A program made the position numbers and the translations under genes. The notes under the pieces were generated by a model, which was not told the DNA's origin, searched no databases, and saw only the letters and a program-made list of their open reading frames with translations. A stretch of DNA of 64,000 nucleotides, from positions 6,200,001-6,264,000 of the forward strand of contig OZ024761.1 of the NCBI GenBank assembly GCA_964016885.1. Direction: 5' to 3'. Shown here piece after piece: positions 1 to 64,000 of this stretch (positions within the stretch are counted from its first letter, which is position 1; each line of letters starts with the position of its first letter). This stretch comes from Eledone cirrhosa (Eukaryota).

Positions 1-288
1 CGTTATGTAATGTGAATAATATAAGTAAACTAAGTTATTAACATTCAAAAATGTTTATATTAGAGATAATGTAGAAATATTTATGTTGGGTGTAAAATAG
101 AGGTTTAATGTTTGGAATATGTTTATTTATAGTTGTATCGTATGTGAAATAGGTAGAGTTTAAATATATGTATGAAGTAAACATTAATTCCACGGTTTTT
201 GTTGCCATATCAATATATGTATTAGAAAGATATTGTATAATACATTCCTCTCTGTATAATTTCTATTAAGAATTATTTCACATTGTGT

Positions 289-335
289 AACCTCTGATGA
301 AGCCAGACAGTTGTCTGGAAGAAACTATCGTCAGC
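289..335 (+). ncRNA. hammerhead ribozyme-like motif (type I, stem I degenerate), probably Penelope-like element terminal repeat
   Basis: CTGATGA at 294-300, stem II ccagaca/tgtctgg, GAAAC at 321-325, GTC downstream; stem I pairs poorly. Confidence 0.5.
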
Positions 336-514
336 AATTAAATGTATTAAACAAACATTTGATTGTTTTATATTTTGTATTTCTGCTCTGTAATACATCT
401 GATAATTTACATTGAGCTATTTCTCTTACTGGTAATCAGGTAGTGCAGCATACTACCCTTTCACATTTATAATTATATATAACTCATATATAAGTATAAA
501 TACTATTATTATTA

Positions 515-517
<3 letters not shown>

Positions 518-599
<82 letters not shown>

Positions 600-686
600 C
601 ATATATATATACAAATATATATATATACAAATATATATATATACAAATATATATATATATATACAAATATATATATATATATACAA

Positions 687-751
<65 letters not shown>

Positions 752-828
752 AATATATATATATACAAATATATATATATATATACAAATATATATATAT
801 ATATACAAATATATATATATATATACAA

Positions 829-891
<63 letters not shown>

Positions 892-960
892 CAAACATAT
901 ATGTATACATACATGCGTATATACACACACATACATACACACACACACACATATACACAC
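518..960. repeat. (TA)n/(CA)n microsatellite tract
   Basis: direct reading; source of the YIYI ORFs. Confidence 0.95.
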
Positions 961-1082
961 ACATTTTTAAAGCCATGTCAGTAGAATGCTCTTGTGTTGG
1001 CATGTAAACAGAATTGCAGACACTAAAAAAGAGGCCGTTTACATAATTGCAAACGAATCGAATATCATTATTAATATTTGAA

Positions 1083-1241
1083 AGGTGGTGGATTGGCAGT
1101 ATCGGTGGAGGGTCGGACGCCATGCTTTGACGCAATGAGTTACGGCCCTTGCCATTCTGATTTCAAATCCCGCCGAGGTTAACTTTGCCTTTCATCCTTA
1201 CGGGGTCGATAAAATAAAGTACCAGTAATACACTGGGTAAT
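1083..1241 (+). mobile_element. tRNA-derived SINE, 3' truncated
   Basis: A-box-like tggcagtatcgg, B-box-like ttcaaatcc, central GCCTTTCATCCTTACGGGGTCGATAAAATAAAGTACCAG shared with four other loci in the window. Confidence 0.85.
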
Positions 1242-1279
1242 TGTATTCAACCTTATAGAACGATCATTTTTTATTTATT

Positions 1280-1310
<31 letters not shown>

Positions 1311-1312
1311 CC

Positions 1313-1426
<114 letters not shown>

Positions 1427-1439
1427 ATCTATCTATCTA

Positions 1440-1702
<263 letters not shown>

Positions 1703-1717
1703 ATATATATATATATG

Positions 1718-4660
1718 TACATGATGGCTGCAAACTCGTGATCGAGCTTTGCCATCGCCTGATAAAATGCTAAAAGGCACGAATGTGGCTCTTTAAACCA
1801 GATCATAACCTACGAGGTTTACTGATATGACTTTGTTAATGTGTTACCAGACCAGCTTTGCTCCGGCAGACTTGACCACAGTGCTGGCAACCCAGATGAT
1901 GTTCAACAGCAGGCAGTTCAGAACAGTCTCCTTTCCTTACCTTTCTTTTCAGGGTAAGGTGTTCTCTCCAACGAGTTTCAAAGTGTTCACTACCTGACTT
2001 GATCAAATGTCTCCACTTCACACGCTCCTCAGCCATTTTCTCCCATTCGTCAGATTTAAATTCCAGCTCAAGTCAAGGTGCCCTTGACACAGTCCCGGTA
2101 CCAGATTTTTGGTTTGTGTGGTGGTCGCCTTCCTTCACACAGTTCTCTGTAGAGAAGTTGCTTTGGAATACGATCATCAGACATCCAGACCACGTGTCCG
2201 CACCACCTCAACCGATGCCGAGAGATTGTGTTCTCTATAGTCATGCACCTGCTCCGTTCGAGAACTTCCAAATCACTGACGAACGTTTTCCATCGCACCC
2301 CAAGTATCTTACAAAGAGATTGTTGGTGAAATCTCTCCAGTTCCTTGGGGTGCTTTCTGTATGTGCCCCATGTTTCACAAAGCATAAAGCAAAGAGGAGA
2401 CGACACAAGTCAGATACACTTTCACCTTGGTTTCGATAGTGATACCTCGTCTGGACCGTAAACGTTCATGCAGCCATCTAAAAGCATCACTGGCTTTCTT
2501 GATTCTTTAGGATATCTCATCATCAAGTGTGCATGAATTGTTCAACGTACCACCAAGGTAAACAAACTTGTCAGCAACTTTTAGCCTCTTTCCGTACACG
2601 TACACACTTGGTGTAGTGTATTCTTTCCCAAGTACTGGTTGGTACATCACAACAGTCTTTTCCAAGCTTATTGTGAGGACCAAAGCGCTGAAAGCTTCAG
2701 AAAAAGAGTTCATAATATGCTGCATGTCACTTTGTGAGTGTGCAAAAAGATCGCAGTCATCTGCATACAAAAACTCTCGGATTATAAATGTTAATACCTC
2801 TGTGCTTGCACCAAAGCGCCTGATATTGAATAGCCATCCTGAAGTGTGATACCTGATGTAAACCACATGGGAACAATTCTTCCTGAATGCCATGAGGAAC
2901 ACTATCGTAAAATATAAGGAAAACAGAGTTGGAGCCAGAATGTACCCCTGCTTCACTCCATTTTCAACTTATATTGGTTCAGAGATGCTACCACCAATAT
3001 TGACCCAAGCCTTCATGTCATCATGAAAAAGACGCAGAATCTTCACAAACTTTTGAGAGCAGCCAAGATTTTCCAAAATGTTCCACAATGCAGTTCGATT
3101 GACGGTGTCAAAGGCCTTTGTCACGTCAACAAAGACTTGGTAAAGGTCCATATAATGTTCGATACACTTTTCTTGCAGCTGCCGAGCAGAAAAGATCATA
3201 TCCACTGTTCCTCGTTCGTTCCTGAACCCACACTCTGACTCAGGCAACACATTCAGAGTAACCCCTGAATCAATATATCCATCAAAATTTGACACGTGAC
3301 TTTACCAACTACTGAAAGAAGTGATATGCCACGATAATTGCCACATTTGTCTTTCCCACCCTTTCCTTTGTGGAGAATCACCATGAGTGCATGCTTCCAA
3401 TCTTGTAGGACACTCTCATCTTCCGACACCTTTTTCATGGGGTAAGTCAGGCGCTGCGTGAATTTTCACCACCGCACTTCAAAACCTCTGCACTCAGACC
3501 ATCCCTACCAGGAGACTTACCACAGTTCAACTTATGCACAACAGAAGTCACCTCTGCAAGAGAAGGTACATCAGCCATCTCATGTTTCACTGAATGAACA
3601 AATCTAACTCCACATACATCTGTAGCAAGAGGAGACCACTGCTGTTACATTTCCCTATGCCATGTCTGCCGATCACATCCCAAGTCTCATAATCCCGGCC
3701 AACGCGTGCGTTGAAATCTCCAAGTACGACAATTTTGTCTGCTGAAGGAATCTTTTTGACAAGTTGCATCAAAGACCAGTAAAAGGTGAGTTTCTCGTCT
3801 TCATTGAAGTTCATAGTCGGGTCTTATACAATGACAATGGTAAGGTAGCTATTGTACATCAGAGGAATTCCCATTGACATGAGACGATCACTGATGCCAC
3901 TTGGAAACTGGTCAAGTGTCGACACCAAAGACGTTTTCACTGCAAAAGCCCCCCCCCCCCCCCACATCATCCTGCTGCTCTGCTATTCCAGTAAAACGTG
4001 TAGCCGCTGGACATCTCAGTGATATGACCTTCTTCGAGTATCCATGTTTCAGATAAAGCAACAATATCCATATTGTATCGTCCCAGCTCCTTGACAACAA
4101 AAACTGATCTTCTTTCTGGTCGTGATTCTGAAGGCACCAAATATAATAAAGTCCGGATGTTCCAGCAACCAATATTCATAGGCTTCTTCTTCTTCTTCTT
4201 CTTCTTCTTCTTCTTCTTCTTCTTCTTCTTCTTCTTCTTCTTCTCAGTGGCAGGATGACGACCGGGCCCATGCTGCGCCGGGCCAGACCCTTTCACCATC
4301 AGTTCCAGAGCCCCCATTACCATTAACTTGTACATCATCATGGTTCATCATTGAATATTGATGCCTCTTTTGGCTTCGACCAGCCACAATGCAACAAATA
4401 ATTTGTTCAAATCGATCAGGCGATGCCTGAGCTGGAAATTTCTTTAAGTGAAGAAAAGCCTTGCACAGAACCAATCCCACTCTCTGAGCATGGAGAGCAT
4501 GTACCGAAAAGAAGAACTGGTCAACACCCTCAGGTGCCCTCAACACCGCAGGTGTTTATTCAAAGTTTCCCTCTCCTAGAGAAGTGTTGTGACAACAGCT
4601 AAGGGGGCATCTCACTCCCAGCTGGCTATCTGCGCACCTGGACACCAACCCAGGTATTTC
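1718..4660 (-). mobile_element. RTE-clade LINE, near full-length, degenerate
   Basis: APE motifs (IGCWNIRTL, IVALSET, LGDFNARVG), RT motifs (GFR..RGTVDMIF, KAFDTV, KQG..LAP, YADD), C-terminal LRWCGHV and a CxxC..H finger; RTE-type tail ctcgatcacgagtttgcagccatcat running into (TA)n. Confidence 0.92.
1836..4179 (-). pseudogene. fragmented APE endonuclease-reverse transcriptase ORF of the RTE LINE
   Basis: collinear ORF pieces 3967-4341, 3587-3814, 3253-3438, 2969-3295, 2507-2956, 2068-2406 and 1836-2036 separated by stops/frameshifts; apparent internal deletion near 3585. Confidence 0.9.
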
Positions 4661-4767
4661 CTGTCCATACATATGCACATACATATGCACATATATAGAT
4701 ATATACCTACATACATACATACGTAAGTACATACATACATACATACATACATACATACATACATACA

Positions 4768-4798
<31 letters not shown>

Positions 4799-4859
4799 GT
4801 GTGTGTGTCTGTGCTTAAATTTGTTTTGCAAGGTTTGTTGATATTGTTATTTTTGGGGA

Positions 4860-5100
4860 GGGTCATGCTGCCAATAGAAACACACGCACCTGTTGGTTTT
4901 TATTTCAATTTATTACAAATTTCCGGTTACTTGGTTCTGTGACCTCCTCAGTGACTGATTTGTTATTTTGTGTCTCTCCTTAGTTCTGTCTTTTTGTGCG
5001 ACGACAGACCTTTGACAACAAATAAACAACCAACCAACCGGAAATCTGTCATAAATTGACGTGAAAACAAAGTGCGTCTTTTTATTGAAAGCATGACCCA
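4860..5100. mobile_element. short element with imperfect ~65-bp inverted ends and a degenerate HHR on the - strand (4915-4955)
   Basis: gggtcatgct...aatttccggtt / aaccggaaat...agcatgaccc; minus strand reads gtcaCTGAGGAggtcac..gtaaccgGAAA; related to 48430-48580. Confidence 0.55.
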
Positions 5101-5136
5101 CCAAACCAACATATACATACATACACACAGACACAC

Positions 5137-5288
<152 letters not shown>

Positions 5289-5294
5289 GCATAC

Positions 5295-5354
<60 letters not shown>

Positions 5355-5476
5355 TCGCATATTTGTTGGTTAATCAGTATGCCAGCTAAAGCACTCAACG
5401 AAGTGCGCAGGTTGGTCTGTTTACTTCCGAGAAGTGTAAGTCAACAAGTTAAAATTAATCTCATTTATACATATTT

Positions 5477-5535
5477 GCTGTTATATATATTTCGGTGATA
5501 ACCATTATACAACCGCTATGACCTCATCAGACAGC
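5477..5535 (-). ncRNA. type I hammerhead ribozyme
   Basis: gctgt-CTGATGA-ggtcatagcggtt/aatggttatcacc-GAAA-tatata-TA-acagc: stems I and II pair, palindromic stem III. Confidence 0.75.
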
Positions 5536-5654
5536 TAGAACATGAACAGAAAAAAGTAAAATGCATATTGATGGAATAAAGCTTACTTGGATTCTTTGAT
5601 ATGCTCAGTGCTGAAGTTTGGTGTTGGTCAAATCATACGACCGGTGTGTAATCT

Positions 5655-7381
5655 AGTGTGTAGTGTGATGTGTGTGTAGTGTAGTGTAGTGTGGTGAGTA
5701 GTGTAGTGCAGTGTGTGGTGTGATTATAGTGTGTAGTGTAGTGGTGTGTAGTGTGGTGTGTTGTGTAGTGTGATGTGTAGTGTAGTGTGGTGTGTAGTGT
5801 AGTGTGGTGAGTAGTGTGGTGTAGTTTGATGTAGTGTGGTGTAGTGTGGTGTAGTATGGTGTGCAGTGTGTAGTGTGGTGTGTAGTGTAGTGTGTAGTGT
5901 ATAGTGTGGTGTGTAGTGTGGTGAGTAGTGTGTAGTATAGTGTGGTGTAATGTGGTGTGGTGTAGTGTGGTGTAGTGTGGTGTAGTGTAGTGTGGTGTAG
6001 TGTAGTGTGGTGTGGTGTAGTGTAGTGTGGAGTAGTATAGTGTGGTGTGGTGAAGTGTGGTGTGGTGTAGTGTGGTGTAGTGTGGTGTGGTGTAGTGTAG
6101 TGTAGTGTAGTGGGGGTGTAGTGTGGTGTAGTTCAGTGTGGTGTAGTGTGGTGTAGTGTAGTGTAATGTGGTGTAATGTGGTGTAGTATAGTGTGGTGTA
6201 GTGTAGTGTGGTGTATTGTAGTGTGGTGTAGTGTGGTGTGGTGTAGTGTAGAGTGGTGTAGTTTAGTTTGGTGTATTGTAGTGTCGTGAGGTGTGGTGTG
6301 GTGTAGTGTAGTGTAGTGTAGTGTAGTGTAGTGTGGTGTAGTGTGGTGTAGTGTAGTGTGGTCTGGTGTAGTCTGGTGTAGTGTAGTGTAGTGTAGCGTG
6401 GTGTAGTGTAGTGTAGTGTAGTGTAGTGTAGTGTAGTGTAGTGTGGTGTAGTGTAGTACTGTGTAGTGTAGTGTAGTGTGGTGTAGTGTAGTGTAGTGTG
6501 GTGTAGTATAGTGTAGTGTAGTGTGGTGTGGTGTAGTGTAGTGTGGTGTAGTGTAGTGTGATGTAGTGTAGTGTAGTGTGGTGTAGTGTAGTGTAGTGTG
6601 GTGTAGTGTAGTGTTGTGTAGTGTAGTGTGGTGTAGTGTAGTGTAGTGTGGTGTGGTGTAGTGTAGTGTAGTGTGATGTAGTGTAGTGTAGTGTAGTGTG
6701 GTGTAGTGTAGTGTGGTGTAGTGTAGTGTAGTGTGGTGTAGTGTAGTGTAGTGTAGTGTGGTGTAGTATGGTAGCGTGTAGTGTAGTGTGGTGTAGTGTA
6801 GTGTGGTGTAGTGTAGTGTAGTGTAGCGTGGTGTAGTGTAGTGTAGTGTGGTGTAGTGTAGTGTGGTGTAGTGTAGTGTAGTGTGGTGTAGTATAGTGTA
6901 GTGTAGTGTAGTGTAGTGTGGTGTAGTGTAGTGTGGTGTAATGTGGTGTAGTGTAGTGTGATGTAGTGTGGTGTAGTGTGGTGTAGTGTAGTGTTGTGTA
7001 GTGTAGTGTGGTGTAGTGTAGTGTAGTGTGGTGTGGTGTAGTGTAGTGTGGTGTAGTGTAGTGTAGTGTGATGTAGTGTTGTGTAGTGTGGTGTAGTGTA
7101 GTGTAGTGTAGTGTGGTGTAGTATAGTGTGGTGTAGTGTAGTGTAGTGTGGTGTAGTGTAGTGTAGTGTAGTGTGGTGTAGTGTGGTGTAGTATGGTAGC
7201 GTGTAGTGTGGTGTAGTGTGGTGTAGTATGGTAGCGTGTAGTGTAGTGTAGTGTGGTCTAGTGTAGTGTGGTGTAGTGTAGTGTGGTGTAGTGTAGTGTA
7301 GTGTGGTGTAGTGTAGTGTGGTGTAGTGTAGTGTGGTGTAGTATGGTAGCGTGTAGTGTAGTGTGGTGTAGTGTAGTGTGT
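5655..7381. repeat. (GTGTA/GTGTG)n pentanucleotide satellite
   Basis: direct reading. Confidence 0.95.
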
Positions 7382-8092
7382 CTATTGTGTTTTGGGTGTA
7401 TATATATCTATATTTTTATTACACCGCACACATTCATATATATATATGTATATATAACGTGATGTTTGTGTATATATATATATATACATACACACCACAC
7501 ATTCATATATATATGTATATATAATGTGATGTTTGTGTATATATATATCTATATACACGCCACAGATTCATATATATATATGTATATAATGTGATGTGTA
7601 TATATATATATATACACACACCACACACACTTGCAGATTTTTATTCTGTTGAAATTGGTGAGATTGGGAGTGAAAGGGTGGTGGTGGTGGTGATGGTGGT
7701 GGTGGTGGTGGTGGTGGTGGTGATGGTGGTGGTATTGTTTAGTGGTGGTGGAGGGACTGATGATAGTGGTAGTATTGTTGTTGTTGGGTGTGATAGTGGG
7801 GGGGGGGGGGTGAGACGATGGAGGAAGTGGGTCAGACGGGGGGAGGGTTGGAGTGGTGGAAGGTTGGGGGTGGTAGAGGGTCTGTTGGTACTGACCTCTG
7901 GAGGTCAGTACAGCGTCCAGCATCTGGGTTCGGCTATAAACGGTGATCACTGATTGTAGGGGGCCCCATGGTAGGAGAGGGGGGGGGGGGGGGCTGTTAC
8001 TGAGATAAACAATTATTGCCCCAACCACCCCTACACCACCCCTTACCCCACTTCCTTCCTCTAATTTCATCCCCTGCCTCTCAGGCATAACA

Positions 8093-8750
8093 TACCACCA
8101 CCACTCTCCACCATCACTACCACTAGCTCTACTATTAATATTACCCCCACCACTACCACTACTACCAACACTGCCACCGCTACACCAACACCACTATTAC
8201 CACCACAATACCACCACCACTACCACCACAATACCACCACCACTACCACCACAATACCACCACCACTACCACCACAATACCAGCACCACAACCACCACAA
8301 TACCATCACCACAATACCACCACCACCACCACCACCACCACAATACCACCACCACTGCCACCACTACCATAATACCACCACCACAATACCACCACTACTA
8401 CCACCACAAAACCACCACCACCACCACTACCACCACCACCACACTACCACCACAATACCACCACTACCACCACCACCACCACAATACCACCACTACTACC
8501 ACCACAATACCACCACCACTACCACCACCACTGCCACCACAATACCACCACCACTACCACCACAATACCACCACCACTACCACCACAATACCACCACCAC
8601 TACCACCAACACTACCATCACTACTATCACCACCACCACTACCACTACCAGCACCAGCACTACCATCATGTCCCGGCAATCACGACATACACCCCCACCA
8701 TCATACCCTCACCACCACCACCACTATGCCACTACCACCACCACCACTAC
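8093..8750. repeat. (CCA/CTA)n low-complexity tract
   Basis: direct reading. Confidence 0.9.
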
Positions 8751-8832
8751 AACCTCAACCATAACAGACTGTTCAGTGAATCCTCACGGTGGCTGAACGC
8801 AGTGAATAGCCTTTAATTAAAGACATCGACAA

Positions 8833-8848
8833 CAGCGCCACCTATCAG
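8833..8848 (-). promoter_or_regulatory. candidate CTCF site
   Basis: minus strand ctgaTAGGTGGCGCTG matches the 3' core of the CTCF consensus within a unique island. Confidence 0.3.
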
Positions 8849-8869
8849 ACCTCTCACTAAATTGAATAC

Positions 8870-9128
8870 TCCCCCACCGCCTCACTCCCCGACATACCCC
8901 CCCCCCGTTATATCACCATGTACCTCCCCCCTACAATTCTATGGACACCACCACCACCCCGTCCTCCCCACCGCCTCAGTCCCCGACATATCCCCCTCCC
9001 GTTATATCACTATGTACCTCCCCCTACAATTCTATAGGCACCCCCCCTCCTCGAAACTCCCCCACCGCCTCAGTCCCCGACATATCCCCCCCGTTATATC
9101 ACTATGTACCTCCCCCCCCAATTCTATA
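8870..9128. repeat. three C-rich ~95-bp tandem units
   Basis: cccccaccgcctca.tccccgacata...gttatatcac.atgtacctcccc..aattctat three times. Confidence 0.8.
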
Positions 9129-9249
9129 GTCACTAACCCCCCCAAAAAAAAACTTCCCCACCCATCAACATTCGCTTCACATTTTTTACTTTTACGTCCA
9201 TCAATGCACAATCACATCCACTCTTCTGTCTATCTCGCTGGAGTAGTGT

Positions 9250-9821
9250 ATATATGGTGGCTGCCAACTCGTTTTCGAGTACGGCCACTACTTTATATCC
9301 ATGTAGGAGAACCCCTACTGATGCGCTGAACGAATGTGACTTTTTAGTCCAGCCAGCGACTTGAAAACTCTGGTACAAAGACTACACTTGTGACAGTTAT
9401 TGACACATAGTGCAGGGCCCATGGTACCATGTGACGACAAGTGCAGAGAGATCTCCAAATATAAAGCAATGCCTGTGCTGTGAAGCTTTTATAGTGAGCA
9501 AAGGCACTGCACAAAGCCAGTCCCACTCTCTTAACCAAGATGATATTTACCAAAAAGAAGAACAAGTCAACATCATTGGATACCATCAGGGTTGCAGGTG
9601 TTATATCAGAGTTTTCCTTCTCCTAGAATTCTGCCTTGACAAAGGCTAAGGGGTCATCTCTCCCGGTGATTTTGGATGGCTATTGAGTCTTAAGAGCTCC
9701 CTTGCCCTTTTTGACAGGTTTTGTTTTTAGTCGTGCAGGATGTCCAAAGTCACCCTCCTCACCAAGAAACCTTGGTGGGGTTGCCAGTTTAGTCGCCAAC
9801 GACCCGACCATGAGACAGGTT
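9250..9821 (-). mobile_element. bipartite non-autonomous RTE derivative (RTE 5' UTR joined to RTE 3' tail)
   Basis: cttagcctttgtcaag..ttctaggagaagg matches the RTE 5' UTR at 4560-4615; tail ctcgaaaacgagttggcagccacca matches the RTE tail at 1718-1750; no ORF. Confidence 0.7.
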
Positions 9822-9939
9822 GTATATATATATATATATACATACATCTCCACAATTATGTTTGTGTATATATATATATATATACATCTCCACAATTATC
9901 TGTATATATAAATATAAATATGTATACATACATGCATCT

Positions 9940-10426
9940 ATGTATACAGACGTACAGTAGTATGTATATATATACATACATACATGCACAAATATATATA
10001 TATATGTACGTATGGGTTTACCGAACATTTATTATAATGTTCGGTTTGTTTGAAAACAAACAGCCCGAATTAAGCCGTACAGTGTTCGGCAACCACCGTT
10101 GCCCTTTTTTTCAACACTGACAAAGGAACTATGAACTAGTTTCTAGCTTATTAGCTGTCATCAGCACCGTATAACATCCTGTCAATCGATTGAACGTTTG
10201 AAAGTATATACTTTCCTTATGAATATTAACGTCTGAGAAGCCTACTTTGCATATCGAGTGAGTTAGTCGGCCGGGCATACCGTAAACGATAAATGGAAAA
10301 AACGAAATTTCATTTCTCACTCTTAGTACGACTGATACTTAAATATAAGTATGTATGTACGTATACATACTTATATTTAAGTATCAGCCGCACTAAGAGT
10401 GAGAAATGAAATTTCATTTTTTCCAT
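9940..10426 (-). mobile_element. HHR-bearing non-coding element ending in a fold-back (10293-10426)
   Basis: homologous to 10835-11432; palindrome centred near 10360. Confidence 0.7.
10128..10170 (-). ncRNA. minimal type I hammerhead ribozyme
   Basis: acggtg-CTGATGA-cagct/agct-aGAAA-ctag-TT-catagt. Confidence 0.65.
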
Positions 10427-10561
10427 ATATATAACTTACGTCGAAACGGCTTGAGCTCTGTCGTCGGGGTCTTACTTTTTCCTATTTCCCACTCTACTAC
10501 CCTAAGTATTGAGTACTCTGGTGCGTTATGGTCCATCTGGTTCCTTACCACAATTCCTTTG

Positions 10562-10621
<60 letters not shown>

Positions 10622-10791
10622 GGTGTTGGATGCTTAAAGCGTCCGTATGCGGCAGGCTGTACGAGCACTCGATGCCCCAATAGGAAAATCTGCTTCGTAG
10701 AATCGAGATGTATCCGAGCACTCCGCGATTTCAGAGTCAGTGTTGAGAGGCGGGGAAGTTTTTTTGGGGGGAGTGTATATATCCACAATCA

Positions 10792-10834
<43 letters not shown>

Positions 10835-10837
<3 letters not shown>

Positions 10838-10948
10838 TTGAAAAAAATGAAAACGAAATTTCATTTCTCACTCTTAGTATGGCACTTACTTAAATGTAAG
10901 TATGTATGTATACGTACATACATATATGTATACAGACGTACAGTAGCA

Positions 10949-11008
<60 letters not shown>

Positions 11009-11432
11009 TGCACACAGGTACACATACATATATGCACGCATCAGTTTAGCCGACGTTTATTATAACGCAGCTTTGTTCGTTTGTTTGTCAACAAACAGAA
11101 CAGCCTGAATTTATGCCATACGGTGTTAAGGCAACCACGTCACCTTTTTGTTCAACACTGACACAGGAAGGATGTACTAGTTTCAAGCTTGTTAGCTATC
11201 ATCAGCACCGTTTACCCATCTGCCAGATAGTTGAACGTTCGAAAGTATATACTTTCCTTATGAAAATTAACGGCTGAGCAGCCTAATTTGCATATTGAGT
11301 GAGTTAAATCGGTCAGGCATACCGAAAACGATAAGTTGAAAAAAATGAAAACGAAATTTCATTTCTCACTCTTAGTATGGCACTTACTTAAATGTAAGTA
11401 TGTATGTATACGTACATACATATATGTATACA
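10835..11432 (-). mobile_element. HHR-bearing element with ~100-bp terminal direct repeat (partial tandem, period ~496 bp)
   Basis: 10835-10935 is repeated at 11331-11432; HHR inside. Confidence 0.7.
11169..11211 (-). ncRNA. minimal type I hammerhead ribozyme
   Basis: acggtg-CTGATGA-tagct/agct-tGAAA-ctag-TA-catcct. Confidence 0.7.
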
Positions 11433-12060
11433 GCACAACATATACACACATCACAACATATACACACAGCACAACATCTACACACATCACAACATCTACA
11501 CACAGCACAACATATACACACATCACAACATATACACACATCACAACATATACACACAGCACAACATCTACACACATCACAACATCTACACACAGCACAA
11601 CATATACACACAGCACAACATATACACACATCACAACATATACACACGGCACAACATATACACACATCACAACATATACACACAGCACAACATCTACACA
11701 CATCACAACATCTACACACAGCACAACATATACACACAACACAACATATACACACATCACAACATATACACACAGCACAACATCTACACACATCACAACA
11801 TCTACACACAGCACAACATATACACACAGCACAACATATACACACAGCACAACATATACACACATCACAACATATACACACAGCACAACATCTACACACA
11901 TCACAACATCTACACACAGCACAACATATACACACAGCACAACATATACACACAGCACAACATATACACACATCACAACATATACACACAGCACAACATA
12001 TATACACATCACAACATATACACACAGCACAACATCTACATAGCCTCACATCTACACACA
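11432..12060. repeat. 18-bp minisatellite (cacaacatmtacacacak)
   Basis: direct reading. Confidence 0.9.
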
Positions 12061-12239
12061 TCACAATATCTACATGTGACCACCACCACTCTATATAATA
12101 TATACACACCCTCACTACCTATATACTACACTACATCACCACCACTCAACATCACATCTCACTACCACACTACATACTACACTGCCACCCCACATAAACC
12201 CACCACAACCTACACCACACAAGAACTCCACACCACCTT

Positions 12240-15200
12240 GTCCCCACCACTACACACCACCATGTCCCCCACCGCTCTACACACCACCATATCCCCCACC
12301 GCTCTACACACCACCATGTCCCCCACCACTCTACACACCACCATGTCCCCCACCACTACACACCACCATGTCCCCCACCGCTCTACACACCACCATGTCC
12401 CCACCGCTCTACACACCACCATGTCCCCACCACTCTACACACCACCATGTCCCCACCACTACACACCACCATGTCCCCCACCACTCTACACACCACCATG
12501 TCCCCACCACTACACACCACCATGTCCCCCACCACTCTACACACCACCATGTCCCCCACCGCTCTACACACCACCATGTCCCCCACCACTCTACACACTA
12601 CCATGTCCCCCACCACTCTACACACCACCATGTCCCCCACCACTCTACACACCACCATGTCCCCACCACTACACACCACCATGTCCCCCACCACTCTACA
12701 CACCACCATGTCCCCACCACTACACACCACCATGTCCCCCACCGCTCTACACACCACCATGTCCCCACCACTCTACACACCATCATGTCCCCACAACAAC
12801 TCCACACCACCATGTCCCCACCACTCTACACACCATCATGTCCCCACCACTCTACACACCACCATGTCCCCCACCGCTCTACACACCACCATGTCCCCCA
12901 CCACTCTACACACCACCATGTCCCCACCGCTCTACACACCACCATGTCCCCACCACTCTACACACCACCATGTCCCCACCGCTCTACACACCACCATGTC
13001 CCCACCACTCTACACACCACCATGTCCCCACCACTCTACACACCACCATGTCCCCCACCGCTCTACACACCACCATGTCCCCACCGCTCTACACACCACC
13101 ATGTCCCCACCACTCTACACACCACCATGTCCCCACCACTACACACCACCATGTCCCCCACCACTCTACACACCACCATGTCCCCACCACTACACACCAC
13201 CATGTCCCCCACCACTCTACACACCACCATGTCCCCCACCGCTCTACACACCACCATGTCCCCCACCACTCTACACACTACCATGTCCCCCACCACTCTA
13301 CACACCACCATGTCCCCCACCACTCTACACACCACCATGTCCCCACCACTACACACCACCATGTCCCCCACCACTCTACACACCACCATGTCCCCACCAC
13401 TACACACCACCATGTCCCCCACCGCTCTACACACCACCATGTCCCCACCACTCTACACACCATCATGTCCCCACAACAACTCCACACCACCATGTCCCCA
13501 CCACTCTACACACCATCATGTCCCCACCACTCTACACACCACCATGTCCCCCACCGCTCTACACACCACCATGTCCCCCACCACTCTACACACCACCATG
13601 TCCCCACCGCTCTACACACCACCATGTCCCCACCACTCTACACACCACCATGTCCCCACCGCTCTACACACCACCATGTCCCCACCACTCTACACACCAC
13701 CATGTCCCCACCACTCTACACACCACCATGTCCCCCACCGCTCTACACACCACCATGTCCCCACCGCTCTACACACCACCATGTCCCCACCACTCTACAC
13801 ACCACCATGTCCCCACCACTACACACCACCATGTCCCCCACCACTCTACACACCACCATGTCCCCACCACTACACACCACCATGTCCCCCACCACTCTAC
13901 ACACCACCATGTCCCCCACCGCTCTACACACCACCATGTCCCCCACCACTCTACACACTACCATGTCCCCCACCACTCTACACACCACCATGTCCCCCAC
14001 CACTCTACACACCACCATGTCCCCACCACTACACACCACCATGTCCCCCACCACTCTACACACCACCATGTCCCCACCACTACACACCACCATGTCCCCC
14101 ACCACTCTACACACCACCATGTCCCCACCACTACACACCACCATGTCCCCCACCGCTCTACACACCACCATGTCCCCACCACTCTACACACCACCATGTC
14201 CCCCACCGCTCTACACACCATCATGTCCCCACCACTCTACACACCACCATGTCCCCACCACTCTACACACCACCATGTCCCCACAACAACTCCACACCAC
14301 CATGTCCCCACCACTCTACACACCATCATGTCCCCACCACTCTACACACCATCATGTCCCCACCACTCTACACACCACCATGTCCCCCACCGCTCTACAC
14401 ACCACCATGTCCCCCACCACTCTACACACCACCATGTCCCCACCGCTCTACACACCACCATGTCCCCACCACTCTACACACCACCATGTCCCCCACCACT
14501 CTACACACCACCATGTCCCCCACCACTCTACACACCACCATGTCCCCACCGCTCTACACACCACCATGTCCCCACCACTCTACACACCACCATGTCCCCC
14601 ACCACTCTACACACCACCATGTCCCCACCGCTCTACACACCACCATGTCCCCACCACTCTACACACCATCATGTCCCCCACCACTCTACACACCACCATG
14701 TCCCCCACCACTCTACACACCACCATGTCCCCACCGCTCTACACACCACCATGTCCCCACCACTCTACACACCATCATGTCCCCACAACAACTCCACACC
14801 ACCATGTCCCCACCACTCTACACACCATCATGTCCCCACCACTCTACACACCACCATGTCCCCCACCGCTCTACACACCATCATGTCCCCACCACTCTAC
14901 ACACCACCATGTCCCCACCACTCTACACACCACCATGTCCCCACAACAACTCCACACCACCATGTCCCCACCACTCTACACACCATCATGTCCCCACCAC
15001 TCTACACACCACCATGTCCCCACCACTCTACACACCACCATGTCCCCCACCACTCTACACACCACCATGTCCCCACCGCTCTACACACCACCATGTCCCC
15101 ACCACTCTACACACCACCATGTCCCCCACCGCTCTACACACCACCATGTCCCCACCACTCTACACACCACCATGTCCCCCACCGCTCTACACACCATCAT

Positions 15201-18200
15201 GTCCCCACCACTCTACACACCATCATGTCCCCACCACTCTACACACCACCATGTCCCCCACCGCTCTACACACCATCATGTCCCCACCACTCTACACACC
15301 ACCATGTCCCCACCACTCTACACACCACCATGTCCCCCACCACTCTACACACCACCATGTCCCCCACCACTCTACACACCACCATGTCCCCCACCACTCT
15401 ACACACCACCATGTCCCCACCGCTCTACACACCACCATGTCCCCACCACTCTACACACCACCATGTCCCCACCACTACACACCACCATGTCCCCACCACT
15501 CTACACACCACCATGTCCCCCACCACTCTACACACCACCATGTCCCCACCGCTCTACACACCACCATGTCCCCCACCACTCTACACACCACCATGTCCCC
15601 ACCACTACACACCACCATGTCCCCACCACTCTACACACCACCATGTCCCCCACCACTCTACACACCACCATGTCCCCCACCACTCTACACACCACCATGT
15701 CCCCACCGCTCTACACACCACCATGTCCCCCACCGCTCTACACACCACCATGTCCCCCACCGCTCTACACACCACCATGTCCCCCACCGCTCTACACACC
15801 ACCATGTCCCCACCACTCTACACACCATCATGTCCCCACCGCTCTACACACCACCATGTCCCCCACCACTCTACACACCACCATGTCCCCACCACTACAC
15901 ACCACCATGTCCCCACCACTCTACACACCACCATGTCCCCCACCACTCTACACACCACCATGTCCCCCACCACTCTACACACCACCATGTCCCCACCGCT
16001 CTACACACCACCATGTCCCCCACCGCTCTACACACCACCATGTCCCCCACCGCTCTACACACCACCATGTCCCCCACCGCTCTACACACCACCATGTCCC
16101 CACCACTCTACACACCATCATGTCCCCACCGCTCTACACACCACCATGTCCCCCACCACTCTACACACCACCATGTCCCCACCGCTCTACACACCACCAT
16201 GTCCCCACCACTCTACACACCATCATGTCCCCACAACAACTCCACACCACCATGTCCCCACCACTCTACACACCATCATGTCCCCACCACTCTACACACC
16301 ACCATGTCCCCACCGCTCTACACACCACCATATCCCCCACCGCTCTACACACCACCATGTCCCCACCACTCTACACACCACCATGTCCCCACCACTCTAC
16401 ACACCACCATGTCCCCACCGCTCTACACACCACCATATCCCCCACCACTACACACCACCATGTCCCCACCGCTCTACACACCACCATATCCCCCACCGCT
16501 CTACACACCACCATGTCCCCCACCACTCTACACACCACCATGTCCCCACCACTCTACACACCATCATGTCCCCACAACAACTCCACACCACCATGTCCCC
16601 ACCACTCTACACACCATCATGTCCCCACCACTCTACACACCACCATATCCCCCACCACTACACACCACCATGTCCCCCACCGCTCTACACACCACCATGT
16701 CCCCACCACTCTACACACCACCATGTCCCCCACCGCTCTACACACCATCATGTCCCCACCACTCTACACACCACCATGTCCCCACAACAACTCCACACCA
16801 CCATGTCCCCACCACTCTACACACCATCATGTCCCCACCACTCTACACACCACCATGTCCCCACCACTCTACACACCACCATGTCCCCCACCACTCTACA
16901 CACCACCATGTCCCCACCGCTCTACACACCACCATGTCCCCACCACTCTACACACCACCATGTCCCCCACCACTCTACACACCACCATGTCCCCACCGCT
17001 CTACACACCACCATGTCCCCACCACTCTACACACCATCATGTCCCCCACCACTCTACACACCACCATGTCCCCCACCACTCTACACACCACCATGTCCCC
17101 ACCGCTCTACACACCACCATGTCCCCACCACTCTACACACCATCATGTCCCCACAACAACTCCACACCACCATGTCCCCACCACTCTACACACCATCATG
17201 TCCCCCACCGCTCTACACACCATCATGTCCCCACCACTCTACACACCACCATGTCCCCACCACTCTACACACCACCATGTCCCCACAACAACTCCACACC
17301 ACCATGTCCCCACCACTCTACACACCACCATGTCCCCACCACTCTACACACCACCATGTCCCCCACCACTCTACACACCACCATGTCCCCACCGCTCTAC
17401 ACACCACCATGTCCCCACCACTCTACACACCACCATGTCCCCCACCGCTCTACACACCACCATGTCCCCACCACTCTACACACCACCATGTCCCCCACCG
17501 CTCTACACACCATCATGTCCCCACCACTCTACACACCATCATGTCCCCACCACTCTACACACCACCATGTCCCCCACCGCTCTACACACCATCATGTCCC
17601 CACCACTCTACACACCACCATGTCCCCACCACTCTACACACCACCATGTCCCCCACCACTCTACACACCACCATGTCCCCCACCACTCTACACACCACCA
17701 TGTCCCCCACCACTCTACACACCACCATGTCCCCACCACTCTACACACCACCATGTCCCCACCACTCTACACACCACCATGTCCCCACCACTACACACCA
17801 CCATGTCCCCACCACTCTACACACCACCATGTCCCCCACCACTCTACACACCACCATGTCCCCACCGCTCTACACACCACCATGTCCCCCACCACTCTAC
17901 ACACCACCATGTCCCCACCACTACACACCACCATGTCCCCACCACTCTACACACCACCATGTCCCCCACCACTCTACACACCACCATGTCCCCCACCACT
18001 CTACACACCACCATGTCCCCACCGCTCTACACACCACCATGTCCCCCACCGCTCTACACACCATCATGTCCCCACCGCTCTACACACCACCATGTCCCCC
18101 ACCACTCTACACACCACCATGTCCCCACCGCTCTACACACCACCATGTCCCCACCACTCTACACACCATCATGTCCCCACAACAACTCCACACCACCATG

Positions 18201-19505
18201 TCCCCACCACTCTACACACCATCATGTCCCCACCACTCTACACACCACCATGTCCCCACCGCTCTACACACCACCATATCCCCCACCGCTCTACACACCA
18301 CCATGTCCCCACCACTCTACACACCACCATGTCCCCACCACTCTACACACCACCATGTCCCCACCGCTCTACACACCACCATATCCCCCACCACTACACA
18401 CCACCATGTCCCCACCGCTCTACACACCACCATATCCCCCACCGCTCTACACACCACCATGTCCCCCACCACTCTACACACCACCATGTCCCCACCACTA
18501 CACACCACCATGTCCCCCACCGCTCTACACACCACCATGTCCCCCACCACTCTACACACCACCATGTCCCCACCGCTCTACACACCACCATGTCCCCCAC
18601 CGCTCTACACACCACCATGTCCCCACCACTCTACACACCACCATGTCCCCCACCACTACACACCACCATGTCCCCCACCGCTCTACACACCACCTTGTCC
18701 CCACCACTCTACACACCACCATGTCCCCACCGCTCTACACACCACCATGTCCCCCACCGCTCTACACACCACCTTGTCCCCACCACTCTACACACCACCA
18801 TGTCCCCCACCACTCTACACACCACCATGTCCCCCACCGCTCTACACACCACCATGTCCCCACCGCTCTACACACCACCATGTCCCCACCGCTCTACACA
18901 CCACCATGTCCCCACCACTCTACACACCACCATGTCCCCCACCGCTCTACACACCACCATGTCCCCACCACTCTACACACCACCATGTCCCCCACCGCTC
19001 TACACACCACCATGTCCCCACCACTCTACACACCACCATGTCCCCCACCGCTCTACACACCACCATGTCCCCACCGCTCTACACACCACCATGTCCCCAC
19101 CGCTCTACACACCACCATGTCCCCACCACTCTACACACCACCATGTCCCCCACCGCTCTACACACCACCATGTCCCCACCACTCTACACACCACCATGTC
19201 CCCACCACTCTACACACCACCATGTCCCCACCACTACACACCACCATGTCCCCACCACTACACACCACCATGTCCCCACCACTCTACACACCACCATGTC
19301 CCCACCACTCTACACACCACCATGTCCCCCACCACTCTACACACCACCATGTCCCCACCGCTCTACACACCACCATGTCCCCCACCACTCTACACACCAC
19401 CATGTCCCCACAACAACTCCACACCACCATGTCCCCACCACTCCACACCACCATGTCCCCACCACTACACACCACCATGTCCCCACAACAACTCCACACT
19501 ACCAT
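12240..19505. repeat. 7.3-kb minisatellite of 24-27-bp units (ccccaccrctctacacaccaccatgt) with higher-order blocks
   Basis: direct reading; identical ORF artefacts at 12383/13063/13743 show a 680-bp higher-order period. Confidence 0.95.
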
Positions 19506-19889
19506 ATGACATATCCCAACAACAGCCAACACAATATTTTCACACTACACACCCCGCAAAACATCAAACCCTCCCTGAAAACCCTGCACACCATTGATCA
19601 ACTCATTGACATTAACACCTCCGATTTAGCATGTAAACATACCGTGTGCCCTTTGCACAGCCGAGAAAAGTTTCATACTGAACATTCAACGTGGAATATG
19701 TCGACTTGTAACTCTTACTAAAACATATTGAAAAATAGTATGGATCAATAGTTGTTATATTGTTGAAGTGCCGTGTAAACAGGGGTGATTTCTTGCTTCT
19801 CCAGTGCTGTGAAAAGTGGAGGAGACTCGGTGGTGACAAATACCTTTCCATAGTCGACGAAGGCGAAGTTGAATTAGTTTGCCTTCACT

Positions 19890-20170
19890 TGTAGTTGACA
19901 AACTACCTGGATGTGGTCAAACCCTGGGTCTCCAGTTGGTTTTGCACGTCAAATCTGCCCAGCGATTCTTTCCTGAGACATTCTAACCATATGGCCATAG
20001 TATCAGAGCTGTGATCTTTCAATTCGGAGAAGTAGCGGCTCTACCTAGAGTGACTCGCCGATCTCCGCACTTTATCGAGTAACGTTACTCCAAAGACCCT
20101 TCGGAGGAACCCCATTTCGGCCGCTTGTGTTCGCGATCGTATTCTTTCAGTCATTAAACGAGATTCATGA

Positions 20171-20172
<2 letters not shown>
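19890..20172 (-). mobile_element. RTE-clade LINE 3' fragment
   Basis: YGHESRLMTERIRSRTQAAEMGFLRRVFGVTLLDKVR; same family as 43555 and 52965. Confidence 0.8.
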
Positions 20173-20208
<36 letters not shown>

Positions 20209-20298
20209 CAAATTTAGACGGGAACAAAACAGAGAGGTAGACAATTAAAGGTTTATTAGGTTCACGCTTTTGAGATATATATATATATATATATATAG

Positions 20299-20335
<37 letters not shown>

Positions 20336-20703
20336 TGTAATAAACAACATAAGATAATTATTTCATTTACCAGTGGTTTCTTGAAAGCAACCAAAATTGC
20401 TTTCATTCATCAGAATGAAAAAATCCTGGTGTCTTTATTGACAGTGGATTTGAAAAACAAAAATATAACAGATATGAAAGTGAGGCTGGAGGAGGAAAAA
20501 AAACGGGGGGGGGGAATAATAAATAAGAATATACAACAACACTCACGTACACACGCACACACGCACACACACTCACATATATACATATATATATATGCAT
20601 ATATACACGCATATATACACATATATATACACAGAGACACATATACACACACATATACAATATTTGTTTCGACACACGATTTCATATCAAACACCTCGCA
20701 AAA

Positions 20704-20770
<67 letters not shown>

Positions 20771-20775
<5 letters not shown>

Positions 20776-20962
20776 AACGAGTAGGACCCCGACGGCTGAG
20801 CTCAAGCCGTTTCGACGGCTAATTCCGGACCGAATTAGCCGTCGAAACGGCTTGAGCTCAGCCGTCTGGATCCTACTCGTTCCTATTACCCACTCTACTA
20901 CCCTAAGTATTGAGTACTTTGGTGCGTTATGGTCCATCTGGTTCCTTACCACATTCCCTTCG

Positions 20963-20964
<2 letters not shown>
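20771..20964. mobile_element. fold-back element family A (HHR 3' half duplicated in inverted orientation, plus unpaired tail)
   Basis: palindrome 20771-20886 containing GAAACggct..agccGTC; relatives at 10435-10563, 29756-29914, 32500-32703, 36066-36175 and 56570-56745. Confidence 0.8.
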
Positions 20965-21027
<63 letters not shown>

Positions 21028-21062
21028 GGTGTTAAAGTTTGCTTGAAGCATTGTGAAATGTG

Positions 21063-21372
21063 TAAAATACGTAGTTTAGAAAGCCACAACAATGCAGAGG
21101 GAAATCTCGAGGTAGGAAGTGAATGATAGATAAGAGAAATAGGAGAAAGTGAAAATAGAGAGAGACAAAGATGAAAACAAAACAAAGGTAGAAGGGTTAC
21201 CGTAGTGGAGATTTAATCCTTGGGATTAAATCTCCACTACGGTAACCCTTCTACCTTTGTTTTGTTTTCATCTTTGTCTCTCTCAATTTTCACTTTCACC
21301 TGTTTTTCCTATCTATCTTTCACTTCCTACCTCGAGATTTCCCTCTGCATTGTTGTGGCTTTCTAAACTACG

Positions 21373-21379
<7 letters not shown>
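21063..21379. repeat. long fold-back palindrome (~158-bp arms)
   Basis: arms are near-perfect reverse complements centred near 21221; right arm ends at (TA)n. Confidence 0.9.
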
Positions 21380-21421
<42 letters not shown>

Positions 21422-21428
<7 letters not shown>

Positions 21429-21778
21429 AGAAATTAAAAGATGGTTGAAAAAGTTCCATATATTTTATTATGCGCATTTCGAAAACAACATCACCCTGGG
21501 CCAAAAATTGTTTTCATCAGATAAAATAAGGTAAAATGATATGAGGTCTAAAAACACTTGTCAACAAGAAAGCGTTCAGCCTACATATTCTTGTTGACAA
21601 GTCTACACTTGTTGACAATCTACATTTTCTTGTTGACAAGTGTTTTTAGGCCTCATATCATGTTACCTTATTTTATTTGTTGAGAATACAATTGTTGACC
21701 CAGGGTGATGTTGTTTTCGAGATGCCCATAATAAAATATATGGAACTTTTTTAACCATCTTTTAATTTCTTCTTTAAT
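21422..21778. repeat. fold-back palindrome carrying an HHR in each arm
   Basis: aaagaagaaattaaaagatgg.. / ..ccatcttttaatttcttcttt; centre ~21600. Confidence 0.85.
21461..21528 (-). ncRNA. type I hammerhead ribozyme
   Basis: tattttat-CTGATGA-aaacaa..ttgttttc-GAAA-tgcgca-TA-ataaaata; the mirror copy at ~21670-21737 (+) has a decayed core. Confidence 0.78.
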
Positions 21779-21858
21779 ATATACTCCAGTTCTACCAACT
21801 GCTGAGTGCTACTTATCTGATATATGCATAGTTTTATTGTTCTACAATATTATTCACC

Positions 21859-21959
<101 letters not shown>

Positions 21960-22294
21960 TACATATATGTGTGTGTGTGTGTGTGTGAAAGAAAAAGATC
22001 ACGTGGGAAGTAAAGGAAAATTACTCCATGGTGCATGTGTGTGTATATGTGTGTGTATATATATATGTGTGTGGGTATGTGTGTATATATGTGTGTGGGT
22101 ATGTGTGTATATATGTGTGTGTATATGTGTACATATATAAGTATTTTTGTGTAGTTGTGTTTGCTCGTGTGTGTGTATGTGTCTGTACTTCGCTTTGTGT
22201 TTGTGTGTGTATGTGTATGTGTTTATATGTGTGTGTGTGTATATGTGTGTGTGCGTAAATATCCTAAGAAAACAATAATGAATGTTTATTCATC

Positions 22295-22344
22295 CACCAC
22301 TACCACTACTACTACCACTACTACTACGATTACTACTGCTGCTG

Positions 22345-22384
<40 letters not shown>

Positions 22385-22395
22385 CACTACTACTG

Positions 22396-22448
<53 letters not shown>

Positions 22449-22670
22449 GCTACTACTACCACTACCACCATTACTACCAACACTAGTACTACTACTACTA
22501 CTACAACCACTACTACCACCACCACCACCACTACTACCACTACTGTTGCTACTACTACTACTACTACACCACTACTACTACTAATAATACTACTACTACC
22601 ACCACCACCACCACCACCATTACTACTAGTACTACTACTGCTACTAATACTACTACTACCACCACCATTG

Positions 22671-22722
<52 letters not shown>

Positions 22723-22868
22723 ACCACCACTACTACTACTAATACTACTACGACCACCACCACCACCACCACCATTACTACTAGTACTACTACTGCTACT
22801 AATACTACTACTACCACCACCATTGCTACTACTACTACTAATACTACCACCATTACCACCACCACTGC
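22295..22868. repeat. (CTA/CCA)n trinucleotide tract
   Basis: direct reading. Confidence 0.9.
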
Positions 22869-23054
22869 TACAACTCATAAAGTTGTGTGGACCAAAGAAA
22901 GTGCGTGTCAATTTGTGTGTGTATATATACATACACATATATATATATATATATACATACACACACATATATATATATATATATACATACACACACATAT
23001 ATATATATATACATACACACACATATATATATATATATATACATACACACACAC

Positions 23055-23085
<31 letters not shown>

Positions 23086-23108
23086 TATATATATATATAC
23101 ACACACAC

Positions 23109-23139
<31 letters not shown>

Positions 23140-23194
23140 TATATATACACACACACACACATATATATATACACACACACACACATATATATAT

Positions 23195-23225
<31 letters not shown>

Positions 23226-23244
23226 CACACACACATATATATAT

Positions 23245-23292
<48 letters not shown>

Positions 23293-23328
23293 GTACACAT
23301 GTGTGTGTATATATATATATATACACAC

Positions 23329-23363
<35 letters not shown>

Positions 23364-23374
23364 TATATATATAT

Positions 23375-23407
<33 letters not shown>

Positions 23408-23470
23408 CACTCACATATATATATATATTTATGTACACATATGTGTGTATATATATATATACACACACAC

Positions 23471-23501
<31 letters not shown>

Positions 23502-23751
23502 TATATATATGTACACATGTGTGTGTATATATATATATATATACACACAGGCATAACAGTCTTATTGTCTGGATCTTTTACTGACAGAATACCCCCACCC
23601 CACCCCCCTCCTCCTCATCCTCATCCTCACAACATCCCATCAAGATCCTATCTCTACACATCCCAATGTACTCTCCTCCTCCTTCTTCTTCTTCTTCTTC
23701 TTCTTCTTCTTCTTCAACAATCGATGGATCACAAAACTAAACTTATAGATG

Positions 23752-23765
23752 GTTGCTATGGAAAC
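23752..23765. promoter_or_regulatory. candidate RFX X-box
   Basis: GTTGCTATGGAAAC fits GTYNCY-AT-RGNAAC in a short unique island. Confidence 0.35.
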
Positions 23766-23829
23766 CGGGCAGATAGGAGTCTGCGTCGGAATTACACCAC
23801 CACCACCCCTCCCCCAATTGCACACGCAC

Positions 23830-23880
<51 letters not shown>

Positions 23881-23903
23881 TATATTTATACGTATACACA
23901 CAC

Positions 23904-23944
<41 letters not shown>

Positions 23945-23954
23945 TTTATATATG

Positions 23955-24001
<47 letters not shown>

Positions 24002-24420
24002 GTGTCTCTCTGTGTCTCTGTGTATGTATGAGTGTATATAGTAGTAAGATAGTCTCAGGAGAGCTAGGCAACAGAAGGTTTTCAAAGAAGCACCCAGCCC
24101 TACCTCAAGCATGTGTTTCGACCCTTAAACTTGTTCACAAATTTATGCAGACTTTTAAAAACTAAATTTAAAACCACATATCTCAATCCAGAATAACCTT
24201 CCGTTACAGTCCCCCGACATCATCGAGGGTATTTTCCCCACTGACCAATCATTAACCAGGCCCTAAGAATCCCGGAAATCGGAGGAGCTCGCCGTGAAGT
24301 TCATAATCTGACTAACCTTTCACCTTCAGTTTTAGGTGTGTCGTGCAACATGTTAAGGCTGTGTTAAGGTTTCATTATTAGAACCTTTGATGTTGTCGTG
24401 GACTTTTAATAGAAAGAAAA

Positions 24421-24944
24421 CGACCAAGTCAACCTCACTCCCATGTGGTGTTAATTAGGGACCAAGTCAACCTCACTCCCATGTGGTGTTAATTAGGGAC
24501 GAAGCTAACCTCACTCCCATGTGGTGTTGTTAATTAGGGACGGAGCTAACCTCACTCCCATGTGGTGTTGTTAATTAGGGACGAAACTAACCTCACTTCC
24601 ATGTGGTGTTGTTAATTAGGGACGAAGCTAACCTCACTTCCATGTGGTGTTGTTAATTAGGGACCAAGCTAACCTCACTTCCATGTGGTGCTGTTAATTA
24701 GGGACGAAGCTAACCTCACTTCCATGTGGTGTTGTTAATTAGGGACCAAGCTAACCTCACTTCCATGTGGTGTTGGTAATTAGGGACCAAGCTAACCTCA
24801 CTTCCATGTGGTGCTGTTAATTAGGGACCAAGCTAACCTCACTTCCATGTGGTGCTGTTAATTAGGGACGAAGCTAACCTCACTTCCATGTGGTGTTGTT
24901 AATTAGGGACCAAGCTAACCTCACTTCCATGTGGTGTTGTTAAT
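24421..24944. repeat. 41-bp minisatellite, ~13 copies
   Basis: gttaattagggac.aagctaacctcacttccatgtggtgtt tandem, no spacers. Confidence 0.92.
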
Positions 24945-24945
24945 T

Positions 24946-25011
24946 TATTTTATCTGATGAGGACGTACTGATGAAATAGCTCAGTACCTCTGAAATATGT
25001 ATAATAAAATA
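24946..25011 (+). ncRNA. type I hammerhead ribozyme
   Basis: tattttat-CTGATGA-..gtactga/tcagtac..-GAAA-tatgta-TA-ataaaata. Confidence 0.75.
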
Positions 25012-25182
25012 TATTTGATCACATGAATGTCTATATTTATTAATATTTTGAAGTAATATATATATATATATATATATATATCGACAGTCGATCAACTTTC
25101 ATCAAATCGGACCGAGGAAACAATGTTTCCGTTGGTCTTTCCAATTGCTAATATTACCTATCGGTCGCAACTGCAGGTAAAA

Positions 25183-25260
25183 GGAGCAACGTGAGATAAA
25201 GTTCCAGGAATCGAACTCACAATCTCACGATTGCGAATCCAAATCTCTAACTACTCACCC
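25183..25260 (-). mobile_element. tRNA-SINE head fragment (CORE-like)
   Basis: B-box gagttcgattcc followed by actttatctcacgttgctcc, shared with 43075-43310. Confidence 0.55.
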
Positions 25261-25357
<97 letters not shown>

Positions 25358-25676
25358 TTTTCAGTCTCCTTCTCAACAAGGAAGATGAACAAACTTACTT
25401 CAGCACTTAATTTTAAATCTTTAACTTTTAGTTTTTAATTCTTATTAATTCTTTTTAATTGTAATACTCAAAATTTGATAAGATGGATTTTACTAATACA
25501 TCGAAACTGGTAATACTTTATATACTTTATATACTTTATATACTTTATATACTTTAGATACATTATATACTTTATATACTTTATATGCTTTAGATACATT
25601 ATATACATTATATAACTCTTTTTTAAAAGAATTGAACCTCTCATTTTTTCAATAATGTCTCTTTCCAACTTCACCA

Positions 25677-25805
<129 letters not shown>

Positions 25806-25969
25806 CAAATAGTTTATCGCTCTTCATGGGTGAATACAATAAATGTAATCTGAGTTTTTCGAATATTAATAATAATATTCGATTAGTTTGCAATCATGCT
25901 AACAGCCTTGTTAAGCCATATCAGTAGAATGATCGCGCATTCTTGCTCTTGTGTTAGCATGTAAACAGA

Positions 25970-26016
25970 ACTGCAGACACTAATGTTTCTAGGTGATTAC
26001 CCTTCATCAGTACAGT
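25970..26016 (-). ncRNA. type I hammerhead ribozyme
   Basis: actgta-CTGATGA-agggt/acct-aGAAA-cattagtg-TC-tgcagt; same family as 37779-37828. Confidence 0.75.
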
Positions 26017-26090
26017 ATACTGCTTTCCTGCCAACTGTCAGAGCTAGTGAAAATATATGATATTTTCTGAAATATATAGCGACTGATCTG

Positions 26091-26148
<58 letters not shown>

Positions 26149-26149
26149 T

Positions 26150-26202
26150 GAGATTCTACAGGACTAGAACTGTTTCATTCTTTAGAAATCATCAGGAATC
26201 TC
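26150..26202 (-). ncRNA. type I hammerhead ribozyme with perfect 7-bp stem I
   Basis: gagattc-CTGATGA-tttctaaagaat-GAAA-cag ttctagtc ctg-TA-gaatctc. Confidence 0.8.
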
Positions 26203-26326
26203 TGATGATTTCTTTAGAAATCATCAGGATTCCTGATGATTTTTTCATCTATATTAAACTTTTATACTCTGCAATGTATTGAGTACCTTACTTACTGTGG
26301 TTACCTCCGATTCAACCCGGAATAAC

Positions 26327-26391
<65 letters not shown>

Positions 26392-26649
26392 ATATGTAGT
26401 TTCCTGAGTTTGTTGGGGTGGGGTAAGATAAAGTTGGTTAAAAAGGTTCTCAATACGTTGGTAGAGTACAGGCATCTTTATCATATATAGAAATGACTTC
26501 TACAGGACTAGACCTGTTTCGTATGAAATTATCAGATAATTTCATAAGGATGAAACCGTTCTAGTGCTGTAGTCATTTCTATATATAATAAATATATAGA
26601 ATTAAAAAATGCGATGTAGTTTTAGATGTTAAAGTCCTTTATTGATAAG

Positions 26650-26725
26650 GCTGAGATACATATTTCAAGGACGTCAGTGGCCACGTGATTCCACGCAACC
26701 AATGCCATGGTCTCATCAGACAGCT
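26650..26725 (-). ncRNA. type I hammerhead ribozyme-like motif
   Basis: gctgt-CTGATGA-long imperfect stem II-GAAA-tatgta-TC-tcagc. Confidence 0.6.
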
Positions 26726-26899
26726 TCATTACATAATAAGGTTACGTTGTCGAGGCAATCCAAATTAAAACGACAAGGGAACGGACAAAGATGATCTTGA
26801 AGCCTTCGCCCCGTTATCTGTTTATAGCCATGTCTTCTACACTACACACACATACACATTAAGACATACGCACACTGAGACATACACACACGTGACACG

Positions 26900-27113
26900 T
26901 ATGTGTGTGTCTGTTTGTGTGTGTGTGTCTGTGTGTGTTTGTGTGTGTGTGTCTGTTTGTGTGTGGGTGTGTTTGTGTGTGTGTGTATGTTTGTGTGTCG
27001 GTGTGTCTGTTCGTGTGTGTGTGTGTTTGTATGTGTGTGTATGTTTGTGTGTGGGTGTGTTTGTGTGTGTGTGTCTGTTTGTGTGTGGGTGTGTTTGTGT
27101 GTGTGTGTCTGTT

Positions 27114-27146
<33 letters not shown>

Positions 27147-27455
27147 TTGTATGTGTGTGTGGGTGTGTTTGTGTGTGTGTGTCTGTTTGTGTTTGTGTGT
27201 GTGTGTCTGTTTGTGTGTGGGTGTGTTTGTGTGTGTGTGTCTGTTCGTGTATATGTGTGTATGTGTGTGTGTCTGTTTGTGTGTGGGTGTGTTTGTGTGT
27301 GTGTGTCTGTTTGTGTGTCGGTGTGTCTGTTCGTGTGTGTGTGTGTCTGTTCGTGTGTGTGTGTGTGTGTTTGTATGTGTGTGTCTGTTTGTGTGTGGGT
27401 GTGTTTGTGTGTGTGTGTCTGTTTGTGTGTGTGTGTGTTTGTGTGTGTGTCTGTT

Positions 27456-27490
<35 letters not shown>

Positions 27491-27728
27491 GTGTTTGTAT
27501 GTGTGTCTGTTTGTGTGGGTGTGTGTGTGTCTGTCTATTTGTGTGTGGGTGTGTTTGTGTGTGTGTGTGTCTGTGTGTGTGTGTTTGTGTGTGTGTGTCT
27601 GTTTGTGTGTGGGTGTGTTTGTGTGTATGTGTCTGTGTGTGGGTGTGTTTGTGCGTCTGTTTGTGTGTGTGTTTGTGTGTGTTTGTCTGTTTGTGTGTGT
27701 GTGTCTGTTTGTGTGTGTTTGTCTGTTC

Positions 27729-27761
<33 letters not shown>

Positions 27762-27799
27762 TGTGTGTGTGTGTCTGTTTGTGTGTGTGTGTCTGTTCG

Positions 27800-27832
<33 letters not shown>

Positions 27833-27853
27833 TTGTGTGTGTGTGTCTGTTTG

Positions 27854-27888
<35 letters not shown>

Positions 27889-29180
27889 GTTTGTGTTTAT
27901 ATTGAAAATATGAACTCTGACTTCGATGTTTCGCCAAGGAAGGCTTGTCATCAACATATTTTGTAAGACTTCCTCCACTCAGCATTGAGATCAGTTTTTT
28001 GAAGGAAAATAAAATAATAATAGACTCACGTATTGAGTACTTCATTCAGTTTTCAGTCTTCTTAGTTATTAAAACGATTATTAATTGTTGAAAGACACAC
28101 ACACACACATCTGTGTGTGTGTGTCATAGGTGTGTGTGTGATAGATGTGTGTGTGTGTGTGTGTGATAGATGTGTGTGTGTGTGATAGGTGTGTGTGTGA
28201 TAGATGTGTGTGTGATAGGTGTGTGTGTGTGTGATAGATGTGTGTGTGTGTGTAATAGGTGTGTGTGTGATAGATGTGTGTGTGATAGGTGTGTGTGTGT
28301 GTGATAGATGTGTGATAGGTGTGTGTGTGTGTGTGATAGATGTGTGTGTGATAGGTGTGCGTTTGATAGGTGTGTGTGTGATAGGTGTATGTGTGATAGA
28401 TGTGTGTGTGTGTGTGATATATGTGTGTGTGATAGGTGTGTGTGTGACAGATGTGTTTGTGATAGATGTGTGTGTGTGATAGGTGTGTGTGTGTGATATG
28501 TGTGGTGGCGGTGGCGGTGGTACTTTGTATGTATGTGTATGTATGTATGTGTGTATGTGTGCATGTATATGTGTATGTAAATATGTGTACATATGTATGT
28601 GTATATATGTATGTATGTATGTGTGTATGTATATGTATGTATGTAAGTGTGTGCATGTATATGTGTATGTGTAAATATGTGAACATATGTATGTATATGT
28701 ATGTATGTATGTATGTATGTAAGTATGTGTATATGTATGTATGTAAGTATGTGTGCATGTATATGTGTATGTGTAAATATGTGTACATATATATGTATAT
28801 GTATATGTAAGTATGTGTGCATGTGTGTATGTGTAAATATGTGTACATATGTATGTATATGTATGTATGTGTGTATGTATATGTATATGTATGTATGTGT
28901 GCATGTATATGTGTATGTGTAAATATGTGTACATATGTATGTATATGTATATGTAAGTATGTGTGCATGTGTGTATGTGTAAATATGTGTACATATGTAT
29001 GTATATGTAAGTATGTGTGTATGTATATGTATATGTATGTATGTGTGTATGTATGTGTATGTGTAAATATGTGTACATATGTATGTATATGTATATGTAT
29101 ATGTGTGTATGTGTGCATGTATGTATGTGTGTATGTGTGCATGTGTATGTGTATGTGTAAATATGTGTACCTATGTATGT
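26900..29180. repeat. degenerate (GT)n and (TATG)n tracts
   Basis: direct reading; a short non-repetitive gap at ~27900-28090. Confidence 0.9.
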
Positions 29181-29370
29181 GTCTACAAACGTCAAGGATT
29201 TATGACTGTTTCACCAGCTCTAGATGTTTGAATCATTCATTGTTCATGTTATTGTTGTTGTCGTTGTTGTCACTGTTTGTAGATGAAACCTGCCCATCAC
29301 ACACACACACACACACACACATACACACACACACACACACACACATACATATATATACATTACACTCTCT

Positions 29371-29419
<49 letters not shown>

Positions 29420-29679
29420 AAAGATAACAAGGACGATTGGTTACTCCTTCATTACATTTATTGGTTGGTGACGCGCGTTTCGCCACTGATCAGCTCAAGG
29501 TTCGATCTGTATCGATCTACCCGACTCTGCAATCTGCAGCTCGACGGACCCCTTGAAATGCTAGTAGAAAATACACTCTGTAATACACTCTGTATAGCTC
29601 TACACCTCATCACAGAAGTGAACCTAAACATCGAGTGCTCTCCCGGGTGAACCTGCAGTAACTCCAACTTACACACCCT

Positions 29680-29758
<79 letters not shown>

Positions 29759-29925
29759 AACGAGTAGGACCCCGCCTGCCAGAATTAGCCGTCGAAACGG
29801 CTTGAGCTCAGCCGTCGGGGTCCTACTCGTTCCTATTACCCACTCTACTACCCTAAGTATTGAGTACTTTGGTGCGTTATGGTCCACCTGGTTCCTTACC
29901 ACATTTCTTTCGTTATATATATATA

Positions 29926-29957
<32 letters not shown>

Positions 29958-30039
29958 GCAAAAGTTTTATTTAAAATTGTTGGGTTACAACAAGTAAATA
30001 TTTTATAACTGATATAAAGCACTCGACAAGTTTTTGGAG

Positions 30040-30151
30040 TAGATATACGATATTAAGCAAATGGAAACTATATTTATAAAACCATATTTAAATGTATAAT
30101 GAAATAAATATGGTTTTATAAATATAGTTTCTATTTGTTTAATATCGTATA
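30040..30151. repeat. fold-back of the 45.9 kb/61.9 kb element family
   Basis: tatacgatattaa..ataaaaccatattta / taaatatggttttat..ttaatatcgtata. Confidence 0.75.
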
Positions 30152-30231
30152 TATATATATATATATATATTTGATATATATTTATCCTTATTGAGCCCTC
30201 TTTGGATTTTAGTCTTCAAATTTATTATAAT

Positions 30232-30265
<34 letters not shown>

Positions 30266-30383
30266 TAAAAGAGAAAACACAGGTAAGCATTAATAGAAGG
30301 ATTTTATCCAGGTATTTATGACCGACGAACTGGATAACAAAAAGCAATTTTATGCTTCCCTAACTATATATATATATATATAT

Positions 30384-30443
30384 TAGGTCTTCTAAATGTT
30401 TATTATAAACATACAGAATATTTTCGAATATTCTATGTCTATA

Positions 30444-30450
<7 letters not shown>
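30384..30450 (-). mobile_element. dispersed fragment of the 310-bp tandem unit
   Basis: reverse complement of ~62088-62156 (gaatatagacatagaatattcgaaaatattctgtatgtttataataaacatt..gaagacctaat). Confidence 0.85.
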
Positions 30451-30475
<25 letters not shown>

Positions 30476-30478
<3 letters not shown>

Positions 30479-30672
30479 CGGGTAGAATTCCCGAGATCCA
30501 TGGACGAGTTCTCTCCAGCGGTCTCTGTCCCTCATTATCGGTGCCATGTCCCGCGTCTCCAAGAGACCAGTGTCTGTCCTTAGGGCATCGACATATGTTA
30601 ACCTCGGTCTTCCTCTACCAGTTTGTCCATGCACGGGCTCCCACGGGAGCACCGAGTCCAGTGTCAACTCTG
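30476..30672 (-). mobile_element. RTE-type LINE 3' fragment
   Basis: [36 protein letters not shown]; copies at 33357-33595, 36263-36312 and 48823-48940. Confidence 0.75.
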
Positions 30673-30690
30673 GATATACATATGTGTATG

Positions 30691-31274
30691 TATATAACTA
30701 TTATGCAATATACACCTGTTGATGTCACTAGGTTCAGACGTAACTTAGCCACTAAAATGCGTATAGTGCTTGCAGAAATAAAAATTTGAAGGAATACAAC
30801 CTGTATAGTCTCGTGTCACTCCCGTTCCCGCAACACCAACAAGATTCAACATCAAAGATGGGTGAGATGTGTAACGTCGAGTGCTTTCGTAATACTACAT
30901 GATGATTATCATTGAAAAATGACCAATTCTACTCAGTGGTACAGAAAAGTTAAGCGTGTATATATATATATATATATATATACACGCTTAACTTTTCTGT
31001 ACCACTGAGTAGAATTGGTCATTTTTCAATGATAATCATCATGTAGTATTACGAAAGCACTCGACGTTACACATCTCACCCATCTTTGATGTTGAATCTT
31101 GTTGGTGTTGCGGGAACGGGAGTGAAATTTTATTATAGGGTAAAATGACACGAGACTATACAGGTTGTATTCCTTCAAATTTTTATTTCTGCAAGCACTA
31201 TACGCATTTTAGTGGCTAAGTTACGTCTGAACCTAGTGACATCAACAGGTGTATATTGCATAATAGTTATATAC
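30691..31274. repeat. long fold-back palindrome centred on a (TA)n tract
   Basis: arms 30691-30958 and 30982-31274 are reverse complements apart from a ~24-bp indel. Confidence 0.92.
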
Positions 31275-31438
31275 CAAAGGAATGATGGTAAACTTATTCC
31301 AAGAGACTATAAGGAGAAAAAAAGGTTGTTTTTGTTGTTGTTTTTGATTCGAAGGCGATCGTAGACCGTCGCCGTACTTTCGGTGGACCGCTTCGGAGTC
31401 CCACTCATTTTACCCCATATATATATACACACACACAG

Positions 31439-31542
<104 letters not shown>

Positions 31543-31717
31543 ATGTATGTATGTATGTATGTATGTATGTATGTATGTATATGTATATATATTTACGTGA
31601 CAACACAAGAGCGAGAGTGAGGGCTCATTCTACTAACATGGCTTATAAAATAGGCTGTGTGCATCATTGCTAACGAATCGAATATTATTAATAATATTCG
31701 AAAAACTAGATTACATT

Positions 31718-31760
<43 letters not shown>

Positions 31761-32453
31761 CAAAAGGGTCCCAAATAATAGCGTTTCTATGTGTGGAATA
31801 AGCGGGGTGTTGTGGGGGGATCAGAAATTGTTCTTGGCTGCCTCCGTTGATTCTTTAAAACCAGAATTAGTCGCTTAGTTTACATATTGGGACTCCAGCT
31901 CATCCTATCTATTTGCCAACATATGGCATTTCTTGTAATGTACTTTTTTTTGTTGTCATTTATAATGTTTTACAATGTGTAAAGAAAATTAATTGTTGCA
32001 GGAATGTTACCCCGTGAAATGAAATTTCCCGGGAGATAGATAATCAAATTTTAATAAGCGGGGTGAGAGGATAAGAGTGGGGGTGGTTGGAAAACATCTA
32101 AAAAATTAATAAGCGCGTGGAGCAAGGATTGGAGACCCGAGATTAAATCACCACTGGTCCCTGTCAATTATTATCACCACACTTGATGTTGTCATTGACG
32201 GCGTTCGACTGTTTTAGCAGTTACTCCTTGCAAAAGATTTTTATAATTATTTCTATGAATTTCATATATATAGAAGTATTTTTCTCTAACTTTCCAACCT
32301 CTCTCTCTCCGAAATTTGTCCTTTCTGATAAAGGACTTATGTCCGAAACGTTGAGATATTTATTTCTTTATCTGTTTTGTTTATCTTCATTCAGAAGCGT
32401 GAACCTAATAAGACTGCAATTTTGCATACCTGTTTGTTTCGTTTATTCTTGAA

Positions 32454-32501
<48 letters not shown>

Positions 32502-32699
32502 CGAAGGAAATGTGGTCAGGAATCAGGTGGACCATAACGCACCAAAGTACTCAATACTTAGGGTAGTAGAGTGGGTAATATGAACGAGTAGGACCCCGAC
32601 GGCTGAGCTCAAGCCGTTTCGACGGCTAATTCTGGACTAAAATAGTCCAGAATTACCCGTCGAAACGGCTTGAGCTCAGCCGTCGGGGTCCTACTCGTT

Positions 32700-32775
<76 letters not shown>

Positions 32776-32783
32776 ATATAGAT

Positions 32784-32885
32784 ATGGCTTCCACAGGAGT
32801 AGAACTGTTTCATTCGAAGGAAATCATCAGGGCTTTCCTGATGATTTCCTTCGAATGAAACAGTTCTACTCCTGTAGAAGCCATT
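32784..32885. ncRNA. head-to-head HHR pair; the + copy (32831-32882) is intact
   Basis: ggctttc-CTGATGA-tttccttcgaat-GAAA-cag..ctg-TA-gaagcc; the - copy has GTG at the cleavage triplet. Confidence 0.75.
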
Positions 32886-32958
32886 TCCATATTAAATATT
32901 TACATTCTTTTATGTATTGAGTACCTTTCTTACTGTGGTTACCTCCGAATAAACCTGG

Positions 32959-33094
<136 letters not shown>

Positions 33095-33309
33095 TATGAA
33101 GTAAAATGACAGGGGGGTCAGACAGGTTGAATTCACTTAATTATTTATTCCTGCAAACACATTTCAGGGGCCAGGCTGCGTATGAACCAGTATGATTCAA
33201 CCTCAAAGATGGATGAGTTGCATAACCTCGAGTGCTTTCCTCATATTACATCATGAGTAACATTGCAGAATGATCAATTCTTCCCAGTAGTGAACCATCA
33301 AATTTAAAC

Positions 33310-33356
<47 letters not shown>

Positions 33357-33357
<1 letters not shown>

Positions 33358-33591
33358 AAGGCGGGTAAAATTCCCGAGATCCATGGACGAGTTCTCTCCA
33401 GCGGTCTCTGTCCCTCATTATCGCTGCCATATCCTGCATCTCCAACAGACCAGTGTCTGTCCTTAGGGCATCAACATATGTTAACCTTGGTCTTCCTCTT
33501 CTAGTGTGACTATGCAGGGGCTCCCAAAGGAGCACTGAGTGCAATGTCAACTCTGGATGCCAGTGAGCATGTCCAGCCAGCCTCAGTCTTC

Positions 33592-33595
<4 letters not shown>
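33357..33595 (-). mobile_element. RTE-type LINE 3' fragment
   Basis: QRRLRLAGHAHWHPELTLHSVLLWEP..RGRPRLTYVD..; bracketed by (TA)n. Confidence 0.8.
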
Positions 33596-33650
<55 letters not shown>

Positions 33651-33772
33651 ATTATAATAATAGTAATAATAATAAATTTGAAAACTAAAATCCAAAGAGG
33701 GCTCGATAAGGATAAATATATATCAAATATATAAGAACCGTAGAGCAAATATTTATTAAAATAACAGATTAA

Positions 33773-33823
33773 AGTTTAAGCAAAGAATCGCTGCTTTCAC
33801 CCTTAACGGGATCTTCTGAAACT
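33773..33823 (-). ncRNA. degenerate hammerhead ribozyme
   Basis: agttt-CAGAAGA-tcccgttaagggt-GAAA-gca..tgc-TT-aaact; one core mutation; truncated copy at 40955-41000 (+). Confidence 0.55.
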
Positions 33824-33942
33824 AACAAAGTCAATCTGTAAACGCAGAAGTGAATATTTCAAAAAACGTTGCAACCGGAGGAAGACAGGAAGACGATACT
33901 TTGGTTCGTGGAAACGTTCCCTGGCAAAGAACGGGAACAAAC

Positions 33943-33971
<29 letters not shown>

Positions 33972-33979
<8 letters not shown>

Positions 33980-34214
33980 ATAAAAGAGAAAACACAGGTA
34001 AGCATTAAGAGAAGGATTTTATCCAGGTATTTACGACCGTTTCATTGGTAAGTTCACTATTTTGAAAATTTGGAATGTGAACAACAATTATAATTGAGTG
34101 GCTGCTATTTGCAGTATAGTAATATAAGGTTGCACTTACCAATGAAACGGTCGTAAATACCTGGATAAAATCCTTCTCATAATGCTTACCTGTGTTTTCT
34201 CTTTATACTTTATA
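33972..34214. repeat. fold-back with HHR 3' halves, inverted about stem II
   Basis: arms ~33972-34053 and ~34131-34214; acttaccaat-GAAA-cggtcg-TA-aatacc. Confidence 0.8.
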
Positions 34215-34361
34215 CTCCAAGATTGAACGGAATTCTTTCAAACTTGTGGAGTTACCCCTAACCGTACCTTGAAACCATCCACGAAACTGGCTTTCTTAAC
34301 CAAGAACTGGATCACAATAAGCAATTTTTTGCTTCTCTAACTATATATATATATACAGTTG

Positions 34362-34421
<60 letters not shown>

Positions 34422-34466
34422 GTATAGTTGTCCACTATATATATATATATAGTGGACAACTATATA

Positions 34467-34516
<50 letters not shown>

Positions 34517-34560
34517 GTATAGTTGTCCACTATATATATATATATATATATATAGTGGAC

Positions 34561-34608
<48 letters not shown>

Positions 34609-34611
34609 GTC

Positions 34612-34649
<38 letters not shown>

Positions 34650-34708
34650 CAAGGCTCTGATGCCATCAACACTATAAGCATAGAGCTGGCATATCTAAGA
34701 ACTGACTA

Positions 34709-34765
34709 ACAGCCTGATGAGGTCATAGCCATTCAATGGCTATCATTAAAATATATGTAGCAGTA
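34709..34765 (+). ncRNA. degenerate hammerhead (family of 5477-5535)
   Basis: CTGATGA-ggtcatagccatt/aatggctatcatt, with GAAA mutated to AAAA. Confidence 0.5.
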
Positions 34766-34832
34766 AATAAAGGATTATGAGTTCATGCAATTGACTTATA
34801 TTTCGTCACTATATATATATACAGTTGTCCAC

Positions 34833-34875
<43 letters not shown>

Positions 34876-34880
34876 TTGTC

Positions 34881-34924
<44 letters not shown>

Positions 34925-34929
34925 TTGTC

Positions 34930-34971
<42 letters not shown>

Positions 34972-35059
34972 ATACTTGGGGAGGGTCGTATTGTTATAAT
35001 ATTGCCATAAATAATTGTTTCTACGTTTGGCACAAAGGCTGCAAATACGCAGTACATTA

Positions 35060-35505
35060 CCAGACGGCTAGAGTGGGTCCGTAGCTTTGGTTAGCGACTA
35101 CTCTAGTGCTTGCAACACGAACAATTAGGGCGAGGGTATAAATGCCAGGTTGGTATCTGGCGCCGGGTAACCCACCACATGGAGGAGAAAGCACCTTCTT
35201 CAAGACTTGGCTGTCAAATTCTTTCACATGTGTGTAGTAGTGGCGCCCACACACATTATTAGCTATTTGAAAAGATGATGGATTTCGCAACTAACTGCAC
35301 CAGGGTTCCTGTCCCTCAGGGAACCACACTATATGGTATACCTGTTGATATAGGTCCAGCCCCTGCTTTCCCGGGTCCTGTTTCTGATCATAATCATCTC
35401 TAGGGATACGGGAATCAGTAGACAGGACCTGGGGGCAAGGGAATTTTGGGGCATGAGAGTGAGATCCATCATCTCGACAGTAGTCGAAGAAAGATGATGA
35501 TGACA
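35060..35505 (+). mobile_element. probable non-autonomous RTE-related element
   Basis: RTE 5' UTR-like gtagctttggttagcgactactctag and a tail ccatcatctcgacagtagtcgaagaaa(gat)n. Confidence 0.4.
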
Positions 35506-35648
35506 TTACTGGTACCTTATGTTATCGACCTCGTAAGGATGAAAGGCAAAGTTAACCTCGGCGAGATTTGAACTCAGACTGTAAAGGGACGTAACTATGC
35601 TGGAAAGCATGGCGTCCGACCTTATACCGATACTGCCAATTCACCGCC
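35506..35648 (-). mobile_element. tRNA-derived SINE
   Basis: reverse complement of the 1083-1241 family. Confidence 0.85.
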
Positions 35649-35973
35649 TGATATATTGCCAGAAATAATAACAGAACACACTCACTGTTTGGTTGGTTTT
35701 CTCTTCTGTATCTTTTATATCTCCATAGTTAATTTATTTGACAATCAATGTTTATCATTGACTGACCAGCGGTTAAAGATACAGATATAAATATATATAT
35801 ATATAGACTATATATACACATATATATATATATAGACTATATATACACATATATATATAGACTATATATACACATATATATATATAGACTATCAAAGTTC
35901 TGCAACATCATCAGTGGTACTATTATGTTTCCTCCCATTATATTGTAATGTCTACGCCTTTGTTTTTAAATAA

Positions 35974-36008
<35 letters not shown>

Positions 36009-36027
36009 AATATATATATATATATAA

Positions 36028-36067
<40 letters not shown>

Positions 36068-36079
36068 GGAACCAGTAAG

Positions 36080-36173
36080 ACCCCGACAGCTGAGCTCAAG
36101 CCGTTTCGACGGCTAATTCTGGACTAAATGAAAATTTATCCTGGTATTTAAATAGCCGATCTTCTCAAGGGGT
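36080..36173 (-). ncRNA. unfolded family A copy: variant-core hammerhead
   Basis: acccc-TTGAGAAGA-tcggcta...tagccgtc-GAAAC-ggct..agct-GTC-ggggt. Confidence 0.5.
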
Positions 36174-36312
36174 AATTCCATATATGGTCAAAGTGATTGT
36201 CAAAAATCAGTAGTAATTCTGTGGTTGCAAATTAGTAGGGGAGATGGTGGCTAAATAGACAAGTGTCTGTCCTTAGGGCATCAACATACGTTAACCTTGG
36301 TCTTCCTCTTCT

Positions 36313-37095
<783 letters not shown>

Positions 37096-37202
37096 TATAT
37101 TACTATCTTGACCCTTACTATCTCCTGATTGGTCAATTCAAAACCTGTTCCCAAACAGACCTATTGTATTGAATCTTTGTTATTTTCAATAAACAAATAT
37201 CA

Positions 37203-37377
37203 TTATCGGTAGAGGGTCGGACGCCATGCTTTGACGCATAGAGTTACGGCCCTTGCCATTCTGAGTTCAAATCCCGCCGAGGTTAACTTTGCCTTTCATC
37301 CTTATGGGGTCGATAAAATAAAGTACCAGTAATACACTGGGTAATTGCTGGCCTTGTGCCAAAAGTAGAAACAATTA
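37203..37377 (+). mobile_element. tRNA-derived SINE
   Basis: B-box gagttcaaatcc, shared core, tail ggccttgtgccaaaagtagaaacaat. Confidence 0.88.
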
Positions 37378-37573
37378 TTTCTGAAGGCAGCATATATATG
37401 TGTAGGTATGTATATTTCCTCTGATAGTTTGTATAAATATTGTACATAGATCTATAGAATATGCATACCAACTCTAACACATATATATCCTAGAAACGAT
37501 CGTAAAATGATCAATTTTTTTTAATATAAGGAACTGTTTCTTTGTTTATTAATTACGTTATTAATTTATGTAT

Positions 37574-37604
<31 letters not shown>

Positions 37605-37605
37605 G

Positions 37606-37649
<44 letters not shown>

Positions 37650-37778
37650 GTAATATGTGTTTTTCGAATATTAATAATAACATTCGATTCGTTTGCAATT
37701 ATGCAAACAAGCCTCATTTTTAAAGCGATGTCAGTAGAATGAGCCCCTCATTCTTGCTCTTGTGTTGGCATGTAAACA

Positions 37779-37828
37779 GAACTGCAGACACTAATATTTC
37801 TGGGTATTACCCTTCATCAGTACAGCTC
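37779..37828 (-). ncRNA. type I hammerhead ribozyme
   Basis: gagctgta-CTGATGA-agggt aat accc-aGAAA-tattagtg-TC-tgcagttc (8-bp stem I with G-U pairs). Confidence 0.75.
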
Positions 37829-37975
37829 ACTGTTCACCTGCCAACTGTCAGAACTAGTGAAAATATATGATATTTTCTAAAATATACAGTGACTGATCGG
37901 GAGTTCTGTTCTGTTCAGGAACGATATATATCGTGTACCGTGCTGTTACTCTAGGTTAAACAGAGTGTAAATATA

Positions 37976-38153
37976 ATAATTGTTTCTACTTTAGGCCCAA
38001 GGCCAGCAATTACCCAGTGCATTACTGGTACTTTATTTTATCGACCCCGTAAGGATGAAAGGCAAAGTCAACCTCGGCGGGATTTGAACTCAGATCGTAA
38101 AGGGACGTAACTATGCTGCAAAGCATGACGTCTGACCCTCTACCGATACTGCA
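37976..38153 (-). mobile_element. tRNA-derived SINE
   Basis: reverse complement of 37203-37377. Confidence 0.88.
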
Positions 38154-38158
38154 AATAT

Positions 38159-38344
38159 ATAATAATAAAAGGACGATTTGTTATACCTTCATTACGTTTA
38201 TTGAATAGTGACGCGCGTTTCGCTATTGATCAACTCAAGGTTCAATCTGTATCGATGTGAACCTTGAGCTGATCAATAGCGAAACGCGCGTCACTACCGT
38301 ATAAACGTAATGAAGGCATAACAAACAGTCCTTTTATTATTATT
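38159..38344. repeat. fold-back with GAAACgcgcGTC HHR 3' halves
   Basis: palindrome centred ~38250; unfolded relative at 29430-29520. Confidence 0.8.
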
Positions 38345-38639
38345 AAAGAATATAGAAATAATAAAATGGTAAGTATTTCTCCGGCGCTCTACTAACTCAC
38401 CCAGCCCACCTTCCTATGAAATATGAAGTATACACGTGTGGCAAACATCCAAAAAGGATGGGTATTGAAATATATTTCTGTGAGTGGCAACTTGTCATGT
38501 TCGTCAGAAGAATGGTACAACTCCCAGGCTTGTTGGTTGTGAAGGAGGTGGATGGCGGACGGGTGGGGTTGAAGGGAGTTAAAGGGGTTAAATGTCCTGT
38601 CATGTTCTCAGAATCTTATTCCAAATTTACCATTTATTC

Positions 38640-40496
38640 ACAACCGCCACCACCACAGGCACCACTACCACCACCACTACCACCACCACCACCATCACCA
38701 CCACAGCCACCATTACTACCACTACCACTACTACAACCATCACCACCGCTACCACCACCACCATCACTACCACCACCACTATTACCACTATTACCAACAC
38801 CACCATCACTACCACCACTGCCATTACCACCACTACCACCACTACCACAACCACAACCACTACCACCACCACCACAACTCCTACCACCGTCACCACCACC
38901 AGCACAGCCATCATTACCACCACCACCACAACCACAAACACCACTACCATCACAACTACCACCACTACCATCACAACTACCACGACTACACCACTACACC
39001 ACCCCAACAACCACCACTACACCACCCCAACAACCACCTCTACACCACCAATACACCACCACCACCCCAACACCGCTACCACAATAACTCCACTACCACC
39101 ATTCCCCCAACACCTCCCTCATCCTGTCATTTCCCCCTCCCTGTCTCACAGTTATCACCTCCTCTTCCTTTCCTCTCCTTTACATTTAACCTCTCCCCTC
39201 CCCCTTTTACTCCTATTTAACATAAAAACTATTTTCTCCCTCTAATTGAAACTACCACCGACACTGTCTCTTTAACCACTACCACCTCCACTACAACTAC
39301 GACTACAACCGCCACCACCACAACAACAACCACCACTACCACCACCACCACTACCACAACAGCCACCACTACCACCACTACCACAACAGCCACCACTACC
39401 ACCACCACCACTACCACAACAGCCACCACTACCACCACCACCACTACCACAACAGCCACCACTATCACCACCACCACCACCACCACCACCACAACAACAA
39501 CCACCACCACCACCACTACCACAACAGGCACCACTACCACCACCACCACCACCACAACAACAACAACTACCACTACCACCACCACCACCACCACCACAAC
39601 AGGCACCACTACCACCACCATCACTACCACAAAAGCCACCACTACCACCACCACCACCACCACCACAACAACCACCACTACCACCACCACCACCACTACC
39701 ACAACAGGCACCACTACCACCACCACCACTACCACCACCACTACCACCACCACCACCACCACAACAACCACCACTACCACCACCACCACCACTACCACCA
39801 CCACCACCACCACTACCACAACAGGCACCACTACCACCACCATCACTACCACAAAAGCCACCACTACCACCACCACCACCACCACAACAACAACCACCAC
39901 TACCACCACCACCACCACTACCACAACAGGCACCACTACCACCACCACCACTACCACCACCACTACCACCACCACCACCACCACAACAACAACCACCACT
40001 ATCACCACCACCACCACCACCACCACCACCACAACAACCACCACTACCACCACCACCACCACTACCACAACAGGCACCACTACCACCACCACCACTACCA
40101 CCACCACTACCACCACCACCACCACCACCACCATCACTACCACCACCACCACTACCACAACAACCACCACCACCACCATCACTACCACCACCACCACTAC
40201 CACAACAACCACCACTACCACCACCACCACCACTACCACCACCACCACCACAACCATCACTACCACCACCACCACTACCACAACAGCCACCACCACCACC
40301 ACCACCACCACCACCACAACAACCACCACCACCACTACCACAACAGCCACCACTACCACCACCACTACCACCACCACCACCACTACCACCACCACCACCA
40401 CCACCACCACCACTACCACCACCACTACCACCACCACCACCACCACCACCACCACCACCACCACTACCACCACCACCACCACCACCACCACCACCA
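38640..40496. repeat. (CCA)n-rich tracts
   Basis: direct reading; source of the poly-T/P/V ORFs. Confidence 0.92.
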
Positions 40497-40532
40497 TTAT
40501 AAACGTCCCGTTACTTAAACATCTCATTTATT

Positions 40533-40619
<87 letters not shown>

Positions 40620-40629
<10 letters not shown>

Positions 40630-40783
40630 GACATACCCATGCAGGCTCACACACACATACAGACATACACATGCAGGCTCACACACACATACAGACATAC
40701 ACATGCAGGCTCACACACACATACAGACATACACATGCAGGCTCACACACACATACAGACATACCCATGCAGGCTCACACATA
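40620..40783. repeat. 32-bp minisatellite, ~5 copies
   Basis: acacacatacagacatacacatgcaggctcac tandem. Confidence 0.85.
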
Positions 40784-40825
40784 CGCTCTTTACCAACGAC
40801 CAGTGAAGTCATTCTTTTCCTTATA

Positions 40826-40957
<132 letters not shown>

Positions 40958-41089
40958 ATCCCGTTAAGGGTGAAAGCAGCGATTCTTTGCTCAAACTTTA
41001 ATATATATATATGTATGTGTATCTGTCTGTGTGCGTGTGTATGTATATGTATATATATACATATATATGTGTATATAAGGAAAAAGAAT

Positions 41090-41593
41090 GTAACCCAGTA
41101 CAGCCTGTCGCATGGTCGGGTCGTCGGCGACTAAACCGGCAACCCCACCAAGTTTACTTGGTGAGGAGGGGGATTTTGGACACCCTGCAGGACAAAAAAC
41201 AAAACCTGACAAATGGCGGAAGAACTCATAAGAGTCAACGGCCATCCGAAAGTGTGTAGATATGTATATACACATGTACCGCACAGTTAAACCACTGGGA
41301 GTGAAGGACCCCTAGCCTTTGTCAGGACATTCTTCTAGGAGAGGGCCACTCAGGAAACTGGGATAACTCCGACATAAAACCTGCGGCTCAGTAGTTACCG
41401 ATGATGTTGATCTTTTCTTCTTTTAGGTTTATAGCTACTGTCGCTCAAAGAGTGGGATTGGCTCAGTGCACAGTCTTTCCTCACTTTAAAAAATATCTTC
41501 ATGCTCAGGCATTGCACGATAGAATTAATTAATAATTATTAATAATGGTATATCGTGCAATGGCCATACTCAATAATGAGGGGGCAGTCATCA
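41090..41593 (+). mobile_element. bipartite non-autonomous RTE derivative
   Basis: head homologous to 9680-9821, RTE 5' UTR motif at 41310-41345, tail tggccatactcaataatgagggggcagtcatca. Confidence 0.7.
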
Positions 41594-41660
41594 TATATAT
41601 ATATATATACATATAATAAACAAGAAAGACGGTTTCATTTGCCCATCCCTATATATTTTG

Positions 41661-41746
<86 letters not shown>

Positions 41747-41772
41747 GAGAGAAAGAGAGAGAGAGAGAGAGA

Positions 41773-41858
41773 GAAATGGCTTCTACAGGACGAGAACTGT
41801 TTCATTCGAAGGACATCATCAGGAAATGAAACAGTTCTAGTCCTGTGGAAGCCATTTC
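41773..41858. ncRNA. fold-back containing an HHR on the - strand (41781-41825)
   Basis: ttc-CTGATGA-tgtccttcgaat-GAAA-cag..ctg-TA-gaa; family of 26150 and 32831. Confidence 0.65.
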
Positions 41859-42068
41859 CATATTAAATATTTATACTCTACTATGTATTGAGTACCTTAC
41901 TTACTGTGGTTACCCCCGATTGAACTCGGGACTCATATATATATATATATAGATAGAGAGAATTAGTACATTTACCAACATATGTGTACAGATGTTCACC
42001 TATGCTAGCAAATATATATGTTATGTCTTAGTACCTTTGTGGTTTTATGCAGGGGGATGCAGAACAAT

Positions 42069-42422
42069 TATATGAAAGACGTAAAATAAGAAAATTAAAA
42101 AAATTAAAAATCAACTTACTTACTAAAATCAACTTACTTACTAGAATCTGCCACTGACCAGAGGCAGCGAATTTTTTCAGTGCTCCGGAATTTAGTCCTC
42201 GCTAGCTTTATTCCATCCACTGAATTATTATTATTTTTATATGTGTTCCTAGTGTCCGCGCATCGCCTGGGAACTTAGCTGAGAATAGACTCCCTGATGA
42301 CGTAAGGAATTCTCTATGGTTATATTATGTAACTATATTTATCCCCTTACAGAAACTAATTAGTTGGAGTGAAAATTTTAGTAAGTTGATTTTTAATTTT
42401 TTAAATTTTCTTATTTTACGTC

Positions 42423-42431
<9 letters not shown>
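42069..42431. mobile_element. element with ~55-bp inverted ends enclosing an HHR
   Basis: tatatgaaagacgtaaaataagaaaatt..caacttact / agtaagttg..ttttacgtctttcatata. Confidence 0.75.
42289..42370 (+). ncRNA. type I hammerhead ribozyme with long stem II loop
   Basis: actcc-CTGATGA-cgtaagg...ccttac-aGAAA-ctaattag-TT-ggagt. Confidence 0.7.
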
Positions 42432-42453
<22 letters not shown>

Positions 42454-42929
42454 AAGATGGATACAGTAAGAAACTGGTTAGACCATTATTCACCGGAGCA
42501 CTCAATACCTGGTAGAGTGTGGTTATATGGAAGTGCCGTCGGAGAGAACCGACACAGCCTCGGTCGATTCCTCTCTCAATGATTTAACACAGTATTTAAA
42601 CCCGCCGTATCCGGTCAGAATTCTCTCACCTCTTTCTGTTCAAACCGGCGATAACCGGCTGCTCATACTTATGTTAAGGCATTGTTCTCAAAACAAATAA
42701 TATCAAAATCTTGTAGATTCAATATTATGCGAGATAATTATATGAAATAAAGTATTTACCGTGAAAATACGATAGTATATATATATATAGAGAGAGTAAA
42801 GTAAAGGGTTAAGGCCCGAAACACTCAGTTGAGAGGGGTTCTCTGAAGACTTTCTGTTGAGAGTTTCTTACCAATATAGTATTAGAGTACATCATTACTC
42901 AGAGTATACACACATGTTAATCCGTGAGA

Positions 42930-43310
42930 TTAAGAGAAAGTCTGATCATGAGATTAACGTGCAAGTGGCTGAGTATTCCACTGACACGTGTAAACTTAGC
43001 GTCATTTTCAAGAAGATTCAGTGTGATACTGTGTGAGAGAAAGTTGGCTATCTTTGAATTACAATAGTGCACCCGACTACGGTGTGTGGCCTAGTGGTAT
43101 GTCTGTTAGACTGGGTGACGTGTTGAGTTCTTGAGCAAAACATTTCATTTCATGTTGCTCCAGTATACTCAACTGAGTATGAGTACCAGCAATAGCTGGG
43201 GGTTTAAGCCTCTGATGGACTGTCGTCCTGTCCAGGAGGGTAGTCTTCACACCACGGAGACTGGGACAAGCACTGGCCTGATGAGCTTCGTGGCTAGAAA
43301 CAGACGACTT
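42930..43310 (+). mobile_element. SINE fragments (attaacgtgcaagtggctgag body at 42930-43065; CORE-like SINE at 43075-43310)
   Basis: tRNA-like tggcctagtgg head, CORE-like ttcttgagcaaaacatttcatttcatgttgctccag; family identity from recall only. Confidence 0.55.
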
Positions 43311-43554
43311 GTCTACCCACAAGGTCGACTCCAGGCTAGGGTATTGACACTTGTCTACCCACAAGACATAGGTCAACTCCAGGCTAGGGTAAATTACACT
43401 TGTCCAAGATGCTACGTAGTGGGATCGATCCTGGACCTAATCATTCTTCTGTGACCTTAGAACCCTGGCCTTTCTCTTCCTTTTCCGTTTTCATAAACAC
43501 AAAAGACACTTGCATTATTTACAATACATCTATACATTTTTTTTTAATCGGTTT

Positions 43555-44424
43555 TCGTGCTAGCCCTTACCTATGGTCGTGGATCTTGGGTAATGACCCA
43601 AAGAACACGATCACGGATACAAGTGGTCAATATGGGGTTCCTCCAAAGGGTCTTTGGAGTAACGTTACTCAATAAAGTGTGTAGCTGGAAGATGAGAGTC
43701 ACTCCGGGCAGAGTCAGTACTTCTCCAAATTGAGAGATCACAGCTCCGATATTATGGGCATGTGATTAGAATGTCTCAGGAAAGAATCGCTGGATAGATT
43801 TGAGAGATTACAGCTCGGATACTCTGGGTGTGTGGTTAGAATGACCCAGGAAAGAATCTCTGAATTGAGAGATCACAGCTCCGATATTATGGGTATGTGG
43901 TTAGAATGTCCCAGGAAAGAATTGCTGGATAGATTTGAGAGATTACAGCTCGGATACTCTGGGTGTGTGGTTAGAATGACCCAGGAAAGAATCTCTGAAT
44001 TGAGAGATCACAGCTCCGATATTATGGGTATGTGGTTAGAATGTCTCAGGAAAGAATCGCTGGAAAGATTTGAGAGATTACAGCTCGGATACTCTGGGTG
44101 TGTGGTTAGAATGACCCAGGAAAGAATCTCTGAATTGAGAGATCACAGCTCCGATATTATGGGTATGTGGCTAGAATGTCCCAGGAAAGAATCGCTGGAC
44201 AGATTTTACGAGCAAAACCAACCGGAAGGAGACCCAGGGGTAGACCCTGAGCAAGATGGTTGGATAACATCCATGAGCTTGGCTGGTCACGCTTGGGGAT
44301 CCAGCTGGATCAGTTGGAGACAGTTGCTTCTGACAGGACCCACTGGAAGGAGGGTTTGAGGACTCTTCACCCACGACCCTCTCAGGAATAAGGGAGTGAA
44401 GAAGAAGAAGGAGAAGAAGAAGAA
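43555..44424 (+). mobile_element. RTE-clade LINE 3' end with internal 135-bp tandem expansion and (GAA)n tail
   Basis: homologous to 52965-53412; units start at 43730, 43865, 44000 and 44135. Confidence 0.85.
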
Positions 44425-44575
44425 ATTAAAAAAGATCATCTGACATTAAAATGTATTCAACAGTTTGGTGTGAGAGAATAAGAGAATCAGAGATTACGGA
44501 ACTACAGAATCAATAGTTGTATCCAATATTTCCAGAGATGACCTCATAAAGTTAGACTTGTTCAAGTTAGAATAA

Positions 44576-45115
44576 TTGTTGTGGTTGGTGTTGTGGTTGG
44601 TGTTGTGGTTGTTGTTGTTGGTGTTGGTGTTGTGGTTGTTGTTGGTGGTGGTGGTGTTGTGGTTGGTGTTGTGGTTGGTGTTGTGGTTGGTGTGCTTGGT
44701 GTGGTGGTTGTTGTTGTTGTTGTTGGTGTGGTTGTTGTTGTGGTTGGTGTTTTGGTTGGTGTTGTGGTTGTTGTTGTGGTTGTTGGTGTTGGTGTTGTGG
44801 TTGTTGGTGGTGGTGGTGTTGTTGTGGTTGTGGTTGGTGTGGTGGTTGTTGTGGTTGGTGTGCTTGGTGTGGTGGTTGTTGTGGTTGGTGTTGTTGTGGT
44901 TGTAGTTGGTGTGGTGGTTGTTGTTGTTGTTGTTGGTGTTGTGGTTGTGGTGGTGTGGTGGTTGTTGGGGTTGGTGTGGTGGTGGTTATGTTACTGATGG
45001 TGGTGGTGTGGTGGTGGTGGTAGTTGGGCGTGGTGTAGTGTTTATGGTATGGTGGTTGTGGTGTAACTGATGGTGGTTGTTCTGGTACTACTGGTGGTGG
45101 AGGTGGTGGTGTGGC
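44576..45115. repeat. (GTT/GGT)n low-complexity tract
   Basis: direct reading. Confidence 0.9.
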
Positions 45116-45901
45116 TGGCGTTGTTGAGGGTCATAGGGGGAGGTTATAGACGAGTAAAAGGGGGAGGAGTGTGGGAGGTGATTGTTTCCCATAAAAGGGG
45201 TGTAGGGAAAGGTGGCGGTAATACCACAATAGATAACAACAACAACAACCACAACAACCATTCTCTACGTCATCATAACATTGGTTCTATGCTTTGATTT
45301 CATTGGCTGTATTGTTGGTGCAGCAGACCAATCGTTATATGTGTAAGTGTGTGTATATATATATATATATGTGTGTATATATATATATATATAGAGTATA
45401 TATATATACATATATATATATATACACATATATATATATATATACACATATATATGTATATATATATATACACACACACATATATATATATATATATACA
45501 CACATAATATATATATATATACACATGTATATATACATATATATATATATATTTATATACACACACACACATATATATATATATATAAACACATATATAT
45601 ATATATATATATACACATATATATATATATATATACACACACATATATATATATATATACACACATATATATAAATATATATACATATATATATATACAC
45701 ATATATATAAATATATACACACATATATATAAATATATATACATATATATAAATATATATACACATATATATATACACACATATATATATATATATATAT
45801 ACATATATAGAGGTTATATTTAATTTGTTGGGATTCAACAAGCTTAAAAATGTTTATATCTGATATAAAGCACTCAACAGTTTAGTGGAGTAAATATTCA
45901 A

Positions 45902-47374
<1,473 letters not shown>

Positions 47375-47844
47375 CTACTATTTTTTAAGGCAATGCAAGC
47401 AACAACTATCTAATAATTAAATGATCATAGTGAATTACTGACAAGTGATTGACATTTTAAAGTTCTTTTGAGTATAATTGCAATCTAGTTGAGGCAACTG
47501 GCTTAATGACAAAGCTACGTCATTTCTGGATTACCTCCCCTAGCGTCACGCTTACTACTCACCCACTTGAACACAAGATTTATCAGCAAACTTTGATTAT
47601 AAACTTTTTCCCGCTGGACCAAATTTCTAGATTTTTAAGCCAAAAGATGCGTAATGATCTACTGTTCATGCTCATATAAGTTTTATCTCAGTTAAATAAA
47701 GTAGAGCCGCGCTGTACTGTCGTAAACAGACGATTGCCAACGAAAACACGACCACAACAATATTACTAAACGGACTAACGTCCGCTTAGGATATATATAT
47801 ATATATACACACATATATATAAATATATATACACACATATATAT

Positions 47845-47921
<77 letters not shown>

Positions 47922-47970
47922 TATACACATATATATATATATATGTATATGTATATACACACATATATAT

Positions 47971-48013
<43 letters not shown>

Positions 48014-48116
48014 TATATACATATATTTATATATATATATATATACATATATATATACATATATTTATATATATATATATATATACATATATATATACAT
48101 ATATTTATATATATAT

Positions 48117-48177
<61 letters not shown>

Positions 48178-48389
48178 GTATAATAAACAATACAATATAA
48201 TATGTTTATTATACATTAAATTTTGCTCTGGTACTTACATAGAGCACTCTTCACACCTATGACTTTTTCAATTTTCAACGGAAACTTCAATACTTATATA
48301 TATATATAGATATATACACACACATATATATACATATATTTATATATATACACACACATATATACATATATTTATATATATACACACAC

Positions 48390-48423
<34 letters not shown>

Positions 48424-48479
48424 GTAGATGGCGTAGGACAGAACAAAGGAGAGGCACAAAACAAAGAAAAGAATCCCCA

Positions 48480-48522
48480 GTCACTGAAGAGGTCACAGCA
48501 TCTGTGACGAAAGAACTTTGAC
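48480..48522 (+). ncRNA. minimal type I hammerhead ribozyme
   Basis: gtca-CTGAAGA-g gtcacag cat ctgtgac-GAAA-gaac-TT-tgac. Confidence 0.68.
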
Positions 48523-48975
48523 AATATATGAACAAACGTCCGGTTGTAGAATCAACCAACCAACCGAAAATTTATAAATTTTTTGAGAAAATTTAAAAAA
48601 AAATGTTTTTAATTTATAATAAATTGGAGTGAGTGCAACTGGTACGTGTGTTTCTCATTGGCAACATGACCCTCCCAAAGTATAACAATATCGGTTTCAA
48701 CACACGTTTTCAGATAAAGAATCTTGCTAAACAACTTCAGAAACGAAATATATATATATTTATATATATACACGCATATATATATATACATATATTTATA
48801 TATATATATATATACACATCATCTAAGGCGGGTAAAATTCCCGAGATCCATGGACGAGTTCTCTCCAGCGGTCTCTGTCCCTCATTATCGCTGCCATGTC
48901 CTGCGTCTCCAACAGACCAGTGTCTGTCCTTAGGGCATCATATGTGTATATATATATATATACACATATATATAC

Positions 48976-49013
<38 letters not shown>

Positions 49014-49038
49014 TTATGTGTGTGTATATAAATATATT

Positions 49039-49122
<84 letters not shown>

Positions 49123-49224
49123 CTTATGTGTGTGTATATAAATATATTTATATATATATATATTTATATATATATATACATACACATATATATATATACA
49201 TATATATATAAATATATATATATA

Positions 49225-49980
49225 TCAACTAGAAATAGATTGATATATATATATATAAAATAAATACATGGAACAATCACAGGGAATAATTTGTAAAGTA
49301 TGTAAGCACACATAGCTAGGTAGATAACCAATTAAAGTTAACTAGAACTTCAAATATAGATACCTTTTAAAATGATTAATCTCCTTTGTATATATTTCTT
49401 TAAATAAAAAATATATTTCACCAATTAATCAGTAAATCACAGTAGTCAAATCTGGATGTTCACCAAAGGAGAAGATACAACTATCTGCATTTACAAAGCA
49501 AATGCAAATCTGTGAATGACTTGAACCACGTGTTGCATTTTTAAAAAATACACACATCACACAGCATCATCCCAGTGGCGTGAATAGGATTATCGACAGC
49601 TAGAAATAGCAGCCGAGTCCATTCAACTGAGTTAGCTCAACAATTAAGGGGCCGTATATATATCCAAAAATTAAATTAAGGGTTGTCATGTCTGAGAGAC
49701 ATGCGCCATATCCACTGCAGAATAAGCTCAAAGGTTCCAATGAATAGATCCGAGCATTTTATATCAACTAGAAATAGATTGACATTTATAGCTATGTGTG
49801 CTTACATACTTTACAAATTATTCTCTGTGATTGTTCCATATGTTTATTTTATATATATATATATGTCAATCTATTTCTAGTTGATAGAAAATGCTCGGAT
49901 CTATTCATTGGAATCTTTGAGCTTATTCTGCAGTGGATATGACGCATGTCTCTCAGACATGACAACCCTTAATTTAATTG
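49225..49980. repeat. nested inverted duplications
   Basis: 49670-49785 inverted at 49864-49980; 49225-49318 inverted at 49789-49886. Confidence 0.85.
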
Positions 49981-49983
49981 TTT

Positions 49984-50035
<52 letters not shown>

Positions 50036-50036
50036 C

Positions 50037-50711
50037 TTGAGGACTTTCCGGACAAGAGACCGAGACACCATGTTGACACTATGGAGGACATTTTGTCCTA
50101 AGCCGCCTGGACTATTGCTCCCAGTTGTGGTCACCCCAGTGTATCAAACTAACCATGGAGTTTGAGGCAATCCAGCGAAGCTACACCAAGAGGATTGCCA
50201 CGATGAAGGAGACAAGCTACTGGGAGAGGCTAAAGGAACTGAACCTCTACTCCTTGGAACGAAGACGGGGGAGATACGCAGTGATCTACATGTGGAAAAT
50301 CCTGGAGGGACTAGCTCCTAACTTTGGCATTGGGAGCTGGACCAACCGTGGAACAGGACGTCACTGTGTGGTGCCAAAGGTCCTGTCTTACGCATCTAGA
50401 ATAAGGAGCAGATATTGCAATAGCCTGGGATTCAAGGTCCCTCAACTCTTCAACAAACTGCCGAGGGATCTGAGAGATCTGTATGGTGTGGAGATGGATG
50501 TCTTCAAGAAACATCTCGACACCTTGCTATCCAGGATCTCGGATGAGCCCACAGCAAGGGACGAGGGAAACCTAAGGGCAGCAGCAACAAACTCCCTCTT
50601 ACACCAGTGGCCAACCAATGCAGGCTGGAGATAAAATGTGTTGCAACAAGGGCGATGCCCCAGCATGGCCTCAGCCGGATGGCTGGAGCAGGTAAAAGAG
50701 TAAAAGAGTAT
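50037..50711 (+). mobile_element. CR1-type LINE 3' end
   Basis: WSPQ..EAIQRSYTKRI..SYWERLKELNLYSLERRRGRY..KILEGL; tail gccccagcatggcc..(taaaagag)2. Confidence 0.85.
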
Positions 50712-50761
50712 ACTTATGTGTGTGTATATACATATATATGTATGAGTATATATATATTTAT

Positions 50762-50837
<76 letters not shown>

Positions 50838-51136
50838 TTAAAAGGGCGCTAGCAGCCGAAGTATACAATGCATCTATATCTGTATACATAGAGAGTGGGT
50901 AACCGAAACTGCACCAATGCGTGTGGTATATAAATATACAAATTTCTAATATGGAGGCTAGTAAACAGGACACAGTATATGAATTTGCCTGTTAATTGAC
51001 AAACGATGGACACCTTAATTTGAGGCAATAGCGAAGCACTGATGCGACCAGAGTTAACACATAAACTTATTCCAGTGTGACACAATCCATATATCGACAT
51101 ATGTAGCTACAACGACAAATAAAAAGGATGAAGTTC

Positions 51137-51560
51137 CCGGACCAAACCAGACCCCGAGCAGCTTTAGCGGTCCTTCCGTCCAGCGTCCGACGACGCCATC
51201 GGAAGGCATCGGTTTGCCTCTCCACGTTCCGAGTTGCAAACCGACGGATTTGTCCCGGTTCAGCTTCGCTCCTGTGAACCTTTCGTATTCCTCCAGTAAG
51301 GTACCGACCTCCCCGATTTGCGAGGTGCTCGACACCATTACTGTCACGTCGTCGGCGTAGGCCGACGCCGCTTTTCGCAGTCCCGGTTCCAAAGGGATGC
51401 CCTGCAATAGCTCCAACTTCCGCAGTAGTGACTCGAGAGTCAGTACGTACAGAAGGGAGGAGAGAGGGCATCCCTGTCGGATAGATCGCGTGATATGGAA
51501 CGGCTCCGAGAGGTAGCAGTTCACCTTGACCCTTGAGCAGATGTTGCTGCTGTGCATTGC
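51137..51560 (-). pseudogene. Tx1/L1-clade reverse transcriptase fragment
   Basis: VKVNCYLSEPFHITRSIRQGCPLS..AYADDV..GAKLNRDKS..KLLGVWFG. Confidence 0.85.
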
Positions 51561-51561
51561 A

Positions 51562-51725
51562 AGATAGATAGATAGATAGATTTCTTTATTTGCCACAAGG
51601 GCGCACAAGAAAAAGGGACAATACAAAGACACATGCCGGGGATTTTACATACAGTCGTGTAAAAATATTGAAACAAACAATTATAACAATCGAAATACCC
51701 AATAGGGAGGAGACGCCACAAATGG
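51562..51725 (-). mobile_element. Tx1/L1-like 3' UTR with AATAAA and (TCTA)n tail
   Basis: cccttgtggcaAATAAAgaaatctatctatct. Confidence 0.5.
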
Positions 51726-52160
51726 GTTGTTTAATACCCCGTCGATAGAACAACACTCAACTCCAGGAGCGTGTTGTGTAAGTGCTTCCTTCTTCCTTTT
51801 GCTCTCTTCTTCAACCTACAGGTTTATATACAGAGAAGGCCCAAATACTCGGGCCATTTTTGCCACATTCACCCACCTTTCAGTAAATTTACTGGGGTGC
51901 AGTGCCTCTCTCCACTCCGATTCTCCTTCTAAAGTGATAGATAGATAGATATCTTTAGATAGACAGAAAGAGAAAGTCGTAATTTATAAACTCTCGCTGC
52001 ACAAAACGTCCCGCCCAAAACTTGAACCGACAACAATGGTTACGATCTTTAGTAAAATTTAGATTTCACATGACGTCATCACTTCAAGTCACATGTCATT
52101 GATCACATGACGTTGCTGATATAACGACGAACAGTGAGAGTAGAAAAAGGAAATAATTCG

Positions 52161-52745
52161 TTGTGACACCAACATGATGGAGGTTTGAGACGTATTTGAG
52201 AAACTGTGTACTTGGCTGTTGTGACACCAACATGATGGAGGTTTGAGACGTATTTGAGAAACTGTGTACTTGGCTGTTGTGACACCAACATGATGGAGGT
52301 TCGAAACGTATTTGAGAAAGTGTGTACTTGGCTGTTGTGACACCAACATGATGGAGGTTTGAGACGTATTTGAGAAAGTATGTACTTGGTTGTTGTGACA
52401 CCAACATGATGGAGGTTTGAGACGTATTTGAGAAAGTGTGTACTTGGTTGTTGTGACACCAACATGATGGAGGGTGGAGACGTATTTGAGAAAGTGTGTA
52501 CTTGGTTGTTGTGACACCAACATGATGGAGGCTGGAGACGTATTTGAGAAAGTGTGTACTTGGTTGTTGTGACACCAACATGATGGAGGGTGGAGACGTA
52601 TTTGAGAAAGTGTGTACTTGGTTGTTGTGACACCAACATGATGGAGTTTGGAGACGTATTTGAGAAACTGTGTACTTGGCTGTTGTGACACCAACATGAT
52701 GGAGTTTGGAGACGTATTTGAGAAACTGTGTACTTGGCTGTTGTA
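52161..52745. repeat. 58-bp tandem repeat, 10 copies
   Basis: ttgtgacaccaacatgatggag...gtacttgg.tg at a 58-bp period. Confidence 0.93.
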
Positions 52746-52964
52746 ACACTGATGCACCACAAGATTTTCTGTGACACGAGACGGTGTCTATTTCAAAATG
52801 TAAAAACCACAACTTGAAATTCATAATAAAGCTCATATGTAACTGTTAAAGAGGAAAACAACTAACAAGTGAAAACATTGAAAAAAAAAAAAAAAAAAAA
52901 AAAGAACAGCAAACATGTTTTTCGTTAATAACTTAGTTCCATTTATTGACTAAAGAAGGAAATA

Positions 52965-53412
52965 CCTATGGTCGGGATTCTTGGGTAATGACCGAAAGAA
53001 TACGATCACAAATACAAGCGGCCGAAATGGGATTCCTCCGAAGGATCTTTGGAGTAACGTTACTCGATAAAGTGTGTAACTCGGAGATCAGAGAATCACT
53101 CCATTCAGAGCCGCTACTTCTCCGAATTGTGAGATCACAACTCCGATACTATGTGACATGTGGTTAAATTGTCCAAGGAAATAATTACTGGACAGATTTT
53201 TTACGGGTGAAACCAACAAGTAGGAGACCCAAGGGTAGACCCCGAGCAAGATCGTGGGATAACATCCATGATTGGCTGGTCACGCTTGGGGATCCAGCTG
53301 GATCAGTTGGAGAGGGTTGCTTCTGACAGGACCTGCTGGAAGGGGTGTTTGAGGACTCTGCCCACGCGACCCTCTCGGGAATAAGTGGGACAAGAAAAAG
53401 AAGAAGAAGAAG
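52965..53412 (+). mobile_element. RTE-clade LINE 3' end
   Basis: YGRDSWVMTERIRSQIQAAEMGFLRRIFGVTLLDKVCNSEIRE..; (GAA)n tail. Confidence 0.85.
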
Positions 53413-53414
53413 GG

Positions 53415-53838
53415 AATAATGTTTCTGTATTTTAAATTATATTTCTACTCTATGTTACACTATAGTGTACCATTAAATTATATTTCTACTCTATGTTACA
53501 CTATAGTGTACCATTAAATTATATTTCTACTCTATGTTACACTATAGTGTACCATTAAATTATATTTCGACTCTATGTTACACTATAGTGTACCATTAAA
53601 TTATATTTCTACTCTATGTTACACTATAGTGTACCATTAAATTATATTTCTACTCTATGTTACACTATAGTGTACCATTAAATTATATTTCTACTCTATG
53701 TTACACTATAGTGTACCATTAAATTATATTTCGACTCTATGTTACACTATAGTGTACCATTAAATTATATTTCTACTCTATGTTACACTATAGTGTAACA
53801 TAGAGTAGAAATATAATTTAAAATACAGAAACATTATT
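53415..53838. repeat. hairpin whose left arm is expanded into nine 41-bp tandem copies
   Basis: units from 53433 to 53761; palindrome centre acacta|tagtgt at 53790/1; outer aataatgtttctgtatttt / aaaatacagaaacattatt. Confidence 0.9.
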
Positions 53839-53906
53839 GGTATTCCCTTTATTTTAAGTTGCGCTTTTGAAGAAATTTTTGAATTTAGGTAGAAAGTTCG
53901 CTAAAA

Positions 53907-54245
53907 TACAGGGTGTCCACAAAGTCACTAGACCACAAAGTCACTAGACCACAAAGTCACTAGTCCACAATGTCACTAGACCACAATGTCACTACTCCAC
54001 AATGTTACTAGACCACAAAGTCACTAGACCACAATGTTACTAGACCACAAAGTCACTAGACCACAAAGTCACTAGTCCACAAAGTCACTAGACCACAATG
54101 TTACTAGACCACAAAGTCACTAGACCACAAAGTCACTAGACCACAAAGTCACTAGTCCACAAAAGTCACTAGTCCAGAATGTCACTAGACCACAAAATCA
54201 CTAGTCCACAAAGTCACTAGACAACAAAGTCACTAGACCACAAAG
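53907..54245 (+). repeat. 16-bp minisatellite grown from a Tc1/mariner-like terminus
   Basis: TA-CAGGGTGTCC followed by (ccacaaagtcactaga)n. Confidence 0.7.
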
Positions 54246-54437
54246 ACCAGAAAATAATTGTTTATGGTTTTAAAACAGAAAAGGTCCAGTTACAAGGAAA
54301 ATGACAATTATAAAAACATAACAAAAGAGAATGCAAAAGAAATATGTAAACTGGTTTTATTAATTGCATGAAACTCGCTCGTACTGCAGATTTCCACTGG
54401 TATTACAAGACAAAACTTCGCACGCGTTTCAACTCTT

Positions 54438-55175
54438 GCAGCAAATTACTGGTACAATGAGGCACTGGTACAGCACATAACTGGTACAATGAGGCACTAG
54501 TACAGCAAATTACTGGTACAATGTGGCACTGGTACAATGTGGCACTGGTACAGCAAATTACTGGTACAATGAGGCACTAGTACAGCAAATTACTGGTACA
54601 ATGTGGCACTGGTACAGCAAATTACTGGTACAATGTGGCACTAGTACAGAAAATTACTGGTACAATGAGGAACTGGTACAGCAAATTACTGGTACAATGT
54701 GGTACTGGTACAATGTGGCACTGGTACAGCAAATTACTGGTACATTGAGGAACTGATACAGCAAATTACTGGTTCTATGTGACAGTGGTACAGCAAATTA
54801 CTGGTGCAATGTGGCACTAGTACAACAAATTACTGGTACAATGGAACAGTGGTACAGCAAATTACTGGTACAATGAGGCACTAGTACAACAAATTACTGG
54901 TACAATGGGGCAGTGGTACAGCAAATTACTGGTACAATGGGGCAGTGGTACACCAAATTACTGGTACAATGCAGCACTTGTACAGCAAATTACTGGTACT
55001 ATGAGGCACTGGTACAGCAAATTACTGGTACAATGAGGCACTGGTACAGCAAATTACTGGTACAATGGGGCAGTGGTACAGCAAATTACTGGTACAATGG
55101 GGCAGTGGTACACCAAATTACTGGTACAATGCAGCACTTGTACAGCAAATTACTGGTACTATGAGGCACTGGTAC
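54438..55175. repeat. 32-bp (2 x 16) minisatellite
   Basis: gcaaattactggtaca-atgaggcactggtaca tandem. Confidence 0.92.
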
Positions 55176-55368
55176 TGCGAGGTTCTACTGTATTTATAAC
55201 AATCAACTGAATTCACTTTTCTCCGTTTGTGATTCTTTATAGTTTTCAAGGAATTCTATTTAATTGAAATCCGCCATTTAAAAGTTTACATTGCCTCTTA
55301 TTGATACAGTAAAACATGTTTAGCTGCTGTTGTTGTTTCCACCAACACCGTCAGAGTTAACTGCCCCT

Positions 55369-55528
55369 TATAAAGGTGGTCGTTTGACCTGTATGTGTCA
55401 GCATGACTGGCAGTTGTTGACCTCTCTCGTGTGACCTTGGGTCGTGGTTGTTTCAACTGTCCCCGGCATTCTACTTGTTATGGCGATGTTTGACATGAGT
55501 AATGTGACTGTTTATATTGCGGGTGAGT
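55369..55528 (+). promoter_or_regulatory. candidate TATA/Inr promoter and first exon
   Basis: TATAAA at 55369, TCAG at 55398, ATG at 55480 (MAMFDMSNVTVYIA), consensus donor G|GTGAGT at 55523. Confidence 0.35.
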
Positions 55529-55994
55529 GTCGCTGGGAGGGTGGGTAATTAGGGGCTGGCTTAGAAGGTGGGTGGGTAGGGAGATGGTGAAGACATCTAG
55601 GTACCAGACAGATAGACAGTCAGATAAATAGTGGAAGGGATTTAGTCACAGTTTCTATATATCTGTCCCTCCCTATATATTCCACCTCTCTCAACGTTAA
55701 AATATATCCTCGGATTTAAAGAACTCAGTCCGTGGTAAGAGTTATAAACAGTTCTACAACTATGTTATTGGGTCTTGTAGCAACCCATTCAGTCTTCCTA
55801 TTGGCAGCGTTGTAGGTGGGTATATATATATATATATGTATGAGTATATATATATATATATATGTATGTGTATATATATATATACACACACATATATATA
55901 TATCATCATCACCGTTTTACGTCCGTTCTTCCACGCTAGCATGGGTTAGACGGTATATATATATATATATACATATATATCTATATATCTATGT

Positions 55995-56512
<518 letters not shown>

Positions 56513-56744
56513 TAATCTTCTATACACAATCATACACACCCGTGTATATTTATCTATCTATATATCTATATAGGAACGAGTAGGACCCCGATGGCTGAGC
56601 TCAAGCCGTTTCGACGGCTAATTCTGGACGGCTTGAGCTCTGCCGTCGGGGTCCTACTCGTTCCTATTACCCACTCTACTACCCTAAGTATTGAGTACTT
56701 TGGTGCGTTATGGTCCACCTGGTTCCTTACCACATTTCCTTCGT

Positions 56745-56775
<31 letters not shown>

Positions 56776-56817
56776 ATATATATACACATAGATATATATA
56801 TATGTAGATATATATAT

Positions 56818-56890
<73 letters not shown>

Positions 56891-56891
56891 C

Positions 56892-56966
<75 letters not shown>

Positions 56967-57377
56967 TATATATATATATATATAGTATATATATACACAT
57001 ATATATATATGAGTATATATAATCATTGAGTCCTTTATATTTCTGGATTGTTTCTACATGCTCGTGTATCTCATATATGTGTGTGTGTAGACCCCCCCCC
57101 GCCACACACACATTATATATATATGTGCGTATGTGTGTGTGTGTGTGTGTAGACCCCCCCCCCAACACACACATTATATATATATATATGTGCGTATGTG
57201 TGTGTGTGTGTGTAGACCCCCTCCTCACACACATTATATATATATGTGTGTGTGTGTGTATGGTGCGTATGTGTGCATATGTAGACACCGCCCCCCCATA
57301 TGTATATACCCCCCTACACTATATATGTCCGACTATAATCATAACTGTATTTTTAGCCGTATTTATTCATTCTATGA

Positions 57378-59190
57378 CACACACATACACCACCATAAAC
57401 ACACACATACACCACCATAAACACACACACATACACCACCATAAACACACATACACCACCATGAACACACACACACATACACCACCATAAACACACACAT
57501 ACATCACCATAAACACACACACACCACCATAAACACATACACATACACCACCATAAACACACACATACACCACCATAAACATACACACATACACCACCAT
57601 AAACACATACACATACACCACCATAAACATACACATACACCACCATAAACATACACACATACACCACCATAAACATACACATACACCACCATAAACACAC
57701 ACACACATACCACCACACACACATACATCACCATAAACACACACACACCACCATAAACACACACACATACACCACCATAAACACACACACACACACCACC
57801 ATAAACACATACACATACACCACCATAAACACACACATACACCACCATAAACATACACACATACACCACCATAAACACACATACATACACCACCATAAAC
57901 ACACACATACACCACCATAAACATACACACATACACCACCATAAACACACATACATACACCATCATAAACACACACATACACCACCATAAACACACACAT
58001 ACACCACCATAAACACACATACATACACCACCATAAACACACACATACACCACCATAAACACACACACATTCACCACCATAAACACACATACATACACCA
58101 CCATAAACACACACACACACACCATCATAAACACACACACATACACCACCATAAACACACACACACACACACCACCATAAACACATACACATACACCACC
58201 ATAAACACACACATACACCACCATAAACATACACACATACACCACCATAAACACACATACATACACCACCATAAACACACACATACACCACCATAAACAT
58301 ACACACATACACCACCATAAACACACATACATACACCATCATAAACACACATATACACCACCATAAACACACACATACACCACCATAAACACACATACAT
58401 ACACCACCATAAACACACACATACACCACCATAAATACACACAGATACACCACCATAAACACACATACATACACCACCATAAACACACACACATACACCA
58501 CCATAAACACACACACACACACACACACCACCATAAACACACACACATACACCACCATAAACACACATACACCACCATAAACACACATACACCACCATAA
58601 ACACACACACATACACCACCATAAACACACATACCTACACCACCATAAACACACATACACCACCATAAACACACATACACCACCATAAACACACACACAT
58701 ACACCACCATAAACACTCACACATACACCACCATAAACATACACACATACACCACCATAAATACACATACATACACCACCATAAACACACACACATACAC
58801 CTCCATAAACACACATACACCTCCATAAACACACACACATACGCCACCATAAACACACACACATACACCTCCATAAACACACGCACATACACCTCCATAA
58901 ACACACACACATACACCACCATGAACATACATACACCACCATAAACACATACATACAGCACCATAAACACTCACACATACACCACCATAAACATACACAC
59001 ATACACCACCATAAACATACATACAAACACCACCATAAACACACACACATACACCACCATAAACACACACACATACACCACCATAAACACACACACATAC
59101 ACCACCATAAACACACACACATACACCACCATAAACATACATACATACACCACCATAAACACATACATACACCACCATAAACACACATTC
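57378..59190. repeat. ~22-28-bp minisatellite (acacacatacaccaccataa)
   Basis: direct reading. Confidence 0.93.
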
Positions 59191-59226
59191 ACACACACTC
59201 TCACACACACACACTTATATATACGC

Positions 59227-59494
59227 ATAATTGTTTCTACTTTTGGCACAAGGCCAGCAATTACACAGTGTATTACTGGTACTTTATTTTATCGACCCCG
59301 TAAGGATGAAAGGCAAAGTTAACCTCGGCGGGATTTGAACTCAGATCATAAAGGGACGTAACTCTATGCTTCCTTTATGATCTGAGTTCAAATCCCGCCG
59401 AGGTTAACTTTGCCTTTCATCCTTACGGGGTCGATAAAATAAAGTACCAGTAATACACTGGGTTATTGCTGGCCTTGTGCCAAACATAGAAACA

Positions 59495-59495
<1 letters not shown>
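59227..59495. mobile_element. SINE fold-back (two copies head-to-head, 5' heads lost)
   Basis: - copy 59227-59356 and + copy 59370-59495 are near-perfect reverse complements. Confidence 0.9.
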
Positions 59496-59535
<40 letters not shown>

Positions 59536-59639
59536 ATATACACTATACTATACACTATACATGCAGATACGCACACCACGATAAACACACACACACCGCA
59601 CCATAATAAGCACACACACACATACACACACCACAATAA

Positions 59640-59691
<52 letters not shown>

Positions 59692-60023
59692 CATACACTA
59701 TACATATAAACCCACAAACAATAAATACATCAGTGTTATTCTCAGAACACGCCAAATGATCTTCTTGGACAACCATTTTGTTATCTTTTACCATCTCCCT
59801 CCTCACCACCCTCTCCCCTCCAACACTACTCCCCACTCTCCTCTACCCTCCAACACCACCACCATACTCTCCCCCCTCCAACACTCCTCCCACTCTCCCT
59901 CTTTCTGCTTCTCTCTCTTTCGCCTTCACCGTCTCAGCCCCCTCCACCCATCTCTCCGCACATCATTCAATAATATTTCGTCTTGTTTTCTCTCCCATAA
60001 ATATATGTGTATTTATGTGTGTG

Positions 60024-60079
<56 letters not shown>

Positions 60080-60096
60080 TAATTTCTATACTTTTC

Positions 60097-60203
<107 letters not shown>

Positions 60204-60213
60204 TAGATATATA

Positions 60214-60253
<40 letters not shown>

Positions 60254-60389
60254 GGCACTCACACAAATATATATACATATATATACATATATACAATACA
60301 TACATACATATATATATATATATAATAAAAAATTGAACAGGGACAGAACAGAGAGGCAGTACGACAAATGTTTATTAGATTCACGCTCC

Positions 60390-60420
<31 letters not shown>

Positions 60421-60655
60421 GGCTCCATATATATATATATATATATACACACAGGCTCCATATATATATATATATATATACACACAGGCTCCATATATAT
60501 ATATATATATATATACACACAGGCACTCACACAAATATATATATATATACATACATATATATACATACAGCATACATATATACACACGTACCCTAGCAAA
60601 AACGACACATCAAACATACAGACATCGTACACACATACACGCACACACACACACG

Positions 60656-60692
<37 letters not shown>

Positions 60693-60939
60693 ACACATAC
60701 ACGCCGACACATGTATACACATACACACACATACACGCCGACACATGTATACACATACATACATAAATGCACGTTACCGTCACTACTCTTCCCACTCCTC
60801 ACTGTTTGTCTGTAGTAGCCTGCTGCCACAGTCACGTGTCCAGCCGCCATGTAATGACAGTATCTGACAAATTGGAGGCCGTGCTGATGTCAGCGTTGAT
60901 TAATTGGATAACTGAGTCAACGATGCTGGCGGCGGCGGC

Positions 60940-61755
60940 GGGGAGCCGTGGTGGGGGAGCCGTGGTGGTAGTGGGGGTTGTTGTGGTGGTGGTGGTGGGG
61001 AGCCGTGGTGGCGAGCCGTGGTGGCGAGCCGTGGTGGTGGCGTGGTGGTAGTGGGGGTTGTTGTGGTGGTGGTGGGGAGCCGTGGTGGCGAGCCGTGGTG
61101 GTGGTGGCGTGGTGGCGAGCCATGGTGGCGAGCCGTGGTGGTGGCGTGGTGGTAGTGGGGGTTGTTGTGGTGGTGGTGGGGAGCCGTGGTGGCGAGCCGT
61201 TGTGGGGAGCCGTGGTGGTGGCGTGGTGGCGAGCCATGGTGGCGAGCCGTGGTGGTGGCGTGGTGGTAGTGGGGGTTGTTGTGGTGGTGGTGGGGAACCG
61301 TGGTGGGGAGCCGTGGCGGGGATCCGTGGTGGGGAGCCGTGGTGGTGGCGTGGTGGTAGCGGGGGTGGGGGTTGTTGTGGTGGTGGTGGGGAGCCGTGTC
61401 GGGGAGCCGTGGTGGTGGCGTGGTGGTAGTGGGGGTATGTGGTGGTGGTGGTGGTGGCGGTGGTGGTGTTTGTGGTGGGGAGGCGTGGTGAGGAGCCGTG
61501 GTGGTGGCGTGGTGGTAGTGGTGGTGGTGGTGGTGGTTAGCCGTGGTGCTGGTGGTGGTGTTGATTATGATGGTGTAGTGGTGGTGGCGGTGGTGGTGTT
61601 AGTGGTGTGATGGTGGTGTTAGTGGTGGTGGTGGTGGTGTTAGTGGTGGTGGTGGTGTTAGTGGTGGTGGTGTTGGTGGTGGTGGTGGTGTGATGGAGGT
61701 GGTGTTAGTGGTGATGGTGGTGGTGTTAGTGGTGGTGGAAGTGGTGGTGGTGGTG
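60940..61755. repeat. G-rich minisatellite (gagccgtggtgg..) and (GGT)n
   Basis: direct reading. Confidence 0.9.
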
Positions 61756-61915
61756 GAGAGGAAGAAGAAAGTGAGAGAGAGTGTAAAATGAGGATAGAGT
61801 GACGGGGGAGGGTGACAGGCCGAGAGGCAGTCAGATAGACAGACACACAGACAGACAGACAGACATAACATTAAGTTCATATGTGGATATGTCACTATCT
61901 GTAGACCAAATATTG

Positions 61916-61976
61916 TATTTTATCTGACGAAAGCGTACCAAAATACTGGTACCCTTGAAATATGTATAATAAAATA
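61916..61976 (+). ncRNA. type I hammerhead ribozyme
   Basis: tattttat-CTGACGA-aagcgtacca/tggtaccctt-GAAA-tatgta-TA-ataaaata. Confidence 0.78.
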
Positions 61977-62007
61977 AATATGGTTTTATAAAGATATTTT
62001 CCATTTA

Positions 62008-62056
<49 letters not shown>

Positions 62057-62061
<5 letters not shown>

Positions 62062-63916
62062 ATAAATGCTCTGAAATAGCGATATATATGTGAATATAGA
62101 CATAGAATATTCGAAAATATTCTGTATGTTTATAATAAACATTTTGAAGACCTAATCGCTATAGAATAGAATACGTCACGTATTAAAATTAGATTCTCGA
62201 TAAAAGCAAGGGAAGTAATCTACGCGTTTCATTCTAGTTAGAAATCATCAGGACTACATATCCAGTGCTTTTATCGAGAATGACACAGCTAGAGACTTAT
62301 AGAATACTTAGCTGTGTACAGGAACTGGTTTGAAAGAGCGGTTGCCGGTCCGGCAGAAATTAGAAATTGGAATAAATGCTCTGAAATAGCGATATATATG
62401 TGAATATAGACATAGAATATTCGAAAATATTCTGTATGTTTATAATAAACATTTTGAAGACCTAATCGCTATAGAATAGAATACGTCACGTATTAAAATT
62501 AGATTCTCGATAAAAGCAAGGGAAGTAATCTACGCGTTTCATTCTAGTTAGAAATCATCAGGACTACATATCCAGTGCTTTTATCGAGAATGACACAGCT
62601 AGAGACTTATAGAATACTTAGCTGTGTACAGGAACTGGTTTGAAAGAGCGGTTGCCGGTCCGGCAGAAATTAGAAATTGGAATAAATGCTCTGAAATAGC
62701 GATATATATGTGAATATAGACATAGAATATTCGAAAATATTCTGTATGTTTATAATAAACATTTTGAAGACCTAATCGCTATAGAATAGAATACGTCACG
62801 TATTAAAATTAGATTCTCGATAAAAGCAAGGGAAGTAATCTACGCGTTTCATTCTAGTTAGAAATCATCAGGACTACATATCCAGTGCTTTTATCGAGAA
62901 TGACACAGCTAGAGACTTATAGAATACTTAGCTGTGTACAGGAACTGGTTTGAAAGAGCGGTTGCCGGTCCGGCAGAAATTAGAAATTGGAATAAATGCT
63001 CTGAAATAGCGATATATATGTGAATATAGACATAGAATATTCGAAAATATTCTGTATGTTTATAATAAACATTTTGAAGACCTAATCGCTATAGAATAGA
63101 ATACGTCACGTATTAAAATTAGATTCTCGATAAAAGCAAGGGAAGTAATCTACGCGTTTCATTCTAGTTAGAAATCATCAGGACTACATATTCAGTGCTT
63201 TTATCGAGAATGACACAGCTAGAGACTTATAGAATACTTAGCTGTGTACAGGAACTGGTTTGAAAGAGCGGTTGCCGGTCCGGCAGAAATTAGAAATTGG
63301 AATAAATGCTCTGAAATAGCGATATATATGTGAATATAGACATAGAATATTCGAAAATATTCTGTATGTTTATAATAAACATTTTGAAGACCTAATCGCT
63401 ATAGAATAGAATACGTCACGTATTAAAATTAGATTCTCGATAAAAGCAAGGGAAGTAATCTACGCGTTTCATTCTAGTTAGAAATCATCAGGACTACATA
63501 TCCAGTGCTTTTATCGAGAATGACACAGCTAGAGACTTATAGAATACTTAGCTGTGTACAGGAACTGGTTTGAAAGAGCGGTTGCCGGTCCGGCAGAAAT
63601 TAGAAATTGGAATAAATGCTCTGAAATAGCGATATATATGTGAATATAGACATAGAATATTCGAAAATATTCTGTATGTTTATAATAAACATTTTGAAGA
63701 CCTAATCGCTATAGAATAGAATACGTCACGTATTAAAATTAGATTCTCGATAAAAGCAAGGGAAGTAATCTACGCGTTTCATTCTAGTTAGAAATCATCA
63801 GGACTACATATCCAGTGCTTTTATCGAGAATGACACAGCTAGAGACTTATAGAATACTTAGCTGTGTACAGGAACTGGTTTGAAAGAGCGGTTGCCGGTC
63901 CGGCAGAAATTAGAAA
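62057..63916 (-). mobile_element. tandem array of six 310-bp HHR-containing units (retrozyme-like)
   Basis: units start at 62057, 62367, 62677, 62987, 63297 and 63607; only one substitution noticed (63192); no ORF. Confidence 0.9.
62215..62257 (-). ncRNA. minimal type I hammerhead ribozyme, repeated every 310 bp (62525, 62835, 63145, 63455, 63765)
   Basis: gtagtc-CTGATGA-t ttcta ac tagaa t-GAAA-cgcg-TA-gattac; flanked by the 16-bp inverted repeat attctcgataaaagca (62193-62208) / tgcttttatcgagaat (62266-62281). Confidence 0.85.
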
Positions 63917-63921
63917 TTGGA

Positions 63922-64000
63922 AATTTCTAATTTCTGCCGGACCGGCAACCGCTCTTTCAAACCAGTTCCTGTACACAGCTAAGTATTCTATAAGTCTCTA
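63922..64000 (+). repeat. inverted copy of the 310-bp unit (runs off the window)
   Basis: perfect reverse complement of 63840-63918 about a 3-nt loop near 63920. Confidence 0.92.

Follow-up and report, generated by a model that had tools for sequence, protein, structure and literature searches.

Two-armed insertions of a hammerhead-bearing tandem repeat carry the asymmetric ends of Penelope-like elements, a probable record of copying around an RNA circle

How does a short non-coding repeat with a putative ribozyme in every unit come to stand as a clean tandem array beside a (TA)n tract, and what kind of enzyme copied it there? This question is raised by a locus at the end of a 64,000-nucleotide stretch of Eledone cirrhosa DNA (G000:C22:6200001-6264000, hereafter the window) from a 3.0-Gb, microsatellite-rich genome. 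A preliminary description of the window had reported six nearly identical 310-bp units, interpreted them as a recent retrozyme insertion copied around an RNA circle, probably by a reverse transcriptase (RT) of a Penelope-like element (PLE), and placed the end of the array at 63916. The array and its position directly after the (TA)n tract were recovered as described, with period-310 identity extending over 6.02 units; five of the six units are identical and unit 4 differs by one C>T substitution. However, the array does not end at 63916 but inverts at 63922 and continues on the opposite strand as a second arm of 7.90 units. The six-unit array is only the left arm of a head-to-head, two-armed insertion (Table 1), in which the hammerhead-sense RNA of both arms is directed away from the centre. 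The two ends differ, the left one carrying a 35-nt tail and the far end of the right arm being tail-less, at phase 34 of the unit, and passing into (TA)n; on this right flank only ~15 nt of TA precede (CA)n and unrelated DNA. The dispersed fragment that had been taken as a sign of mobility is a genuine member of the family.

Table 1. Coordinates of the features at the studied locus and of the second family copy in the window
Feature	Position in window	Strand	Details
One-armed, 5'-truncated family copy	30382..30456	+	Tail-less end, between TA tracts; 97.3% identity over 75 nt
(TA)n target tract, left of insertion	62015..62055	.	From the sequence; would hide any target duplication
Left arm, 6.02 tandem units	62056..63922	-	Hammerhead-sense RNA outward (leftward); outer end at phase 309, tail-bearing
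35-nt tail, phases 309-33	62056..62090	-	At left end, absent from far end; would lie between two reverse-transcription start sites
Hairpin	62105..62122	-	Just 5' of tail-less start site; predicted by folding; compensatory change in sister family
Perfect 16-bp helix extending stem I	62193..62281	-	62193-62208 with 62266-62281; every 310 bp
Type I hammerhead, unit 1 (predicted)	62215..62257	-	Descriptor scan; repeats at +310, +620, +930, +1240 and +1550
Sole substitution in both arms	63192	+	1 in about 4,310 bp
Inversion junction	63918..63927	.	Left arm stops at phase 5, right arm begins at phase 1; overlap of 1 nt (63922)
Right arm start, 7.90 units in all	63922..64000	+	RNA sense +; reaches G000:C22:6266369, outside the window

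Using our own descriptor, we detected a type I hammerhead on the minus strand of all six left-arm units, with the parts named in the preliminary description and with the same predicted cut, between 62221 and 62220 in unit 1. In that unit, stem I (GUAGUC/GAUUAC) pairs 62257-62252 with 62220-62215, the CUGAUGA and GAAA boxes occupy 62251-62245 and 62230-62227, and the GUA triplet lies at 62223-62221. Stem II has 4 bp and loop II 4 nt, stem III is the palindromic ACGCGU, and a UAU bulge follows stem I, which the perfect 16-bp helix extends as had been claimed. The earlier label of a minimal hammerhead, by contrast, had to be abandoned. The minimal hammerhead (min-HHR) of PMC4209133 has a long helix II (7-8 bp), a short helix I and no helix III, and is ruled out for the unit by a helix I of 6 bp, a helix II of 4 bp and the palindromic helix III; by the definitions of that paper, the predicted hammerhead is of the canonical metazoan type. 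A U.U pair stands in place of G10.1-C11.1, as it also does in one axolotl class (PMC7229834). The unit has a folding z-score of -5.08, and none of 100 shuffles folds as well; ViennaRNA assigns stem II a probability of only about 0.1, and in its prediction the active fold of the monomer is 6.9 kcal/mol less stable than the minimum. The Rfam comparison proposed in the preliminary description gave no hammerhead match in the window at the gathering score and none at E<=10 on 62000-62700. In a published series, just one of nine dimers tested was cleaved (Li et al., bioRxiv 10.64898/2026.07.22.740005).

The predicted ribozyme was further assessed by comparison with a sister family, whose units of 314-315 bp have about 70% identity with the 310-bp unit. 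The sister family keeps the invariant hammerhead core, its helix III is nearly palindromic, and the hairpin next to the start site, a candidate protein-recognition site, is likewise retained. Compensatory pairs were observed in its stem I (C-G to U-A, U-A to C-G, and G.U to G-C) as well as in stem II and the long helix, the equivalent of which comprises 13 bp with compensatory pairs in three of five sister units and 7 bp in the other two. Helix III was misaligned between the families by MAFFT, and its pairs were compared by motif position instead. As a comparison of two lineages (five sister units) rather than a covariation statistic, these changes support the hammerhead predicted in the unit. 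Within the young family, fixed core alleles were found only at the variable position N7; none of the 30 fixed alleles falls in the 12 invariant core positions, where about 1.2 would be expected, a deficit that alone is not significant. The window also contains a weak match to the sister family (60265-60317, 78% over 54 nt) inside a TA-rich tract.

The copy-number check suggested in the preliminary description revealed 16,564 exact genome-wide matches to a 27-mer of the unit and 1,043 exact tail-bearing ends, corresponding to at least 1,043 insertions. The tail-less pattern had 1,196 matches, some of them internal variant units. With about nine units per locus, the 16,564 units give an estimate of about 1,700-1,900 young copies. 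We sampled 80 stretches (L031-L110), namely the 20 best BLAST matches, the 40 tail ends that come first on C1, and 20 tail-less ends that were unpaired with the sampled tail ends, and added 11 further loci chosen without the end pattern, for a total of 91. The second element of L092 (identical with L064), the first element of L086 (identical with L085), a 122-nt inner piece of L051, and a sister fragment in L056 were dropped before counting. Two arms were present at 77 of the 91 loci (70/80 and 7/11); the other 14 were one-armed or their end was not reached, including 10 of the 80 stretches, two of which run off the stretch and one of which stops at an N gap. Arms had a mean length of 4.9 units and a median of about four turns, 126 of 140 exceeded one unit, and up to 27 turns were counted in two-armed loci. 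Very long arms occur at L087 (>30 units), L063 (27), and L045 (>16). In agreement with the earlier view of the units as non-coding, no ORF of at least 150 aa was found inside the arms of 60 loci, and no ORF with an RT plus GIY-YIG was found in any arm or centre examined. ORFs beside the arrays were either non-LTR-type RT/endonuclease fragments or had no Pfam hit, with zero GIY-YIG hits.

Several loci showed individual features. A linked variant pair in 6 of 31 units of L087 suggests later local amplification. L086 holds two members of the family at a distance of 4 kb (L085/L086, the C1 96179929 region), and in the flanks of L033, L040, and L044 several insertions adjoin one common unrelated repeat end; this clustering and the common flanking end are consistent with reuse of TA tracts. 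At L093, 272 bp of unrelated GC-rich sequence (1448-1719) sit exactly at the inter-arm junction, possibly as captured RNA or a later insertion. The retrozyme insertion at L036 has on either side a hammerhead end (1618 and 8559) of an element of a Hydra-like PLE family and is probably nested in it.

The ends of the insertions follow a strict rule: each of the 77 two-armed loci has one tail-bearing and one tail-less end. At the 70 two-armed loci of the sampled stretches, one end lies at phase 302-7 and the other at phase 25-40. The rule was observed in 16/16 loci picked by BLAST, 37/37 picked by tail end, and 17/17 picked by tail-less end, as well as in all seven two-armed loci among those chosen without the end pattern; the tail-less end of L301 was read by eye through variant bases. 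The tail-less copy starts at phase 34 in 49 of the 70 loci, although the preceding ATATATAT of the unit would pair better, and ATATATAT before phase 34 is kept at 15/70 tail-less ends, suggesting that the start is set by a protein rather than by homology. The targets flanking the 70 loci are (TA)n or AT-rich. Target duplications, which are legible only outside pure (TA)n such as that of the studied locus, measure 11-15 bp at nine loci (L044, L058, L070, L084, L097, L105, L109, L302, and L306), with an AT-rich target other than (TA)n at L306. The PLE-like tail, the inverted arm, the target duplications, and the (TA)n targets bear out the earlier reading of the array as a retrozyme, a recent insertion, and a member of a mobile family served by a PLE-type enzyme, and we are highly confident that the family is a retrozyme moved by PLE machinery.

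Based on these results, we propose that a dimer of an RT/GIY-YIG PLE protein used a single RNA circle as the template for cDNA primed from both nicked strands of the target, which is the probable origin of the two-armed insertions. By likeness to tested retrozymes, array transcripts would self-cleave as dimeric hammerheads, and the 310-nt monomer would be ligated to a circle. The enzyme would then nick (TA)n on both strands, 11-15 bp apart as the target duplications suggest, and cDNA synthesis would start 130 nt downstream of the cut at one 3' end and 165 nt downstream at the other, these sites being placed on either side of the tail by the end rule. Each RT would circle the template a variable number of times, and the two cDNA 3' ends would finally be joined by 0-5 nt of microhomology or by short, often locally templated inserts, as the junctions indicate. 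The coupling of the two ends, together with the haplotypes shared between arms, is the expected trace of one dimer priming both strands on one RNA, and the multi-turn arms are the expected trace of a circle. In vitro, a purified PLE cuts and extends both target strands and starts at two internal sites bracketing a 30-40-nt tail; the enzyme is predicted to be a dimer, and the main text leaves unstated whether, within a single event, each strand starts from a site of its own (PMC11167929). The origin of the inverted copy, the one-sided tail, and the (TA)n targeting has been described as undefined (PMC8557442). The model as a whole, which reasons from the observed anatomy, counts, and conservation to cleavage, a circle, an enzyme, and an order of steps, appears to us reasonably probable.

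The nature of the template was assessed by comparing sequence variants within and between arms. The 70 two-armed loci comprise 32 haplotypes, with a chance match of 0.076 between two loci. Both arms share a haplotype at 68 of the 70, once apparent discordances at L050, L062, and L078, judged by arm lengths to be end-gap artefacts, are discounted; the exceptions are L074, where the arms differ, and L083, which is mixed in both. Half of the fixed alleles (15/30) are confined to a single locus, and a 2-bp deletion is present in all 22 units of L064. Variants private to a unit are rare, with 106 in 238,773 bp, and minor alleles are seldom common to more than one locus (4/110), which indicates that the family is young and that its copying passes through a bottleneck of one unit. 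The inner ends of the arms are scattered over the unit (chi-square p = 0.09), with 2 of 138 at the cut (phase 160-166) versus 3.1 expected, and the cut site is copied without scars (two minor alleles nearby in 764 passes). The haplotypes, the inner ends, and the scar-free cut fit a closed circle better than a linear RNA that had been cleaved or a template re-entered by jumps, although long uncut transcripts would be compatible with them too. Haplotypes and inner ends thus agree with the rolling copying put forward in the preliminary description, although the circle itself is deduced from such patterns. A one-base insertion fixed at four loci was considered as a ligation scar and rejected, as it is part of a shared haplotype and its position is within stem I, 2 nt 3' of the cut. 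The unit is also covered by contigs of four sequencing runs. Three of them (X2, X3, and X4, with three other organism codes) contain it as one 340-nt contig with one haplotype at low depth, and these three single contigs run end-to-start, as a tandem array or a circle would.

The same double priming by a PLE might have taken place with no circle, on a long uncut linear read-through transcript of a large source array, on two RNAs of one source, or on a monomer with template jumps. Uncleaved RNA was the main substrate of the PLE studied in vitro (PMC11167929) and would also leave inner ends off the cut site, and arrays of more than 30 units exist (L087). A haplotype common to both arms could stem from two RNAs of one source locus. 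In L083 and L105, two variants occur at equal unit index in both arms, and mixed alleles were observed at L048, L074, L038, and L045. In L041, the units nearest the centre carry, in both arms, a second haplotype that was seen at L065, L079, and L085, which suggests a template switch or ectopic conversion. Overall, the variant patterns of L083, L105, L048, L074, and L041 suggest multimeric templates or later gene conversion. On the other hand, the new alleles fixed in all units of both arms require a one-unit bottleneck, and few unit-private variants recur at other loci (4/110). Moreover, linear copying is unable to raise the unit number, the junction scars that template jumps would leave were not seen at the cut site, and the retention of the ribozyme across about 30% divergence argues that cleavage matters. 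We consider double priming on a template other than a circle unlikely.

Inter-arm junctions were scored against locus-specific haplotype references (n = 69, with L109 left out). Of these, 56 are blunt or overlapping and 13 contain inserts, many of which resemble nearby sequence. An overlap of at least 2 nt was observed in 28 of the 56 versus 18% by chance (p = 6e-8), and two loci (L056 and L109) join inside the self-complementary 16-bp helix. The latter fact, the microhomology, and the identical haplotypes of the arms can also be explained if the first strand folded back and primed its own copying, a route put forward for PLE insertions of head-to-head type (PMC3846280), with the tail difference arising from endonuclease resolution (PMC8557442). 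If the centre has had no later deletion, fold-back demands that one arm fit inside the other in phase. However, 11 of the 70 loci fall in a length window that leaves neither arm contained in its partner, so that neither could have been copied from it (permutation mean 6.4, range 2-11), whereas fold-back predicts none. The tail arm exceeds its partner in length at exactly 35 of the 70 loci, so that the fold-back copy would have to stop at a site unused by the first strand. Finally, mirrored unit-level variants amount to only 2 of 72 checkable, a count that includes a few alignment artefacts and in which most variants may post-date the insertion. Self-priming of the second arm thus appears rather improbable, and priming of both strands by a dimer on one circle remains our preferred reading.

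We then considered the PLEs of this genome as possible partners of the family. Neptune-like PLEs with RT and GIY-YIG ORFs and a CxxxxCxxC linker are present, one of which (L141) hits both Pfam families; Hydra-like ORFs (L221/L222) were assigned by motifs alone, with no Pfam hits. The Hydra-like family has 7,717 exact hammerhead matches in the genome, and a stretch of its hammerhead has 26 of 28 nt in common with the 310-bp unit, which in sequence terms is the best apparent link of the unit to a PLE family. Its tail is about 66 nt long, its start sites lie elsewhere, and its 3' end is unlike that of the unit. A long/short end asymmetry was found in all 22 pairs of this ORF-bearing family measured at both ends, among 23 listed. 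Of the 15 two-armed loci of the sister family, 13 have the two-end pattern, the other two have a truncated second end, and two-tail loci number zero. The PLE with a terminal repeat matching the unit that the preliminary description had anticipated was not among the stretches fetched, nor was any autonomous PLE with a matching 3' end. This search covered a minor fraction of the 10,597 and 56,122 first-look candidates. A matching partner was not found in the GIY-YIG family scan (65 of 150 matches examined), the Hydra-like protein query (30 of 150 loci), the sister-family query (30 of 46 matches), or the search with a tail-motif variant pattern (30 of 182), and the four routes gave only older non-coding relatives. 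The older relatives of the family show 70-77% identity.

Other PLE copies and ribozyme motifs were noted along the way. The Neptune-like copies L154 and L146 are head-to-head insertions too; L154 ends 602 and 542 nt past the stop codon, its short end lying about 126 nt past the hammerhead cut, near the 130 nt of the 310-bp unit. The window holds ten type I hammerhead-like motifs of other families, at 5530(-), 20413(-), 21520(-), 24954(+), 26010(-), 26195(-), 37820(-), 42294(+), 56361(+), and 61924(+). The type at 56361 occurs within the 3' region of a Neptune-like PLE family, and the motif at 61924 adjoins the TA tract of the array. Tiny remnants of Hydra-like PLEs, some of them two-armed and consisting almost solely of the ribozyme and its tail, were seen at about 26140-26330 and as pairs near 26501/26571, 32792/32876, and 41784/41847.

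Long inverted arms of tandem units with target duplications also resemble FB-type elements, and the insertions might belong to a fold-back DNA transposon or MITE carrying the hammerhead as a passenger. However, the two ends are never equivalent (77/77), the centre junction and the pair of arm lengths differ at every locus, so that there is no inherited internal structure, one-armed 5'-truncated copies exist, and the ORF-bearing PLEs of this genome show the same end asymmetry; this reading is largely refuted, and we assign it very little probability. Perfect inverted repeats are typical of fold-back reads as well, and at the studied locus a 33-nt contig (depth 45) overlaps 63920-63951 and no short-read contig bridges the junction by a 31-nt standard, but the unmirrored flanks, the unequal arms, the 35-nt end offset at 77 loci, their differing junctions and genuine target duplications, and the layout shared by older diverged families make an assembly or chimeric-read artefact scarcely credible.

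In LINE-1 twin priming, two target 3' ends prime on one RNA, which results in an inversion joined by microhomology. The insertions described here would share with it the double priming on one RNA and the microhomology-joined inversion, but they have fixed internal start sites 35 nt apart and no poly(A), both arms recopy one sequence, and the two-armed form is the rule (77/91) rather than a minority.

Non-LTR retrozymes are described as non-coding tandem units of 150-450 bp with a canonical type I hammerhead in each, a GC content below 50%, target duplications above 4 bp, a highly paired monomer, and co-occurrence with PLEs (PMC7229834; bioRxiv 10.64898/2026.07.22.740005). The present family, with its 310-bp units of 33.9% GC, a hammerhead per unit, dispersed copies, and duplications of 11-15 bp, agrees in sequence with a non-LTR retrozyme, the RNA properties of which (self-cleavage and a monomeric circle) it would share by likeness only. 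The retrozymes of these two sources form head-to-tail arrays, whereas the insertions here are two-armed, with a tail and fixed start sites. We found none of these three features in the retrozyme passages of the two main texts, where "inverted" occurs zero times in PMC7229834 and once in the preprint, in a reference title, and "tail" zero times in the preprint. According to a 2020 review (PMC7761336), retrozyme repeats have no motif identifying their mobiliser. Circle-templated synthesis of tandem cDNA by a PLE has already been proposed for them on the basis of co-occurrence and pLTR homology (PMC7229834; the same preprint).

The EN+ PLEs, for their part, are described with a head-to-head inverted, 5'-truncated copy, a 30-40-nt tail confined to one end, insertion into (TA)n, target duplications of about 10 bp, and a hammerhead upstream of two internal RT start sites (Poseidon_Ac, PMC11167929; PMC8557442; PMC3846280). 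Their counterparts here are a head-to-head arm at 77/91 loci, a 35-nt one-end tail at 77/77, and (TA)n or AT-rich targets. In contrast, EN+ PLEs carry an ORF, while each arm here is free of ORFs and consists of several whole turns of the 310-nt unit; and where the main texts of the PLE papers use "often" or "optional", the coupling of one tail-bearing with one tail-less end was counted here without exception. Among the non-autonomous Chlamys PLEs, considered with MRC1 in PMC8557442, most Chlamys elements have no canonical hammerhead, whereas the unit has one, and they generally match an autonomous family at the 3' end, whereas no such match was found here in the stretches fetched. In the openly available main texts searched, two-armed retrozymes with fixed asymmetric PLE ends are undescribed. 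We concluded that the two-armed layout with fixed asymmetric PLE ends in a non-coding retrozyme appears to be new, while the element belongs to the already known kind of non-LTR retrozymes.

The family ties together two questions of the literature, namely by what route PLEs come to be inserted in tandem and in inverted orientation with a tail on one side only (PMC8557442) and what enzyme mobilises retrozymes in animals, from circles or not (PMC7229834, PMC7761336), as it displays the full PLE end signature with no long sequence common to any PLE found. Chances seem to us evenly balanced that the insertions record a general EN+ PLE reaction, with a dimer on one circle, both strands primed, and both cDNAs rolling; if so, a single reaction, common to EN+ PLEs, would account for inverted pseudo-LTRs, the one-sided tail, and the tandem arrays of retrozymes. 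Where retrozymes have been catalogued by scanning for tandem repeats, the two arms of one insertion may have been entered as two elements. The young copies act as single-molecule records, the end rule predicts precisely what the in vitro PLE assay already in use should show, and a circle of 310 nt would be an easy substrate for it. The chief value of the family lies in testing the PLE mechanism.
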